From: an uncultured virus (IMG/VR IMGVR_UViG_3300006737_000026)
Taxonomy: Duplodnaviria; Heunggongvirae; Uroviricota; Caudoviricetes
Virus record (IMG/VR): IMGVR_UViG_3300006737_000026
Direction: 5' to 3' (one strand)
Length of the DNA: 64,000 bases
A model generated the notes under the pieces. It was not told the DNA's origin. It ran no database searches and worked only from the letters and a program-made list of their open reading frames with translations. Positions 1-64,000 of this stretch are shown here, in pieces; positions within the stretch are counted from its first letter, which is position 1; every line of letters begins with the position of its first letter. The translations under genes were made by a program, and so were the position numbers.

Positions 1-1
1 C

Positions 2-187
2 GATGGGGGAGTATCAGACTCTGGTGAAGGTCGTTGGACTCTTCACGCTGCTGTGGATCTTGGTGTACCCACACCTGTTATCTCTGCCGCACTATTTGAA
101 CGCTTTAATTCTCGCAGACTGGGGGAATTCGGAAACAAAATCCTGAACGGTATGAGGTACATGTTCGGGGGACATAATGTTAGGTGA
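2..187 (+). CDS. gnd: 6-phosphogluconate dehydrogenase, 3' end (partial)
   Basis: Manual translation DGGVSDSGEGRWTLHAAVDLGVPTPVISAALFERF...MRYMFGGHNVR*. DSGEGRW and R.xFGGH are 6PGDH C-terminal motifs; lies next to zwf. Confidence 0.93.
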   Translation, partial: DGGVSDSGEGRWTLHAAVDLGVPTPVISAALFERFNSRRLGEFGNKILNGMRYMFGGHNVR

Positions 188-305
188 AGCACTCAAATGG
201 TTGGCCATACCGTTTGTACTTTCCACGGTATATTTCGGGTTACGAAAAGGTGAAAATGTCTACTATGAAAGCGACAAATACAATGGAAACGGAACAGCTC
301 ACTAG
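177..305 (+). CDS. ndhP: NdhP-like small subunit of NDH-1 (42 aa, single TM)
   Basis: Manual translation MLGEALKWLAIPFVLSTVYFGLRKGENVYYESDKYNGNGTAH. One hydrophobic helix plus the FG...Y(D/E)xDxYxGNG(S/T)AH tail typical of cyanobacterial NdhP. Confidence 0.75.
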   Translation: MLGEALKWLAIPFVLSTVYFGLRKGENVYYESDKYNGNGTAH

Positions 306-1626
306 ACGCATAGTTATCTTCGGTGCTACTGGAGATCTATGCAAAAAGAAATTAATTCCAGCACTCTTTGAGTTATGGAAGAAAGGTCTTATCCCTGAAG
401 GACTCCTAATTGTGGGTGCATCTCGCAGAGAACTTCCAAGAGAAACTTGGTTAAGTGATCTCGGTGATTACCCAGAGGAGTTTACTGATTGGTTGGACTT
501 CGTTTCATGCGATCTTGATTGTCAAGAGAGTTTGAACAAACTACACGATAAAAGTGTAGATACAACATACTTCTTATCTGTCCCACCAGAGAGGTACGAA
601 AATGCAATTATCAATCTTAAAGAAGCTGGGTTCTTGGATGACCCAGAACACTCCAGAGTGGTTATCGAAAAACCCTTTGGCCACGACTATAAATCTGCTC
701 ATCATCTACAGTCAGTGGTGGAGCGACATCTACGGGAAAAACAAGTTTATCGCATTGACCATTATCTCGGTAAAGATACTGTTAATAACATCCTTGCCAC
801 CCGCTTTAGCAATATTCTACTGGAACCGCTTTGGAACAGGAACTATGTAGAAGAAGTTCAGATTTATGCAACCGAGACTATTGGTTGTGAGGGTAGGTCT
901 CAATACTACGAAACTTCTGGAGCAGTTCGGGATATGCTTCAGAATCATATTCTTCAGGTTCTGTCCCTGATTGCTATGGAAGCACCATGCCGAATGTCAG
1001 CAACTGAAGTCAGACGAGAGAAGACAAAAGTGTTGGCAGCGACTAGAATGTCACCGACCATCGTTCTTGGACAATATGAATCTTATCGTTCTGAAGAGGG
1101 CGTTGATCCTCACAGTACCACTCCTACCTATTTTGCTGGTACTCTATTCATCGATAACTGGCGTTGGGAAGGAGTTCCTTTTAACGTGATGACTGGTAAG
1201 AAGATGCCTTATGGATGCGTTGAAGTTGTGATCAAACTAAAAGCACCACCGCTAAATCTCTATGAAGGGGAAGTCAATGATCGCATATGCATGCGTTTAC
1301 AACCTAATCCACATCTTGATATTCGGATGGATATTAAGTCCCCTGGTCTTAACGACGACTTGGAGCGAGCAACACTATCCCACGAATATCCAGTCGATAG
1401 AGCGATAGATGGATATGAAAAACTATTCTATGATGCTATCCGCAATGATCAATCACACTTTGTTCATGCTGATGAAGTGATGGAGTCTTGGAGAATTGTT
1501 GATGATCTTCTCTGTGAAGGTGATCAATGTCAAATTCGTACAGTGCCCTACATCTATAAAGAAGGTAATTGGGGTCCTTGGCATAAGTTAGATCAACTAG
1601 GAATCGATTGGGATTATCCAGCATGA
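283..1626 (+). CDS. zwf: glucose-6-phosphate 1-dehydrogenase
   Basis: IVIFGATGDL, VIEKPFG, RIDHYLGK, RDMLQNH motifs. Start placed at ATG 283 (METEQL) rather than 184. Confidence 0.97.
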   Translation: METEQLTRRIVIFGATGDLCKKKLIPALFELWKKGLIPEGLLIVGASRRELPRETWLSDLGDYPEEFTDWLDFVSCDLDCQESLNKLHDKSVDTTYFLSVPPERYENAIINLKEAGFLDDPEHSRVVIEKPFGHDYKSAHHLQSVVERHLREKQVYRIDHYLGKDTVNNILATRFSNILLEPLWNRNYVEEVQIYATETIGCEGRSQYYETSGAVRDMLQNHILQVLSLIAMEAPCRMSATEVRREKTKVLAATRMSPTIVLGQYESYRSEEGVDPHSTTPTYFAGTLFIDNWRWEGVPFNVMTGKKMPYGCVEVVIKLKAPPLNLYEGEVNDRICMRLQPNPHLDIRMDIKSPGLNDDLERATLSHEYPVDRAIDGYEKLFYDAIRNDQSHFVHADEVMESWRIVDDLLCEGDQCQIRTVPYIYKEGNWGPWHKLDQLGIDWDYPA

Positions 1627-1772
1627 CACACACAGTTCTAATGTTTGTTAGACACACCATGGAAACCCCATGGTCACTAGGATTTTTATGCCTCATTCTA
1701 ATCGTAGTTCCCATTATAGGGATGGACCTAGTACATAAATACGGTTGGGAACACTGGCAACCGTTTAAATGA
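1623..1772 (+). CDS. small membrane protein (49 aa)
   Basis: Manual translation MTHTVLMFVRHTMETPWSLGFLCLILIVVPIIGMDLVHKYGWEHWQPFK; ATGA overlap with the zwf stop. Confidence 0.65.
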   Translation: MTHTVLMFVRHTMETPWSLGFLCLILIVVPIIGMDLVHKYGWEHWQPFK

Positions 1773-1927
1773 GTTTACATAAACGCCACGGTCCTTTAAG
1801 TGGTGAAGAAGTACAAGAACAAAGAGAACTAAGAAAACAATTACGCGAACGTATAAAGCAACTTCGCATGCAACAATACATTGATGATGATGAAGAACCA
1901 GATATTTTTATAGGAGCAGGTATATGA
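1769..1927 (+). CDS. hypothetical protein (52 aa)
   Basis: ATGA-coupled on both sides; MSLHKRHGPLSGEEVQEQRELRKQLRERIKQLRMQQ... Confidence 0.55.
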   Translation: MSLHKRHGPLSGEEVQEQRELRKQLRERIKQLRMQQYIDDDEEPDIFIGAGI

Positions 1928-2130
1928 ATCTACTCCTTCGACCATTAGAGAATAACAACGATCCCGTCTGGAGTGTGATCATCTCGATCATGCTGCTCCT
2001 GGCGGGAGTTTTTTATGTTGTCGTCTATATATTAGGCATTGACGAGAGAGAATCCCATGGGAGCGATGACCCCACCAAACAGGAAGAGTTGTTACAACTT
2101 TCGAGTGACGGAGATAAACCGTGTTCTTGA
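1924..2130 (+). CDS. small membrane protein
   Basis: One TM segment (VWSVIISIMLLLAGVFYVVVYILG); AGGAG upstream. Confidence 0.6.
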   Translation: MNLLLRPLENNNDPVWSVIISIMLLLAGVFYVVVYILGIDERESHGSDDPTKQEELLQLSSDGDKPCS

Positions 2131-2515
2131 CGGCGATACTATTGATGTCACCATTGATCTTGGGTTTGACTTATACAAGAAAGAAAGAGTTAGAATTGCA
2201 GGAGTTGATACGCCAGAGAAAAGAACAAGAGATCTGGAGGAGAAGGCACTGGGACTAGATGCCACCAATTGGATGAAAGAAAAATTGGAAGGGGCAATTG
2301 CTGGTGAAGATGATCTTGTTATTCGCACTGAACTAGTCGGTGGTATGGGTAAATATGGTCGTCTTCTAGGATGGTTATATATTGGGGACGCACCAGTCTC
2401 TCTCAACGAAATGATGATTGAGGAAGGTTATGCTTGGGCATACGACGGTGGAACCAAGCAGAAAAACTTTGAGGAGTTAAGAGAAATCCGCCGCACACAT
2501 GGAACACTAGTATGA
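2057..2515 (+). CDS. thermonuclease (SNase-like) family endonuclease
   Basis: RVLDGDTI, RVRIAGVDTPE, GKYGRLLG, LNEMMIEEGYA motifs. Confidence 0.85.
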   Translation: MGAMTPPNRKSCYNFRVTEINRVLDGDTIDVTIDLGFDLYKKERVRIAGVDTPEKRTRDLEEKALGLDATNWMKEKLEGAIAGEDDLVIRTELVGGMGKYGRLLGWLYIGDAPVSLNEMMIEEGYAWAYDGGTKQKNFEELREIRRTHGTLV

Positions 2516-2727
2516 GAACAGAATTAATTCGTGCTTTAAAAGCACACGCCACTGGGCATATTGCTAAGCACAAAGCAAACATCGAAATTTATTTAAAAAA
2601 TCCCGTTGGCATCGGAGAACATTCGGATCTTATCGAAGCAATGGAAAAAGAATTAGATGAAATTGCTCGCTACCATGATCAACTTGAAGTCATCAGTAAA
2701 TATCTAAGCGACAAGCAGTATGAATAA
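2512..2727 (+). CDS. hypothetical phage protein
   Basis: Coupled ORF immediately before the terminase. Confidence 0.7.
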   Translation: MRTELIRALKAHATGHIAKHKANIEIYLKNPVGIGEHSDLIEAMEKELDEIARYHDQLEVISKYLSDKQYE

Positions 2728-4366
2728 CGATCAGTACCTTGGTAATCCCAATCTAAAGAAAGCAAATACAGCAATCGACTTCACACCAGATGAGGTTGCT
2801 GAGGTATTGAAGTGTTCAGAAGATCCTGTATATTTCATCAAAAACTATATCAAGATTGTTTCTCTTGATAAGGGTTTGATTCCTTTTGACATGTATCATT
2901 TCCAAGAGGAGATGGTGGAAAAGTTTCATGCTGAGAGATTTAATATTGCAAAACTACCACGACAGAGTGGTAAATCTACCATTGTTACTTCATACCTGTT
3001 ATGGTATGTACTATTCAATCCGAATGTTAACGTAGCAATCCTAGCAAACAAAGCAGCAACCGCAAGGGAAATGCTGCAACGCTTACAACTATCATATGAA
3101 AACCTCCCCAAGTGGCTCCAGCAAGGAATCCTCCAATGGAACAGGGGCAGTCTGGAACTGGAGAACGGCTCTAAGATCATGGCTGCTTCTACTTCAGCTA
3201 GTGCCGTCAGGGGTATGTCTTTTAATGTCATATTTCTGGACGAATTCGCGTTCATTCCGAATCACATTGCTGACCAGTTCTTTAGTTCTGTTTATCCTAC
3301 TATCTCATCTGGTAAATCTACCAAGGTTATTATCATTTCTACCCCACACGGGATGAACATGTTCTACAAACTCTGGCATGATGCAGAGCGTGGATCAAAT
3401 GAATATGTTCCCACTGAAGTGCATTGGTCAGAAGTACCAGGTAGAGATGAAGTATGGAAAGAACAGACGATCAAGAACACATCAGAACAACAGTTCCGAG
3501 TTGAGTTTGAGTGTGAGTTCTTAGGATCTGTTGATACATTGATCTCTCCTAGTAAGTTGAGAATCATGCCGTATCATGATCCTATGAAGGAGCACAAAGG
3601 TCTTGCTGTATTTGAACAAGCAATCCCAGAACACAATTATGTTCTTACTGTGGATGTATCACGAGGTGTAGGAAGTGACTATTCAGCATTTACTGTCATG
3701 GATACAACCACTGTCCCATATAAAATGGTTGCTAGATATAAGAACAATGAAATAAAACCTATAGTCCTACCAAATATTATCACTGATGTAGCAAGAAACT
3801 ATAATCAAGCATACATTTTGTGTGAAGTAAATGACATTGGTGGTCAGGTAGCAGATATTATTCAGTATGATTTAGAGTATGAGAATCTATTGATGTGCTC
3901 CATGCGTGGTCGTGCAGGACAACAATTAGGTCAAGGATTCTCTGGTAAGAAGACTCAACTTGGAATTAAGATGTCAACTGCAGCAAAGCAAGTTGGTTGT
4001 TCTAATCTCAAAGCATTGATTGAGGATGATAAACTCCTTATAAATGATTACGATACTATTGCAGAATTAACAACATTCATTGCAAAGGGGCAAACGTTCC
4101 AAGCAGAAGAAGGATGTAATGATGACTTGGCAATGTGCTTAGTTATTTTTGCTTGGATGGCAATGCAACCTTACTTCAAAGAGATGCATGATAATGATGT
4201 AAGACAGAGAATATATGATGACCAACGTGACGCGATTGAACAGGACATGGCTCCGTTTGGATTCGTCACTGACGGAATGGAAGACGAGTATTTTGCAGAC
4301 GCTCAAGGGGATGTTTGGAGGGTCGCGGAATATGGTGATAAGTCCTATATGTGGGAGTTTAGGTAA
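2720..4366 (+). CDS. g17: terminase large subunit gp17
   Basis: LPRQSGKST Walker A, IFLDEFAF Walker B, ISTPHG, C-terminal nuclease (VDVSRG...NDDLAM). Confidence 0.97.
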   Translation: MNNDQYLGNPNLKKANTAIDFTPDEVAEVLKCSEDPVYFIKNYIKIVSLDKGLIPFDMYHFQEEMVEKFHAERFNIAKLPRQSGKSTIVTSYLLWYVLFNPNVNVAILANKAATAREMLQRLQLSYENLPKWLQQGILQWNRGSLELENGSKIMAASTSASAVRGMSFNVIFLDEFAFIPNHIADQFFSSVYPTISSGKSTKVIIISTPHGMNMFYKLWHDAERGSNEYVPTEVHWSEVPGRDEVWKEQTIKNTSEQQFRVEFECEFLGSVDTLISPSKLRIMPYHDPMKEHKGLAVFEQAIPEHNYVLTVDVSRGVGSDYSAFTVMDTTTVPYKMVARYKNNEIKPIVLPNIITDVARNYNQAYILCEVNDIGGQVADIIQYDLEYENLLMCSMRGRAGQQLGQGFSGKKTQLGIKMSTAAKQVGCSNLKALIEDDKLLINDYDTIAELTTFIAKGQTFQAEEGCNDDLAMCLVIFAWMAMQPYFKEMHDNDVRQRIYDDQRDAIEQDMAPFGFVTDGMEDEYFADAQGDVWRVAEYGDKSYMWEFR

Positions 4367-4377
4367 CGTTTCAAAAA

Positions 4378-4385
4378 TATAAATA
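4378..4385 (+). promoter_or_regulatory. T4-type late promoter
   Basis: TATAAATA upstream of g18. Confidence 0.85.
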
Positions 4386-4430
4386 ATCCTAGACATCTGA
4401 TGTTGGAATCACTCTAGGAGAATTTTAAAC

Positions 4431-6683
4431 ATGGCAGCCAATCAATTATCGCCAGGTGTAGTCATTCAGGAAAGAGACCTGACGACTATCACCACATTAT
4501 CAACCGCAAATATTGGCGTGCTCGCAGCACCCTTTGAACTCGGTCCCGTAGAAGAAGTAATCGAAATTTCGAGCGAGCGAGATCTCGCGCAGCGTTTTGG
4601 AAAACCCAATGACGCTAACTATGAGTATTGGTATACTGCTGCTCAATTCCTCTCCTACGGTGGTCTCCTAAAAACTATTCGTGTAAATTCTTCTGCACTT
4701 AAGAACGCGGTTAACACTGGCACTGCTCCTCTGGTTAAAAATCTCCAAGATTATGAAACCACATACGAGAGTGCTGTAAATACTTGGACCTGGGCAGCGA
4801 GAACTGCTGGTACTAAGGGTAACTCTATCGGTGTCTTCGTAACTGATTCTGGCGCTGATCAGATTGCTGTCATTCCTGCTCCTGGATCTGGTAACGAGCC
4901 TGAGTTCGTTGCTGATGAAGCGGTTTCTGCAACATCTGGTGCTGCTGGTAAAGTATTCAAGTACAGCATTGTCCTGACTGTTGATACAGTTGTCGGTGAC
5001 TTTGTTCCTGGTACTTCTACTACAATCGCAATTGGTGGTTCTAACGAGACAATTAATGTTCTTGCATGGGATCCCGCAAACAAAAAACTTGAAATCGGTC
5101 TTCCTTCGGGTGGTGTTACTGGTATCATCGCTGATGCTCAGGTTGTCACCCAAGGCACTAACACCTGCGCTATCGCTGCTTCTGGCATCGAGCGCCGTCT
5201 GTATGTTGCACTGAATAAGTCTAGCATCGACTTCGCTGCTTCTGACAGTGTAAATGATACTAACAGCAACGCTTCTGTAATTACTTCAGTTCGTGCTGAG
5301 TATGCTGAGCGTGAGTATCTGCCTGGTTCTAAGTGGATCAACGTTGCTTCCCGCCCTGGTACTTCCCTGTATGCATCTAATGCAGGTGGTCACCGCGACG
5401 AAATGCACATCCTCGTAATCGACGTTGATGGCAAGATCACTGGTACAACTGGTGCTGTCCTTGAGCGTTTCATCGGTGTTTCTAAAGCATCCGACGCTAA
5501 GACTTCCGTTGGTGAAGTTAACTTCTATAAGGAAGTAATTAAGCAGAGATCTGAGTATCTGTTCTGGGGTAAGCACGAGGCAGGTTTATTCGCTGCTACT
5601 GCAACTGCTTCTGATGGTAACTGGGGATTGACTGCTAACTCACGTCAGTTCAACCTGCTCCGTTCTACAACTGGTTCTACTTCCTATCCTGAAGGACGTA
5701 CAACTTTAGGTTCTAAGAACAACGCTACTTTCTACTATCGTCTTGAGAGTGGTGCTGACTATGCAGCAAGTGGTGGTAGCTACAGCATTTCTAACGCTGA
5801 TCTTTCTACCGCATACGAACTGATCGAAGATCCTGAGTCACAGACCGTTGATTACATCCTCACTGGTCCTTCTGGTGTTGATGATTCTTCAGCAATCGCT
5901 AAAGTAACTTCCCTGGTCAATATCGCTGAAGAGCGTAGAGACTGCATGGTATTTGTTTCTCCTCGCCGTGGCAATGTCATCGGTGTTAGCAACACTACCA
6001 CAATTACTGACAACATGGTTGGATTCTTTAACCAGTTGCCTAGTTCTTCTTACCTGGCATTTGACTCGGGTTATAAGTACATCTATGATAAGTACAACGA
6101 TGTATATCGTTACGTTCCTTGTAACGGTGACGTTGCTGGTCTTTGCCTGCAAACCACTGAGACTGCAGAACCTTGGTTCTCTCCCGCTGGTTTCCAACGT
6201 GGCATCCTGAGAAATGCAATCAAACTTGCATTCACTCCTACTAAGACACAGCGTGATCGTCTGTATGCTGCTCGCATCAACCCGATTGTTTCTTTCCCTG
6301 GTCAAGGCGTAGTCCTGTTCGGTGATAAGACTGCTCTCGGTTTCGCATCAGCATTCGATAGAATCAACGTCCGTCGTTTGTTCCTGACTATCGAGCGTGT
6401 CATCAGTGGTGCTGCTAAGTCTCAACTGTTTGAACAGAACGATGAGTCACAGCGTTCCTTGTTCCTCAACATTGTTGAACCTTACATGCGTGACGTTCAA
6501 GGTCGTCGTGGTGTAACCGACTTCCTGATCAAGTGTGATAGCGACAACAACCCACCTGAGGCAGTTGATAGAGGCGAATTCTTCGCGGAGATCTTCGTGA
6601 AACCAACACGCACAATTAACTTCATTACTCTGACATTCGTTGCAACCAGAACTGGTGTTGCATTCAGCGAAGTCGCTCAGTAA
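4431..6683 (+). CDS. g18: tail sheath protein gp18
   Basis: LSPGVVIQERDLT start, PWFSPAG, FDRINVRRLF, KPTRTINFITLTFVA. Confidence 0.97.
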   Translation: MAANQLSPGVVIQERDLTTITTLSTANIGVLAAPFELGPVEEVIEISSERDLAQRFGKPNDANYEYWYTAAQFLSYGGLLKTIRVNSSALKNAVNTGTAPLVKNLQDYETTYESAVNTWTWAARTAGTKGNSIGVFVTDSGADQIAVIPAPGSGNEPEFVADEAVSATSGAAGKVFKYSIVLTVDTVVGDFVPGTSTTIAIGGSNETINVLAWDPANKKLEIGLPSGGVTGIIADAQVVTQGTNTCAIAASGIERRLYVALNKSSIDFAASDSVNDTNSNASVITSVRAEYAEREYLPGSKWINVASRPGTSLYASNAGGHRDEMHILVIDVDGKITGTTGAVLERFIGVSKASDAKTSVGEVNFYKEVIKQRSEYLFWGKHEAGLFAATATASDGNWGLTANSRQFNLLRSTTGSTSYPEGRTTLGSKNNATFYYRLESGADYAASGGSYSISNADLSTAYELIEDPESQTVDYILTGPSGVDDSSAIAKVTSLVNIAEERRDCMVFVSPRRGNVIGVSNTTTITDNMVGFFNQLPSSSYLAFDSGYKYIYDKYNDVYRYVPCNGDVAGLCLQTTETAEPWFSPAGFQRGILRNAIKLAFTPTKTQRDRLYAARINPIVSFPGQGVVLFGDKTALGFASAFDRINVRRLFLTIERVISGAAKSQLFEQNDESQRSLFLNIVEPYMRDVQGRRGVTDFLIKCDSDNNPPEAVDRGEFFAEIFVKPTRTINFITLTFVATRTGVAFSEVAQ

Positions 6684-6708
6684 TAACACATAACATAATA
6701 CATTACGG

Positions 6709-6741
6709 TTTCAGGGGTTCGCAAGAACCTCTGAAATTTTT
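6709..6741 (+). terminator. stem-loop / intrinsic terminator after g18
   Basis: TTTCAGGGGTTC-GCAA-GAACCTCTGAAA then a T run; a late-promoter-like AATAAATA follows at 6748. Confidence 0.7.
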
Positions 6742-6782
6742 CATTTGAATAAATATTTCGGAACGGAGAACTTACAAAAACA

Positions 6783-7367
6783 ATGGCAAAAAGAGGCACC
6801 CTCGACGATTTTAAGGCAAATGTCGCTTCAGACTTTGCGCGTCCTAATCTATTCCAAGTGGATCTCGCATTCCCTTCAGGAATTATCAATAATGCATCCT
6901 TAGTAGAACTCGGTAAGTTTACTGTTCGCGCAGCAAACCTTCCTGCTTCTCAGATCGGTGTTATTGAAGTTCCGTTCAGAGGTCGTGTATTGAAGATTGC
7001 TGGCGACAGAACGTTTGAACCTTGGACCATCACGATCCAAAACGACAGTAAGTTCACCCTTCGTACTGCGTTTGAATTGTGGGCATCTTCAGTTCAGGCA
7101 TATAACGAGAACTTTACATCTGCTGCTGGTCTTGGTGATGCAGACGATGCAACTGGTTACTTTGCAGACATGACTGTTCATCAGTTAGCAAGAGACATTA
7201 AGGATGGCGAGAAGCCTAAGATTCTTAAGTCTTACAGATTCTACAACGTATTCCCCAGTGCAATCGCTGCGATTGATCTGGACTTCGGTAACAACGATGC
7301 TATCGAAGAATTTACAGTTGAACTTCAGACACAATACTGGACTCCAATCAGTTCTGTAGATTCCTGA
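6783..7367 (+). CDS. g19: tail tube protein gp19
   Basis: ARPNLFQV, FRGRVLKIAGDRTFEPWTITI, IEEFTVEL. Confidence 0.96.
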   Translation: MAKRGTLDDFKANVASDFARPNLFQVDLAFPSGIINNASLVELGKFTVRAANLPASQIGVIEVPFRGRVLKIAGDRTFEPWTITIQNDSKFTLRTAFELWASSVQAYNENFTSAAGLGDADDATGYFADMTVHQLARDIKDGEKPKILKSYRFYNVFPSAIAAIDLDFGNNDAIEEFTVELQTQYWTPISSVDS

Positions 7368-7400
7368 TAAATAGAACAGGACCAATAAGCATATAACATA

Positions 7401-9002
7401 ATGTCGAATCAGCTCTTCGGTTTTTCACTTGAAAGAGCAAAGAAGGTCCCCAAGGGGCCTTCTTTTGTTCAAAAAGATAGCATGGATGGTTCGCAACCTA
7501 TTGTAGGTGGCGGATACTATGGATACTCTGTCGATTTTGATGGAACTGTCCGTAACGAATACGAACTAATTACTCGATACCGAGAGATGGTTCTGCAACC
7601 CGAGTGTGATAGTGCAGTCGATGATATCGTAAATGAAACTATTTGCGGTAATTTTGATGATGTACCTGTGGAGGTTGAGTTATCCAACCTAAAACAATCG
7701 GACAAAATTAAAAAATTAATCAGGGATGAGTTTAGTAATATCCTCCGCCTGCTTGATTTTGAAAATAGATCTTATGAAATCTTCCGTCGTTGGTATGTAG
7801 ATGGAAGATTATTTTATCATAAAGTAATTGACCCCCAAAATCCTAGGGGTGGTCTTACGGAACTTAGATATATCGATCCCCGTAAGATTCGCAAGGTCAC
7901 TGAGTATCAGGAAAAGCGCCCAGAGCAACTGCGTGGGGTTGATCTCAATACTCAACTTACTCAGAAATCTGCAGAATATTTTCTGTACAACCCAAAGGGT
8001 CTGAAGAATTCTACGAATCAAGGTATCAAGATTGCCTCTGATTCCGTCACCTATTGTCATTCTGGTATTCAGGATCTCAATAAGAACATGACCCTTTCTC
8101 ACCTACATAAAGCAATCAAAGCAGTTAACCAACTGCGAATGATTGAAGATTCTTTGGTGATCTATCGTTTGAGTAGAGCACCAGAACGTAGAATCTTCTA
8201 TATTGATGTAGGTAATCTTCCCAAGAACAAAGCAGAACAATATCTGCGTGAAGTCATGGGACGCTATCGTAACAAGATGGTTTATGATGCTAACACGGGT
8301 GAGATCAAGGATGACAAGAAGTTCATGTCCATGTTGGAGGACTTCTGGTTACCCCGTCGCGAGGGAGGGCGCGGCACTGAAATTTCCACCCTTCCTGGCG
8401 GGCAAAACCTCGGTGAATTGGAAGATGTAAAATACTTCCAGAAGAAGCTATACAAAGCTTTGAACGTGCCCTCATCGAGACTTGAAACTGAGACTACATT
8501 CAATATTGGTCGTGCTGCTGAAATTACTAGGGACGAAGTAAAGTTCCAGAAATTTATTGCACGTCTCCGTAAAAGGTTCTCTGAACTCTTTATGGATCTC
8601 CTTAAAACTCAACTCGTTCTCAAAGGCGTTATGTCTATTGAAGAATGGGAAGACGTTAAGGAGCATATTCAATTCGACTTTATTGCGGACAACTACTTCA
8701 CTGAACTGAAGGAAATTGAAATCCGTAATGAGCGTATGAATCAAGTTAACACTATGGATCCTTACGTCGGCAAGTATTTCTCTATTGATTACATGCGTCG
8801 TCAAGTCCTGAAACAAACGGAACAGGAGATCAAGGAAATTGACAAACAAATCGATTCTGAACGCGAAGCAGGTCTTATTGTTGATCCAAATGCAGAGATG
8901 GATCCCGCTATGGATCCTGGCGCTGCCCCAGAAGCAGATGATATGTCCGCTCAAGAGGCACCCGCTATAGACGCGGGAGATCTCCGAAGAGGAGAATTCT
9001 AA
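7401..9002 (+). CDS. g20: portal vertex protein gp20
   Basis: IYRLSRAPERRIFYIDVGNLPK, EDFWLPRREGGRGTEI. Confidence 0.98.
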   Translation: MSNQLFGFSLERAKKVPKGPSFVQKDSMDGSQPIVGGGYYGYSVDFDGTVRNEYELITRYREMVLQPECDSAVDDIVNETICGNFDDVPVEVELSNLKQSDKIKKLIRDEFSNILRLLDFENRSYEIFRRWYVDGRLFYHKVIDPQNPRGGLTELRYIDPRKIRKVTEYQEKRPEQLRGVDLNTQLTQKSAEYFLYNPKGLKNSTNQGIKIASDSVTYCHSGIQDLNKNMTLSHLHKAIKAVNQLRMIEDSLVIYRLSRAPERRIFYIDVGNLPKNKAEQYLREVMGRYRNKMVYDANTGEIKDDKKFMSMLEDFWLPRREGGRGTEISTLPGGQNLGELEDVKYFQKKLYKALNVPSSRLETETTFNIGRAAEITRDEVKFQKFIARLRKRFSELFMDLLKTQLVLKGVMSIEEWEDVKEHIQFDFIADNYFTELKEIEIRNERMNQVNTMDPYVGKYFSIDYMRRQVLKQTEQEIKEIDKQIDSEREAGLIVDPNAEMDPAMDPGAAPEADDMSAQEAPAIDAGDLRRGEF

Positions 9003-9031
9003 ATAATAAATAACAATGTGAGAGGATTATT

Positions 9032-9367
9032 ATGCCTAGCGAAATTGCACAACAAATCGTACAACAAATTTTCGGAGACGACAAAGCGAAAGCTATCGAT
9101 TCCGTAAATGATGCTTTGAGTGCTGCTGCATTTGACGCAATTCAACAACGTAAAGTTGACTTTGCCCAGAGTATGGGGTTTGAATTGGATGATACTGCAC
9201 AGGATTCTGCAGATGAAATTGCGGATAACTTACCTGACGGTACTGAAGAACCTGAAACTGTAGAAGTTGATGGTCGCAAACCTGAAGATCCTCCCGCCGA
9301 TGAGGTGGAGCAACCTACCGCTGAACTAGAACAACCTGAGGAACAAACCGATGAGACTGATAGCTGA
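9032..9367 (+). CDS. acidic prohead core protein (gp67-like position)
   Basis: Very acidic ORF between g20 and g21. Confidence 0.6.
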   Translation: MPSEIAQQIVQQIFGDDKAKAIDSVNDALSAAAFDAIQQRKVDFAQSMGFELDDTAQDSADEIADNLPDGTEEPETVEVDGRKPEDPPADEVEQPTAELEQPEEQTDETDS

Positions 9368-9995
9368 AGAAATCACTAGTGTCGATTTTCTCTGTGAGGA
9401 GAATGAAGGCAAGAAAAATTACTTCATCGAAGGTATCTTCCTGCAATCGGAAATCAAAAACCGTAACAACAGGATGTATCCCCAGAAAACTTTGGCGCGT
9501 GAAGTTGCTAAATATGATGAGAACTACATTCAAAAAGGGCGTGCTCTTGGCGAATTAGGTCATCCTGATGGTCCTTCCATCAACCTTGACCGCGTTTCAC
9601 ATAAGATTCTTTCTCTTAAGGAAGACGGGAATAACTTTATCGGTAAGGCAAAGTTACTCGAAACTCCTATGGGTAAGATCGCAAAAGACCTCTTAAGTGA
9701 GGGTGTGCGTTTGGGTGTTTCATCCAGAGGCATGGGTTCTATCCGTAAGGAAGAGAACTGTAATGTTGTTATGGACGACTTCATGCTTGCAACTGCTGCT
9801 GATATCGTCGCTGACCCCTCAGCACCTGATGCTTTCGTCGATGGCATCATGGAAGGTAAGGAGTGGGTTTGGGATAATGGTATCCTAAAAGAGTCTGCAG
9901 TAGCAGAAATTAAACAAGAAATTGATCAAGCAACACTTATCAATCTGCAGGAGCGTAAAATCTCCGCGTTTGCAGCATTTTTAAAGAGTTTGTGA
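9351..9995 (+). CDS. g21: prohead protease gp21
   Basis: ALGELGHP, GVSSRGMGS, DIVADPSAPDAFV. Confidence 0.97.
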   Translation: MRLIAEEITSVDFLCEENEGKKNYFIEGIFLQSEIKNRNNRMYPQKTLAREVAKYDENYIQKGRALGELGHPDGPSINLDRVSHKILSLKEDGNNFIGKAKLLETPMGKIAKDLLSEGVRLGVSSRGMGSIRKEENCNVVMDDFMLATAADIVADPSAPDAFVDGIMEGKEWVWDNGILKESAVAEIKQEIDQATLINLQERKISAFAAFLKSL

Positions 9996-9997
9996 TT

Positions 9998-10005
9998 TAT
10001 AAATA
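9998..10005 (+). promoter_or_regulatory. T4-type late promoter
   Basis: TATAAATA upstream of g22. Confidence 0.85.
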
Positions 10006-10042
10006 AATAAAGACAACGCAAAGTATAACGGAGTTTTTACAA

Positions 10043-11071
10043 ATGTCTGAGACCCTCGATAAAGAGTTAGATAATATGGAGCAAGTGGACGAAGGCTCTA
10101 ACCCTGTCACCAAAAACGCAAAACCTGGTGAGAAAATTGACACCTCTAAAGGTGGCGCAACCAAAGTTATCGACGTTAACACCGATTCGGAAGAAGGTGC
10201 TAAAGGTACGAAGAACGCTGGTGCATCTGCTGCAAACGCAGTGAAGCACGAAGGTTCTAAATCTTTGAGCACGAAACCTTCTGCCGCATCATCTAAAATG
10301 GAGGACGTAGAGGAAGATGGCGAAGAAACAATCGCTGAAACCAAGTACGACTTTACTGAAGATGTTAACGCTCTTGTCGCTGGTGAAGACCTCTCAGAAG
10401 AATTCCGAGAGCGTGCTGCAACAATCTTTGAAGCAGCAGTAACCGCTAAGGTTAACGACGAAGTAAAAGCGTTGCAAGAAGCGTTTGAAACCACGCTGAC
10501 TGAAGAAGTCGAAAAGGTTCAAACAGAATTGGCCGAGAAGGTTGACGATTATCTCTCTTATGCCGCTGAGAACTGGATGAAGGAAAATGCTCTCCAGATC
10601 GAACACGGCATTAAGACCGAGATGGCAGAATCGTTCTTCAACGGTCTAAAAGGTCTTTTCATCGAACACAATTTCAGTGTTCCTGAGGAGAAGTTTAACC
10701 TGCTAGATGGAATGGCAGGTGAGCTTGATGATATGGAAGCTAAACTCAACGAGCAAATCGACACCAACGTATCTTTGAACAAGAGAATTGGTGAGTTTGT
10801 CAAAATGGAAATTGTGAACGAATGCGCTACGGGACTCGCTGAGACCCAGAAGGAGAAGCTTGCTTCTCTCGCAGAGGGTGTTGAGTTTGAAACTGAAGAA
10901 GATTTTCGTAAGAAAGTCGAAACGATTAAGGAATCCTACTTCACTAGAAAGGCTGAACTTGCTGAGTCAGTAAGCGACCCCTCTGAAGAAGCAGCGGAAC
11001 CCCTTGTCGAAGAAACAGTTAGCGGCTCGATGTCGAAATACGTCGATGCTCTCGCTCGCTGGTCCAAATAA
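10043..11071 (+). CDS. g22: prohead core scaffold protein gp22
   Basis: LSEEFRERAATIFEAAV, acidic coiled coil, lies between g21 and g23. Confidence 0.93.
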   Translation: MSETLDKELDNMEQVDEGSNPVTKNAKPGEKIDTSKGGATKVIDVNTDSEEGAKGTKNAGASAANAVKHEGSKSLSTKPSAASSKMEDVEEDGEETIAETKYDFTEDVNALVAGEDLSEEFRERAATIFEAAVTAKVNDEVKALQEAFETTLTEEVEKVQTELAEKVDDYLSYAAENWMKENALQIEHGIKTEMAESFFNGLKGLFIEHNFSVPEEKFNLLDGMAGELDDMEAKLNEQIDTNVSLNKRIGEFVKMEIVNECATGLAETQKEKLASLAEGVEFETEEDFRKKVETIKESYFTRKAELAESVSDPSEEAAEPLVEETVSGSMSKYVDALARWSK

Positions 11072-11107
11072 TTAACTTTACTACTAACTTTCGGAGTAAC
11101 AAATCAA

Positions 11108-12493
11108 ATGGCTGATTTAAAGCAACTCCAAGAGAAGTGGGCACCCGTTCTGAATCACGACGCTCTCCCTGAGATCGAAGATTCCCATAAGCGCGGCGTT
11201 GTTGCACAACTCCTGGAAAACCAAGAAAAAGCACAAGTCGAAGAGGGTCAAATCCTCAATGAGACTTTACAAACAACTGGCTACACTGGTAGCAGCACAG
11301 CGACTGGTCCTGTTGCAGGTTTCGACCCTGTACTGATCTCACTGATCAGACGCTCTATGCCCCAACTGATCGCTTACGATATCGCAGGCGTTCAACCGAT
11401 GACTGGTCCTACTGGACTGATCTTCGCAATGCGTACCAACTATGGTGCTGAAAGAGATCCTAATGCAGGCGGTTACGACGAAGCATTCTTCAACGAGCCC
11501 AACGCTGGATTCTCTGGTGGCGCAGGTAACGCATACGATCCTGGCGCTTCTAGCTCCGCTAACAACGATGCTGAGGGTAACAACCCTGGTCTTCTCAACG
11601 ATTCCCCTGCTGGAACCTATGAGCTGACTGGCGATGCTCAAGGCATGTCAACATCAACCGCTGAAGGACTTGACGACAGCAACGCAACCAACACGGCATT
11701 CCGTGAGATGGGTTTCTCAATCGAGAAAGTCACCGTTACTGCGAAGTCTAGAGCACTGAAAGCTGAATACAGCATCGAACTCGCACAAGACCTGAAGGCG
11801 ATTCATGGTCTGGATGCTGAGCAAGAGCTTGCTAACATCCTCAGCACTGAGATCCTGGCAGAAATCAACCGTGAAGTTGTTCGTACAATCTTCACCAACG
11901 CTGTTGCTGGTGCTCAGAACAATACCGCTAACGCTGGTATCTTCGACCTGGACGTTGACTCCAACGGCAGATGGTCTGTTGAGAAGTTCAAAGGACTTCT
12001 GTTCCAGATCGAAAGAGATGCTAACGCAATCGGTCAGCAAACTCGTCGCGGGAAGGGCAACATCCTCATCTGCTCTGCAGACGTTGCTTCTGCTCTCGGC
12101 ATGGCTGGTGTTCTTGACTACACCCCTGCTCTTGCTGGTAACAACGGTCTGACTGCAGTTGATGATACCTCCAGCACTCTGGTTGGTACGCTCAACGGTC
12201 GCATCAAGGTCTATGTTGATCCTTATTCTGCAAACGTTGCTGATAAGCACTTCTACGTTGCAGGTTATAAGGGTACTTCTCCTTATGACGCTGGTCTGTT
12301 CTATTGCCCTTACGTTCCTCTTCAGCAGGTTCGTGCGATCAACCCGAACACCTTCCAGCCCAAGATTGGCTTCAAGACCCGCTACGGCATGGTCTCCAAT
12401 CCCTTCTCTGGTGGTCTTACTCAAGGCAGTGGCGCTCTTACCGCTAATGCTAACAAGTATTACCGTCGTGTGCAGGTCGCAAACCTCATGTGA
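11108..12493 (+). CDS. g23: major capsid protein gp23
   Basis: LQEKWAPVL, GVQPMTGPTGLIFAMR, DLKAIHGLDAE, FQPKIGFKTRYG. Confidence 0.99.
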   Translation: MADLKQLQEKWAPVLNHDALPEIEDSHKRGVVAQLLENQEKAQVEEGQILNETLQTTGYTGSSTATGPVAGFDPVLISLIRRSMPQLIAYDIAGVQPMTGPTGLIFAMRTNYGAERDPNAGGYDEAFFNEPNAGFSGGAGNAYDPGASSSANNDAEGNNPGLLNDSPAGTYELTGDAQGMSTSTAEGLDDSNATNTAFREMGFSIEKVTVTAKSRALKAEYSIELAQDLKAIHGLDAEQELANILSTEILAEINREVVRTIFTNAVAGAQNNTANAGIFDLDVDSNGRWSVEKFKGLLFQIERDANAIGQQTRRGKGNILICSADVASALGMAGVLDYTPALAGNNGLTAVDDTSSTLVGTLNGRIKVYVDPYSANVADKHFYVAGYKGTSPYDAGLFYCPYVPLQQVRAINPNTFQPKIGFKTRYGMVSNPFSGGLTQGSGALTANANKYYRRVQVANLM

Positions 12494-12520
12494 TAAATAT
12501 CTCAAGTTCGAGATGGATCA

Positions 12521-12548
12521 AGAGACCCTACGGGGTCTCTTTTTTTTT
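12521..12548 (+). terminator. intrinsic terminator after g23
   Basis: AGAGACCC-TACG-GGGTCTCT plus a long T run. Confidence 0.9.
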
Positions 12549-12563
12549 GTTAACATACTTTCA

Positions 12564-12579
12564 TGTAGTAATGAATACA
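12564..12579. promoter_or_regulatory. NtcA-type binding site
   Basis: TGTA-gtaatgaa-TACA is an exact GTA-N8-TAC in intergenic DNA. Confidence 0.55.
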
Positions 12580-12708
12580 AAAATCACATGTTGTTTAGTC
12601 AAGTCAGAAAACGCACACAACTTGCATAAGTAGTAATAGAATTAAGCGAGGTGGAAAAATGATCCCTAACCTTACCTATATTATTGATACCAGATACGGA
12701 GTGAGATC

Positions 12709-12882
12709 ATGCACAACATACTTTCGCGCAACCAGTTAGACGAATGGCGTCACTTTGAAGGCACCATCGACGAAGTTGAGATCGAAAATCAAAAACTCAA
12801 TGACTACTATGAATGTCTGATTGAATGCGACATATCAAATCAAACTCAATGCAAAAGAATATGTAAGGGGGTTCTTATGTAA
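12709..12882 (+). CDS. small Cys-rich protein (57 aa, two CxxxC)
   Basis: Manual translation MHNILSRNQLDEWRHFEG...DYYECLIECDISNQTQCKRICKGVLM; GGAG upstream. Confidence 0.75.
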   Translation: MHNILSRNQLDEWRHFEGTIDEVEIENQKLNDYYECLIECDISNQTQCKRICKGVLM

Positions 12883-12923
12883 TCAAAGCTCCATAAATAC
12901 TCTTACCGTGTGAAGGAAGTACC

Positions 12924-12950
12924 GAGGGGTTTCGCCACCCCTCTTTTTTT
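12924..12950 (+). terminator. intrinsic terminator
   Basis: GAGGGGT-TTCGCC-ACCCCTC-T7. Confidence 0.85.
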
Positions 12951-12983
12951 ATGCTAAATATTTTCATACCTGATATTTACATC

Positions 12984-13181
12984 ATGGATTATAAACCCTA
13001 TTCCCCTGAGTGGCATCGCAAGAGATACCTGAAAGAAGCACTAGATAAGTATCTCGACGAATACGTCCCGAACCAAGTAATTTGTGATGACATCTTGAGT
13101 ATTCTCTCTGAAAGATCTGAGTCAGCATATGCTGAATGGAATAAAACAGAAGAACTCTCTGAGATGATTCATTCTAAATAA
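12984..13181 (+). CDS. hypothetical phage protein
   Basis: MDYKPYSPEWHRKRYLKEALD; CTAAATA late-promoter variant upstream. Confidence 0.65.
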   Translation: MDYKPYSPEWHRKRYLKEALDKYLDEYVPNQVICDDILSILSERSESAYAEWNKTEELSEMIHSK

Positions 13182-13202
13182 CACTGTATCTGGTGTAAAC
13201 TT

Positions 13203-13517
13203 ATGCTTTCAACAGCGTACAGACTCCGCTTGGAGTCTATTTGTAGGTGTATCGCTAACAACGAAGAAGTCCCGTTAGAGGACATGATATGGGCAGAGAA
13301 ACTTGCCAAGTCTTATACAACTGCTAGAGAATGGTTGCAAAAAGCACGTCGACAATCTTCTCAGAATATTCAAGAAGGCAGTATGGATGATTTTATGAAT
13401 AGGATGGGACTAGGTGACCCCGACCCATCCAATCACAAAACGGGGTTCGGTGGTGCTGATGAAATTGTTGATTGGTTTCAACGCGACAAACCTGATGACT
13501 GGAGGCAACGTGATTAA
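13203..13517 (+). CDS. hypothetical cyanophage protein
   Basis: Clean ORF MLSTAYRLRLESICRCIA...DWRQRD. Confidence 0.7.
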   Translation: MLSTAYRLRLESICRCIANNEEVPLEDMIWAEKLAKSYTTAREWLQKARRQSSQNIQEGSMDDFMNRMGLGDPDPSNHKTGFGGADEIVDWFQRDKPDDWRQRD

Positions 13518-13716
13518 AATTACACCCCAAACATATATCGATATGAACAAAGAGTTTGAAGAAGAGGGGACTGCTGTTAGAATTGAAGTACCTACACAGG
13601 AACAGATTGATGCATGGAAAGATCGTATAGATCCAGACATGCACAAAAGAACTGTTGAACCTGTGGATATGGTACAACAAATGTGGGACGCTATCGGAGG
13701 CAGACCTAATGAATGA
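13510..13716 (+). CDS. hypothetical protein
   Basis: GTG start after GGAGG (VIKITPQTY...). Confidence 0.55.
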   Translation: MIKITPQTYIDMNKEFEEEGTAVRIEVPTQEQIDAWKDRIDPDMHKRTVEPVDMVQQMWDAIGGRPNE

Positions 13717-13894
13717 AGATCCAAGAGAAAGGAACGAACGAAAATGGCAAGAGGCAACTAACAAAGTTATTGCTGCCAATTTAGTTGACAACCTAGAAAA
13801 ACTTTTAGATGGTAAAGCAGCACAGTATGTGTGCTCTGACAAATACACAACCCATGAAAAAATTGTAATCACCTACAACCACCAGAAAAAATGA
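13709..13894 (+). CDS. hypothetical protein
   Basis: GGAGG RBS; coupled to its neighbours. Confidence 0.6.
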   Translation: MNEDPRERNERKWQEATNKVIAANLVDNLEKLLDGKAAQYVCSDKYTTHEKIVITYNHQKK

Positions 13895-14130
13895 AAGCAA
13901 TTATCTACAGCAACGGCAATCAAGAATGCGAGCGGTCAGAAGCATTGTTAGAAGCAGTGCATCAAGATACTATTGTTTATAAATTAGGTCAGGATTTTAC
14001 TGAGACACAGTTTCGTGATGAGTTTGGAGATGAGGCAGAGTACCCTATGATTGCTTTGGGGATGCACTACCGTGGAACTCTCAAAGAAACTCTGCATTAC
14101 ATGGGTGAAAAAGGAATGCTTTTGGTGTGA
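13891..14130 (+). CDS. glutaredoxin-like protein (degenerate active site)
   Basis: IIYSNGNQECER...FTETQFRDEFG..AEYPMI resembles a phage Grx; only one Cys. Confidence 0.55.
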   Translation: MKAIIYSNGNQECERSEALLEAVHQDTIVYKLGQDFTETQFRDEFGDEAEYPMIALGMHYRGTLKETLHYMGEKGMLLV

Positions 14131-14157
14131 CTAAATAACTATACCGACACCTAGATT

Positions 14158-14790
14158 ATGATTACTGATATTCAATTTGAAGACTTCATCGGTATCTTCG
14201 ATACTGAATTCAATCCTGCAGAATTCATCAATTACTTTGATCACTGTAAGGAATGTAATATTGCTTTCGACCGAAAAGGATTTGTCCAGAACGGAAAGAA
14301 ATTAGCAGACAGTAGAAAAGATGCTTGTCTTCCTATTGATTATTTCATGGATGAAACTAATGCTCCACCTGAAATGGAGACTTTCATGATTGATAAAAAC
14401 TTGAATGCACTGTATTTGAAAAGATACAATCAAGTTTTAAATCAAGCAATGAATGAATATGCAGCAAAGTATGAACGTTTAACGTCATACCAATTACAAT
14501 CCGCATATCTGAATATCCAAAAGACTCCAAAGACTGGAGGATATCATTACTGGCATTGTGAGGATTCCAGTCAGGGATCTACCAGAAGAGTTCTGGCACA
14601 TATGATGTATCTAAATGATGTAGAGGAAGGAGGAGAAACCGAATTCCTATATCTCTCTAAGAGATACAAACCTATCAAAGGAAGACTATTGATTTGGCCA
14701 GGTGGATTTACACACACCCATAGAGGCAATCCCCCTCTCAGTGGTGATAAGTATGTTGCAACTGGTTGGGTAGAAAACGTCAAACTCTAA
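14158..14790 (+). CDS. 2OG-Fe(II) oxygenase
   Basis: [35 protein letters not shown]. Confidence 0.9.
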   Translation: MITDIQFEDFIGIFDTEFNPAEFINYFDHCKECNIAFDRKGFVQNGKKLADSRKDACLPIDYFMDETNAPPEMETFMIDKNLNALYLKRYNQVLNQAMNEYAAKYERLTSYQLQSAYLNIQKTPKTGGYHYWHCEDSSQGSTRRVLAHMMYLNDVEEGGETEFLYLSKRYKPIKGRLLIWPGGFTHTHRGNPPLSGDKYVATGWVENVKL

Positions 14791-14794
14791 GGAA

Positions 14795-15343
14795 ATGGCA
14801 AACTGGTATCAAGACCAACTAACAAATAAAAATTACCTTTCTCCTATCGGGTTTATCTTTATGCTCGAAAAGGCAACTAAGGCATCGTTTTTATGTCAGA
14901 AGGCAGAGATTCCCACGATGAGTTTGGGTGAAGTTAACATTCCAACTCGTGGTTTAGTACCGATCCCTGTTGAGGGAAACATGAGGTATGGAGATCTTAC
15001 TATCACATTCATTGTGGATGAAGATCTTAGGAACTACATGGAACTGCATAACTGGATGAGAGCACTGGGTACTCCTCAAGAGTTATCAGAAAGAGGTAGG
15101 TGGAGAGACGCAAATAGAAATGATGGATCACAGGATCCTAGGTTCTCTGATGCAACCTTACAAATTTTGAATAACAATAACAACGTGAATTTTGATGTTG
15201 TGTTCAAAAGTTTGTTCCCTGTAGAGTTATCCACACTTTCATTTGATGTCACGGGAGGCGATAATGAATACTTCACCGCAACCTGTACCTTCAAATACAC
15301 AATCTTTGAAGTAAGGAATAAGAACAGTCAGACAAAACGATGA
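14795..15343 (+). CDS. g3: tail completion / sheath stabilizer gp3
   Basis: NYLSPIGF, YGDLTITFIVDEDLRNYMELHNWM, T4 synteny before uvsY. Confidence 0.88.
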   Translation: MANWYQDQLTNKNYLSPIGFIFMLEKATKASFLCQKAEIPTMSLGEVNIPTRGLVPIPVEGNMRYGDLTITFIVDEDLRNYMELHNWMRALGTPQELSERGRWRDANRNDGSQDPRFSDATLQILNNNNNVNFDVVFKSLFPVELSTLSFDVTGGDNEYFTATCTFKYTIFEVRNKNSQTKR

Positions 15344-15504
15344 TAGAATGGAGACAGTATATGCTAGACAATTGGGTTCTTGATCCTAGAGAAAGAAAAC
15401 TTCTACAGGATGGACCCAAGAGTTTAGCACAAGCATGGCATTTGCAAGCACTTAAGTATCGTTATGAATCTAGAAAACCTTCAGGAGATGTGGAAGAAAG
15501 ATAG
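15340..15504 (+). CDS. hypothetical protein (54 aa)
   Basis: ATGA-coupled to g3; MIEWRQYMLDNW...GPKSLAQAWHLQALK. Confidence 0.55.
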   Translation: MIEWRQYMLDNWVLDPRERKLLQDGPKSLAQAWHLQALKYRYESRKPSGDVEER

Positions 15505-15892
15505 TAAGATCGATAACGATCTCTACTGTGAAGAATCCACAAAGATCCCACAACTTCATATGAGATATATGGAGTTTTTTAATACCTTCTCACTAATGAA
15601 GAAAGAACGTGAGTTGGAAATGCGTCGAATGACGAAAGAAAAATGGTTGTACTACAAGGGTAAAGCACCTGCCCAGAAGTACAAAGAGATGCCCTTTGAT
15701 TTGAAGTTAACTACAAGGGAAGAGATCTCTATGTTTATTGATGCCGATGAGGACATCACAAAATTACAGTACAAAATAGACTACATAGAAACAGTTCTAG
15801 CATTCCTAGAAGGGGTGTTGCGGCAGATCAACAACCGCAATTTTCAAATCAAGAATGCTATTGAATGGGAGAAATTTAAAAGTGGTTTCTAA
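15464..15892 (+). CDS. uvsY: recombination mediator UvsY
   Basis: QEMWKKDSKID, KWLYYKGKA, RNFQIKNAIEW. Confidence 0.92.
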   Translation: MNLENLQEMWKKDSKIDNDLYCEESTKIPQLHMRYMEFFNTFSLMKKERELEMRRMTKEKWLYYKGKAPAQKYKEMPFDLKLTTREEISMFIDADEDITKLQYKIDYIETVLAFLEGVLRQINNRNFQIKNAIEWEKFKSGF

Positions 15893-16437
15893 TGAATTAT
15901 GGACTGTACTACAAAGAAGTAGAATTTAATCAGCAAGCGAAAAAGATTGTAAATGATGCGATCTCTGGTGACTTAAATTGGAATAGAGGTAAGTTACACA
16001 GTAGTCAGAGATCTACAAGGAGTTCAGAAGTAGCATGGTTGGGAGATCAAAATCTTCTAGCCATGCTTTTGCGTATGGTTAAATCTGTCAATAGAACTGC
16101 ACACTGGAATTTAAATATTGGTGGCATAGAACCAGTTCAATTTGGTATCTATGGTGAGGGAGACTTTTACGACTGGCATGTGGATCAACATCCAAAACCT
16201 GTCAGGGGAATGGTGAGAAAGATTAGTATGACTCTCTTCTTAAATAATGATTACGAAGGAGGCGAGTTTGATTTGGAGATATATAGACCAGATGCAGACC
16301 CAAGGTATAAAACTTTTAAGTTAAAACCTTGGTCTGCTATTTTTTTCCAAGGGGATCAATGGCATAGGGTTCGCCCTATCACCTCTGGAGTTAGAAAGTC
16401 AATTGTAGCATGGTTTTATGGACCTCCTTATTCGTAA
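15892..16437 (+). CDS. 2OG-Fe(II) oxygenase (PKHD-like)
   Basis: FYDWHVD, RKISMTLFLNNDYEGGEF, WHRVRPITSGVRKSIVAW. Confidence 0.9.
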   Translation: MNYGLYYKEVEFNQQAKKIVNDAISGDLNWNRGKLHSSQRSTRSSEVAWLGDQNLLAMLLRMVKSVNRTAHWNLNIGGIEPVQFGIYGEGDFYDWHVDQHPKPVRGMVRKISMTLFLNNDYEGGEFDLEIYRPDADPRYKTFKLKPWSAIFFQGDQWHRVRPITSGVRKSIVAWFYGPPYS

Positions 16438-17890
16438 GAAGAATGAAGTGTATTTGCAGGTTGAGGCAGAACCTCACATCAATTATGAACTAGCAGACTT
16501 CTTCACCTTTGAAGTTGAGTCTGCAAAATACATGCAGAAAGCAAGAAGATATAAAGGATGGGATGGTAAGATCCGTCTCTATTCGCCAGGTACAGGAGAG
16601 ATCTATTGTGGTCTTATTGACTACTTAATGGATTGGGCGGATGAGAAAGGATACAAATATGCAATGGAGGACTCAAAGTATTTTGGTCATCCACTAAGTG
16701 AGAATGGGATGATTACTCCCAAGTCGGTTGTAGGGTTCGTAAAATCACTGCACCTACCCCCGAGTCTGAAGGTAAGGGACTATCAATATAAAGCGATCTA
16801 CGAAGCACTGAAACATAATAGAAGGTTGCTGCTGTCGCCCACAGCATCAGGCAAATCGTTAATGATTTATGCATTGGTGAGATTTCATACTAATGTTAAC
16901 AGGAACGTTCTAATCGTAGTACCTACTACTTCTCTCGTCGAGCAGATGTATAAGGACTTTGAAGAATACGGATGGATGGCGACCAAAGACTGCCACAAAA
17001 TATATGCGGGGCAAGAAAAATATACGGATCATAGCGTGGTAATTACCACTTGGCAATCTATCTACAAGGAACCTAGAAAGTGGTTCGATAGGTTCGATGT
17101 AGTGATTGGGGATGAGGCGCACCAGTTCAAAGCTAAGTCTTTGACTACGCTGATGTCTAAGTTGCATGAGTGCAAATACAGAATTGGTTTTACAGGAACA
17201 TTGGACGGTGCAAACGTCAATCAACTTGTATTAGAAGGATTGTTCGGACGTTGCTCTCAGGTCACAAGAACTAACCAGTTGATGAAAGCGGGGCATGTCG
17301 CCAAATTAAAAGTCAAAATCATTCTCCTCAAACATGAGGAACAACTTTTTGAGGGTTATCAGGATGAGATTGGATATCTAGTTGAGCATGAAGGACGGAA
17401 TAAATTTATCCGCAATCTTGCATGTGATCTAAAAGGGAATACTCTCATCCTTTTCAACTATGTAGAACGTCACGGAGTTCCCCTTTACGAGTTGATAAAT
17501 AGTAACACAGATCAACCTGTACATTTTGTACATGGTGGAGTTGATGTTGATGATAGAGAAGAGATCCGCAGACTAACTGAGGTATCTGATAACTCTATTA
17601 TTATTGCATCCTATGGCACCTTTTCCACTGGGATCAACATCAAAAGATTACACAACGTTATTTTTGCTAGTCCTTCTAAGTCCCGAGTGAGGAACCTTCA
17701 ATCTATAGGTCGTGTTCTGAGGAAAGGCGAAAACAAATCACAAGCAACATTATATGATATTGCTGATGACATCTCCACGGACAGAGGCAACAACTATACC
17801 CTCAATCATCTAATGGAGAGAGTCAAAGTTTATAACGAAGAAAAATTTAATTATGAAATCATAGATGTAAAAGTAAAAACTTATGATTAA
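16418..17890 (+). CDS. uvsW: SF2 DNA helicase UvsW
   Basis: SPTASGKS, GDEAH, GFTGT, QSIGRVLR. Confidence 0.96.
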   Translation: MDLLIRKKNEVYLQVEAEPHINYELADFFTFEVESAKYMQKARRYKGWDGKIRLYSPGTGEIYCGLIDYLMDWADEKGYKYAMEDSKYFGHPLSENGMITPKSVVGFVKSLHLPPSLKVRDYQYKAIYEALKHNRRLLLSPTASGKSLMIYALVRFHTNVNRNVLIVVPTTSLVEQMYKDFEEYGWMATKDCHKIYAGQEKYTDHSVVITTWQSIYKEPRKWFDRFDVVIGDEAHQFKAKSLTTLMSKLHECKYRIGFTGTLDGANVNQLVLEGLFGRCSQVTRTNQLMKAGHVAKLKVKIILLKHEEQLFEGYQDEIGYLVEHEGRNKFIRNLACDLKGNTLILFNYVERHGVPLYELINSNTDQPVHFVHGGVDVDDREEIRRLTEVSDNSIIIASYGTFSTGINIKRLHNVIFASPSKSRVRNLQSIGRVLRKGENKSQATLYDIADDISTDRGNNYTLNHLMERVKVYNEEKFNYEIIDVKVKTYD

Positions 17891-18317
17891 TTACGCACGA
17901 CATGATGAAGAGTTCTACGGTATTTTCAAATTAGTTAACGGTGAGGAAGTTCTCGGCAAAGCAGTTGCAACAGAAGACAATGGTGAAACATTGATCTTCA
18001 TACAGGATCCTGTCTCTGTACATGCTGTTACCAAAGAGGTTGGTGAGACAAAGGTTGTTCGCGGTGTAGGTTTTGCGAAGTGGATGCAGATGTCTGATGA
18101 AGAGTTTTTCATTCTTAGAGAAAAAGATATCATCACCGTCGCGTCTATGAGCAAAGAAGTCATACTCATGTATGAAGCATACATTCTAGGTGAAGATGTC
18201 GCGTCCAAAAAAATGTCCCAGAACCAAGCGGATATCAAACAAACCGCAGGGTATCTAGGAAAAATAAATGAAGCGCGTGCTCTCTTTGAAAAGATGTATA
18301 AAGGAAATAATAGCTAA
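17883..18317 (+). CDS. conserved T4-like hypothetical protein (Sm-like fold likely)
   Basis: IFKLVNGEEV N-terminus; sits between uvsW and g55. Confidence 0.7.
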   Translation: MINYARHDEEFYGIFKLVNGEEVLGKAVATEDNGETLIFIQDPVSVHAVTKEVGETKVVRGVGFAKWMQMSDEEFFILREKDIITVASMSKEVILMYEAYILGEDVASKKMSQNQADIKQTAGYLGKINEARALFEKMYKGNNS

Positions 18318-18343
18318 GACAACCCTTGAACCCTTACAGTGTT

Positions 18344-18372
18344 ATTGTACTTGGAATTGACAAGTTTGTCAA
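18344..18372 (-). promoter_or_regulatory. divergent sigma70-type promoter (antisense to the upstream gene)
   Basis: Minus strand TTGACA (18372-18367)-17nt-TACAAT (18349-18344). Confidence 0.55.
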
Positions 18373-18384
18373 GTATGTTATAAT
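18357..18384 (+). promoter_or_regulatory. sigma70-type promoter for g55
   Basis: TTGACA-16nt-TATAAT with a TG extension. Confidence 0.8.
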
Positions 18385-18406
18385 GTAAACAACGCAAAAG
18401 ATTTAT

Positions 18407-18877
18407 ATGAAATCGGCACCCAAGAAAAAACAACACTACGTTGATAACCAAGAATTCCTTGCTGCTATCATCAAATACAAGGAAAAGGTTGAGATCGCCA
18501 AGATCAAGGGTCTGCCGAAACCTCGTGTGAATAATTACATTGGTGGTTGCTTCCTGAAGATTGCAACTCACTTGTCATATAGACCAAACTTCATTAACTA
18601 CATGTACAAGGATGACATGGTTTGTGATGGTATTGAAAACTGTATTCAGTACATCGATAACTTTGATCCTGCAAAAAGTAGAAACCCATTCGCGTATTTT
18701 ACACAGATTGTATACTATGCCTTCCTGAGACGGATCGCTAAAGAGAAGCGTCAGATGGATATCAAGGACAAGATTCTGGAGAAATCAGGTTACGATCACG
18801 TCTTTACCGTTGACGGGGACGCACATTCCGACTATAATCATATCAAGTCCCGTGTTGAGATGAACAGCAAACGCTGA
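18407..18877 (+). CDS. g55: late transcription sigma factor gp55
   Basis: HYVDNQEF, HLSYRPNFINY, NPFAYFTQIVYYAFLRRIAKEK. Confidence 0.96.
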   Translation: MKSAPKKKQHYVDNQEFLAAIIKYKEKVEIAKIKGLPKPRVNNYIGGCFLKIATHLSYRPNFINYMYKDDMVCDGIENCIQYIDNFDPAKSRNPFAYFTQIVYYAFLRRIAKEKRQMDIKDKILEKSGYDHVFTVDGDAHSDYNHIKSRVEMNSKR

Positions 18878-19524
18878 TGTACCCCATTCTTATCCAAGAT
18901 AATTTCTTTGATTATCCCGACAGGGTAGTTGAGTATGCAAACTCACTACCCTTTTTCCCTGGAAATGGGAACTGGCCAGGCAAGCGCACTGCGCCACTGA
19001 ACACTATCAATGAAGTTCTTCATCAGGAGATTTGTACCAGCATACTAAAGATCTTCTATCCAGAAGACAACTACATGTATGTTGCTGAATTGTGTTTCCA
19101 AAAGATTGAACCCTTTAGTGAAGATCAATACGATATCAAAAACAGGGGATGGATTCATCGAGACGAGAACTATCAGTTTGGTGGTATCATTTATCTGAAT
19201 AAAGATCCTGAACCCGATACTGGTACGTCAGTATATGAATCCAAAACATTAACAGGTAATCGCTCAAATATTGATGAAGACTGTAAGGTTCGATTCTATC
19301 AAGGGCAACCAGTTTCTGACGAAGAGTATGAAAGACATTTTTATTCGACGCCTGATAAGTGGAAAGAAACTGTAAGAGTTGAGAATGTTTATAATAGATT
19401 GTTTATGTTCAATAGTAAAACTTTCCATGGAGTTAACACCTTTGGCACTAGGGAAAGATTGACCTTATCCTTTTTCTTTAAAGAAGTTTGTTCTAGTAAA
19501 TTTACTCCTCCTGGAATTCGTTAG
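18877..19524 (+). CDS. 2OG-Fe(II) oxygenase-like protein
   Basis: GWIHRD, GIIYLN, GTSVY, NRLFMF..FHG, RLTLSFF. Confidence 0.7.
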   Translation: MYPILIQDNFFDYPDRVVEYANSLPFFPGNGNWPGKRTAPLNTINEVLHQEICTSILKIFYPEDNYMYVAELCFQKIEPFSEDQYDIKNRGWIHRDENYQFGGIIYLNKDPEPDTGTSVYESKTLTGNRSNIDEDCKVRFYQGQPVSDEEYERHFYSTPDKWKETVRVENVYNRLFMFNSKTFHGVNTFGTRERLTLSFFFKEVCSSKFTPPGIR

Positions 19525-19525
19525 T

Positions 19526-20560
19526 ATGAAAACCCTTTTGATCACTGACCAACATTTTGGTGTTCGTAACGACAACCAACACTTTTTGGATCACTACAAA
19601 AAATTCTATACTGAAATTGTGATACCCTTTATCAAGGTATCTAAGATTGATACTGTGTTATGTCTGGGTGATACGTTTGATAAACGTAGATCAATTAACT
19701 TTATGTCGCTAGAAGCGGCAAAGGAAATGTGGTTTAACCCTCTTGAAGAGATGGGTGTGACAATGCACATGCTTGTGGGTAATCATGACATCTACTACAA
19801 AAACACTTTACGAGTTAATGCCCCAAGTGAATTACTGGGAGCATATGGGAACATCACAGTCTATGATGTCCCTACTACCGTTACTATTGGTGGTCTTCCT
19901 ATACTTTTTCTGCCTTGGATATGTGACGAGAATAGAGAAGAATCCCTCAGAACTATTAGTGAAAGTCCTGCTACTGTCGCTATGGGGCATCTTGAGCTTA
20001 ATGGATTTGAAGCTCACCCTGGTCATATGATGCACAATGGCATGGACTCAAACATGTTCAAACGGTTTGAGAAAGTGTTCAGTGGGCACTATCACATGAA
20101 ATCAAAACGAGATAATGTTCACTATCTCGGTAATCCTTATCAACTTTATTGGAATGACTACGGATGTAAAAGAGGATTCCATGTCTTTGACACAGAGACT
20201 CTTAAAACTACTTTTTACAGAAATCCCTTTGACACTTTTCATAAGCTCCATTATAATGGTGGAGTTAGCATACCGTCTGCGGACGAAATTAAAGGGTCCT
20301 TCGTCAAACTAATTGTCGAAGAGAAAGGTGATCATGCCAAGTTTGATTATGCAGTAAGACAACTGCAGGATCTAGGACTTGCTGATCTAAAAATCATCGA
20401 AGATCTAAGTGTTGATCTGGAGAATGGTGACGCGGTTCTGGAAACCGAAGACACGTTAACACTCCTTGACAACTACATAGATGAGATAGATTTGAAAGTT
20501 GATAAAAACAACATTAAAGCTGTTATGAGATCTTTGTACATCGAAGCTTCAGAACTCTAA
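19526..20560 (+). CDS. g47: recombination endonuclease subunit gp47 (Mre11/SbcD-like)
   Basis: ITDQHFG, LGDTFD, VGNHD, FSGHYH. Confidence 0.96.
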   Translation: MKTLLITDQHFGVRNDNQHFLDHYKKFYTEIVIPFIKVSKIDTVLCLGDTFDKRRSINFMSLEAAKEMWFNPLEEMGVTMHMLVGNHDIYYKNTLRVNAPSELLGAYGNITVYDVPTTVTIGGLPILFLPWICDENREESLRTISESPATVAMGHLELNGFEAHPGHMMHNGMDSNMFKRFEKVFSGHYHMKSKRDNVHYLGNPYQLYWNDYGCKRGFHVFDTETLKTTFYRNPFDTFHKLHYNGGVSIPSADEIKGSFVKLIVEEKGDHAKFDYAVRQLQDLGLADLKIIEDLSVDLENGDAVLETEDTLTLLDNYIDEIDLKVDKNNIKAVMRSLYIEASEL

Positions 20561-20811
20561 TGTTTATTTTAACCGACGTATCCAGTGGTGGCATTTACGC
20601 CACTACAGACAATTACGACAGAAAAGTCGTACATATCTTTGAGCAAGAAGAAGACGCTCAGAGATACATTACCCAATTGGCAGCAGATGATTATGAAGAT
20701 GATTTAGAAATTATGGAAGTTGAGCGTGAAGTTATTGCAATTAACTGCAACAACTATGGGTATCAATATTCCATCGTAACAAAAGACGACCTTGTAATTC
20801 CTCCACAGTAA
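20560..20811 (+). CDS. DUF3110-like hypothetical protein
   Basis: GIYA...IFEQEEDAQRY..QLAADDY. Confidence 0.6.
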   Translation: MFILTDVSSGGIYATTDNYDRKVVHIFEQEEDAQRYITQLAADDYEDDLEIMEVEREVIAINCNNYGYQYSIVTKDDLVIPPQ

Positions 20812-22532
20812 TGATTACTTTTGAAACTATTCGTTGGAAGAACTTTCTTTCAACAGGTGACCAATGGACCGAAATTGAATTAAACGAATCTCAATCAACC
20901 TTGATTGTTGGTACAAACGGTGCGGGTAAATCAACCATGCTCGATGCTTTGTGCTTTGCTTTGTTTAATAAACCCTTTCGTAAAATCAATAGGGGTCAAT
21001 TAGTCAATAGTATCAACGAAAAAGGAACTAAGGTAGAAGTTACTTTCTCTATTGGTAATGATGACTATCGTGTATTCAGAGGAATCAAACCTAATGTATT
21101 TGAACTTTATCGCAATAACAAACTGGTTGATCAGGATGCTGCTGCCAAAGACACACAGAAATACTTGGAGCAATCAATCCTCAAACTCAACTTCAAAAGT
21201 TTTACTCAAGTTGTCATACTGGGATCATCAACTTTTGTCCCCTTCATGCAACTCTCCACAAGTCACAGGCGAGAAGTTATTGAAGATCTACTCGATATCA
21301 ACATCTTCTCAAACATGAATCAGTTGCTAAAGGATCGTGTTCGTACTTCTGTTGCTCAGAGTAAGGATTGTGATCACTTAGTTAACAGTGCAGAAGAAAG
21401 AGTACAGTCTCAAAGAAAATTAATCTCATCTCTACAAGAGGTTAATGAAACTAGACAGAAAGAAAAGCAACAAAGAATTGCAACTAACCAAACAAGAATT
21501 GAAGAAGAGAAAAGTAATAAGTTAGATTTTGTTAAAGAACTTTCTCAAGTTGAGGAGTCGGTTGAAGGTGTTGATGATCAAAGAGATCTACTGAATGATC
21601 TTAGACAAAAGCAATCTGATGTTAATGCAGAACTGAAGTCTGCAGCAAAGGAACTTAAGTTCTTCAAAACACATGATGAGTGTCCTACTTGTTCTCAACA
21701 GATCGAACCAGCATTCCAGAATGCTGTGATTGGATCTCTAACTGGTAGAGGTACGATACTCACCAAAGAGTTCAAAGCATTGACAGAACAAATTGCTGAT
21801 GCAGTTGCTGTCATTGAGAAGATTGATGATATCTCTAAAAAATCTTTTGAACTTCAAAGTAAAATCTCTCGTAGTGATAAAGAAGTCGTTCGTTTGGAAT
21901 TTGAAAACCTGGAGATTCAAAAGGAACTGACTAGTCTCATGACAGACACTCCTAATATCAATGCCGAAGTTGAAACTCTTACAGCACTTGAGAAACAACT
22001 TGACGGAACTCTGAAAGAATGTGGTGAGGTTCGTAAAACTCTTGCTGAGTATCAGGTAGTATCAAATCTCTTGAAAGATTCTGGTATCAAGAGTCAGATC
22101 ATTAAAAAATATGTACCTATTTTCAATAATTTAATTAATAAATATCTGCAAAGTATGGACTTCTTTGTCAACTTTACCCTTGACGAAGAGTTTGGCGAAG
22201 TTATCAAAAGCAGATTTAGAGATGAATTTTCATATTCATCTTTCTCTGAGGGTGAGAAACAAAAGATTGACTTGGCACTATTATTCACTTGGCGCGAAGT
22301 TGCTCGTATGAAGAATAGTGTTGCTACAAACCTTCTGATTCTTGATGAAGTGTTTGATAGTTCCCTCGATGCTGCTGCTACTGGAGAACTTTTATCCATT
22401 CTTCGCAGTCTCGGTACTAGTACAAATCTATTTGTTATTAGTCACAAGGGTGAAATCTTAGTTGACAAGTTCCTCAGAACAATTAAATTTGAAAAGGTGA
22501 ATGATTTTTCAAAAATGTCGGACGATTCTTAG
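20811..22532 (+). CDS. g46: recombination ATPase gp46 (Rad50/SbcC-like)
   Basis: GTNGAGKS, CPTC zinc hook, FSEGEK, LILDEVFD. Confidence 0.97.
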   Translation: MITFETIRWKNFLSTGDQWTEIELNESQSTLIVGTNGAGKSTMLDALCFALFNKPFRKINRGQLVNSINEKGTKVEVTFSIGNDDYRVFRGIKPNVFELYRNNKLVDQDAAAKDTQKYLEQSILKLNFKSFTQVVILGSSTFVPFMQLSTSHRREVIEDLLDINIFSNMNQLLKDRVRTSVAQSKDCDHLVNSAEERVQSQRKLISSLQEVNETRQKEKQQRIATNQTRIEEEKSNKLDFVKELSQVEESVEGVDDQRDLLNDLRQKQSDVNAELKSAAKELKFFKTHDECPTCSQQIEPAFQNAVIGSLTGRGTILTKEFKALTEQIADAVAVIEKIDDISKKSFELQSKISRSDKEVVRLEFENLEIQKELTSLMTDTPNINAEVETLTALEKQLDGTLKECGEVRKTLAEYQVVSNLLKDSGIKSQIIKKYVPIFNNLINKYLQSMDFFVNFTLDEEFGEVIKSRFRDEFSYSSFSEGEKQKIDLALLFTWREVARMKNSVATNLLILDEVFDSSLDAAATGELLSILRSLGTSTNLFVISHKGEILVDKFLRTIKFEKVNDFSKMSDDS

Positions 22533-22758
22533 AGTTTGGAAATATGCACTGGGTTCGTTCTCTGATGAGAAGACCGAGAGGTATGACAATGCTATTGTCA
22601 TTGTACGATCTATCGTGTTTTTCAGTTATCTCATTACTAATTGCTTCATTGTTGCTGGAGTGGTCCGCCACTGGGACAGTAACCAAAGTGTCCCCATAGT
22701 GTCCCCACACCTTGACGACGGTGCTATACTAGAATCAAACAAACGAAAGACCGAATGA
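22501..22758 (+). CDS. hypothetical membrane protein
   Basis: RVWKYALGSFSDEKT plus a hydrophobic stretch; exact start uncertain. Confidence 0.5.
   Translation: MIFQKCRTILRVWKYALGSFSDEKTERYDNAIVIVRSIVFFSYLITNCFIVAGVVRHWDSNQSVPIVSPHLDDGAILESNKRKTE
22673..22730 (+). promoter_or_regulatory. early-type promoter: palindrome plus extended -10
   Basis: GGGACA-N10-TGTCCC, then 30 nt to TATACT with a TG extension. Confidence 0.65.
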
Positions 22759-24905
22759 TCAACCAGGAAGTCAAAGGCACTCTTGCCAAACTCCTCGCCA
22801 CCGAAAACCTTACTGTAGAGCATCGTAAGGTCAGCACGGCATGCTTTGACGTGGATACACGTCTGTTGATCCTCCCTATCTGGAAGACCGCTTCTAACAC
22901 CGTGTATGACCTCCTGGTGGGGCATGAGGTGGGACATGCTCTCTATACCCCCAACCAGTCCTATGAACCCGCTCCTAAGGCGTTTGTGAATGTCCTAGAG
23001 GATGCTCGTATCGAGCGTATGATGAAGGTGACCTATCCTGGTCTTCGCAAATCTTTCTTCTGCGGATACAAAGAGTTGTGGGATGATGATTTCTTTGGGG
23101 TTCGTGATGAAGATATGAGCACCCTTTCTCTGATTGATCGTATCAATCTTTACTACAAGGGTAATGCTCAGATTCCTTTCACTGAAGAAGAGAAGGTTTG
23201 GGTCAAGCGCACTAACGAAACTACATCATTTGATGATGTCATCAATCTGGCAATCGAATTGTATGAGTATGCTTGTGATAAGCAGCAGGAAAAAGAATCT
23301 ATCCCTGCTGAAGTGACACCTGATGGTGAGAAGTCTGCTGATAAGCAAGAGACAGTCACCAATGAAGGTGGTGAGTTGGAAGATGAAATGACCCACGAAG
23401 AGATGCTTGAAGAAGCAGCAAGGCGTGAGGGTGAATGGGATGATGAGAGAGACAGTGATGCTGATCTGGAAACACCTTCCTATGGTGGCACCAGCATGGA
23501 TGAGACCGTATCGATCACTGATGCTGCTCTACAGGAATCACTTCAGAGTCTTGTAGATGAGAATGCAAAGGAGTGGATCTATCTTTCTCTTCCTAAAGTG
23601 GATGTTGATAAGTGTATTATCAGTTATGGTGAAATTCAAAAGGAACTGAATGAGTGGTTCTATACAAGAGAGTATGGTGATGATGAGACTAGAATCTATC
23701 AACTGAATGCTGTTGATTATGGAATCAAGAAATACAATAGTTACAAGAAGTCTGCTCAAAAATCTGTTAACTACCTAGTCAAACAGTTTGAGATGAAAAA
23801 GTCTGCAGACAATTACAAGAGAACAGCAGTTGCAAAGACAGGTGTTATTGATACTAACTCTCTGTACAAGTACAAACTTACTGATGATATCTTTAAGAAG
23901 ATGACCATCACACCTGATGGTAAGAATCATGGTCTGATCATGTATCTTGACTGGTCTGGTTCTATGTCAGATGTTATGTTGGATACTCTGAAGCAAACTT
24001 TCAACCTGGTTTGGTTCTGTAAGAAAGCAGGTATTCCTTTCCGTGTCTATGCATTCCAAAGTGGCATCCATTCTTTCTATGGATCTGACAAGGATGTGCA
24101 TCCTGGTTTTGAAAGAAAGGATAATGTTCTCTCTTCTACCAGTGACTTCCGACTTCTAGAGATGTTCTCTTCTCGTCAGAATGCTCGCTCTCTTGAGAAG
24201 TCTATGCAACTTGTTTTCCTACAAGTATTCTCTTTCAACGGATGGAGACTTCCTACCTGCCGTACTTACAATCTTGGCGGTACTCCTTTGGCAGAAGCAG
24301 TTCTTTGCACCCGTGATTTGGTTACTAAGATCAAACGACTTGAGAATGTGCAGAAAGTAAATGTTGTTGCTTTGACTGATGGTGAAGCAAATCCGATGTC
24401 TTTCTTGTCACCTTATCCTGAAGGCATGAATGTTATGGACAGGGATTTCCGTTCCAACTATCTTTGCCATCATCACCACAAAGTATTCTTCCTGAAGGAT
24501 CCTAAGACTGGATACACTCGTAAACTTAACAACAGTCCCTACGAAACTACCAAAGAGATTGTGAGTTTCTATCGTGAGATCACTGACTACAATTGGATTG
24601 GAATTCGTATCTGCTCTAAAGCAGAACTTGGTAGGGTTGTTCGTGGTCTTCCCTTCATGGATGGTGAAGCAATTGATAAGCAATGGAAGAAACAACGCTT
24701 TGCTTCTATCAAGAATGAAGTAGGATTCACTGAGTCTTTCTATATGCCTGATAGGGGAATTGGAATGGGAACTCAAGACTTGGAAGTAAAGACTAAGAAA
24801 GAAGTTGCTACCAAGGCAGAACTCGCCCGTGCATTCAAAAAACACATGGGTTCTAAAATGACAAACAAAACTATCCTCAATGCATTCATTGAGCAAATCG
24901 CATGA
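22755..24905 (+). CDS. HExxH metallopeptidase-like plus vWA domain protein (CobT-like partner of the AAA+)
   Basis: GHEVGH...NVLEDARIE, acidic linker, LDWSGSM MIDAS, GGTPL, LTDGEAN. Confidence 0.82.
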   Translation: MINQEVKGTLAKLLATENLTVEHRKVSTACFDVDTRLLILPIWKTASNTVYDLLVGHEVGHALYTPNQSYEPAPKAFVNVLEDARIERMMKVTYPGLRKSFFCGYKELWDDDFFGVRDEDMSTLSLIDRINLYYKGNAQIPFTEEEKVWVKRTNETTSFDDVINLAIELYEYACDKQQEKESIPAEVTPDGEKSADKQETVTNEGGELEDEMTHEEMLEEAARREGEWDDERDSDADLETPSYGGTSMDETVSITDAALQESLQSLVDENAKEWIYLSLPKVDVDKCIISYGEIQKELNEWFYTREYGDDETRIYQLNAVDYGIKKYNSYKKSAQKSVNYLVKQFEMKKSADNYKRTAVAKTGVIDTNSLYKYKLTDDIFKKMTITPDGKNHGLIMYLDWSGSMSDVMLDTLKQTFNLVWFCKKAGIPFRVYAFQSGIHSFYGSDKDVHPGFERKDNVLSSTSDFRLLEMFSSRQNARSLEKSMQLVFLQVFSFNGWRLPTCRTYNLGGTPLAEAVLCTRDLVTKIKRLENVQKVNVVALTDGEANPMSFLSPYPEGMNVMDRDFRSNYLCHHHHKVFFLKDPKTGYTRKLNNSPYETTKEIVSFYREITDYNWIGIRICSKAELGRVVRGLPFMDGEAIDKQWKKQRFASIKNEVGFTESFYMPDRGIGMGTQDLEVKTKKEVATKAELARAFKKHMGSKMTNKTILNAFIEQIA

Positions 24906-25045
24906 AGTGTAAAGTACAACTGTTCATCGCTGGCACCGTGTTTGATGAGATCGTAGTTGCAAGAGACTACGATCATGCCAGAAAGATCGCTCTCGCTCGC
25001 AACCCTGAAGCAACCGTGATGGGTGTGACAGCAGTGTTCGATTAA
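24902..25045 (+). CDS. hypothetical protein (47 aa)
   Basis: ATGA-coupled; MKCKVQLFIAGTVFDEIVVARDYDHARKIALARNP... Confidence 0.6.
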   Translation: MKCKVQLFIAGTVFDEIVVARDYDHARKIALARNPEATVMGVTAVFD

Positions 25046-25047
25046 AT

Positions 25048-25091
25048 AACTGTCCCAGGACTGGCACAAACCCCAGTCCATCTGCTATAAT
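25048..25091 (+). promoter_or_regulatory. early-type promoter (half palindrome plus extended -10)
   Basis: AACTGTCCC, then 29 nt to TATAAT with a TG extension. Confidence 0.6.
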
Positions 25092-25124
25092 AAACACATA
25101 CAAACAAAACAATCCGAGAATCCA

Positions 25125-26204
25125 ATGCCTTTCGCTCCAAACCCAGTCACCACCGAACAACTCGTAGAGTATCTTACTGATAAAGTTGGCACTGAAGTCG
25201 GATGTAACAACATTCGGGAAGCAGCAGATTCTCTGAATGTATCCTATGCTACTGCCTGTAAGCGCCTGAAGGATTATAAATCAGGTACGGGTAAGTGGAA
25301 TCTCTCTGCTCAAGAAATTGCGCGAGCATATGAGGCACCTTCCGCTGCCCCTGCAATCGAAGTATCCTACGTTCCTAATAAAGATGGTTCCTATGTCCCT
25401 TTTGGTAACTTCAGCAATGTTCGCAAAGTTATCTCCTCTCGTCAATTCTACCCTGTCTTTATCACAGGACTTTCGGGAAATGGTAAAACCCTGTCCGTTG
25501 AGCAGGCTTGTGCTGCAACGAATCGCGAGTTGATTCGTGTCAACATCACAATCGAAACGGATGAGGATGATCTTATTGGTGGTTTCCGTCTCGTCAATGG
25601 CGATACTGTTTGGCACAATGGTCCTGTCATCGAGGCTCTGGAGAGGGGAGCTGTACTTCTTCTAGACGAGATCGACCTTGCTAGTAACAAGATCCTGTGT
25701 CTGCAGTCTGTCCTTGAGGGTAAGGGTGTCTTCCTGAAGAAGATTGGTAAGTATATCCAACCCAAAGAAGGATTCAATGTTATTGCTACTGCCAATACCA
25801 AAGGCAAGGGTTCTGATGACGGTCGCTTTGTGGGAACCAATATCCTGAACGAAGCGTTCCTTGAAAGGTTCCCAATCACATTTGAGCAGGATTATCCTTC
25901 TGCTGCCATTGAGCATAAGATTCTTATGAACTCTGGTTGTGATGAGATCTTTGCAGACAATCTGATCAAGTGGGCAGGTGTGATCCGTAAGACTTTCTTT
26001 GACGGTGGTGTTGATGAAGTTGTTACTACCCGTCGTCTTGTTCATATCGTTCGTGCCTTTGAAATCTTTGGTGATCGCATGACAGCAATTACCACTTGCA
26101 CCAACCGATTTGATGAAGATACTAAGCAATCTTTCCTCGATCTCTATACGAAGGTTGACGCAGGAGAAGATTCGGAATATAATGAAGTTGAAGAAACCCT
26201 CTGA
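25125..26204 (+). CDS. cobS: MoxR/CobS-like AAA+ ATPase
   Basis: GLSGNGKT, LLLDEID, ATANTKGKG, NEAFLERF, TTRRL. Confidence 0.9.
   Translation: MPFAPNPVTTEQLVEYLTDKVGTEVGCNNIREAADSLNVSYATACKRLKDYKSGTGKWNLSAQEIARAYEAPSAAPAIEVSYVPNKDGSYVPFGNFSNVRKVISSRQFYPVFITGLSGNGKTLSVEQACAATNRELIRVNITIETDEDDLIGGFRLVNGDTVWHNGPVIEALERGAVLLLDEIDLASNKILCLQSVLEGKGVFLKKIGKYIQPKEGFNVIATANTKGKGSDDGRFVGTNILNEAFLERFPITFEQDYPSAAIEHKILMNSGCDEIFADNLIKWAGVIRKTFFDGGVDEVVTTRRLVHIVRAFEIFGDRMTAITTCTNRFDEDTKQSFLDLYTKVDAGEDSEYNEVEETL
26155..26183 (+). promoter_or_regulatory. sigma70-type promoter
   Basis: TTGACG-17-TATAAT inside the cobS 3' end, upstream of the g45 block. Confidence 0.7.
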
Positions 26205-26206
26205 TT

Positions 26207-26491
26207 ATGAAATACAATGAAGAAGAGCTCCTTCGGGAGCTCAAAGACTATATCATTGGCACATACAATCAGCACTATGCAACTGGCGATGATAGTGTCC
26301 AGACGCTAGATCTGATTGATGCCTGTGGAGATGCTGAGGCATTCTGTAGGAGCAACATCCTAAAGTATGCTTCTCGATATGATAGGAAAGGAACTGCCCG
26401 TCGTGACATCATCAAGATCCTTCACTACGGTCTTCTCCTTCTTTACTTCAGCGACAAATCTGCACCCCCTACTGAAACGTATCCTCAATGA
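26207..26491 (+). CDS. DUF3310-like protein
   Basis: QHYA...DLIDAC..AFCRSNILKYASRYDRKG...DIIKILHY. Confidence 0.7.
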   Translation: MKYNEEELLRELKDYIIGTYNQHYATGDDSVQTLDLIDACGDAEAFCRSNILKYASRYDRKGTARRDIIKILHYGLLLLYFSDKSAPPTETYPQ

Positions 26492-27153
26492 CCGTAATTA
26501 CCCGCCCAACAATTGAAGTCCTCAAGAACTTTTGTTCAATCAATAAATCTATTGTCATCAAACCTGGCAATACAATTGCTACTCTTAGTATCAACAAAAA
26601 CATTCTTGCTATCGCTAAAGTCGAAGAGCAGTTTGATTCGCAGATTTCTATTTACGATCTGGGTGTATTCCTTGGCGGTCTGTCTCTCTTTGATGCGCCG
26701 AAGATCGATACTACCGAGTCCAATTACGTCACTGTAAGTGATACAGCAGGCAAGTCGAAGACTCGTTTCTTCTATGCTGACCCTGATATCATCACTCAAC
26801 CACCTGAGAAAGAGATCAACCTTCCTAGTTGTGATGTAGATTTCGTTCTCCCTGCTACGGCATTGCAGCAACTGCAACGTGCTGCTAGTATCTATCAACT
26901 GCCTGACCTGTGTCTTCATGCTGACGGTGCTCAGATGTTCCTATCTGTGACTGATCGTAAGAACGATACTTCCAACAGTTACTCTGTTCAGGTTGAAGGT
27001 ATGCCTATGGAGGACACTGATCGGTTCTGCTATTGCTTCAAAGTGGAGAATCTGAAACTCCTGCCTGGTGGATACAACGTTTACATTAGTAAGCAGAACG
27101 TTGCTAGGTTTGAGGGTGAAAACATTAAATACTTTATTGCACTAGAACCGTGA
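26488..27153 (+). CDS. g45: sliding clamp gp45
   Basis: LKNFCSINKSI, IYDLGVFL, FKVENLK, YFIALEP. Confidence 0.95.
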   Translation: MTVITRPTIEVLKNFCSINKSIVIKPGNTIATLSINKNILAIAKVEEQFDSQISIYDLGVFLGGLSLFDAPKIDTTESNYVTVSDTAGKSKTRFFYADPDIITQPPEKEINLPSCDVDFVLPATALQQLQRAASIYQLPDLCLHADGAQMFLSVTDRKNDTSNSYSVQVEGMPMEDTDRFCYCFKVENLKLLPGGYNVYISKQNVARFEGENIKYFIALEP

Positions 27154-27159
27154 CCCATT

Positions 27160-27501
27160 ATGCGACACATCATATTCACACTGAAAGGTTGCCCCTTTCC
27201 GCTTTGTGATGATGAATCGCACATCCGCACTATGCTTGTGAATGCTGCTGTAATGTCCAACAGCACATTACTAGATGTGTCCTCCCATAAGTTTGAACCT
27301 TATGGTGTAACCGCTATCGCACTTCTTGCTGAATCACATATCAGCATCCATACATGGCCAGAGAAGTGCATGGCGGTATGTGACGTGTTCACCTGTGGCG
27401 AACACACTCTCCCTCAATCAGCAGCACAATACATGTTTGAACGCATGGAAGCAACTGACTGGGTGGGAACTGAAATTAAACGACCTTTAGATGATGAATG
27501 A
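27160..27501 (+). CDS. speD: S-adenosylmethionine decarboxylase proenzyme family (pyruvoyl)
   Basis: HKFEPYGVT, LLAESHISIHTWPE (E-S cleavage site), DVFTCG. Confidence 0.9.
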   Translation: MRHIIFTLKGCPFPLCDDESHIRTMLVNAAVMSNSTLLDVSSHKFEPYGVTAIALLAESHISIHTWPEKCMAVCDVFTCGEHTLPQSAAQYMFERMEATDWVGTEIKRPLDDE

Positions 27502-28435
27502 TTTTTTGTGGGTAGAGAAGTATCGTCCTCAGACTGTGGATGAATGCATTCTCCCCGAATCCGTGAAAGACACCTTTAAGAGTTTTATTGAGCAGGGTGA
27601 AATTCCCAACCTCCTGCTTACTGGAACTGCTGGTGTTGGTAAGACTACTATTGCCAAGGCACTCTGCAATGAATTGGGAGCAGACTACTATGTTATCAAT
27701 GGGTCCGATGAAGGTAGATTCCTGGACACTGTACGCAATCAGGCAAAGAACTTTGCCTCTACTGTGTCTCTCACTTCTACTGCTCGTCACAAAGTTCTTA
27801 TCATTGATGAGGCAGATAACACGACGCCAGATGTACAACTTCTGCTTCGTGCAAGTATCGAAGAGTTCCAGAAAAACTGTAGGTTCATATTCACTTGTAA
27901 CTTCAAAAACAAGATTATTACACCGCTACATAGCAGAACAACAGTAGTTGAATTTAATGTCCGTGGGCAAACTAAACAACAGTTGGCAGCGTCTTTCTTC
28001 GATCGCTGCAGAGATATCCTCGAACGCGAGAAGGTCACCTTTGCGCCACGAGTTGTGGCAGAAGTCGTACAAAAATACTTCCCAGATTTCCGACGCACCC
28101 TCAACGAACTGCAGCGATATTCAAGCACAGGGTCTATTGACACTGGCATTCTGGCGGCGCTAGGTGATGCTAATATCGATTCTCTAGTTGAGAGTCTGAA
28201 GAACAAAAAGTTCAACGATGTTAAGAAGTGGGTAACCCAGAACCTTGATTCTGATCCTGCTGCCATCATGCGTAAACTCTATGACAATCTGTCTAGTGTG
28301 ATGGATGGTCCTAGTGTTGCTGCTGCTGTATTGATCATTGCAGAGTATCAATATAAGTCTGCCTTTGTGGTAGATCAAGAGATCAATCTTCTTGCTTGTC
28401 TTACACAACTAATGCTGGAGTGTAACTTCAAATGA
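27491..28435 (+). CDS. g44: clamp loader large subunit gp44
   Basis: LWVEKYRP, GTAGVGKTT, IIDEAD, PLHSR. Confidence 0.96.
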   Translation: MMNDFLWVEKYRPQTVDECILPESVKDTFKSFIEQGEIPNLLLTGTAGVGKTTIAKALCNELGADYYVINGSDEGRFLDTVRNQAKNFASTVSLTSTARHKVLIIDEADNTTPDVQLLLRASIEEFQKNCRFIFTCNFKNKIITPLHSRTTVVEFNVRGQTKQQLAASFFDRCRDILEREKVTFAPRVVAEVVQKYFPDFRRTLNELQRYSSTGSIDTGILAALGDANIDSLVESLKNKKFNDVKKWVTQNLDSDPAAIMRKLYDNLSSVMDGPSVAAAVLIIAEYQYKSAFVVDQEINLLACLTQLMLECNFK

Positions 28436-28575
28436 TCAAACAAATCAAGTCACATTGGTATTATGTTTTCTGGGGTGCTGCTACAGTTGCTGTAGTTGCA
28501 GGTCAGATTTACATCGGATCTGGTTACTACCAGATGTCAAATTCTATTAATTCTATCGTGGAGAAACTTAAATGA
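28432..28575 (+). CDS. small membrane protein (47 aa)
   Basis: ATGA-coupled both sides; MIKQIKSHWYYVFWGAATVAVVAGQIYIG... Confidence 0.6.
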   Translation: MIKQIKSHWYYVFWGAATVAVVAGQIYIGSGYYQMSNSINSIVEKLK

Positions 28576-28874
28576 CTGTACAGTACATCCGTCTAATCAG
28601 TGGAGAGAATGTCGTTGCTGATATTATTGAGGACACTGCAGAAGGTATCACTGTATGTGATGCTATTACCGCTGTCCCTGCTAACGCTGAAGGCACACAA
28701 CTGGGATTTGTCCCTTTCGCACCTCTACAAGATCCTGACGAAAAAGAACTTACAATTCCTAGACAGTTTGTAATGTTCGTGGTCAAACTTGCACCCAACC
28801 TGGAAGAACAGTATAATAAGATGTTCAATCGCACCAGTGTGATCTCTGCTCCGACTAAGAAACTGATTCTATGA
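28572..28874 (+). CDS. conserved hypothetical (Sm-like) protein
   Basis: IRLISGENVVA...LGFVPFAP...YNKMF..VISAP. Confidence 0.7.
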   Translation: MTVQYIRLISGENVVADIIEDTAEGITVCDAITAVPANAEGTQLGFVPFAPLQDPDEKELTIPRQFVMFVVKLAPNLEEQYNKMFNRTSVISAPTKKLIL

Positions 28875-29704
28875 CATCTTTGAAAACTCCTCTTCGTTAT
28901 CCTGGTGGTAAGTCCCGTGCTGTCAAAAAGATGGCACAGTTCTTTCCACTCTTTTCTGACTATAAAGAGTTTCGCGAACCTTTCCTTGGCGGTGGTTCTG
29001 TAGCACTGTACATCACACAGATGTATCCTCATCTAGATATCTGGGTGAATGATCTGTACGAACCTCTATACACATTCTGGACCCAACTACAGGAGAATAG
29101 TAATGAAATTAGGTCCCAACTCATCCAACTTAAACAAAGGCACCCTGACCCCAGTTCGGCAAAATATCTTTTCCTGGAGTCTAAAGAATATCTTGCCAAA
29201 CCCTGCAGACAGACTGATGCTACGGCTCGTGCTGTCAGTTTCTATATTGTTAACAAGTGCTCTTTTTCTGGTCTCTCTGAGTCCTCCTCGTTCAGCAAGC
29301 AGGCGTCAGACTCAAACTTTAGTGTGCGAGGAATTGAAAAACTCCCCTACTATGGACAACTCATCAAGGACTGGAGAATCACTAATCTGTCGTATGAAGA
29401 ATTGATGACAGACGACAAGTCTGCATTTGTTTATCTGGATCCTCCTTATGAAATTAAATCCAACCTATACGGGAAGAGAGGCGACATGCATAAGGGATTT
29501 GATCATGACAAGTTTTCTTTTGATTGTGATAAGTTCAAATGTGATCAAATGGTTTCATACAATTCTTCCAACCTGATTAAGTCTCGTTTCTTAGATTGGA
29601 AACCGTATGAATATGATCATACATATACGATGAGATCGGTGGGTGAATATATGAAAGAGCAGCAACAACGTAAAGAACTTCTCCTCCTGAATTATGTCGT
29701 ATGA
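28871..29704 (+). CDS. dam: DNA adenine methyltransferase (D12 class)
   Basis: PLRYPGGKSR, EPFLGGGS, YLDPPY. Confidence 0.92.
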   Translation: MTSLKTPLRYPGGKSRAVKKMAQFFPLFSDYKEFREPFLGGGSVALYITQMYPHLDIWVNDLYEPLYTFWTQLQENSNEIRSQLIQLKQRHPDPSSAKYLFLESKEYLAKPCRQTDATARAVSFYIVNKCSFSGLSESSSFSKQASDSNFSVRGIEKLPYYGQLIKDWRITNLSYEELMTDDKSAFVYLDPPYEIKSNLYGKRGDMHKGFDHDKFSFDCDKFKCDQMVSYNSSNLIKSRFLDWKPYEYDHTYTMRSVGEYMKEQQQRKELLLLNYVV

Positions 29705-30312
29705 ACACACAGTTAATTGATAACTATCATGTTTATATTCCTCAATTAATCAGCGAGGAAGAAGCAGTTAGTTATGCTGATGAATTTATTAAATTTGATG
29801 AGCAGTATCATTATCCAACAGATGATAAATTGCTGCATGCAATGAATTCAATGGAATCTACAGCAGCATCTCTGTACAATCAAATTGGTGCAGTAGAATT
29901 ACTGTGTAGATTGACACCGCAGATTAGTTCTATCGTTGAAGAGACTGTTGTTCCTTCATATTCATTTGCTAGAATATATCGTAACAACGATTTCTTACCT
30001 CCACATGTAGATCGTGCCGCGTGTGAAATCTCACTGACTCTGCATATGAAAGGGGACCACAGTTGGCCCTTTGAAATTGAAAAACCTGATGGTACAATAC
30101 AATCATTTGAATTGAATCGTGGTGATGCTGTATTGTATTTGGGTCCTGTTGCTTTCCATAGCAGGAACACTAAGTATCAAGGAACTGAGTATGTACAGTT
30201 CTTCCTGCACTATGTAAGAAGCAGGGGTATCTACTGCAACGCTGTATTTGACAGCATGGCAGTTATGAATGATCATGAAACACTATTGAAAGAATACCAT
30301 GCCTTACGATGA
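29701..30312 (+). CDS. 2OG-Fe(II) oxygenase-like protein
   Basis: SFARIY..LPPHVDRAACEISLTL, GDAVLY...HSR, QFFLHYV. Confidence 0.75.
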   Translation: MNTQLIDNYHVYIPQLISEEEAVSYADEFIKFDEQYHYPTDDKLLHAMNSMESTAASLYNQIGAVELLCRLTPQISSIVEETVVPSYSFARIYRNNDFLPPHVDRAACEISLTLHMKGDHSWPFEIEKPDGTIQSFELNRGDAVLYLGPVAFHSRNTKYQGTEYVQFFLHYVRSRGIYCNAVFDSMAVMNDHETLLKEYHALR

Positions 30313-30700
30313 ACGCTATCCTCTAAAGGATTATTTGAACTCTATCAATCTGACTAAAGATTATTTGATGGATGAAGATCCCCTTTGGGAAAAGAACTAT
30401 CCCGTGTATGTAGTTAACAGGTGTATGTCTCAACACCTAGATACTATCATGGTCGCTAATGAAATGAACCAGAATTCTCATCTGGACAAGAAATTACAAT
30501 ATGATTTCTTTATAAATACGGTGAGACCCCGCAAGAGATTTTCTCCTTGGGGTAAAAAACAAAAGGTTGATGATCTTGAACTTGTCAAGCAATATTATGG
30601 ATACTCCAATGAAAAGGCAATACAAGCACTTAGGATTCTCACTCCAACTCAAATCGATTTCATTAGAACTAAACTGAATACAGGGGGTAAGAAACGATGA
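30299..30700 (+). CDS. g62: clamp loader small subunit gp62
   Basis: DYLNSIN, QYDFFINTVRPRKRFSPW, YYGYSNEKA. Confidence 0.92.
   Translation: MPYDERYPLKDYLNSINLTKDYLMDEDPLWEKNYPVYVVNRCMSQHLDTIMVANEMNQNSHLDKKLQYDFFINTVRPRKRFSPWGKKQKVDDLELVKQYYGYSNEKAIQALRILTPTQIDFIRTKLNTGGKKR
30511..30518 (+). promoter_or_regulatory. T4-type late promoter (internal to g62, upstream of regA)
   Basis: TATAAATA. Confidence 0.5.
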
Positions 30701-31125
30701 ACGAAGTGAAAGAAGTCCAATGGACTAAAGATGATATGGTTGAGGTCAATCTCAAAGAACCTGATGATTTTCTGAAGGTGCGTGAGACTCTTACTCGTAT
30801 TGGTGTTGCTTCTCGTAAAGAGAAAAAATTATATCAGTCCTGCCACATTCTACATAAAAAAGGACAGTATTATATTGTACATTTCAAAGAACTGTTTGCT
30901 CTAGATGGTAAGAAGGCGAACCTTTCTGAGAACGATGTACAAAGACGCAATAGAATTATTAAATTGTTATCTGACTGGGGACTTGTAGAGATCGTAAAAG
31001 AATCTGCAATCAAAGATGCTGCACCACTCAGTCAAATTAAAGTTATCTCGTATAAAGATAAGGGTGAATGGACGCTAGAATCCAAGTACAACATTGGCAA
31101 GAAAAGACAGGTTCCAGAATCCTAA
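30697..31125 (+). CDS. regA: translational repressor RegA
   Basis: PDDFLKVRETLTRIGVAS, QSCHILHK, YIVHFKELF. Confidence 0.97.
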   Translation: MNEVKEVQWTKDDMVEVNLKEPDDFLKVRETLTRIGVASRKEKKLYQSCHILHKKGQYYIVHFKELFALDGKKANLSENDVQRRNRIIKLLSDWGLVEIVKESAIKDAAPLSQIKVISYKDKGEWTLESKYNIGKKRQVPES

Positions 31126-31151
31126 ATAGAGCTGCCGTATAATGCAGATAT

Positions 31152-31571
31152 ATGTCAGAAGAAGTAAAAAAGGAGGAACCTAAAAAGAAGGGTATTCTCG
31201 GAAAACTTAAAGAGGCAGCCGATGATAAAGAAGAGCAACTTGCTATTCTTTCTACCTTTGTTAGACTCGGTATTCTTGTTTGGAGCGGCGGAATCCTGAC
31301 CCTGGCATACATCAAACTACCACCTGCTTTGGGTATTCCAGAGCAGAAACTCGATCCGACTTTTATAGCCTCGGTGTTTACTGGGGTTTTAGCTACCTTC
31401 GGGGTTCAGGCAGCGAAGGGTAAAGAAGGTGGTGGTAATGGTGGTGGTATCACTAAAGAACAGATGGAGAGACTAATTGAAAAGGCAGCACAAACTGCTC
31501 CTTCTCAAACAATTAGAATCGAACAAGCACCTGTTCAGATCACAACTAAAGATGACTCATACAAAATGTAA
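31152..31571 (+). CDS. membrane protein (2 TM)
   Basis: Two hydrophobic helices; CTAAATA late-promoter variant upstream. Confidence 0.75.
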   Translation: MSEEVKKEEPKKKGILGKLKEAADDKEEQLAILSTFVRLGILVWSGGILTLAYIKLPPALGIPEQKLDPTFIASVFTGVLATFGVQAAKGKEGGGNGGGITKEQMERLIEKAAQTAPSQTIRIEQAPVQITTKDDSYKM

Positions 31572-31576
31572 TTACT

Positions 31577-31855
31577 ATGCAAAAAATTATTAATGTATTA
31601 GCAGTCCTATCATTCGCTGGTGTCGCAGGCATCGTGGGTGGTGGGACTTATGTGTATCTACAGAAAGATGCACTTATCGAATCCGCTAAGGAAAAGGTTG
31701 CTGCTGCCGCAGCAGAAGCGATTGCAGGAGCACTCCCTGGCATGATGGGTGGTGCTTTGCCTAAGACAACTGGTGGTGCAATCCCTCTACAAGGCACACA
31801 GGCACCCACTGGCGGGATGGGACTACCATTAGGAGGGGGAATTCCTGGAATGTGA
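31577..31855 (+). CDS. membrane-anchored Gly/Ala-rich protein
   Basis: N-terminal TM segment. Confidence 0.7.
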   Translation: MQKIINVLAVLSFAGVAGIVGGGTYVYLQKDALIESAKEKVAAAAAEAIAGALPGMMGGALPKTTGGAIPLQGTQAPTGGMGLPLGGGIPGM

Positions 31856-32415
31856 TGAAACCTGTAACTCTATTTGCTGTTGTTGCTGGAGGTATCTTAG
31901 GTATCTCCCATATTGGTATGATTGGGATGTTATACAATTCCAGAAAATTGCCAGTTATCGATCCACCTGTAGGTGAATATTCATCCTATAAGGCAGAGGT
32001 TGGCACTAACGGATACAAAATAGAATACAAGGGTAATGATCCCAAGACCATGGAAGTCGAAAAATTTGTAGATAAGAAGAATGGATTCTTTGGTATTGGT
32101 GGCAAATCTATTGTAACCTTTAAAGAAGAATACACTATGGATGGTGCTCGCCATCTGGGAGCGAACTCCGAGGGAAAGTTAACCGCTGCCAACGTGGCAT
32201 GCATCGAAGCGGTGGGCGGTGGCAAACAGACTGGTCGTGTCGTCGGCGCTAGCATGGGTGCCGCTGCTGCTGGTTATGTCACAGGCATACCCTTCGTAGG
32301 ACCCGTCCTAGGCGGTCTGGTTGCCCTCTTCGGCGCTGATAAGGGTGCTGATGTGGGTGGTGAACTTGCTACTGAACTGAGTGAGGACTGTGAGGATGGA
32401 GATACAAAAGATTGA
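31852..32415 (+). CDS. glycine-zipper membrane protein
   Basis: N-terminal TM; C-terminal GxxxG repeats (GRVVGASMGAAAAG...GPVLGGLVALFG). Confidence 0.7.
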   Translation: MMKPVTLFAVVAGGILGISHIGMIGMLYNSRKLPVIDPPVGEYSSYKAEVGTNGYKIEYKGNDPKTMEVEKFVDKKNGFFGIGGKSIVTFKEEYTMDGARHLGANSEGKLTAANVACIEAVGGGKQTGRVVGASMGAAAAGYVTGIPFVGPVLGGLVALFGADKGADVGGELATELSEDCEDGDTKD

Positions 32416-33178
32416 TATCCCTCGTAGGGAGGTGGGCGTACAACCGATTCCTAGGGTATATACCCCTGAATGGTTAAAGAGCGCCCCCACAGTCCTCCCT
32501 CCGAACCCTCCAGTGACTACTCAGATTGGTGTGCCTATCATCAATATGCCTGGGTGTGTTGAGGCACACGAACAGAATTCTGGTAGAGAGAAGAGTGGTA
32601 TCCTGTCTGCAGATGACCCGAAAGGTGTGAAGGTCTTCTGTGACTCTGGTATGCCCTCGTTCAATCCTATTAATTACGATAAAGATAAATTAAAGTTTCC
32701 ACAGAAAAAGGTAGAACCTCCAAAGATTCCACCCCCTGAACCTTTAGAACCACCTACAGCACCTAAGGTTCCTGATAAATTACCACAATGTCCTACAGAA
32801 GTGCAGAAACTTGAAGCACCAGTAGGGACATTAACTGATGCTGGTAGGAAGAAGATTGTTGAATACAGGATGGTTGAAAAACAATGTGTCGCAATCAAAG
32901 ATGATTTAGAGATTGTTGATCAGGTTGTCAAAGCAATTCCATCAACAGGACAAGTTGTAACTACAGCATCAATTACTATTATTGCAACCGCTGCAGCAAC
33001 AGCAACTCCTTTCTTATTGAAGGCTGTCAAACCTATCGTCAAACAGATAATCAAAAAGATTAAGAAGAAACTAGGAAAAGAACCTCCTAAGTTAACTGCT
33101 AATGAGATTCGTGCTAATCAATATAGACAAAAGAAAGGGTTGCCTGAACTCAAGCAACCCAAGAAGAAGAAAAAATAA
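32396..33178 (+). CDS. Pro-rich protein with C-terminal TM and basic tail
   Basis: Pro-rich linker, Cys pairs, TM (VVTTASITIIATAAATATPFLL), Lys-rich C-terminus. Confidence 0.7.
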   Translation: MEIQKIDIPRREVGVQPIPRVYTPEWLKSAPTVLPPNPPVTTQIGVPIINMPGCVEAHEQNSGREKSGILSADDPKGVKVFCDSGMPSFNPINYDKDKLKFPQKKVEPPKIPPPEPLEPPTAPKVPDKLPQCPTEVQKLEAPVGTLTDAGRKKIVEYRMVEKQCVAIKDDLEIVDQVVKAIPSTGQVVTTASITIIATAAATATPFLLKAVKPIVKQIIKKIKKKLGKEPPKLTANEIRANQYRQKKGLPELKQPKKKKK

Positions 33179-34051
33179 TTAAGGTTTAGATATTGGTAGT
33201 AAATCTTCTGCTGTACCAGTAGGAATCGTATGACTATGTTGAGCAACACCAGTTATATTTTGAACTGATACGTCTCTGCAGATATTTGCATAAGGACTCC
33301 AAGATGCGAAGGAGATACCTTTCTTCGCTAACTCACCACATTTGGTTAATCTTGTAAGTTCAAACTCTAATCTACGATTGGCAAGAATCTGACCACGCAA
33401 TTCATTATGATGTTGTGCTGCTTCTTTACAAAGTTCTTGCTGCTTACCATCTAATGGCCATGAGATTGTTGCTGAGAATCCTGCATTCCAGTTGTGGTTA
33501 TCTTTTTGCCCAGTTCGTATGTTCCGATAATAGAGGACTTCTCCTGGCTTGTCAGGAATTCCGTCAGGAATAGGGTTGCCATCGTCATCAAAAGCACCAC
33601 TAAGGTCAAGCATATTATATACAGGGTCATCATAATGACTCTCATAGGGATGCTGCCAACTAAAACTTCGTGTAACATATGGCGTAAAATTCATTGTTGG
33701 TCCTTGACAAGCAATACCATCTCCGTATTGATTTGTAATATAAGGACCTTGTAAAACCTGAATAGCTTGATTGGTGACTGAGCCTGAACTATTCGCAACG
33801 GGAGCAGCAGTTGCACTTACTCCCCCTACAGTTTCCGCAACCGCAGGTGTCACATTGGTGAGTTGTGTTAGACATAAAACTATTGGGTAAAGATACTTGT
33901 GGTGTCTGTTACGCTTTGAATCGTCGTTGTTCTTTCGATGATTGTATGGTTCGAGAGACCTGGTGCCATGTAAGATTCTACGAAGGAGAACTGACCGCCT
34001 GGAGTTGACTGCTTCCAACTTGGTTTCGTTCCCATATTCATTCCTGTCCAT
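33179..34051 (-). CDS. putative exported protein (start uncertain)
   Basis: Internal signal-peptide-like stretch KRNRHHKYLYPIVLCL...PAVA/ETVGG, beta-rich region, Cys-containing helical C-terminus. Confidence 0.7.
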   Translation of the reverse strand: MDRNEYGNETKLEAVNSRRSVLLRRILHGTRSLEPYNHRKNNDDSKRNRHHKYLYPIVLCLTQLTNVTPAVAETVGGVSATAAPVANSSGSVTNQAIQVLQGPYITNQYGDGIACQGPTMNFTPYVTRSFSWQHPYESHYDDPVYNMLDLSGAFDDDGNPIPDGIPDKPGEVLYYRNIRTGQKDNHNWNAGFSATISWPLDGKQQELCKEAAQHHNELRGQILANRRLEFELTRLTKCGELAKKGISFASWSPYANICRDVSVQNITGVAQHSHTIPTGTAEDLLPISKP

Positions 34052-34350
34052 GTCGAAGAAATTCCATTACTATTAGTTGATGATGAAGGTGCTTGTACGT
34101 TGATTGACTCAGTGCCACTAGGGTTTATGTTTCCGCCTGTAGGTTCTACTCCATGCCCACTTACAGAATATGTATATCCTGTGTTGTAGTCCATAGAATT
34201 GATTACCTCGACCACTTCTGAGGTTGTCTCCGTGTGAGTCGTCATTTGGCCCTGCTGGAAATTTGGGACCACGGGGACCGCCCGTGCAGGAGCAAGTATG
34301 AAACTTGCACCCGCCACAGCAATCACAGATGTAACTATCTGGATTCTCAC
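33880..34350 (-). CDS. putative exported Ser/Thr-rich protein
   Basis: Signal peptide (...APARA/VPVVPNF); AGGAGG RBS. Confidence 0.75.
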   Translation of the reverse strand: MRIQIVTSVIAVAGASFILAPARAVPVVPNFQQGQMTTHTETTSEVVEVINSMDYNTGYTYSVSGHGVEPTGGNINPSGTESINVQAPSSSTNSNGISSTWTGMNMGTKPSWKQSTPGGQFSFVESYMAPGLSNHTIIERTTTIQSVTDTTSIFTQ

Positions 34351-34361
34351 AAGGATCCTCC

Positions 34362-34847
34362 TTATTTGATGATGAGCTCACTAGAGAACTGTCCGATAGC
34401 ACTTGTTCCAGCGCCACCTGCCGTCAGCGCCATGGTTCCCGCTGAATCTATGGTTCCAGCTAGGTTTCCAGCGGTTCCAGCTGCATTACTTGTCATGTTG
34501 CCGAAGTTCTGAATTTCTCCAGTAGTCGCTGCACTAGTGGGGATGACATCAGCTTGTGTAAAACTGGCACTAAAACTGAATGCTTCTCCTGCAGTTTTTT
34601 GGGTTGCTGCAATAGCACCTGGAGAATATACGCCAGAGGTGACAGCACCTGTGGAGATGGTTCCTGCAGTTGTACCGTCTGTTGTGTTTACATTGTTCCC
34701 AGAAATCGAGTAGGAATTTCCGAGTCTTGTAGCTTGCGTTGCTGCTGAATTCACTTGCAGTTGAACGCTAGACGATAGACGATGGGTGATGTCTGCATAT
34801 GCAGGCGATGCCATCAATAACATAACGATAGGTAAGAATCTCTTCAT
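34362..34847 (-). CDS. putative exported Gly/Ala/Ser/Thr-rich beta protein
   Basis: Signal peptide MKRFLPIVMLLMASPAYA/DI. Confidence 0.8.
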   Translation of the reverse strand: MKRFLPIVMLLMASPAYADITHRLSSSVQLQVNSAATQATRLGNSYSISGNNVNTTDGTTAGTISTGAVTSGVYSPGAIAATQKTAGEAFSFSASFTQADVIPTSAATTGEIQNFGNMTSNAAGTAGNLAGTIDSAGTMALTAGGAGTSAIGQFSSELIIK

Positions 34848-34949
34848 TTTTCCATCGATAGGGTGTCCTAATATATGTAGGTGGGGGCAACCTTACAAAA
34901 TAGTTCGGAATGTACCCACGAATATTACAGGATAATACTGTTAAATATA

Positions 34950-35008
34950 TGTGATTGCCTTCGGGGATCACACATACAAACTCGCTTATAAAAGGAGCAT
35001 AACAAATG
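34950..35008 (+). promoter_or_regulatory. structured hsp20 leader with ROSE-like SD-occluding hairpin
   Basis: TTCG-capped hairpin 34950-34972, then CTCGCTT-ATAA-AAGGAG (34981-34997) pairing the SD with a bulged G. Confidence 0.6.
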
Positions 35009-35497
35009 ACTGGACTTAGAAAGTTCACCAGTAAAGATCTTGGTGCCATCGTAGATGCTACACAACGCTACAGTGTAGGCATGGACGATTTATTTTACAG
35101 ACTGCATTCCTATGGGACGGGATCAGTTAACGAATCATATCCCCCATATAACATTGTCAAAGAATCAGAAATCAAGTGGAGAATTGAATTAGCACTTGCT
35201 GGTTGGGCAAAAGAAGATATCGAAGTTACCACTGAAAGTAATGTTCTTGTGGTAAAATCTAAGAAAGATAAGAAGGTCGAAGAAGAGTATCTACATAAGG
35301 GTGTGTCATCTCGCACGTTCGCAAGAGGATTCAACTTATCAGATGATGTCGAAATCGGCACAGTCACTTTCGATAATGGATTGCTTGTGATAGAATTGAG
35401 AAGGATTATCCCTGATCACCAGAAGCACAAAGTTTATGAGATCCAAAATTCTGCATTACCTGAAGGTGATGCTGATGCATCCAGTGACGCACTTTAA
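35006..35497 (+). CDS. hsp20: small heat shock protein Hsp20
   Basis: YPPYNIV, ELALAG, YLHKGVSSRTFARGFNL, NGLLVIEL. Confidence 0.95.
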   Translation: MTGLRKFTSKDLGAIVDATQRYSVGMDDLFYRLHSYGTGSVNESYPPYNIVKESEIKWRIELALAGWAKEDIEVTTESNVLVVKSKKDKKVEEEYLHKGVSSRTFARGFNLSDDVEIGTVTFDNGLLVIELRRIIPDHQKHKVYEIQNSALPEGDADASSDAL

Positions 35498-35651
35498 TAT
35501 CCTGTCTGTAGGAATGTTGATCATGATCGGACTGCTGCATAACCATGCTCATTTTCATATGAGCAATGATGCAGATGCTTATGTCAGACAATGGTGTAAG
35601 TCTTCAGATGAAAACATGGCGACGTGTAAAAGTTATGGCGGCGACTGGTGA
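35436..35651 (+). CDS. small membrane protein
   Basis: One TM plus a His-rich segment and a Cys pair; overlaps the hsp20 end. Confidence 0.55.
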   Translation: MRSKILHYLKVMLMHPVTHFNILSVGMLIMIGLLHNHAHFHMSNDADAYVRQWCKSSDENMATCKSYGGDW

Positions 35652-35684
35652 TATATAATGATGCTTGTGTCACAAAATTAACCT

Positions 35685-35972
35685 ATGAACGTAACTATTA
35701 AGCAACCTGACGGCACCGCCACAACTTTTGAATGTCCAGAAGATGAATATATCTTAGATGCTGCTGAAGAAGCAGGAATTGATATGCCATATTCCTGTCG
35801 TGCTGGTGCATGTTCTACATGTGCTGGTAAAATCGAAAGCGGTACAGTTAACCAGGAAGATCAATCCTTCCTTGATGATGATCAAATTGAAGCAGGATTC
35901 GTTTTGACCTGTGTCGCATACCCAACATCTGATGTTGTAATCTTTAGCGAACAGGAGGAATCACTTTATTGA
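35685..35972 (+). CDS. petF: plant-type [2Fe-2S] ferredoxin
   Basis: [15 protein letters not shown]...QSFLDDDQ...LTCVAYP. Confidence 0.98.
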
Positions 35973-35993
35973 TTGCTATATAATGTACAACTA

Positions 35994-36023
35994 AAGAGAC
36001 CACCCTGACGGGGGTCTCTTTTT
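35994..36023 (+). terminator. intrinsic terminator after petF
   Basis: AAGAGACC(A)CCC-TGAC-GGGGGTCTCTT plus a T run. Confidence 0.8.
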
Positions 36024-36036
36024 ATTTGAGGTTAGT

Positions 36037-36267
36037 ATGAACATCTACCTAAACCTAAAACCGAATAATTATGATGGAGAATCGGATCTCCTGACATTAG
36101 ACTTGCCAGCAAGTTACTTAGATGATATAATGCGTTATGTCAGACCTATTGCTGAGCAAAAAGAAGTCGCGGACTACAAAGTCCTGAAAGACATTATTAA
36201 AGAATCAGCACTTGAAATTTCACGGAGGAGCTATGAGCGTAAGGGTCGTAAGAACAAGAAACGGTGA
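36037..36267 (+). CDS. hypothetical protein
   Basis: GAGG RBS; clean ORF. Confidence 0.6.
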   Translation: MNIYLNLKPNNYDGESDLLTLDLPASYLDDIMRYVRPIAEQKEVADYKVLKDIIKESALEISRRSYERKGRKNKKR

Positions 36268-36598
36268 AGATGTCATTTGTGACATCCGAGAAATCTCTGC
36301 AGAAGGAGAGCAAAAAGTTCTTGGTTATCAACTGATTTGTCCTTACACAATTTGGATCTCAGAAGGAATGACCGCTGAAGATGACGATGGTAACATCCAC
36401 AAGATCAGTAACCCTGAGATTACTATGGAACCATATGCACCTTTAGCAAAGGAACATAAACTCATCGTTCGATACGATGAGATCATTAGTGCATACGAAA
36501 CACATGACGATGTACTCAAAAAATATCAAGAACTGGTGGAGGCAACTCATGGAATCGAATCTGAAGATAATCCTGTTGAAGAACGGGAATCTGTCTGA
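36233..36598 (+). CDS. conserved hypothetical (Sm-like) protein
   Basis: MSVRVVRTRNGEDVICD; GGAGGAG RBS. Confidence 0.7.
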   Translation: MSVRVVRTRNGEDVICDIREISAEGEQKVLGYQLICPYTIWISEGMTAEDDDGNIHKISNPEITMEPYAPLAKEHKLIVRYDEIISAYETHDDVLKKYQELVEATHGIESEDNPVEERESV

Positions 36599-36803
36599 TT
36601 ATCTAATTGGCAAAGTAACACAGTTGGATGAGGAACCCGCTGTATTGATTGAAGGATGCTATCGCGTCCTGGAGGGTGGTGCCCTTGAGCAGTACCCATT
36701 GCACTCGTCACAACGTGACTTGTTCTTGACAAGTGAAGCACTTTTCACTATAGTAGATCCGTCAGAACAAATCGCAGACGAGTACAAAAAAATCAATGGG
36801 TAG
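36549..36803 (+). CDS. conserved hypothetical protein upstream of g43
   Basis: MESNLKIILLKNG...TIVDP; GGAGG RBS. Confidence 0.65.
   Translation: MESNLKIILLKNGNLSDYLIGKVTQLDEEPAVLIEGCYRVLEGGALEQYPLHSSQRDLFLTSEALFTIVDPSEQIADEYKKING
36726..36754 (+). promoter_or_regulatory. sigma70-type promoter for g43
   Basis: TTGACA-17-TATAGT. Confidence 0.7.
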
Positions 36804-39294
36804 ATTCTACACGAACGTTCAACTAGCAGGGAATACTATCCTCTATCGTGGGTATGAGAACGGACAACCAGTCCAATCTCGTGCCCATTTTTCACCTACG
36901 TTGTTTGTTCCTTCTAACAAGAAGGAGAAGCATCGCACCTTGAATGGTGAGTATGTGAAACCCATTAAGTTTGATACCGCAAGAGAAGCGAGAGACTTCA
37001 TCCAACAGTATGAAGGCGTTGAGGGATTCAACGTCCATGGATATGAACGCTATGTTTATCAGTTTATCTCTCAGGAGTTTCCTGATGAAGTTAACTATGA
37101 CATCAGTCAGATGAAGATCTTTGCACTTGATATTGAGGTGCAGTGTGAGAATGGGTTCCCCAACGTAGAAGAAGCAGCAGAAGAAATGCTTTCTATCACC
37201 ATCAAAGATATGGTGACCAAACAGTATTATTGCTGGGCAACTCGTGAGTTTGAAGCACCCAAGGGTGTTGAAACTAATATCTTCTGGACAGAGAATGAAA
37301 TGCTGAACCACTTCATTGGGTGGTGGGCGCAGAATACACCTGATATCCTTACGGGTTGGAACGTGAATCTATATGACGTTCCATACATCGCCCGTAGGGT
37401 TAATCGTGTGCTTGGGGAGAAATGGATGAGAAGTCTGTCTCCCTGGAACCGTGCAAATGAGAGGGAAATCTATGTCCAAGGTCGGAAAAATTATGCTTAC
37501 GATATCTCTGGTGTCAATATTCTTGACTATCTGGATCTATATCGCAAGTTTACATACTCAAATCAAGAATCTTACAGACTGGACCATATCGCTTTCGTCG
37601 AGTTGGGGCAGCGAAAGGTTGATCACTCTGAATACGAAAACTTCAAAGACTTCTATACCTCTGATTGGCAGAAGTTCATGGAGTACAACATCCAAGACGT
37701 TGAACTAATCGACCGATTGGAAGACAAGATGAAGTTGCTTGAACTAGCAATCACCATGGCCTATGATGCCAAGGTGAATTTTGAAGATGTGTATAGTCAG
37801 GTCCGTATGTGGGACACGATGATTTATAACTATCTAAAAGATCGCAACGTTGTCGTTCCTCAGAAGAAACGTGAGAAGAAAGATGAAAAGTACGCGGGGG
37901 CGTATGTTAAAGAACCGAAACCTGGACTCTATAATTGGGTTGTCTCTTTTGACCTCAATAGCCTGTATCCTCATCTTATTATGCAATACAATATCTCCCC
38001 AGAGACCTTACGGGAAACTAGACATCCGTCGGCTACAGTTGATCGAATCCTTGAACAGGAACTAGATATTGATGGGGATTATTGTGTCTGTGCAAACGGA
38101 GCACAATACCGAAAAGATATCCACGGGTTCTTACCCGAAATGATGCAACAAATCTATGATGAACGAACCATCTACAAGAAGAGGATGCTTGCCGCTAAGC
38201 AAAATCTTGAGCATGCCACCACACCTGCAGAGACCGCATCACTACAAAAGGATGTGTCCAAGTTCAACAACATCCAAATGGCAAGAAAGATCCAACTCAA
38301 CAGTGCCTATGGTGCCATCGGAAACCAATACTTCCGATATTACAATCTGGCAAATGCTGAGGCGATCACTCTCTCGGGTCAAGTCTCGATTCGTTGGATC
38401 GAAGGCAAAGTAAATAGTTACCTAAACAAACTACTAAACACGGAGGACCATGATTACGTTATTGCCAGTGATACTGATAGCATCTACATCTGTCTTGATT
38501 TACTTGTCAGTAGTGTATTTCCTTCACCAGATGTTCCTTCGGAGAGGATCGTTAACTTCCTTGACACCGCATGCAAAGAACGCATCGAACCCTTCATCGA
38601 CAAATCTTATCAAGAACTAGCATCATACGTTGGTGCCTATGAGCAGAAGATGTTCATGAAGCGAGAGAACATCGCTGAGAAGGGGATCTGGACTGCAAAG
38701 AAACGATACATCCTCAATGTCTGGGACAGCGAGGGTGTCCGCTATGAGAAACCAAAACTCAAGATGATGGGCATTGAGGCAGTCAAATCCTCTACACCTG
38801 CTGCATGCAGGACATCCATTAAGGATTGTTTGACTGTGATCATGAACCAGGATGAAGAGGCGGCACAGAAGTTTATCTCTGACTTCAGGGAAAGATTTTC
38901 ATCATTGCCGATTGAAGATATCTCTTTCCCTCGTGGATGCAATGGCATAAATAAGTGGTCGAACCCATCGACCATCTATAGCAAGGGCACACCCATTCAT
39001 GTCAGAGGAGCACTGCTGTACAACTTCCATAACAAGAAGAACAAACTAACTCATAAGTATCCCTTGATTCAGGACGGAGAGAAAATCAAGTTTGTGTATC
39101 TGAAGACACCTAATAAGATTGGCGAGAATGTGATCAGTTATCTGAACACGTTCCCCAAGGAGTTTGCACTTGACAAACAGGTGGATTATGATCTACAATT
39201 CTCAAAGAGTTTCCTTGATCCCATCAAAGTTATTATGGATACAATCGGTTGGCAACCTGAAAAAGTAGCATCACTGGAGTTTCTATTCGGATGA
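36796..39294 (+). CDS. g43: family B DNA polymerase gp43
   Basis: DIEV exonuclease, SFDLNSLYP, KIQLNSAYG, SDTDS, KKRY; uninterrupted. Confidence 0.98.
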   Translation: MGRFYTNVQLAGNTILYRGYENGQPVQSRAHFSPTLFVPSNKKEKHRTLNGEYVKPIKFDTAREARDFIQQYEGVEGFNVHGYERYVYQFISQEFPDEVNYDISQMKIFALDIEVQCENGFPNVEEAAEEMLSITIKDMVTKQYYCWATREFEAPKGVETNIFWTENEMLNHFIGWWAQNTPDILTGWNVNLYDVPYIARRVNRVLGEKWMRSLSPWNRANEREIYVQGRKNYAYDISGVNILDYLDLYRKFTYSNQESYRLDHIAFVELGQRKVDHSEYENFKDFYTSDWQKFMEYNIQDVELIDRLEDKMKLLELAITMAYDAKVNFEDVYSQVRMWDTMIYNYLKDRNVVVPQKKREKKDEKYAGAYVKEPKPGLYNWVVSFDLNSLYPHLIMQYNISPETLRETRHPSATVDRILEQELDIDGDYCVCANGAQYRKDIHGFLPEMMQQIYDERTIYKKRMLAAKQNLEHATTPAETASLQKDVSKFNNIQMARKIQLNSAYGAIGNQYFRYYNLANAEAITLSGQVSIRWIEGKVNSYLNKLLNTEDHDYVIASDTDSIYICLDLLVSSVFPSPDVPSERIVNFLDTACKERIEPFIDKSYQELASYVGAYEQKMFMKRENIAEKGIWTAKKRYILNVWDSEGVRYEKPKLKMMGIEAVKSSTPAACRTSIKDCLTVIMNQDEEAAQKFISDFRERFSSLPIEDISFPRGCNGINKWSNPSTIYSKGTPIHVRGALLYNFHNKKNKLTHKYPLIQDGEKIKFVYLKTPNKIGENVISYLNTFPKEFALDKQVDYDLQFSKSFLDPIKVIMDTIGWQPEKVASLEFLFG
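39170..39199 (+). promoter_or_regulatory. sigma70-type promoter upstream of the uvsX block
   Basis: TTGACA-18-TACAAT within the g43 3' end. Confidence 0.5.
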
Positions 39295-39446
39295 AGAAGA
39301 CAAGATTTATTGTGACTTACCAAAGTGCTTTTGGTTTCTCACCTAGAGAAGAAAAAGTATTTGAAGATCACAAAGAAGCAGAATGGTTTGAACGTGCCAT
39401 GAAACGTTCTAATTACATCACAACATTATTGGAGGTCAACGAGTGA
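39291..39446 (+). CDS. hypothetical protein (51 aa)
   Basis: Coupled between g43 and uvs[17 protein letters not shown]... Confidence 0.6.
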
Positions 39447-40453
39447 ATTTTTTGCAAGATGTAGTCAAGGAGATTGGCAATGAATATGCAGGACTTGTTA
39501 GCGATGGTGTCGCAGCAGGAGACACTTCTGGTTACATTGATACTGGTAGTTACATTTTCAATGCTCTGGTTAGTGGTTCAATCTATGGTGGAGTCCCCTC
39601 AAACAAGATCACTGCTATCGCAGGCGAGTCTTCTACTGGCAAGACTTTCTTTTGCCTTGGGATTGTACAGCATTTTCTTGAATCAAATCCCGATGCTGGA
39701 GTAATCTATTTTGAATCTGAGTCTGCTATCTCTAAGCAGATGATTGAAGATCGTGGTATTCCATCTGATCGTATGATGATTGTACCTGTATCTACTATCG
39801 AAGAATTTCGTACTCAGTCGTGCCGTATCCTTGACAAGTATATGGAACAAGACAAAGAAGATCGGCAACCCATGATGTTTGTTCTTGATTCTTTGGGTAT
39901 GCTTGCGAGCAACAAAGAGGTTGAGGATGTTGCGAACGATAAGCAGGTTCGTGATATGACAAAATCTCAGTTGATTAAGGGTGCGTTCCGTGTGTTAACG
40001 TTAAAACTTGGTAAAGCAAATGTCCCAATGCTGGTTACCAATCATACATATGATGTAATCGGTTCGTATATTCCTACCAAGGAAATGGGAGGTGGCAGTG
40101 GACTCAAGTACGCTTCATCAACAATTATATATCTATCAAAGAAGAAGGAAAAGGATGGTACAGAGGTTGTTGGTAATATTATCAAATGCAAAGCACACAA
40201 ATCAAGACTGACAAAGGAGAACTCACAGGTTGAAACACGTCTTTATTACGACCGTGGATTGGACAGGTATTACGGACTACTGGAACTGGGTGAGAAATAC
40301 GGAGTATTCGAGAAGCGGGGGAATAGGATCGTTGTTGGTGAATCTACTGTTTATCCTAAGTCTATACTCTCTAATCCCGAAAAATACTTCACGCCAGAAG
40401 TAATGCAAGCACTCGATGAAGCGGCATCTAAGGAGTTCCGCTATGGAAACTAG
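39443..40453 (+). CDS. uvsX: RecA-like recombinase UvsX
   Basis: [28 protein letters not shown]. Confidence 0.96.
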
Positions 40454-41036
40454 TTTCGATAAACTGTCTGACTATATCAAAATCTATGATGTCAATCAGA
40501 ATGGTGAATCAACAGAATTTTGTCACGACATTATCGCAAACTTTGAGTATGAAGATCACAACCAATCACCTGTAGATAGGGACAAGCGTCCCACGTTTAC
40601 AGAGATGAATATATCTCAGCAATACAATGAGAGGAATAGCCGTTGGATGGATATTCAGAAACAAACTCAGGATGTATTCGTCAAAGTCATCAATCAGTAT
40701 ATGGATGAATTGGATCTCCGTACAATGGATTTCCCTGCCAAGTATTGTTTTGAGGAATTTAGAGTCAAACGTTACCTAGACAATGGTAAAGATGAGTTTG
40801 CTGATCATGTTGATGTGGGTGACCACTCTTCTGCCAGGAGATTCTTGGTTGTCATGATGTATCTCAACGATGTCGAAGAAGGTGGCACTACAGATTTTCC
40901 AAAATTGGATATTGTGATTCCTCCCAAGTGTGGTAGAATAGTTGTGTTCCCTCCAACTTGGATGTATCGTCACGCAGGTCGCCCAGTAATCAAAGGAGCA
41001 AAATACATTCTTGGAACTTATTTGCACTACCTATGA
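40443..41036 (+). CDS. 2OG-Fe(II) oxygenase
   Basis: [38 protein letters not shown]. Confidence 0.9.
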
Positions 41037-42412
41037 ATCTAGAAGCTACTATCTTGAGCAATCTCATTTGTAATGAGAAGTATGCTAGGAAGGTTCTGCC
41101 TTTCCTTAAGTCGGACTATTTCAACAATCGTCCCTATAAGATTATCTTTCTTGAGATTCATGAATACATCAGTCAATATGATGCATGTCCCAGTCTCAAC
41201 GCAATTAGTATAGAATGTCAGGAGAGAACTGATCTCAATGAAGAACAGTTCAAAGAAATTATTCAGGTTTTAAATGTCCTTTCCGATGATCCCGCAGACT
41301 ACGATTGGCTCGTTGATACTACGGAAAAGTGGTGTCAAGAACGTGCGATCTACCTATCTCTTATGGAGAGTGTCAAGATTGCTGACGGGCAAGATTCCAC
41401 GAGGGATAAAGGTGCTATTCCTCAAATCCTTTCGGAAGCGTTAGCAGTAGGATTCGATCAGAACGTTGGTCATGATTACATGGACAATGCTGAAGAACGA
41501 TTCGATTACTACCACCGTAAAGAAGATAAGATCCCCTTTGACCTTGAGTTTTTTAACAAGATTACTAAAGGTGGTTTGGTCAATAAGTCATTGAACATTG
41601 CTCTCGCTGGCACAGGTGTCGGTAAGTCTTTGTTCATGTGTCACGTTGCATCTGCATGTCTGCTTCAGGGCAAGAATGTTTTGTACATTACTTGTGAGAT
41701 GGCAGAAGAAAAGATTGCAGAACGTATTGACGCTAACCTTTTGAACATCAATATTCAGAAACTTGCAGATCTTCCTAAGTCAATGTTTAAGAAGAAGATT
41801 GCAAACCTTTCTAGCAAAACTCAGGGCAAACTTATAATTAAAGAATACCCTACGGCATCTGCACATGTCGGACATTTTAAGTCTCTTATTTCTGATCTTG
41901 CTCTTAAGCGGAGCATTAAACCAGATATTATCTTTGTGGATTACCTCAATATCTGTGCTTCCCAGAGATATAAAGGGAGCGTTGTCAATTCATACACATA
42001 CGTCAAATCAATCGCAGAAGAACTTCGGGGCATGGCAGTTGAGTGTAACGTACCTATTGTATCTGCTACGCAAACCACCCGTTCAGGTTTCGGTAGCACT
42101 GATGTTGACATTACTGACACTTCTGAATCCTTCGGTCTCCCTGCTACTGCTGATCTTATGTTTGCCCTTATTAGCACGGAGGAGCTTGAGGGTATGAATC
42201 AAATCATGGTCAAGCAACTCAAGAATCGTTATAATGATCCGACGATGAACAAACGATTCTGCATAGGGATTGACAGAGCGAAGATGAGGTTGTATGATGT
42301 AGAGGAATCTGCACAAGAAGACCTAGTTGATGCTGGTCAAGAACAAGAAAAAGCAGATCTAGTAAAACGTTTCACAGCAAAAAAATCTTTTAAAGAACTT
42401 AAGTATGACTAA
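41033..42412 (+). CDS. g41: replicative DNA helicase gp41
   Basis: AGTGVGKS, IIKEYPT, VDYLNI, SATQTTRSG. Confidence 0.97.
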   Translation: MNLEATILSNLICNEKYARKVLPFLKSDYFNNRPYKIIFLEIHEYISQYDACPSLNAISIECQERTDLNEEQFKEIIQVLNVLSDDPADYDWLVDTTEKWCQERAIYLSLMESVKIADGQDSTRDKGAIPQILSEALAVGFDQNVGHDYMDNAEERFDYYHRKEDKIPFDLEFFNKITKGGLVNKSLNIALAGTGVGKSLFMCHVASACLLQGKNVLYITCEMAEEKIAERIDANLLNINIQKLADLPKSMFKKKIANLSSKTQGKLIIKEYPTASAHVGHFKSLISDLALKRSIKPDIIFVDYLNICASQRYKGSVVNSYTYVKSIAEELRGMAVECNVPIVSATQTTRSGFGSTDVDITDTSESFGLPATADLMFALISTEELEGMNQIMVKQLKNRYNDPTMNKRFCIGIDRAKMRLYDVEESAQEDLVDAGQEQEKADLVKRFTAKKSFKELKYD

Positions 42413-42815
42413 GAAAGTAAACACTGATGCCTATCTGGAATTTGTCAATGCAGTTACATCACAACCATCCAAAGATCATGAAGCGTTTGTCTATCGTATT
42501 CAAGAACTCAATGGGCAGGATTTTCATGCTGAAAGACTGCTTACTGCTGCAGTTGGTGCGTGTGCCGAAGCTGGTGAATTCACTGAGATTGTGAAGAAGA
42601 TTGTATTCCAAGGCAAACCTGTCAATGAAGACAATCTGTTTCATATGAAACGTGAATTGGGTGACATCATGTGGTATGTTGCTCAAGCATGCATGGCACT
42701 GAATGTTAGTATTGATGAGATCATTGCTATGAATGTAGAGAAACTTGCAGCACGATATCCTGATGGTGCATTTGATGTGTATCATTCAGAGAACCGTCAG
42801 ACAGGAGATGTATAG
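42405..42815 (+). CDS. mazG: MazG-like nucleotide pyrophosphohydrolase
   Basis: AEAGEFTEIVKK, ELGDIMWY, NVEKLAARYP. Confidence 0.92.
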   Translation: MTKKVNTDAYLEFVNAVTSQPSKDHEAFVYRIQELNGQDFHAERLLTAAVGACAEAGEFTEIVKKIVFQGKPVNEDNLFHMKRELGDIMWYVAQACMALNVSIDEIIAMNVEKLAARYPDGAFDVYHSENRQTGDV

Positions 42816-43014
42816 TCTCTGGATACACCTAGTAGCATTCTTTCAGGTGGTTGTCATGAATTGTGTTCAACCTGTTAACTGGAAGTATTGCTACAGGGTG
42901 GATCAATGGTTAGTCCCTGAGGTGATTGAAGGTTATCAAATCTGGTCAGGGCAGAAACAAATATACCAGACTGAAGAAGATTATCTAAATAGTCTGGACG
43001 ACCCTTTAGAGTAG
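42808..43014 (+). CDS. hypothetical protein
   Basis: AGGAG RBS; MYSLWIHLVAFFQVVVMNCVQPVNWKYCYRVDQWL. Confidence 0.6.
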   Translation: MYSLWIHLVAFFQVVVMNCVQPVNWKYCYRVDQWLVPEVIEGYQIWSGQKQIYQTEEDYLNSLDDPLE

Positions 43015-43015
43015 A

Positions 43016-44704
43016 ATGACTGTCGCACAAGACTTAAAAGACAATCTTGATAAGATTTTTAAGGGACCTTATAGTCTTAAAAAGTTTTTTGATTCTGTAT
43101 CTACATCTGGAGAAAGAGAAATTGACAGTTGGGATTCAGAATCCACAGAGATGGTAAAGACTCCCTCTGGTACTAAGTTAATTTTAGTTCCACGCATCAA
43201 AGTAAAGACTGAAAGAAACTGGTTGCGTGGAAAGATTAAAGAATTTTGTGAAGAGAATCAACAGAATATTATTACTAACATCAGAGAAGTTGTAAAACTT
43301 GAAGGTGTATATGACTGGAAGTTTTACGAAGATGTTATTGCAGGAACTGGATTAAAATCTTTTATTATTACTGGCACTCTTGAGGGTAAAGCAAGACCTG
43401 CTCTCACGATTGCATTTCAATCCAAAGGTCTCTCTAATGGCGCTGGTGGCAAGAGAGAAGATCCTCATGAATTGATGACTGCATGTTTGATTCTCATGAA
43501 AAAGAAAGTTGATTTTAATTCAATCAACGGTAAGAAAGATGGTGAAAGATATCAAGCATATAAACAAATCGTAGATCAATTATCTGCTACTGCTACTCAG
43601 ATTGTTGGAGCAGCAGGACTGGCAGGATTTTATATTGATCCTAGAGAGAAACAAGAACCTGATCTTGTTAACTTAGCAAAGGCAATCTCTGTATCAAACT
43701 ATGTGATTGATTTGCTTGGCAGTGCTAAGGTAGAAGCAGTCTGGCAGACAGGAACAAAGTGGGCACAAGAGATTAAAAAATATGATGTTGGACCAAGTAC
43801 AATTAAAAATTACAACTCTTCTGATATCATCGTAAAATTTACCACTGCTGGAAAGGGTGGTGCTACTCATTACTGGGGATTGTCACTTAAGAAAGCAGGT
43901 ATCAAAGATCCAGAACCAACACTGTTGAACAAACCTGCATTTGGTTCAAAGGGATTCATTGAGAAGAAGATGGAACCTTCTGATGTAAAGAAAGTAGAGG
44001 ATGCTAAGAAGAAATTTTTTGCTGGTGCTCTAAAAATTAAGACAGGATCAACAACACTCAAAAAGAAAAGAATTGATGGTTTGCCTATTAAGGAACTATT
44101 GAAAGAAGCGAACAATATGTTCACTGATACAGAAGAAAAGAGTGAGATGCTAACGGGACGTGGTAAATACCAACCCAATAAGAACATCTACTTTGAAGCA
44201 ATGCATAAGGCATTCATGAAGTTTGATAATGATAGAGAATTCTTTGAAGAGTTTCTAGATACTATCTTCAAAATTAACTTGCAAACATATCTACAAGATA
44301 CTTCATTTCATTTTAGTTTAATCACTGGCCGCGGCGACTATAAGGATGGTAAAATCTTAGAAGTCACTCCACCTAGTGAGAAAGAAGGTAGAACTACTTC
44401 CGAAGTATTCAGACAAATTTTTGGTGACTCTGATAATACACAGTTCCGATTGATTCCCAATAGAACTAATAAATCAGATATGAAAAAGATGGCATTTGAA
44501 GAAGGTGCAACAGCAGCAAAACTTTTTTATGAGATGGCAATCGGTCCTAAGAATAGGGAGCATAGTATTGTAATGTTAGAGGTAAGATATAAGGGTGCGT
44601 TAACATCAGAACCTCAGTTTCAGGTGTTCATGAGTACAAAGAAGAATGGATTCTCGGATCTGTATAAAAAGTACGTCAAGGCGAACGCTATCCAACGCTG
44701 GTGA
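43016..44704 (+). CDS. large hypothetical protein, possible PD-(D/E)XK nuclease
   Basis: DPHELMTA...NSSDIIVK...WGLSLKK pattern; CTAAATA upstream. Confidence 0.55.
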   Translation: MTVAQDLKDNLDKIFKGPYSLKKFFDSVSTSGEREIDSWDSESTEMVKTPSGTKLILVPRIKVKTERNWLRGKIKEFCEENQQNIITNIREVVKLEGVYDWKFYEDVIAGTGLKSFIITGTLEGKARPALTIAFQSKGLSNGAGGKREDPHELMTACLILMKKKVDFNSINGKKDGERYQAYKQIVDQLSATATQIVGAAGLAGFYIDPREKQEPDLVNLAKAISVSNYVIDLLGSAKVEAVWQTGTKWAQEIKKYDVGPSTIKNYNSSDIIVKFTTAGKGGATHYWGLSLKKAGIKDPEPTLLNKPAFGSKGFIEKKMEPSDVKKVEDAKKKFFAGALKIKTGSTTLKKKRIDGLPIKELLKEANNMFTDTEEKSEMLTGRGKYQPNKNIYFEAMHKAFMKFDNDREFFEEFLDTIFKINLQTYLQDTSFHFSLITGRGDYKDGKILEVTPPSEKEGRTTSEVFRQIFGDSDNTQFRLIPNRTNKSDMKKMAFEEGATAAKLFYEMAIGPKNREHSIVMLEVRYKGALTSEPQFQVFMSTKKNGFSDLYKKYVKANAIQRW

Positions 44705-44757
44705 CACCTGACAAACTGTCCTAAATCATGACCGACTCGACCCTGACGTGCTATAAT
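44701..44757 (+). promoter_or_regulatory. early-type promoter: palindrome plus extended -10
   Basis: GTGACA-N10-TGTCCT, then 29 nt to TATAAT with a TG extension. Confidence 0.65.
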
Positions 44758-44781
44758 AATGGTATAGACACAGAGGAACAC

Positions 44782-45705
44782 TTGCCTAACAAGCACCTAG
44801 ACCACCTGGAAGATCTGATCTTCGTAGGTCGCAAGGAAGCATTGAATGCAGTCCGTACTGCTCTCAGCAAACCCAAACTCAGCGTCAAGTGGGACGGTGC
44901 TCCTGCTATCGTGTTCGGTACTAACCCTGCAAATGGCAAATTCTTCGTCGGAACCAAATCCGTTTTCAATAAGGTCAAGGTCAAGATCTGTTATTCTCAG
45001 GAAGATATTGACCAACTTTACAAAGGCAACGTTGCGGACATTCTTCGCTTATGCCTTCACAATCTTCCTCGTCTCAGTGGAATTTTCCAGGCTGACTTCA
45101 TCGGAGTCGGAGGCGGCAGTGTGTATCGCCCTAATACTCTGGAGTATCGCTTTTCCACTCCGACTTCTCGCGATATTATCCTTGCTCCACATACTTCTTA
45201 TACCGAAGTTTCTCCGACTGCTGATGGGCGTGGCGGCGTCAATCTACTGTCTGCATTGGGCACTCACTTTGTAGGTCTCGATGAGGCAAATGCAAAGATC
45301 AGAAAGAATCCTAAGTTCAACTGGATCAAGTTTCTCTTCATGTTAACTCAGTGCAAGATTCCTAGTGCCAGTGCTCGCCCACATATATACAAGCATATCA
45401 ATAAGTTCATTCGTTCAGGATCGCTGCCCTCAGCAGAAGTTTTGTGCGATACGCTACCTGATAAATATAAGTGTGAAGTTAATCAAACCACTTTTCAAGT
45501 GTGGTATATGATCTTCCTATTGAAACAGTCTTTGCTTTCAAACATTGTTGTCGATGGTACTGTGAAATGTTTTCTGAATGGCAAACCTGCTCAACACGAA
45601 GGGTTTGTTACTGTTTCAGATAAACCTTACAAGATTGTAGATAGACTGACCTTTAGTAAAGCAAACTTCAACCTAGATAAAAATTGGACGAATGAAAAAA
45701 TTTAG
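44782..45705 (+). CDS. ligase/capping-enzyme-fold nucleotidyltransferase-like protein (DUF6267-like)
   Basis: TTG start after GAGGA and downstream of the promoter; SVKWDG (KxDG), IFQADF, HEGFV, YKIVDR. Confidence 0.65.
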   Translation: MPNKHLDHLEDLIFVGRKEALNAVRTALSKPKLSVKWDGAPAIVFGTNPANGKFFVGTKSVFNKVKVKICYSQEDIDQLYKGNVADILRLCLHNLPRLSGIFQADFIGVGGGSVYRPNTLEYRFSTPTSRDIILAPHTSYTEVSPTADGRGGVNLLSALGTHFVGLDEANAKIRKNPKFNWIKFLFMLTQCKIPSASARPHIYKHINKFIRSGSLPSAEVLCDTLPDKYKCEVNQTTFQVWYMIFLLKQSLLSNIVVDGTVKCFLNGKPAQHEGFVTVSDKPYKIVDRLTFSKANFNLDKNWTNEKI

Positions 45706-46849
45706 TGCTTTCCTAACTGAAGCCGAGCGTTCCTTTGCATCAAAGAGCGCAGAACAATTAAAACTTAAGCATATTGGGTATGGTAGATATGCGGACCCTT
45801 CGGGGAACATTACCCATATGTCTAAGGATGGAAAATTAGTAAGAATTGATCCGAATAATGACCCAGGACCCCAACAATCAGCAGGCGGAGAAGAAACTGC
45901 AGATGGCGAGGGTTCGGTCGATCAAGGTGCAATATCTATTACATTTGGAAGATTTAATCCACCTACTGTTGGGCACGAGAAACTTCTTGCAAAAGTAGCA
46001 AGAGAGGCAAAAGCAAGTGGAGGAGAGTATAGAATATACCCCTCAAGGTCGCAGGATCCTAAGAAGAACCCGCTCGACCCAGGCACGAAAATTAAGTATA
46101 TGCGGCTTGCATATCCAGATCACGCCAATGCGATTAATGATAATGATGACATGCGTACCATTTTTGACGTTCTCAGTGCCCTCGATGCTGACGGGTATAG
46201 CAGCGTTAATATTGTGGTCGGCGGTGATAGGGTCAGTGAGTTTAACTCCCTAGCAACAAAGTATAATGGTGACCTATATAACTTCGATGAAATCAAAGTA
46301 ACTTCTGCTGGTGGTCGCGACCCTGATTCTGAAGGTGTGGAAGGCATGTCAGCATCTAAGTTGCGTAAAGCAGCAGTAGAAGGTGATGAAGAATCATTCT
46401 ATAAGGGTCTATCTAAGAACCTTTCTAAGAAAGATAGAGAAGCATTGTTCCTGACACTTCGTCAGTCGATGCAAGTATCTGAATCGTTTGATGACTTTGC
46501 AGAAGCATCATATGATTTGTATGAAATCGCTCCTAGATTAGATCCTCAAGGTCTGCGTGAAGCGTATTTCGATAGTAATTTATTTTCAGTGGGGTGCTTC
46601 ATTGAGAACGTCAGCACAGGGCTCATTGGTAAAGTTGTTAGTCGCGGCAGCAATTATGTCATCTATATTGATGAGCATGACAATGTATATCGCGCTTGGT
46701 TGAAAGACCTGGTTGAAAGAAACGACATCAAGTATTTTAATTTCACTCCAGCAGGAGAAATGGGTACTGATAAGTTGGCAAACTATATGCGTAAACTTAC
46801 TCCTGGTGAGTTTATTCGTAAGATAAATAAAAAGGACAAGGATGCTTAG
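45692..46849 (+). CDS. cytidylyltransferase-like (HxGH) nucleotidyltransferase
   Basis: FGRFNPPTVGHEKL, VVGGDR, MSASKLR. Confidence 0.85.
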   Translation: MKKFSAFLTEAERSFASKSAEQLKLKHIGYGRYADPSGNITHMSKDGKLVRIDPNNDPGPQQSAGGEETADGEGSVDQGAISITFGRFNPPTVGHEKLLAKVAREAKASGGEYRIYPSRSQDPKKNPLDPGTKIKYMRLAYPDHANAINDNDDMRTIFDVLSALDADGYSSVNIVVGGDRVSEFNSLATKYNGDLYNFDEIKVTSAGGRDPDSEGVEGMSASKLRKAAVEGDEESFYKGLSKNLSKKDREALFLTLRQSMQVSESFDDFAEASYDLYEIAPRLDPQGLREAYFDSNLFSVGCFIENVSTGLIGKVVSRGSNYVIYIDEHDNVYRAWLKDLVERNDIKYFNFTPAGEMGTDKLANYMRKLTPGEFIRKINKKDKDA

Positions 46850-48509
46850 TAACATGAATCTCAAAGATCTTCCCGATATGTCAGATGCACTCAAGGCAGT
46901 GCAGATGTATGAAAAGAAAAAATTAGACCCCGTTGGCAAGGAAGATGGTGACATCGATAACGACGGTGATGTTGATTCGTCTGATTCATATCTGAAGAAT
47001 CGCCGTAAAGCAATCGGCAAGGCAATTAAGAAAGAAGAAGTTGAAGTAGAAGAAGGTTATAAAGGTAAGCACGGTCAGTCTGACAAAGAGTATGCTGCTT
47101 CCCGCTCTCAGGGTGGCAAGATGATCTCTGGCGATGACAAGATGAGTGGTGCTGAATACACCCACGGTCGCAGAGTCAAGGCAGCAAACCCTGGTATGCA
47201 ACCTGACGTAGGTGGCAAGACCAAACCCAAGTCACAGGGTAAGATGGACAGAGGCACCCGTGCTGATCTCCAGTATCGTAAGGCAAACCTCAAGAAAGAG
47301 GAAGTTGAGAGTGTAGAAGAAGGTAAGTTCAGCGGATCTAAGTCCCACATCCAACGTGATGGAACTGCTTCTGCTCCCGAAAGAACTGCTGCTGAGCGCA
47401 AAAAGGATCGTCGTATCCTTGCTGGTTATGGCAAAGGTGGTATGCAAGATGCAGTCGCTCGTGCAAAGAAAGAGCGTGATGAGAGACGTGCTGCTCGTAA
47501 AGAAGCATTTGCATTCTCTGAGGAAGAGTTTGAATTATTTGAACAGTACGGTGAAGAGATTGATGCACTGACTGATGAGCAACTGATTGATGTAATGGAA
47601 GATTACATCATCGAAACTGCTGAGGATATTGATGATCTGATTGAAATCTGTGAGCACCTTGACGCTGTTGAGATGTTAACAGAGGAAGAGCGTGACGCTG
47701 GTGCAATGGCACGAGCAAAACTCAACAAACCTGCTGGTCCTTCCCGCATGGATCGTATCAAGTCTGCTGCTAAAGAAGCAGGTTCTAGACTGAAAGCAGG
47801 TGCTGAAAAGGCAGGTGCTGCTGCTAAGAAAGGTATTAAGGCAGCAGGTAAGTCTGTATCAGCAAACGCTGGTAAGGCAGTTGGAACTTTCCAAGCAAAT
47901 AGAATCAAAGCAAAGAGAGCAGAACTTTCTAAACCTGCTGAGAAGAAACCAGCACCTAAGTCTTCATCTAGCGATGATGATGGAACTGGTGGTAAGTTGG
48001 ATAAACTGCTGGCAAAAACCAGGGGCACAAGCAGCAGTTCAAGTGGTGGTTCATCCTCTGGTGGTGGCGGGGAATCTTCTAGCAGCAGTGGAGGTAGTTC
48101 CTCTGGTGGTGGTGAGAAGAAACCTGGTCTTCTCAGAAGAATTGGTGGTGCTATCAAGCGTGGTCTGAAGAAAGCAGTCGGCAAAACATCCCGTCTGGTA
48201 TCCAAGGGCAGCGACAAACTTGCTAAGCGTCTTGGTGAAGATTATGACACCATCGCACATCTCCATGAGTCTGGTCTCTTCTCACTTGAGGAGATTGAGA
48301 ACATCGTTGAGATGAGATTCGATGATGGTCCTGAGGGAACTGCTAAGAGAAAGAAGGCGCTTGAGAAAAAGCGCGGTATGAAACTTGATGGTCATCCTCA
48401 GTTTGATACAAAGCGTGGTGCAATGGCATATGATGGTCCTAACAAGGCAGCATCAGACGCTAAGGATCGCGTCATCGCAAAAACAAAAGCAAAGCGCGAG
48501 GGTAAGTGA
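46842..48509 (+). CDS. modular charged protein, probable internal head protein
   Basis: Basic modules separated by EEVEVEE-type spacers, DxDxDG motif, Ser/Gly tract; ATAAATA upstream. Confidence 0.6.
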   Translation: MLSNMNLKDLPDMSDALKAVQMYEKKKLDPVGKEDGDIDNDGDVDSSDSYLKNRRKAIGKAIKKEEVEVEEGYKGKHGQSDKEYAASRSQGGKMISGDDKMSGAEYTHGRRVKAANPGMQPDVGGKTKPKSQGKMDRGTRADLQYRKANLKKEEVESVEEGKFSGSKSHIQRDGTASAPERTAAERKKDRRILAGYGKGGMQDAVARAKKERDERRAARKEAFAFSEEEFELFEQYGEEIDALTDEQLIDVMEDYIIETAEDIDDLIEICEHLDAVEMLTEEERDAGAMARAKLNKPAGPSRMDRIKSAAKEAGSRLKAGAEKAGAAAKKGIKAAGKSVSANAGKAVGTFQANRIKAKRAELSKPAEKKPAPKSSSSDDDGTGGKLDKLLAKTRGTSSSSSGGSSSGGGGESSSSSGGSSSGGGEKKPGLLRRIGGAIKRGLKKAVGKTSRLVSKGSDKLAKRLGEDYDTIAHLHESGLFSLEEIENIVEMRFDDGPEGTAKRKKALEKKRGMKLDGHPQFDTKRGAMAYDGPNKAASDAKDRVIAKTKAKREGK

Positions 48510-49129
48510 TGTTATCATTCTCACAATTATCAGAGAAAAAAACAAAAGTCAAGATAAATCCTAAGAAAGAGGATGTCATGGAATGCCCTGACAAGTCTCG
48601 CAATCATGGAGATGACTGTGATTGTAAAAAGTGCGAAAAGAAACGTCGCGCTGAAGAACTTGGTGATGAAACAGAAGTATCTACGGAGGAAACCGCCTAT
48701 GTCAGTCAAGAAGAAGTTTCAGAAGAAAGCGATCAAAGCATCGATCAAGAAGAAACTTCGACATTGCTGACGTTCGGTCAATTCAACGAAGCAACCCGTC
48801 TCAAGAAAGAGAAGGGATATGATAAGGGTGGCACCAGGAAACCTACTGGTGGCAAACCAACTGCCATGGATCTTGTGAGAGCATCAATTACCAAACAATA
48901 TGGTAAGGGTGCTATCATGGGTAGCGGTGGTAGTAAACAAAAGAAAAAAGAGAAGGGTGCCAAGTCTGATGCTGGTACTGGAAAGTACAAGAAGATGTCA
49001 GACAATAGAAAGGCAGCAGACGCCAAAGCAAAGAAAGCAGGTTTCAAAGACAGGCAATCTTATGCTGATACCATGGCTCGCTATGGTGGTGAGGACAACT
49101 ATAAGAAAGGTCGCGGACTCGGTTCATGA
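48506..49129 (+). CDS. probable internal head protein
   Basis: MLSFSQLSE N-terminus, HxxxCxCxxC, internal LLTFGQFNE, basic C-terminus. Confidence 0.55.
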   Translation: MMLSFSQLSEKKTKVKINPKKEDVMECPDKSRNHGDDCDCKKCEKKRRAEELGDETEVSTEETAYVSQEEVSEESDQSIDQEETSTLLTFGQFNEATRLKKEKGYDKGGTRKPTGGKPTAMDLVRASITKQYGKGAIMGSGGSKQKKKEKGAKSDAGTGKYKKMSDNRKAADAKAKKAGFKDRQSYADTMARYGGEDNYKKGRGLGS

Positions 49130-49338
49130 CAAACGAAGAACTTGCCCATCTTAAAAAAGAGAAGGAGCATAAAGAACGTGACGCTCGCATGAAATATGGC
49201 AAGCGTTACAAAGAAATTGTTTCTCAGGGCGAAAAGGCAAAGGAAAAACTATACACGACAACCAGAACTAAAGGTGTTCGTTTCTACGATAAGAAAGGTT
49301 CTGGTTACATGAAAGGTGGTAAGAAAACATACGATTGA
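49126..49338 (+). CDS. basic hypothetical protein
   Basis: ATGA-coupled Lys-rich ORF. Confidence 0.6.
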   Translation: MTNEELAHLKKEKEHKERDARMKYGKRYKEIVSQGEKAKEKLYTTTRTKGVRFYDKKGSGYMKGGKKTYD

Positions 49339-49376
49339 AGCCTATATAGGACAGACCCTATTTTTGGAATCAAATC

Positions 49377-49583
49377 ATGTTAGCATTCTTACTACCCTTT
49401 GCTAAAAAAATTGTTGCAGATGCAGTCTCCAAGATCCCTGATGATGCAGATCTCGGTGAGAAACTTGTAGATATTTGCATCCTTGTTCTGGAGAAGGCGG
49501 TAAAACTGACTAAGACGACCGCTGATGATGCTCTACTGGAAGCTGTGAAGTCAGCATTAGAATCAAGAGAAGACGCTGCCTGA
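49377..49583 (+). CDS. hypothetical protein
   Basis: LLPFAKKIV...KLTKTTADD; ends at a terminator. Confidence 0.65.
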   Translation: MLAFLLPFAKKIVADAVSKIPDDADLGEKLVDICILVLEKAVKLTKTTADDALLEAVKSALESREDAA

Positions 49584-49595
49584 GGCGTTTTTAGA

Positions 49596-49619
49596 GGGGT
49601 CTCAGAGACCCCGTTTTTT
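49596..49619 (+). terminator. intrinsic terminator
   Basis: GGGGTCTC/GAGACCCC inverted repeat plus a T run. Confidence 0.75.
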
Positions 49620-49626
49620 ATAAATA
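49619..49626 (+). promoter_or_regulatory. T4-type late promoter
   Basis: TATAAATA. Confidence 0.85.
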
Positions 49627-49662
49627 CTTGTATAGAAAACCAACGATACTAGGAGCATTACC

Positions 49663-50235
49663 ATGGCGCTTTATGGTGTAACCGACGCTGATGAATCAAA
49701 ACCCAAGTGGGCTGTAAGAGGAAGTGGTGTAGACCCTCAAAACATCTTCGCTACGAGCGAAGGATGGGTGTTGCGTCATTACAAGAATGCTGCTAAGACT
49801 GCATTCTGGGACGAAGTTCTTGTAGCCGTTGATGGTCTTGTCGGTGCAGGTGGTCGTGGTACTAACACTCTTGCTGAAGCAGATATCACCGCAGTCTTCT
49901 TTGAGGAGACAGGTTATGCTGGTGGTGCAACTGGTACTGTTGTTGTCATCTACAACGAACAGGTTGATGTCACCAATGGTGCAACCTTAGTTGTCAGAAA
50001 TACAACTGATAGTGCTAACATCACAGCAACTGCTGCTGCACAGACTGGTGTTAACCGCGTTGAATTTACATTCACCGCTGCTGCAACTGGTAAGGCACAT
50101 GCTATCCAAGCACAAACGATCTCTGGAACCATTGTTGATTCTACAGGTGGCGCTACATCAGACAAAGCATTCGTTGCTGGTGATGTAGTTGGCGCAGGTG
50201 GATCAGGTTCTACTAAGACATTCACTGCTAGTTAA
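49663..50235 (+). CDS. putative virion structural protein
   Basis: Late promoter plus AGGAG; MALYG...GWVLR, Ala/Thr/Gly-rich beta composition. Confidence 0.65.
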   Translation: MALYGVTDADESKPKWAVRGSGVDPQNIFATSEGWVLRHYKNAAKTAFWDEVLVAVDGLVGAGGRGTNTLAEADITAVFFEETGYAGGATGTVVVIYNEQVDVTNGATLVVRNTTDSANITATAAAQTGVNRVEFTFTAAATGKAHAIQAQTISGTIVDSTGGATSDKAFVAGDVVGAGGSGSTKTFTAS

Positions 50236-50239
50236 TTAA

Positions 50240-50602
50240 ATGAAATTTGACGAATTGAATGAAGGAAACTACATTCTCTTCGCCATGAAGCATTATGAAA
50301 ACCCCCATTGCGTAACCCGCGATGACTTTGATGAAGACATGAAACGTTTCAAATACTTGAAACGTCTTCTCAAACGTTATGTAAGATCGGGTCCATTAAG
50401 GACCCATCTTATTATTAATCATCTCATCATTTTATATAATGTTTTTGGTGAAGCCGCGACACCTCTCTTGTTTTTCAAACTGGAAAGGGAATATTGGTGT
50501 ATATTAAAAACTATACTCCTTTATTTGAATAAATATCCCATAGGTATGCTTCCCGAATTGGAAGACGATCCTGACATTGCTGAGGAGCTTGCAAAGATAT
50601 GA
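50240..50602 (+). CDS. conserved T4-like hypothetical protein
   Basis: FAMKHYENP.C...FDEDMKRFKYLKRL...NHLIILYNVFG. Confidence 0.75.
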   Translation: MKFDELNEGNYILFAMKHYENPHCVTRDDFDEDMKRFKYLKRLLKRYVRSGPLRTHLIINHLIILYNVFGEAATPLLFFKLEREYWCILKTILLYLNKYPIGMLPELEDDPDIAEELAKI

Positions 50603-51147
50603 CGGTCATGACTGCTGGTACTGGTGGATTTAGTGGTAGTGCAGACGCCACTGGTCCGAACGCTGGATACGATCCAGTCATGAAGTTTCGTGGTAAACTG
50701 AAAAAGAAAGATGCAAAGAAGTTAGTGGCACCTGGAAATAAAATCGGAGAGTCTAAAGAGAACCCTACGATGCCTTCCCGTCTGTTCCAATACAAGGTAA
50801 CCATTCCTCAAGTTGGTGAGACTGTTGTTTATGCTAACTCCCCTGCAGAACTGGCGCAGAAGATGCGTCTTCTTATCAACCCTCGTTATAGAGGTGATGT
50901 TAAGATTGAAAGAATCATGCCTGGTCAAGCAGGTAAGTTTTTCATGGACAAGCGTATGAATCATATGCGTAATGTTCAGGAACAAGGCGATGCTCAGATG
51001 AAACAGCAGCAAGCCTCCATGAAGATCAACATGGAAAAGAAAAAGATCATGCTGAAGAAGCAGGAATTGCAGAAGCAATTACAAGCAAAAACCGCTCAAC
51101 TTAAAAAACAAGCAAGAGCAGGTGCAGAAATGGACGCTACAAGGTAA
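50599..51147 (+). CDS. hypothetical protein
   Basis: GTGGFSGSADATGPNAGYDP N-terminus; Gln/Lys coiled-coil tail. Confidence 0.6.
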   Translation: MTVMTAGTGGFSGSADATGPNAGYDPVMKFRGKLKKKDAKKLVAPGNKIGESKENPTMPSRLFQYKVTIPQVGETVVYANSPAELAQKMRLLINPRYRGDVKIERIMPGQAGKFFMDKRMNHMRNVQEQGDAQMKQQQASMKINMEKKKIMLKKQELQKQLQAKTAQLKKQARAGAEMDATR

Positions 51148-51150
51148 GCA

Positions 51151-51543
51151 ATGTCTGATATTAATTCAGCGATAATCGAAAGACTGGAAAGAGTAGTTGA
51201 TTCACTTCAAGACAATAGCGTCAAGATGGGTCAACTTCTTGCTGTGCATAATGAAAAATTAGATAGACAGGACACAGTAGATGAAGTCTTGTTTGAGAAG
51301 ATCGATAGACTACATTCGGATCTCAACAAAGACACAGAAGCAATCAAGAAAGGATGTGAGCGTGATATTAGACTGATCGATGATCGCCTAAGGGTCATGG
51401 AGAAAAAGATGTGGACCATCTTCGGCGGTCTTGCAGTCATATCATTCTTACTATCCGTGCCAGGACAGTCTTTAATGAAGAGCTTGACAGGTCAGCAAAA
51501 CACAAGTATGATAGGGGTTGAGATTCCTAGGTCTATTGGGTGA
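51151..51543 (+). CDS. coiled-coil protein with C-terminal TM
   Basis: LLAVHNEKL coiled coil, then a TM (WTIFGGLAVISFLL). Confidence 0.65.
   Translation: MSDINSAIIERLERVVDSLQDNSVKMGQLLAVHNEKLDRQDTVDEVLFEKIDRLHSDLNKDTEAIKKGCERDIRLIDDRLRVMEKKMWTIFGGLAVISFLLSVPGQSLMKSLTGQQNTSMIGVEIPRSIG
51484..51512 (+). promoter_or_regulatory. sigma70-type promoter for g61
   Basis: TTGACA-17-TATGAT. Confidence 0.7.
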
Positions 51544-52526
51544 TTGATGAACATTATGCGAGACTAATCTCTGCTCGGTTCGACAAATTCAAGAGGGTAC
51601 GCAACGGGGTGTATAACTTTCGTTGTCCCTACTGTGGCGATTCGCAGAAGCACAAGAACAAGTCCCGTGGATACTTCTTTACGATGAAGAGCGGACTAGT
51701 TTACAAGTGCCACAATTGTGGTGTAGGTAGATCCTTTGGAAGCTTCCTGAAGGACAATGCACCTGATGTTCATGACGAGTATGTCATGGAACGATACAAA
51801 GCGGGTCTCACTGGAAAGGGTCGAAACGTAGCAGATCCCTCACTAAGTTTTGAAAAACCCAAGTTCAAAAAGAAAGGTCCGATACAAAGTATTTCGGAAC
51901 TAAATAATCTACACCCTGCACTAGGATATATCCTCGGTCGTCAGATTCCCACTCAACATTTTAAGGATCTGTACTACGTTGATAAATTTTGTACATGGGT
52001 TAATACTCAGAAACCTACGTTTGAGAATGTCAAAAAGGATCACCCCAGAATTATTATTCCTTTCATTGACAGTAATGGCGAATGGTTTGGATTCCAAGGG
52101 AGGTCTCTAGATCCACTTGATAAGTTGCGTTATATCACTATCATGTTGGATGAGAATCGATCTAAAGTCTTTGGACTTGATAGGGTCGATTTCAATAAAA
52201 CTGTTTACATAACAGAGGGTCCTTTCGACAGTCTATACATAGATAACGCTATCGCGATGGCAGGTGCCGACATTGATTGGAACTTGCTACAAGGTAGAGA
52301 AGCAGTCTTCGTGTTCGATAATGAATGCAGAAATGTAGAGATTGTCAATCGAATGACAAAGGCAATCGATAAGGGTTACGAATTAGTAATCTGGCCAAAT
52401 AATATATCAGAGAAAGACATTAATGACATGTTCCTCGCTGGACATGATGTCCAGTCTCTGGTAGAATTCAACACTTACAGCGGTTTAGAAGCCCACGTTA
52501 AACTAAGCGAATGGAAAAAGGTATGA
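51540..52526 (+). CDS. g61: DNA primase gp61
   Basis: FRCPYCGDS...CHNC zinc finger, FQGR, TEGPFDS, KDINDM. Confidence 0.96.
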   Translation: MIDEHYARLISARFDKFKRVRNGVYNFRCPYCGDSQKHKNKSRGYFFTMKSGLVYKCHNCGVGRSFGSFLKDNAPDVHDEYVMERYKAGLTGKGRNVADPSLSFEKPKFKKKGPIQSISELNNLHPALGYILGRQIPTQHFKDLYYVDKFCTWVNTQKPTFENVKKDHPRIIIPFIDSNGEWFGFQGRSLDPLDKLRYITIMLDENRSKVFGLDRVDFNKTVYITEGPFDSLYIDNAIAMAGADIDWNLLQGREAVFVFDNECRNVEIVNRMTKAIDKGYELVIWPNNISEKDINDMFLAGHDVQSLVEFNTYSGLEAHVKLSEWKKV

Positions 52527-54823
52527 AAGAAATTCATGTTGTAAAACGTGATGGGGAAAAAGAAACCCTTAACCTTGAAAAGGTTCATGCAATGGTAGAG
52601 CATGCCTGTAATGGTCTTGCAGGTGTTTCTGAGAGTCAGGTTGAAATGAATTCAAACCTGCAATTCTTTGATGGTATTAAAACCTCTGATATTCAAGAGA
52701 TCCTGATTCGTTCTGCGAACGATCTGATTTCTTTGGATGCACCTAACTACCAATTTGTTGCCGCTAGACTTCTTCTATTCGGTCTTAGGAAGGCGGTATA
52801 TAATGGTCACCCTGACGGGCATCCTCCTTTGAAGGAGCATGTTCAAAAGTGTATTGAGCAGGGAGTATATGACCCAACAATTATAAACAGGTACTCTGAT
52901 GAAGAATGGGATCAACTGAATAGTTACATCGATCATGACAGGGACTATTTGTTCACGTATGCTGGCATTCGCCAAGTGACGGATAAATATCTCGTACAGG
53001 ATCGTTCGACTGGAGAGATCTTTGAGACTCCTCAGTTCATGTATATCATGGTGGCGGCGACACTCTTTCAGGACGACGACAAATTCTATCGGTTAGAGTA
53101 CGTCAAAAAATACTATGACGCAATCAGTAAACACAGACTCAACATCCCAACACCGATCATGGCAGGGGTCAGGACGCCCCTTCGTCAATTTGCATCTTGT
53201 GTTCTCGTTGATGTTGATGACACCCTCGATAGTATCTTTAGCAGTGATATGGCTATTGGTCACTACGTCTCACAAAGGGCTGGTATCGGTATTAACGCTG
53301 GCAGAATCCGTGGGATCAACAGCAAAATCCGAGGCGGAGAGGTACAGCACACAGGTGTTGTCCCCTTCCTTAAAAAGTTTGAATCAACTGTACGATGCTG
53401 CACACAAAACGGCATCCGAGGTGGTTCTGCTACAGTTCACTTTCCTATCTGGCACCAAGAAATAGAAGACATCCTTGTTCTTAAAAACAATAAGGGTACA
53501 GAAGACAACCGAGTGAGGAAACTTGACTACTCAATCCAGATTTCAAAACTTTTCTACGAACGTTTCATTGCGAATGGAGAGATTAGCCTCTTCTCACCGC
53601 ATGACGTACCAGGTCTGTATGATGCTTTTGGTACTGATCAATTTGACGATCTATATGTGGCTGCTGAATCAGATCAGTCTGTTCCAAGAAAGACTGTAAG
53701 AGCACAAGAACTTGTTCTGAATCTTCTGAAGGAGCGAGCAGAGACAGGTCGTATTTACATTATGAATATCGACCATTGCAACAGTCACTCTTCGTTCAAA
53801 GACAAAGTTAATATGAGTAACCTCTGTCAGGAGATTACTCTGCCTACTGATCCTATCCAACACATTGATGGTAATGGTGAGATTGCTTTGTGCATTCTTT
53901 CTGCTATCAACGTTGGTAAACTTAAAAGTATTGATGAACTAGATGAACTCTGTGAGCTCGCTGTTCGTGGTCTGGATGCTTTGATTGATTATCAAACATA
54001 TCCTGTCAAGGCAGCAGAGGTCAGCACAAAGAATCGTCGCTCTCTTGGTATCGGGTACATTGGTCTTGCACATTATCTTGCAAAGAACAATGCTAAGTAC
54101 GATTCACAGAAGGCACATGACCTGGTTCATAAACTCACTGAGAGGTTCCAGTATGCCCTTCTAACAGCGTCTAATCGTATGGCAATGGAGAAGGGTCCTT
54201 GCGGTTATTTTGGTAAAACAAAGTACGCTGATGGAATACTGCCAATTGATACATATAAGAACGACGTAGACGAAATCGTACCGAATGACCTTGCTTGCGA
54301 TTGGGATTACCTTAGGGGTAGGATCCTTGAATACGGACTCCGACACAGCACATTGTCCGCACAAATGCCTTCGGAGAGCAGCTCCGTTGTGTCAAACGCT
54401 ACCAATGGAATCGAGCCGCCTCGCGACTACTTGTCCGTTAAGAAAAGTAAGAAGGGACCCCTTAAGCAGATTGTACCGTCGTATCTGTCCCTCAAAAATG
54501 CATACACCCTCCTCTGGGACATGCACAACAACGATGGATATATCAAAGTCACCGCCGTAATGCAGAAGTTCTTTGATCAGGCAATCAGTGGTAACTGGAG
54601 TTACAATCCAGAGAACTATGCTGACAACGAAGTGCCTGTATCTGAGATGGCAAAGGATCTACTTACAACCTACAAGTATGGTTGGAAGACTTCTTACTAT
54701 CAGAATACCTATGATGCTAAGAAGGACGGTGATGATGTTGAACAAGTGAAGGGTAATGTTGATCATCTAATTGACGAACTACTTAACACGGAGGAAGACG
54801 ACTGTGACAGTTGCAAGGTTTGA
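52523..54823 (+). CDS. nrdA: class Ia ribonucleotide reductase alpha subunit
   Basis: ATP cone VVKRDG, QFASCVL, SNLCQEI, C-terminal CDSC. Confidence 0.98.
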   Translation: MKEIHVVKRDGEKETLNLEKVHAMVEHACNGLAGVSESQVEMNSNLQFFDGIKTSDIQEILIRSANDLISLDAPNYQFVAARLLLFGLRKAVYNGHPDGHPPLKEHVQKCIEQGVYDPTIINRYSDEEWDQLNSYIDHDRDYLFTYAGIRQVTDKYLVQDRSTGEIFETPQFMYIMVAATLFQDDDKFYRLEYVKKYYDAISKHRLNIPTPIMAGVRTPLRQFASCVLVDVDDTLDSIFSSDMAIGHYVSQRAGIGINAGRIRGINSKIRGGEVQHTGVVPFLKKFESTVRCCTQNGIRGGSATVHFPIWHQEIEDILVLKNNKGTEDNRVRKLDYSIQISKLFYERFIANGEISLFSPHDVPGLYDAFGTDQFDDLYVAAESDQSVPRKTVRAQELVLNLLKERAETGRIYIMNIDHCNSHSSFKDKVNMSNLCQEITLPTDPIQHIDGNGEIALCILSAINVGKLKSIDELDELCELAVRGLDALIDYQTYPVKAAEVSTKNRRSLGIGYIGLAHYLAKNNAKYDSQKAHDLVHKLTERFQYALLTASNRMAMEKGPCGYFGKTKYADGILPIDTYKNDVDEIVPNDLACDWDYLRGRILEYGLRHSTLSAQMPSESSSVVSNATNGIEPPRDYLSVKKSKKGPLKQIVPSYLSLKNAYTLLWDMHNNDGYIKVTAVMQKFFDQAISGNWSYNPENYADNEVPVSEMAKDLLTTYKYGWKTSYYQNTYDAKKDGDDVEQVKGNVDHLIDELLNTEEDDCDSCKV

Positions 54824-55973
54824 GGAAAAGGAAATCGAGAAAATGACAGTATTTAACAAGAACAAAGTGAACACCAAAAAGCAACCCATGTTTTTTGGAC
54901 AACCTCTGGGTGTGCAGAGGTATGACGAGTATAAGTATCCAGTATTTGACAAACTTACGCAACAACAGTTAGGATACTTTTGGAGACCAGAGGAAGTATC
55001 GTTACAGAAGGACCGCAGTGATTACCAAACACTTACGCCAGAGCAAAAGCACATTTTTACCAGCAATCTTAAATACCAGATCATGCTGGATTCTGTACAA
55101 GGGCGCGGTCCTGGGATGGCTTTTATCCCTTACTGTTCACTCCCTGAGTTAGAAGCATGCATGACAGTGTGGGAGTTTATGGAGATGATTCATAGTCGCT
55201 CCTACACATACATCATTAAGAATGTGTATCCTAATCCTGGAGATGTGTTTGACACAATCCTGGATGATGAGAATGTTATGTCTCGTGCAGCATCAGTAAC
55301 TGAATCGTATGATACTTTTATTGCTCATGCACATGAGTATGATAACGGACAGATGTGGGACCTTGCACGTCAAGGACATACCACAGGGCAGTATGATCGT
55401 CGTGAGTTAAAGCGCAAACTCTACAGGGCAATTGCAAATGTCAACATCCTCGAAGGAATCCGTTTCTATGTGTCGTTTGCGTGCTCGTTTGCTTTTGGCG
55501 AGAATAAACTTATGGAGGGCTCGGCTAAGATTCTCTCTCTTATCGCTAGAGATGAAAGCCAACACCTGGTTATCACGCAGAATATCCTGAAGAAATGGAG
55601 AGAGGGTGATGATCCCGAAATGGCAATCATCGCTAAGGAAGAACAACCTGTCGTAGCAGAAATGTTCAGGAAGACTGTTGATGAAGAAAAGATGTGGGCA
55701 AACTATCTGTTCAAACAGGGCAGTATGATTGGTTTGAATGATCGTTTACTTCATAACTATGTTGAGTGGATTGCTAATCGCCGTATGAAAGCGATTGGTC
55801 TTGATCCAATCTATGACATTCCTGCTAAGAATAATCCATTGCCCTGGACAGAGCACTGGTTGAATTCTAAGGGACAACAAAACGCACCTCAAGAAACGGA
55901 GATTGAAAGTTATGTCGTCGGAGGAATCAAACAAGATGTCACAGCAAACTCCTTCGCTGGATTCAGTTTATGA
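54804..55973 (+). CDS. nrdB: ribonucleotide reductase beta subunit
   Basis: FWRPEEV, EMIHSRSY, EGIRFYVSF, RDESQH; GTG start after GGAGGA. Confidence 0.97.
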   Translation: MTVARFEEKEIEKMTVFNKNKVNTKKQPMFFGQPLGVQRYDEYKYPVFDKLTQQQLGYFWRPEEVSLQKDRSDYQTLTPEQKHIFTSNLKYQIMLDSVQGRGPGMAFIPYCSLPELEACMTVWEFMEMIHSRSYTYIIKNVYPNPGDVFDTILDDENVMSRAASVTESYDTFIAHAHEYDNGQMWDLARQGHTTGQYDRRELKRKLYRAIANVNILEGIRFYVSFACSFAFGENKLMEGSAKILSLIARDESQHLVITQNILKKWREGDDPEMAIIAKEEQPVVAEMFRKTVDEEKMWANYLFKQGSMIGLNDRLLHNYVEWIANRRMKAIGLDPIYDIPAKNNPLPWTEHWLNSKGQQNAPQETEIESYVVGGIKQDVTANSFAGFSL

Positions 55974-56079
55974 TGACCTGCTAGATGCAGGTAATGAGAT
56001 CGGTCCAGATGTGACAGACATGCTCTGGACCGCTGCTAAAAAAGAATCATTGAGAAAACATAAAAATGTATCACAATGA
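55936..56079 (+). CDS. hypothetical protein (47 aa)
   Basis: GGAGGA upstream; MSQQTPSLDSVYDDLLDAGNEIGPD... Confidence 0.45.
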   Translation: MSQQTPSLDSVYDDLLDAGNEIGPDVTDMLWTAAKKESLRKHKNVSQ

Positions 56080-56103
56080 ACTACTGGATATAAAAATCCA
56101 TGC

Positions 56104-56111
56104 TATAAATA
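56104..56111 (+). promoter_or_regulatory. T4-type late promoter
   Basis: TATAAATA heading the riboswitch locus. Confidence 0.75.
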
Positions 56112-56137
56112 GTATTGTGATGGATTCATCACATATA

Positions 56138-56175
56138 CGTTCATCCCTTCGGGGACGCAAGTAAGTCGCGGAACG
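56138..56175 (+). ncRNA. glutamine riboswitch-like aptamer, copy 1
   Basis: P1 CGTTC/GAACG, P2 TCCC-TTCG-GGGA, CGCA junction, as in glnA/downstream-peptide RNAs. Confidence 0.7.
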
Positions 56176-56178
56176 GAG

Positions 56179-56386
56179 CGTTCATCCCATGCTTGAGTTT
56201 TTACTCTACACTACACTCACATGTTCTCAGTCTGAGGCACTAGTGTTAAGGATTGAAAAACACCTCAACCTGGACCCTGAGGTTCAGTTAGAGTTAGTTG
56301 AGACCGTAAAGGAATCAGCACCCGAGTGTTATTGGGACGCACACGACTGAAGGAACGGGGGACTGCAAACCCTAACTCTTCAGGAG
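56179..56386 (+). ncRNA. glutamine-II (downstream-peptide)-like aptamer, copy 2, with enlarged P2 loop
   Basis: CGTTCA-TCCCA...TGGGA-CGCA-cac-GACTGAAG-GAACG; CTGAAG/CTTCAG pseudoknot at the downstream RBS. Confidence 0.6.
56189..56350 (+). CDS. 53-aa protein nested in riboswitch copy 2
   Basis: MLEFLLYTTLTCSQSEALVLRIEKHLNLDPEVQLELVETVKESAPECYWDAHD; GGAG upstream. Confidence 0.65.
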   Translation: MLEFLLYTTLTCSQSEALVLRIEKHLNLDPEVQLELVETVKESAPECYWDAHD

Positions 56387-56393
56387 AAGACTC

Positions 56394-56561
56394 ATGAACA
56401 CACTTACACAGATCCGTAAGCAAATTCAGAAAGCAGCACGTCTGCACGATGCTCAGATTCATCACACTACATATCGTGGTGTGGAATATGACACACGTTG
56501 TGTAGAGAACAAGGAGACCCACGGGACTTTCTGCTATCGTGGAAAAACTTACACCAAATAA
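56394..56561 (+). CDS. DUF4278-like small protein
   Basis: MNTLTQIRKQIQKAARLHDAQI with two YRGxxY repeats; AGGAG RBS. Confidence 0.8.
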   Translation: MNTLTQIRKQIQKAARLHDAQIHHTTYRGVEYDTRCVENKETHGTFCYRGKTYTK

Positions 56562-56585
56562 TCTTAACTATGTTAAGATGATAAC

Positions 56586-56610
56586 AAAGCACCCACATGG
56601 GTGCTTTTTT
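56586..56610 (+). terminator. intrinsic terminator
   Basis: AAAGCACCCA/TGGGTGCTTT plus a T run. Confidence 0.85.
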
Positions 56611-56646
56611 GGTATAATAAATATTGACAAACTATACAGGAGAGTC

Positions 56647-57303
56647 ATGAAAATCTTTCTGGACTGTTCTGATCCCGAGCTCATCGCTCAAGCATACGAG
56701 ACTGGTTTAATCGACGGAGTTACTACAAACCCCAGTCTCATGTTGAAAGCAGGCGAAGACCCTAAGAGTATTATCAAGGAAATTTCTCACATTTTTCCTT
56801 GGAACTCTTCGGTATCTGCTGAAGTAGTCGGAGAGACTGCTGAGGAAATGCTAGACATGGCAGAAGACTTCATCGAGATCGGACCAAACATTACAATCAA
56901 AGTACCATGCACACCCGAAGGTCTAAGGGCGTGTTATGAATTAACAACCAATGAAATCAGTGTTAACGTCACTCTGATATTCAGTTCAGCACAAGCAATA
57001 CTCGCTTCTAAGGCAGGTGCAACATACGTTTCACCTTTCGTGGGTAGAGTATATGACCAATCATTTGACGGTAATCAACTAATTGAGGAGATTGCAGATG
57101 TCTATGCTACACATCAGGCGAAGACCCAAGTCCTTGCTGCATCGATTAGGGATGTTCACCAAGTATCCTCTGCTTTTAGAGTGGGAGCTGATATTTGCAC
57201 TATCCCTATTACCATTTTTGATAAGATGTACAAGCATGTTCTCACTGACAAAGGGTTAGAACAATTCGATAAAGATTGGAAATCCCTTCAGGAGAAAATT
57301 TAA
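56647..57303 (+). CDS. talC: transaldolase (TalC type)
   Basis: MKIFLD, GVTTNPSL, ITIKVP, NVTLIFS, YVSPFVGR, LAASIR. Confidence 0.97.
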   Translation: MKIFLDCSDPELIAQAYETGLIDGVTTNPSLMLKAGEDPKSIIKEISHIFPWNSSVSAEVVGETAEEMLDMAEDFIEIGPNITIKVPCTPEGLRACYELTTNEISVNVTLIFSSAQAILASKAGATYVSPFVGRVYDQSFDGNQLIEEIADVYATHQAKTQVLAASIRDVHQVSSAFRVGADICTIPITIFDKMYKHVLTDKGLEQFDKDWKSLQEKI

Positions 57304-57467
57304 TGCCGAGAGGACAAGTGAAGAAGGACGAAATGGAAGTCCGAGTTCTTAAAATTAAGAATCAATTATATGATGGTTCTTACTCTGCTAAAAATCATGA
57401 GTGGCATGATGGAGCACATCATGCACTCAATGAGGTATTAAATATTTTACAAGAGTACCGCTCATGA
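57303..57467 (+). CDS. hypothetical protein
   Basis: MPRGQVKKDEMEVRVLKIK...LQEYRS; AGGAG upstream. Confidence 0.6.
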   Translation: MPRGQVKKDEMEVRVLKIKNQLYDGSYSAKNHEWHDGAHHALNEVLNILQEYRS

Positions 57468-57628
57468 ATAAAAAAAACTTAAAAGTTCTAATACAAGACC
57501 TTGAGTTTGCAATTGCCGAACTTAAGGCAGAAGTTTACGCCGATGCCTCTGCTTACATAGATAAGAGTAGCGAGCGCATAGCGGCTAGATACATTGACCA
57601 AAACGACGACGACGGAGACCCCGACTAA
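57464..57628 (+). CDS. hypothetical protein (54 aa)
   Basis: ATGA-coupled; MNKKNLKVLIQDLEFAIAELKAEVYAD...DDDGDPD. Confidence 0.6.
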   Translation: MNKKNLKVLIQDLEFAIAELKAEVYADASAYIDKSSERIAARYIDQNDDDGDPD

Positions 57629-58049
57629 TTATGAAAACCCCTGGATTTTTAATGGAACCCCTTTTCTATCTGAGAACATTGACGACCATTTCGGTTTTGT
57701 CTATTGCATTACAAACACACTTACTGGTAAAAGGTACATCGGAAGAAAATACTTTCACCAACTACGAAAACCTAGAGGTGGTGGTAGGAGAGTTCAAAGT
57801 GAAAGCGACTGGAAAAAATACTACGGAAGCTCTCGTGAACTTACTGAAGATCGCAAACGGTACGGAAATCTGGTCTTCAAACGGGACATATTAAGCCTAC
57901 ATAAGAGCAAGGGACTCACAAACTTTGAAGAGACCCGCCAACTTTTTATCAACAACGTACTTACGGAGAGCATGGACGATGGGACACCTGCATACTACAA
58001 CAGCAATATCCTTGGTCGGTACATGCGAAAAGATTATTTCAAGCCTTGA
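57594..58049 (+). CDS. GIY-YIG family endonuclease
   Basis: GFVYCITNTLTGKRYIGRK...YYGSS...E...YNSNI. Confidence 0.8.
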   Translation: MTKTTTTETPTNYENPWIFNGTPFLSENIDDHFGFVYCITNTLTGKRYIGRKYFHQLRKPRGGGRRVQSESDWKKYYGSSRELTEDRKRYGNLVFKRDILSLHKSKGLTNFEETRQLFINNVLTESMDDGTPAYYNSNILGRYMRKDYFKP

Positions 58050-58074
58050 CCGCTGCTAATTCATCTGTTATAAT
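58046..58074 (+). promoter_or_regulatory. sigma70-type promoter upstream of the tRNA
   Basis: TTGACC-17-TATAAT with a TG extension. Confidence 0.75.
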
Positions 58075-58101
58075 TCAGAGGTAGTCAAGGGAGTCTTCCA
58101 A

Positions 58102-58289
<188 letters not shown>

Positions 58290-58332
58290 TTGTCCCTTTG
58301 GGACACACTGGTCCATTATAAGGTAAAATCTT

Positions 58333-58545
58333 ATGACTACAGCACAAAAGTTCTCGTCTGTTGTTGGTATTCTATATGATGCCATTGATCGACAAGTGAC
58401 ACTTGACATCGAGTATCCTATTCTTTATAATAAAGTATTGAAATTCTATGAGGAGAAAGGTGTTGATTTTTATGGTGATGTAGATGAGGATTATGACATT
58501 CTCCTCAACAAACTTGAACAGGACCTATTTTATTATGAAACCTGA
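58333..58545 (+). CDS. hypothetical cyanophage protein
   Basis: MTTAQKFSS...GVDFYGDVDEDY. Confidence 0.65.
   Translation: MTTAQKFSSVVGILYDAIDRQVTLDIEYPILYNKVLKFYEEKGVDFYGDVDEDYDILLNKLEQDLFYYET
58403..58431 (+). promoter_or_regulatory. sigma70-type promoter
   Basis: Perfect TTGACA-17-TATAAT. Confidence 0.65.
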
Positions 58546-58780
58546 AGTTCTTCTAGAACGCTTCCCCTATCGTTATGTTCAGTCTGGGACGATCGAACTC
58601 AATGGTCGTCCTGACTATCGAATTCAAAAGTTCGATGAATGGACAAAGCGTTACAAAGACATGTATCTCCTAGACAATTCAATTCAATTGGATTATGCTA
58701 TGGAGGACTTTGAATACACGAAATGGTTAGACCCTGCTCGTGTCCCATGTTACATTCGCGATACCGTTACTTCCTCATGA
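58535..58780 (+). CDS. hypothetical cyanophage protein
   Basis: LERFPYRYVQ..NGRPDYRIQK...EDFEYTKWLDP. Confidence 0.7.
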   Translation: MKPEVLLERFPYRYVQSGTIELNGRPDYRIQKFDEWTKRYKDMYLLDNSIQLDYAMEDFEYTKWLDPARVPCYIRDTVTSS

Positions 58781-59079
58781 ACCCTTACTTGCAAGCAGTC
58801 AAAGCACTTGAAAATTGTGTCAAAGATGCTATGGAAAACAATGTTGATGCCAATACTCAAAGCGAGATTTGGCGACACTACCAAGGCATGAAGGCGATTG
58901 ATAAGCAAATCGGTCGTACATCCAACTACAGTATCTCTACTAGTGGTAATGATACGATTTCATTTGATTATGATGGGATTGTGGCAGGGCAACCTGTTAA
59001 CTTTTCCTCAGTCGGTCAGGATGTGATTACCTTTGGTGATTACAGTGATTACAAAAGTCAGGAGTATCGTCCTGACTAG
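58777..59079 (+). CDS. hypothetical protein
   Basis: ATGA-coupled; EIWRHYQGMKAI...GQDVITF. Confidence 0.65.
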   Translation: MNPYLQAVKALENCVKDAMENNVDANTQSEIWRHYQGMKAIDKQIGRTSNYSISTSGNDTISFDYDGIVAGQPVNFSSVGQDVITFGDYSDYKSQEYRPD

Positions 59080-59190
59080 TCTTTCCCAATAGACTTTAAA
59101 CTAGATGGGTTTTGACTGGATGACAGTCGCCTATAACCAAGGAGTTTGCTCGTTCTTCAGCAAAATGAGATGGTGGAGTCAATGACCCAT
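59076..59190 (+). ncRNA. structured RNA, wcaG/manA-motif-like
   Basis: Nested stems ATGGGT/ACCCAT, TTGACT/AGTCAA, TTTGCT/AGCAAA, plus 5' AGTCT/AGACT; intergenic and ends at a terminator. Confidence 0.55.
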
Positions 59191-59194
59191 TTAC

Positions 59195-59219
59195 AAGGAC
59201 CCATAATGGGTCCTTTTTT
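59195..59219 (+). terminator. intrinsic terminator
   Basis: AAGGACCCA-TAA-TGGGTCCTT plus a T run. Confidence 0.85.
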
Positions 59220-59251
59220 ATTGGATTCAAAATCTTAATATTTGAAAGTGC

Positions 59252-59280
59252 TTGACAATTGTAAAAAAATTATATATAAT
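59252..59280 (+). promoter_or_regulatory. sigma70-type promoter for hli
   Basis: Perfect TTGACA-17-TATAAT. Confidence 0.85.
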
Positions 59281-59303
59281 GTAACAGTTCTTCACACATT
59301 AAC

Positions 59304-59513
59304 ATGACAGTTACAACAAACGACTCAGGTCAAACAAATATGTGGGCAAGAGAAACCCAACCATGGATTTCTCAAACCGATGCAGAACGCTACGGATACC
59401 AGACACATGCTGAGAAGGCAGAACTCTGGAACGGACGTACTGCAATGATGGGTTTTGTTGCGGCCTTGATTTCTTACGCATTTACTGGTAAACTGTTTTT
59501 TGGAGTTCTCTAA
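59304..59513 (+). CDS. hli: high-light-inducible protein
   Basis: AELWNGRTAMMGF chlorophyll-binding motif plus one TM. Confidence 0.92.
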   Translation: MTVTTNDSGQTNMWARETQPWISQTDAERYGYQTHAEKAELWNGRTAMMGFVAALISYAFTGKLFFGVL

Positions 59514-59533
59514 TCCATTAAATAGATTTTACC

Positions 59534-60025
59534 ATGGCACAAATCCCTGAAGTAACTTTTCAAACCTTTGACAAGGGATGGGGTTCATTCTCATCTCTCG
59601 ACATCATCCAAGACAAAAGGATCGTTATCTTTGCACTACCTGGAGCATTCACTCCTATCTGTAGCAACCTGATGCTTCCCGCTTATGAAGAAGCATATGA
59701 TGAGATCCTTGATCAAATGATTGATGAAGTCTATTGTCTCTCTGTCAATGACTGCTTTGTTATGAACGCTTGGTTTGATCAGATGGGTATCGAAAAAGTC
59801 AAATCTATTGCTGACGGGAATGGTGAATTCACGAATGCAATGGGTATGTCGATTCCCAAGACAAATAGGGGATTCGGATTCCGTTCTTGGAGATATGCTA
59901 TGGTGGTCGATAACGGAGAAATTGAAATGACTTTTGTGGAAGACGGAAGGATGGGTAACTGTCCCTCTGATCCATACTTGGTTAGCGATCCTTCGACCGT
60001 CCTGAAGTATCTTAAGAGTAAGTAA
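59534..60025 (+). CDS. peroxiredoxin (Prx5-like)
   Basis: ALPGAFTPICS, SVNDCFVM, DGNGEFT, RSWRYAMVV. Confidence 0.9.
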   Translation: MAQIPEVTFQTFDKGWGSFSSLDIIQDKRIVIFALPGAFTPICSNLMLPAYEEAYDEILDQMIDEVYCLSVNDCFVMNAWFDQMGIEKVKSIADGNGEFTNAMGMSIPKTNRGFGFRSWRYAMVVDNGEIEMTFVEDGRMGNCPSDPYLVSDPSTVLKYLKSK

Positions 60026-60174
60026 TGCCTAATCCTGACCAACTGTACATTGATATGCAGAAGCTCGACGATATGTACGAAGAGCTACTCTGGCATCCAG
60101 ACGACGAACTACAATTTACTCACGATGGTACTCGTATCATCATCACTAACAAAACACTAGAGGAAAAACAATGA
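60025..60174 (+). CDS. hypothetical protein (49 aa)
   Basis: MPNPDQLYIDMQKLDDMYEELLWHPDDELQF...; coupled both sides. Confidence 0.6.
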   Translation: MPNPDQLYIDMQKLDDMYEELLWHPDDELQFTHDGTRIIITNKTLEEKQ

Positions 60175-60278
60175 ACGAAAACGCAGAACGCATTAATGGT
60201 TGGGCAGCAATGCTCGGCGTGATCGCAGCAATGGGATCTTATGCAACTACAGGTCAAATCATTCCTGGCATTTGGTGA
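60171..60278 (+). CDS. hli: high-light-inducible protein (35 aa)
   Basis: MNENAERINGWAAMLGVIAAMGSYATTGQIIPGIW. Confidence 0.9.
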   Translation: MNENAERINGWAAMLGVIAAMGSYATTGQIIPGIW

Positions 60279-60282
60279 TCAC

Positions 60283-60420
60283 ATGACATTAGAAGTCGGT
60301 CAAACGATCATATTTTGTTTGACACCTTTCTTTTTCATGTTACTCTTTATTCAAACAGAGGATGATGACGATCAAGGTGGTGATGGTGGGATAATGATGC
60401 CCGCCTACAGTCCAACATAA
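60283..60420 (+). CDS. small membrane protein (45 aa)
   Basis: TM followed by EDDDDQGGDGGIMMP. Confidence 0.5.
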   Translation: MTLEVGQTIIFCLTPFFFMLLFIQTEDDDDQGGDGGIMMPAYSPT

Positions 60421-60439
60421 GTTGTTTACAAAAACAATC

Positions 60440-60520
60440 ATGGCACTTTTAGTAACAGCATCAATCTTGCTTGCCACCTTCGTAGGTGGCGCGATGGCAA
60501 CGCAATCAGGAGAGGAGTAA
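60440..60520 (+). CDS. possible 26-aa single-TM peptide
   Basis: MALLVTASILLATFVGGAMATQSGEE; stop lies in the terminator loop. Confidence 0.4.
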   Translation: MALLVTASILLATFVGGAMATQSGEE

Positions 60521-60534
60521 TCCTCTCTTTTTTT
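60510..60534 (+). terminator. intrinsic terminator
   Basis: GAGAGGA-GTAA-TCCTCTC-T7. Confidence 0.8.
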
Positions 60535-60566
60535 ATACATAATTATGTTGAGAAGCAAATCAAATC

Positions 60567-60764
60567 ATGTCCAGAGATCCTAATAACACATCCCGTTGGG
60601 TTGCAACTCGTCGCACTGAGGACAAACAGATTGAGTATCTTGTGTCACATGCTACCTGGTCACCCGACAAACGATTCGCTAAGGTGTTCGATGCCCAGTC
60701 AGAGGCAAGAAAATACATGAAAGAGTCTGGACTCAAGGGCACAGTACGAAAATTCGTGCTATAA
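60567..60764 (+). CDS. hypothetical protein
   Basis: Clean ORF after the terminator. Confidence 0.6.
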   Translation: MSRDPNNTSRWVATRRTEDKQIEYLVSHATWSPDKRFAKVFDAQSEARKYMKESGLKGTVRKFVL

Positions 60765-60788
60765 TACTAGGGTAAGCACCTTCCCACT

Positions 60789-61178
60789 ATGATCTTAGAA
60801 ACAATTCTGGCTCTCAGTGCAGTTGATTATGATCACCTGGCTCGCACTGTGCAGGTAGAGGCAGCACCTAACACCATGGATGAATTCTGCGTGGCAGTAT
60901 CTGTCCTGAATCGTGTTAGATCGCCATACTACCCCAATAACGTTGCTGATGTAGTGTATGCACCTGGTCAGTATGAAGGATTCAACTACTGGAGACCTGC
61001 TGCAAAAGCATCTGTTATAAACCGTCTGAAGAATAAGGATAATCTTCTTAAAGCATATTCTATTATTGGAGATCGTACCGATTTCAAAGGACAGTCCCAA
61101 CTTCCTTGGCGTGTAGCATCGGAAGATCCGATGTGTCACGAGCGAGGTAATTTCTTTCACTATCACTGGCAATCATGA
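60789..61178 (+). CDS. cell wall hydrolase (SleB/Hydrolase_2-like)
   Basis: LARTVQVEA...VAVSVLNRV...VADVVYAPGQYE. Confidence 0.8.
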   Translation: MILETILALSAVDYDHLARTVQVEAAPNTMDEFCVAVSVLNRVRSPYYPNNVADVVYAPGQYEGFNYWRPAAKASVINRLKNKDNLLKAYSIIGDRTDFKGQSQLPWRVASEDPMCHERGNFFHYHWQS

Positions 61179-61528
61179 TCAGGATTAGAGCAATCAGAAA
61201 CCTTTTTAATCTGTCTCAACCAGAGGCAGAAGAGTATCAGGAGCAGGCAATCATCGATGTTGATGACGATGGTCTAGACTACGAAGATCAGTATTACACT
61301 GGCGTTCCTGCTGCTCCATATCTTGTTCCTGACCCTTGGTTTGGTAATGAAGCACCTCCTTATACGGAGAAGCAACTTGATTACATGGAGAAAGAAACTG
61401 AAATCAAAAAGCAAGACGAAGCACGTCGTGAAGAATCAGGTGAAGAACCTGTTAACATTCACGAAGTGATGTACGAGATTGCGACAAAGAACACCCCTGA
61501 GTTAGGTGGTTCTGAAAACCTTTTTTAG
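61175..61528 (+). CDS. acidic hypothetical protein
   Basis: ATGA-coupled ORF. Confidence 0.6.
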   Translation: MIRIRAIRNLFNLSQPEAEEYQEQAIIDVDDDGLDYEDQYYTGVPAAPYLVPDPWFGNEAPPYTEKQLDYMEKETEIKKQDEARREESGEEPVNIHEVMYEIATKNTPELGGSENLF

Positions 61529-61551
61529 GTACAACTACTCAAAATTTTCAC

Positions 61552-61585
61552 TTGACGGGTTTCCCGTACTGTGTTAATATAAATA
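61552..61585 (+). promoter_or_regulatory. overlapping sigma70 and late promoters for psbA
   Basis: TTGACG-17-TAATAT overlapped by TATAAATA (61578-61585). Confidence 0.75.
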
Positions 61586-61618
61586 CATGAACGAATGAGG
61601 GTTTCCTCACTTTCACCC

Positions 61619-61720
61619 ACGCCTCACCAAGACTAAACAGCGTGGTAAAATAATAGTCTTTCATACCTCTGCTTAGGGTGCAGAGGAATAGTAACTCCAC
61701 CATTACCCTGATGGTCTTAC
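61619..61720 (+). ncRNA. PhotoRC-II-like psbA leader RNA
   Basis: Stems AAGACTA/TAGTCTT, CCTCTGC/GCAGAGG, ACCAT/ATGGT with complementary loops TAGGGT/ACCCTG, in the psbA 5' UTR. Confidence 0.7.
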
Positions 61721-61734
61721 TTATTTCAAATACA

Positions 61735-62817
61735 ATGGCTCAAACTACTCTTACACGCCAACAGGGCGTGTCTAACTGGGAACAGTTTTGCGAGTGGGTA
61801 ACCTCAACAAACAACCGCCTCTATGTGGGTTGGTTCGGCGTGTTGATGATCCCAACTCTGCTTGCTGCTACCATTTGCTTCATCGTCGCATTCATCGCGG
61901 CTCCTCCTGTCGACATCGATGGGATTCGTGAACCAGTTGCTGGTTCTCTCATGTACGGTAACAACATCATTTCTGGTGCTGTTGTCCCTAGTTCCAACGC
62001 AATTGGACTTCACTTCTACCCCATCTGGGAAGCTGCTTCCCTAGATGAATGGTTGTACAACGGTGGTCCATATCAATTGGTAGTCTTCCACTTCCTCATT
62101 GGCGTCTTCTGCTATATGGGTCGTGAATGGGAACTGTCCTATCGTCTGGGTATGCGTCCCTGGATCTGCGTTGCCTACAGCGCACCTGTCGCTGCTGCTT
62201 CTGCAGTCTTCCTCGTTTATCCTTTCGGTCAAGGTTCTTTCTCTGATGGCATGCCTCTTGGTATCTCTGGTACTTTTAACTATATGCTTGTATTCCAAGC
62301 AGAACACAATATCCTTATGCACCCGTTCCATATGCTCGGTGTTGCTGGGGTATTCGGTGGATCTCTTTTCTCTGCTATGCATGGAAGTCTTGTTACTTCC
62401 TCACTCGTCCGCGAGACAACTGAAACAGAGAGTCAGAACTACGGTTATAAGTTCGGACAAGAGGAGGAAACCTACAACATCGTTGCTGCACACGGCTACT
62501 TCGGTCGTTTGATCTTCCAATACGCTTCATTCAACAACAGCAGAAGTCTTCACTTCTTCCTTGCTGCATGGCCTGTGATTGGTATCTGGTTTACTGCACT
62601 TGGTGTTAGCACCATGGCATTCAACCTGAACGGTTTCAACTTCAACCAGTCCATTCTGGACAACAACGGTCACGTTCTCCCCACCTGGGCAGACGTTCTG
62701 AACCGTGCTGGTCTGGGTATGGAAGTAATGCATGAGCGTAATGCTCACAACTTCCCACTCGACCTTGCTGCTGCTGAGAGCACGCCTGTCGCACTCCTGG
62801 CACCTAGCATCGGTTGA
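61735..62817 (+). CDS. psbA: photosystem II D1 protein
   Basis: NRLYVGWFG...[13 protein letters not shown]; start MAQTTL at 61735; uninterrupted. Confidence 0.99.
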
Positions 62818-62835
62818 TATAGGTTACATACAACT

Positions 62836-62863
62836 AAAGGACCCTACGGGGTCCTTTCTTTTT
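62836..62863 (+). terminator. intrinsic terminator after psbA
   Basis: AAAGGACCC-TACG-GGGTCCTTT plus a T-rich tail. Confidence 0.88.
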
Positions 62864-62880
62864 CTTCATTATGTAAAGTT

Positions 62881-63111
62881 ATGTCTCACGATCTTTTAGA
62901 ATTACTTACTTATTATGTGATCGTCTCAGTTGTTTTTGTTGGCGCTCCTGGAGTCTTCCTCTTCATAGTCTTCATGCCTGCTATCCAAAACACTAAGGGA
63001 CGTATGGTTGGATATAAGGATCATAAAACATATGGTGACTCATCTACATACGAGAATACACCAAGTGATTACACCAAACACACCATACAAGTTAGCGGTT
63101 ATAATCCGTGA
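62881..63111 (+). CDS. small membrane protein between psbA and psbD
   Basis: Hydrophobic N-half (YYVIVSVVFVGAPGVFLFIVFMP) and a polar tail. Confidence 0.6.
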   Translation: MSHDLLELLTYYVIVSVVFVGAPGVFLFIVFMPAIQNTKGRMVGYKDHKTYGDSSTYENTPSDYTKHTIQVSGYNP

Positions 63112-63149
63112 TACTTGGCCACAACTCTACTATCTACAAGGAATGAAAA

Positions 63150-64000
63150 ATGGTCGCTTCAACTCTAAGTCCCCCACGGAGGGGATGGTTCGATGTCCTC
63201 GATGATTGGCTTAAACGAGATCGTTTCGTTTTTGTTGGTTGGTCTGGACTACTTCTTTTTCCCACTGCTTACCTTGCTATTGGCGGTTGGCTTACTGGCA
63301 CGACTTTCGTTACGAGCTGGTATACCCATGGACTCGCTAGTTCCTATCTTGAGGGTGCAAATTTTCTTACAGCGGCAGTTAGCACTCCAGCTGACGCTAT
63401 GGGTCATTCTCTTCTTCTTCTCTGGGGTCCTGAGGCTCAGGGGAGTTTCGTCAGGTGGGTCCAACTTGGAGGGCTTTGGACCTTTGTTGCTCTCCACGGT
63501 GCATTTGCACTAATCGGTTTCATGCTCAGGCAGTTTGAACTTGCACGTCTTATCGGTATCCGTCCCTACAATGCTATTGCTTTCAGTGGTCCTATTGCTG
63601 TTTTTGTCAGTGTATTTCTCATCTATCCTCTGGGACAGTCGTCCTGGTTCTTCGCGCCATCGTTCGGTGTCTCCGCGATCTTTAGGTTCCTTCTCTTCCT
63701 TCAAGGCTTTCATAACTGGACGCTGAACCCCTTCCATATGATGGGTGTTGCAGGTATCCTGGGAGGAGCACTTCTTTCTGCCATTCACGGAGTTACTGTT
63801 GAAAACACACTCTATGAGGATGGGGAGCAGGCAAATACTTTCAAGGCTTTTGACTCTACGCAAGAGGAGGAGACTTACTCGATGGTTACTGCGAACCGTT
63901 TCTGGTCACAGATCTTCGGTATTGCTTTTAGTAATAAGCGTTGGTTGCATTTCTTTATGCTCTTCGTTCCCGTCATGGGTCTCTGGACAAGTTCTATCGG
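63150..64000 (+). CDS. psbD: photosystem II D2 protein (partial, runs off the window)
   Basis: Manual translation [33 protein letters not shown]...[10 protein letters not shown]...[10 protein letters not shown]. Confidence 0.98.

Follow-up and report, generated by a model that had tools for sequence, protein, structure and literature searches.

A small protein gene nested within a probable glutamine-sensing RNA domain of a phage genome

Results

In a 220-nt segment of DNA from an ocean cyanophage (56138-56357 on the plus strand, as are all features described here), the core blocks of a glutamine riboswitch are present twice. The segment probably forms one glutamine-sensing domain with two nested cores that exerts opposing control over two genes, ORF A, which lies within the RNA domain itself, and ORF B, which follows it. 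The window is the whole stretch of 64,000 nt that was analyzed, from a record of an uncultured virus. All sequence blocks pointed out in an earlier, sequence-only reading of this DNA were found where it had placed them. That reading had described the cores as a tandem pair. Two interlocked sets are indeed present, but one is better read as lying within the other than as following it.

The arrangement of the blocks is far beyond chance. A single occurrence of the compact core pattern was found in the 64 kb, versus 0.02 expected. A similarity search matched region 56130-56400 to 419 cyanophage records, with at least 80% of the region covered in 265. The same blocks are found in the same order in 20 of the 20 annotated relatives that were fetched, and the element is kept across many genera of marine cyanomyoviruses. 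The domain is 220 nt long here. Relatives in which two genes are nested have a domain of about 430 nt, and the compact form of ACG-2014f is roughly 90 nt long. When genome contigs were searched with a loose pattern for a host origin, 0 of the 121 loci among the matches listed had the full motif. The minimum-free-energy fold of 56118-56400 is only modestly better than that of shuffled sequences (z -2.0), and the aptamer junctions are absent from it.

The two cores and their covariation

The outer core would be a canonical type-1 (glnA) three-way junction made up of P1, P2a, the E-loop halves AAGUA and GAAG, and P3. The first CGUUC (56138-56142) is the 5' strand of the outer P1 and pairs with 56353-56357. 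It is invariant in 67/67 sequences, and the nested Rfam alignment of a compact relative places it in the same helix. The P2a hairpin UCCC-UUCG-GGGA (56144-56155, with strands 56144-47 and 56152-55) directly follows CGUUCA, as it does in type-1 aptamers, and its first three pairs all show two-sided changes. Next comes the invariant junction CGCAAGUA (56156-56163), which matches the RF01739 consensus CGGAAGUA and contains the 5' half of the type-1 consensus E-loop. P3 is formed by AGUCG (56164-56168) and CGACU (56344-56348). Its 3' strand is followed by GAAGGAACG (56349-56357), which is identical to the RF01739 consensus and consists of GAAG, the 3' half of the E-loop, and the second GAACG, the 3' strand of the outer P1. 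The E-loop halves (AAGUA at 56159-56163 and GAAGG at 56349-56353) flank P3 in the type-1 manner only if the cores are nested.

The AGUCG:CGACU pairing had previously been proposed as a competitor of the pairing next to the ORF B ribosome-binding site. It turned out to be a real, covarying long-range helix, and it is more than a competitor, being P3 of a type-1 aptamer to which copy 1 contributes its 5' part and copy 2 its 3' part. In an alignment of 67 sequences scored on the nested structure, this helix is 100% paired. Among 260 parsed loci, AGUCG:CGACU occurs in 142, the compensatory forms AGUCA:UGACU, AAUCG:CGAUU and AUUCG:CGAAU in 4, 2 and 1, and the wobble forms GGUCG:CGACU, AGUCG:CGGCU and AGUCG:CGAUU in 4, 2 and 1, respectively. 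Combinations that disrupt P3 were not found in the AGUCG:CGACU family of these 260 loci. The P3 helix of a related family whose J1 has 7 nt, GGACGG:CCGCCC, carries an A.C or A.A mismatch in every case.

P3 would lead on to a further junction, whose parts follow one another in the same cyclic order: inner P1, A, P2b and CGCA. In the nested reading, the inner P1 is a hairpin (56171-56183) composed of the first GAACG (56171-75), a GAG loop and the second CGUUC (56179-83), with the second CGUUCA spanning 56179-84. The P2b strands UCCCA (56185-56189) and UGGGA (56333-56337), both assigned by pairing and covariation, would be closed around the 53 codons of ORF A and are followed by the junction CGCACA (56338-56343), in which CGCA is invariant. 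The earlier proposal that a whole ORF resides within the P2 of the second core is borne out by the P2b pairing around the gene in 136 gene-bearing loci (5/5 pairs in 117 and 4/5 in 19) and by covariation, as four of the five pairs show two-sided changes in the 67-sequence alignment. P2b types include CCCCA/UGGGG, UCUAU/AUAGA and GAUUA/UAAUC.

Taken over the whole nested structure, 98.4% of the cells of this alignment are paired, compared with 32-53% in slid controls. Nine pairs have two-sided changes versus 2.9 in shuffles, and none of 500 shuffles reached nine. The sequence-only reading had suggested covariation as a check on the helices. P2a, P2b, P3 and the anti-SD helix described below do covary, whereas P1, with 5/5 pairs invariant in 67/67 sequences, shows no covariation for either of its possible pairings. 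Since its strands do not vary, covariation cannot assign which CGUUC pairs with which GAACG.

ORF A, ORF B and the proposed switch

The start, the likely ribosome-binding site and the end of ORF A (56189-56350, 53 aa, PHROG 504) all coincide with elements of the sensor. The last A of the P2b 5' strand is the A of its ATG (56189), and this placement of the ATG, at the fifth P2b base, is seen in 127/136 loci. An SD-like GGAG (56175-56178) sits 10 nt before this ATG in the inner P1 loop. The protein tail WDAHD and the stop codon TGA (56348-56350) are encoded by the aptamer core (UGG-GAC-GCA-CAC-GAC-UGA).

Profile and family comparisons identify ORF B (56394-56561, 55 aa, PHROG 545) as DUF4278-like, as had been proposed, with two invariant YRG motifs. 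Its match to PF14105 (DUF4278) has a score of 22.1 bits (E 2e-4), which is below the Pfam gathering score of 25.3, and 60/61 members of its family match PF14105 at E <= 0.01 (best 2.8e-6). Against the PDB, a single-sequence search with ORF B gave no matches, and a profile search gave three chance matches with E about 2.5. DUF4278 is described as a mark of IF17-like proteins, and short marine DUF4278 forms are described that do not have the C-terminal part of IF17 needed for binding of glutamine synthetase (Klahn 2018, PMC6212724). By its sequence, ORF B is a presumptive IF17-like glutamine-synthetase regulator.

The ribosome-binding site of ORF B, AGGAG (56382-56386), adjoins CUUCAG (56378-83), whose pairing with CUGAAG had been noted before. 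This pairing is a real helix: 99.8% of the alignment cells are paired, and one pair covaries (G-C 34, A-U 20 and G-U 13). It belongs to a hairpin (56347-56383; -15.5 kcal/mol, z -2.7) in which CUGAAGG (56347-53) pairs with UCUUCAG (56377-83) and which encloses the small hairpin P4 (56357-60/56370-73). The anti-SD helix covers only the first two of the five SD bases.

In the mechanism that we propose, CUGAAGG:UCUUCAG and P4 would occlude the start of AGGAG when glutamine is absent. Glutamine would stabilize the nested fold. As P3 and the E-loop of this fold draw on the same CU and GAAG, the ORF B site would be released, and the element would act as an ON switch, similar to that of gifB. For gifB, the glutamine riboswitch is reported to be an ON switch in which the 3' end of the aptamer pairs with the ribosome-binding site (Klahn 2018, PMC6212724). 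The ligand site is described as the CGUUC:GAACG helix and the G after P2, and this helix forms in trans upon glutamine induction, with domain-swapped dimers in the crystal (Huang 2019, PMC6698751). The nested fold would also bury the initiation region of ORF A. Conversely, a ribosome that initiates on, traverses or terminates on ORF A would cover the P2b strands and the P3 3' strand, so that the sensor could not form. Host nitrogen sensing and ORF A translation should therefore compete on one mRNA, and with changing host glutamine the expression of ORF A and that of ORF B would move in opposite directions. If the nested model is correct, glutamine would protect the first CGUUC, AAGUA, AGUCG, CGACU, GAAG and the second GAACG, and would raise the reactivity of CUUCAGGAG.

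A wider version of this model, which we put forward tentatively, is a two-output RNA toggle with the ribosome as an anti-ligand. High glutamine would turn ORF A off and ORF B on, and at low glutamine ribosomes in ORF A would physically keep the sensor open. ORF A and a 66-aa gene that occupies P2a in other phages, the genes nested in the two hairpins, may be paralogues, and cyanophages would then be using a duplicating "aptamer half - gene - aptamer half" module to read host nitrogen status.

The position of the ORF A stop codon speaks against opposed control. It lies inside the 5' strand of the anti-SD helix, 31 nt before the ORF B SD, and a ribosome terminating there (CGAC-UGA-AGG) could open this helix and couple ORF B to ORF A. 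The nested fold would be the same, but termination would turn ORF B on, and the riboswitch would chiefly set the frequency of ORF A translation. The stop also has the same position in 128/136 loci, and it is kept as the helix covaries (UGA with CUUCAG, UAA with CUUUAG). However, compact relatives that do not have ORF A retain both the anti-SD helix and ORF B, and hence the platform works without the nested gene. We consider such coupling rather unlikely, but it is the most serious competitor to the nested fold with opposing control.

Nested or tandem cores

The Rfam search that the sequence-only reading had suggested gave a divided result, in which the nested alignment passes in two compact relatives and the window itself stays below threshold. 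None of the glutamine-related Rfam models reached its gathering score anywhere in the window. The first copy scored 26.8 bits with Glutamine-II (RF01704, gathering 33) and 25.8 bits with Glutamine (RF01739, gathering 35), the latter being a match of copy 1 only. The insert of the window exceeds the span that the RF01739 model can bridge, and the second core of the window has no RF01704 score because of this insert. In the compact relative L020 (ACG-2014f), RF01739 scores 41.1 bits, but only in a nested alignment, CGUUC (first copy)...AAGUA-AGU-(41)-ACU-GAAGGAACG (second copy). The same form is found by RF01739 in L120 with 41.1 bits, which passes, and in L021 with 33.3 bits, which does not. 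Single-copy matches, in the window and the compact relatives, range from 25.8 to 32.9 bits, and every one of them is below gathering. When the blocks of the window are compared with those of L020, the P2 stems and the linker differ, one base is changed (CGCACA for CGCAAA), and the P2b loop of the window has a 143-nt insert. A covariance model built from 57 compact double aptamers matched the window at 56136-56243 (28.1 bits, E 6e-7) with only the 5' half aligned correctly; as the model is unable to bridge the 143-nt insert, this match is no test of the whole element. In the nearest record, a 46-kb fragment, an RF01739 match was not found.

These scores bear on whether the element could be a plain tandem doublet, in which independent aptamers at 56138-75 and 56179-56357 act pseudo-cooperatively, the second one tolerates a gene in its P2 loop, and AGUCG:CGACU serves as a kissing contact or as a competitor. 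Each copy does contain CGUUCA, a P2 helix, CGCA and GGAACG, and the weak Rfam matches of the window derive from copy 1 alone. Copy 2 together with the CUGAAG/CUUCAG hairpin has the type-2 (Downstream-peptide) topology, and the second copy of L020 scores 32.1 bits with RF01704. The P1 pairs are equally compatible with both readings, as the CGUUC/GAACG helix of a type-1 aptamer can be formed by 56138-42 with either 56353-57 or 56171-75, and the nested and tandem pairings have equal scores on the P1 helices. The known glutamine doublets are described as tandem and pseudo-cooperative (Sherlock 2022, PMC9481103).

However, copy 1 has no GAAG and copy 2 has no AAGUA, and only jointly do they make up the exact type-1 consensus. 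The gathering score is likewise reached by the nested alignment and by no single copy. The linker is 2-4 nt long in 248/248 complete loci, which leaves no expression platform between the copies. In a pseudo-cooperative tandem each riboswitch has a platform of its own, whereas here the first GAACG and the second CGUUC are separated by the 3 nt GAG, and there is one anti-SD platform only, located 3' of the second core. Together with the covariation of P3, these findings make independent tandem aptamers improbable, and more so than coupled genes.

Coding status of ORF A

Comparative sequence analysis indicates that ORF A is a real conserved protein gene. Its median dN/dS of 0.36 (0.43 for ORF B) is consistent with constraint on the protein, in agreement with the conservation that the sequence-only reading had proposed to look for. 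The 128 copies of ORF A comprise 124 distinct proteins, in which Cys12 and Cys47 are conserved. The C-terminal DA[NH]D is present in 47 of its 51 database homologues. All 51 are unnamed or "hypothetical", PHROG 504 is annotated as of unknown function, and ORF A falls in unnamed clusters only in the Atlas. Its predicted structure is a confident two-helix model (pLDDT 83), which has no match in the PDB at E <= 0.001 (best E 3.1), and a search of Pfam with ORF A did not find a family match. The lengths of the P2b span mostly step in threes (154, 157, 160, 163, 187...), and the GGAG is present in 129/136 loci with a gene in P2b versus 2/112 compact loci.

It could be argued that the switch has decayed, the second aptamer having been disrupted when ORF A inserted, and that only a coding role or common descent preserves the blocks. 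Codons (WDAHD-stop) do span the 3' core, and protein constraint could in principle explain its conservation in part. Nevertheless, the non-coding blocks on either side of ORF A, CGUUCA upstream of its ATG and GAAGGAACGG downstream of its stop, are equally invariant, compensatory changes occur in P2b and P3 across the gene, and the aptamer core never varies while synonymous sites in ORF A approach saturation (median dS 1.5). Such decay is thus very unlikely. Least probable of all is that ORF A is not a gene and 56190-56332 is a structured RNA spacer only, for although ORF A has no Pfam family, solved relative, fold match or known function, its dN/dS, the spans in threes, the two conserved Cys, the confident two-helix model, the association of GGAG with gene-bearing loci and the 51 homologues all point the other way.

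Flanking signals

The motif TATAAATA (56104-56111), located 26 nt before the aptamer, resembles the T4-type late-promoter consensus and is a candidate promoter by motif. In 225 related loci, it lies 24-28 nt before CGUUCA in 15/17 of its occurrences. A sigma-70 scan near the element found two sites versus 3.0 expected, which is no better than chance. Between the motif and the aptamer, the leader contains a palindromic hairpin, UGUGAUG-GAUU-CAUCACA (56116-56133; -8.2 kcal/mol, z -2.7), and some relatives have a GTA-N8-TAC palindrome at its position.

An NtcA box had also been proposed at 56068-81. The GTA-N8-AAC sequence is present there, but it is non-canonical and lies off the position of the box in relatives. 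We rejected it as an NtcA box, and the window has no perfect GTA-N8-TAC box. Such perfect boxes occur in 67/116, 13/17 and 87/92 loci of the three families of relatives, and they mostly end 38-47 nt before CGUUCA, beside a -35 element. At the other end of the unit, the terminator proposed at 56586 was located as an intrinsic-terminator-like hairpin followed by a U run (56586-56607; -14.2 kcal/mol, z -3.4); three terminator-like sites were found versus 0.9 expected in shuffles.

Discussion

Riboswitch aptamers are usually treated as compact non-coding domains, and surveys drop candidates with intervening ORFs. Our literature searches found no paper that describes a nested glutamine doublet or a gene located within an aptamer. 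In the element described here, the sensor shares its helices with a protein gene, namely with its start codon, its ribosome-binding site, its final codons and its stop codon. As standard Rfam scans miss such elements, counts of phage riboswitches are too low. If fold and translation do compete, the element would be a tractable natural system in which ribosome and ligand contest one RNA. It would then also show how a phage reads host glutamine and at the same time controls an IF17-like protein with a possible action on glutamine synthetase.

The closest known system is the type-1 glutamine riboswitch (RF01739), for example in the gifB/IF17 leader of Synechocystis, which has the same order of P1, P2, AAGUA...GAAGG and P3. 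The gifB leader is likewise located upstream of a DUF4278 gene and is described as pairing the 3' end of its aptamer next to the ribosome-binding site (PMC6212724). Unlike the type-1 norm of about 4-6 nt, the P3 loop of the phage element is 175 nt long and accommodates both a second core and a protein-coding gene. The element of the window also differs from the Rfam type-1 members in being phage-borne and invisible at the gathering score. For marine picocyanobacteria, which likely include the hosts of this phage, the available text of Klahn 2018 (PMC6212724) reports the type-2 (DP) aptamer only.

Tandem glutamine riboswitches similarly have their core blocks twice in succession, and 157 doublets and 4 triplets have been counted (Sherlock 2022, PMC9481103). 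In the available text of that survey the methods exclude intervening ORFs or gaps >300 nt, and the word "nested" is absent. Unlike tandem riboswitches, the phage copies have a common helix and enclose a gene.

The type-2 riboswitch (Downstream-peptide, RF01704) resembles the second core with CUGAAG/CUUCAG, which puts GGAACG in a hairpin loop, and it is likewise found upstream of short ORFs with YRG motifs. In contrast to type-2, the phage element stays below the gathering score, with 26.8 bits in the window and 32.1 in L020, and the phage hairpin is an alternative to P3 and the E-loop that lies outside the best-scoring aptamer alignment.

Finally, group I introns carry homing-endonuclease ORFs in their peripheral loops and show that a structured RNA can tolerate a whole ORF in a hairpin loop. 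ORF A differs from these ORFs in that it encodes a small conserved protein of unassigned function and no endonuclease. Furthermore, the RNA that hosts it is a putative ligand sensor, whose helices incorporate the start, SD and stop of ORF A.

The element and its relatives

The element (56138-56357, + strand) lies in a T4-like cyanomyovirus and is flanked by the ribonucleotide-reductase region and a transaldolase gene (TAL_FSA match at 56647-57300, E 1.2e-57); annotated relatives have nrdB upstream and talC downstream. Further downstream are a tRNA (58216-58289, 75 bits in the Rfam scan) and a PhotoRC-II RNA (61605-61699, 60.3 bits, gathering 39).

All the strings on which the sequence-only reading was built were recovered at their positions on the + strand. 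The first core set comprises CGUUC (56138-42), the hairpin UCCC-UUCG-GGGA (56144-55), CGCAAGUA (56156-63), AGUCG (56164-68, the 5' strand of P3) and a first GAACG (56171-75) followed by GAG. The second begins with CGUUCA (56179-84) and UCCCA (56185-89), the 5' strand of the second hairpin, P2b, whose final A is the first base of the ATG of ORF A (53 codons, 56189-56350). It continues with UGGGA (56333-37) followed by CGCACA, CGACU (56344-48, the 3' strand of P3) followed by GAAG, and a second GAACG (56353-57). CUUCAG (56378-83) then overlaps AGGAG (56382-86), the ribosome-binding site of ORF B (55 codons, 56394-56561), which is followed by a terminator-like hairpin (56586-56607).

In blastn, 419 cyanophage records match 56130-56400, 265 of them with at least 80% coverage. 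The relatives were sampled as 20 annotated loci from different genera and two IMG/VR pattern scans of at least 120 loci each, the first of which matched mostly a sister family whose J1 is 7 nt long. Among the matches listed, 261 sequences gave 260 parsed and 248 complete loci. Both hairpins are compact in at least 104 of the complete loci, the second alone contains a gene, as in the window, in at least 100, both contain genes in at least 36, and the first alone in at least 8.

Nested versus side-by-side aptamers

No glutamine riboswitch was found at the Rfam gathering threshold in the 64-kb window. In a permissive scan copy 1 alone was matched, below threshold, by Glutamine-II (26.8 bits, gathering 33) and Glutamine (25.8 bits, gathering 35); the 64 kb contain the compact core pattern a single time, where 0.02 would be expected. 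A compact relative, L020 (ACG-2014f), has the blocks of the window, differing only in its P2 stems, in the linker and at a single base (CGCAAA, against CGCACA in the window), and its second hairpin reads CCAG-GAAA-CUGG where the window has a 143-nt insert. The Rfam type-1 model accepts it at 41.1 bits (gathering 35), only when the first CGUUC pairs with the second GAACG and the inner 41 nt are treated as an insert in P3. With this nested pairing, two other relatives score 41.1 (L120) and 33.3 bits (L021); matches to a single copy, in the window and the compact relatives scanned, reach 25.8-32.9 bits.

The consensus points the same way. Copy 1 has AAGUA and lacks GAAG, copy 2 has GAAGGAACG and lacks AAGUA, and joining both through AGUCG:CGACU yields the exact type-1 consensus CGUUCA-P2-CG(G/C)AAGUA-[P3]-GAAGGAACG. 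Because of the consensus halves, the model score and P3, the two core sets, which had been interpreted as interlocked tandem copies, are better read from their sequence as nested than as standing side by side. Likewise, the AGUCG:CGACU pairing is real, but rather than a mere competitor it would be the P3 of a type-1 aptamer. Among the matches listed (260 parsed), AGUCG:CGACU occurs in 142 loci, with compensatory changes to AGUCA:UGACU (4), AAUCG:CGAUU (2) and AUUCG:CGAAU (1, P-RSM4), wobble variants GGUCG:CGACU (4), AGUCG:CGGCU (2) and AGUCG:CGAUU (1), and no disrupting combination in this family. The sister family, in the same matches, has GGACGG:CCGCCC in 88 loci and 12 variants, both strands one base longer, with an A.C or A.A mismatch in every case, which we regard as neutral to slightly negative evidence for nesting.

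We assessed covariation in 67 sequences from loci whose first hairpin is compact and whose second contains a gene. The nested structure is paired in 98.4% of cells (32-53% in slid controls), and nine of its pairs changed on both sides compared to 2.9 in shuffles, none of 500 shuffles reaching nine. The covariation expected of UCCCA/UGGGA was found in four of the five P2b pairs. The P1 strands are invariant, so covariation cannot choose their partners. Inside P3, the first GAACG, GAG and the second CGUUC can form a hairpin (linker of 2-4 nt in 248/248 loci among the matches listed), which together with P2b and CGCA makes a second junction in the cyclic order of the outer one. According to Huang 2019 (PMC6698751), the ligand site consists of the CGUUC:GAACG helix and the G that follows P2, adding glutamine makes the helix form in trans, and crystals contain domain-swapped dimers. 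Given the trans helix and these dimers, partner swapping between neighbouring copies is physically reasonable. Nested or tandem, there are two candidate glutamine-binding sites.

A gene inside the aptamer

As judged from its sequence, ORF A is a real gene built into the sensor. Among the matches listed, 128 copies encode 124 different proteins, in which Cys12, Cys47 and an ELVET-like helix are conserved. The conservation proposed for this frame is borne out by a median dN/dS of 0.36 (from 387 usable pairs among 600 sampled, leaving out the first codon and the final six columns of the alignment); that of ORF B is 0.43. P2b spans differ mostly in steps of three. In the gene-bearing loci among the matches listed, the ATG starts at base five of P2b in 127/136, the stop ends 13 nt past P2b within CGAC-UGA-AGG in 128/136, and GGAG stands right behind the first GAAC, 10 nt upstream of the ATG, in 129/136 compared to 2/112 compact loci, although the loci are related and these counts are not independent. 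Loci in which CUGAAG has covaried to CUAAAG still have a stop codon there, now UAA. Among homologues from an independent protein database, 47/51 end in DA[NH]D. One homologue, P0008, runs past the embedded stop (...WDANDWRNG...), and its virus must therefore have a UGA-to-UGG change in the aptamer GAAG block. ORF A belongs to PHROG 504, a family without assigned function; AlphaFold predicts for it a two-helix hairpin (pLDDT 83.1), and this model has no informative structure match.

In S-IOM18, S-CAM1, S-TIM5, Sf-CH3 and P-RSM4, a further gene, of ~66 codons (PHROG 6471) and homologous to PHROG 504 (hhalign 97.5%, E 7.7e-12, 38 columns), lies within the first hairpin. Its stop supplies the opening three bases of the hairpin 3' strand in 30/44 long-first-hairpin loci among the matches listed and covaries with the 5' strand (UAAGA/UCUUA, UGAGA/UCUCA, UAGGA/UCCUA). 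A unit of 'aptamer half - gene - aptamer half' seems, from these sequences, to have been duplicated or moved. In loci L005, L006, L007, L012 and L018, the stop of the 66-codon gene covaries with the bases preceding its own start codon, so that start and stop are base-paired together.

Promoter and NtcA box

TATAAATA, a late-promoter-like motif, is located at 56104-11, 26 nt upstream of the aptamer; in 225 loci among the matches listed, 15/17 occurrences are 24-28 nt upstream, while most relatives instead have TATAAT ~7-8 nt before CGUUCA. A perfect GTA-N8-TAC box is common in relatives, with its end 38-47 nt before the first CGUUCA and beside a TTGACA-like -35 (67/116, 13/17 and 87/92 loci in three sub-families, among the matches listed), and none lies upstream of the aptamer in the window. 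These boxes point to transcription under host nitrogen control in most relatives, the window excepted. The proposed degenerate NtcA box, GTA-N8-AAC, is not supported: it ends 56 nt upstream, the wrong position compared to the relatives' boxes, runs across the stop codon that closes the upstream ORF (55903-56079), and belongs to a longer string, GTA-N11-TAC, common to the late-promoter class.

Between TATAAATA and the aptamer is a perfect palindrome, UGUGAUG-GAUU-CAUCACA (56116-56133), whose spacing does not fit NtcA. In several relatives (e.g. L003, L005, L008, L014, L015, L018, L019) its place is taken by a GTA-N8-TAC palindrome, which resembles an NtcA box and covers the likely start of the transcript.

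A proposed switch and its known counterparts

The downstream gene is DUF4278-like, as had been proposed: ORF B scores 22.1 bits, below the cut-off of 25.3, and 60/61 family members match at E <= 0.01 with two invariant YRG motifs. The proposed OFF-state helix CUGAAG/CUUCAG beside its ribosome-binding site is 99.8% paired in the 67-sequence alignment, one of its pairs being G-C in 34, A-U in 20 and G-U in 13 sequences. Folded alone, 56340-56400 forms CUGAAGG/UCUUCAG around a small hairpin (-15.5 kcal/mol, z -2.7). As C56347 and U56348 are common to P3 and this helix, and the E-loop requires GAAG (56349-52), the two states are mutually exclusive, which upholds the suspected competition.

The small hairpin (56357-56373) covaries (GGGG/CCCU, GGA/UCC, GGAU/AUCC) and in some phages (L012, L014, others) is enlarged by a 30-40 nt insert with its own hairpin. 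GUUCAU (56140-56145 or 56181-56186) is complementary to AUGAAC at the ORF B start (56394-56399), a pairing that appears in the minimum-free-energy fold of 56118-56400. It may be chance, since the complementarity is weaker in P-TIM40 and P-RSM4, where ORF B begins AUGACU.

Glutamine would favour the nested fold, release CU and GAAG from the OFF-state helix and thus open the ORF B site. The nested fold would also pair the A of the ORF A AUG and 10 nt upstream, with GGAG in the triloop, so that ORF A output should drop. Ribosomes on ORF A would sit on the two strands of P2b and on the 3' strand of P3, preventing sensor folding during translation. A rival explanation is coupling, in which ribosomes terminating at the embedded ORF A stop would open the same helix and aid ORF B.

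We found no description of a gene inside an aptamer or of a nested doublet in the literature searched. Klahn 2018 (PMC6212724) reports that glutamine riboswitches act as ON switches, links DUF4278 with IF17-like proteins and proposes that the aptamer 3' end masks the ribosome-binding site until glutamine binds; phages go unmentioned in the sections of that paper considered here. Glutamine riboswitches are already known from T4-like cyanophages (PMC9964418, PMC9602691), as are glutamine doublets from a tandem-riboswitch survey (Sherlock 2022, PMC9481103), which, by its own account, left out arrangements with intervening ORFs or long gaps.
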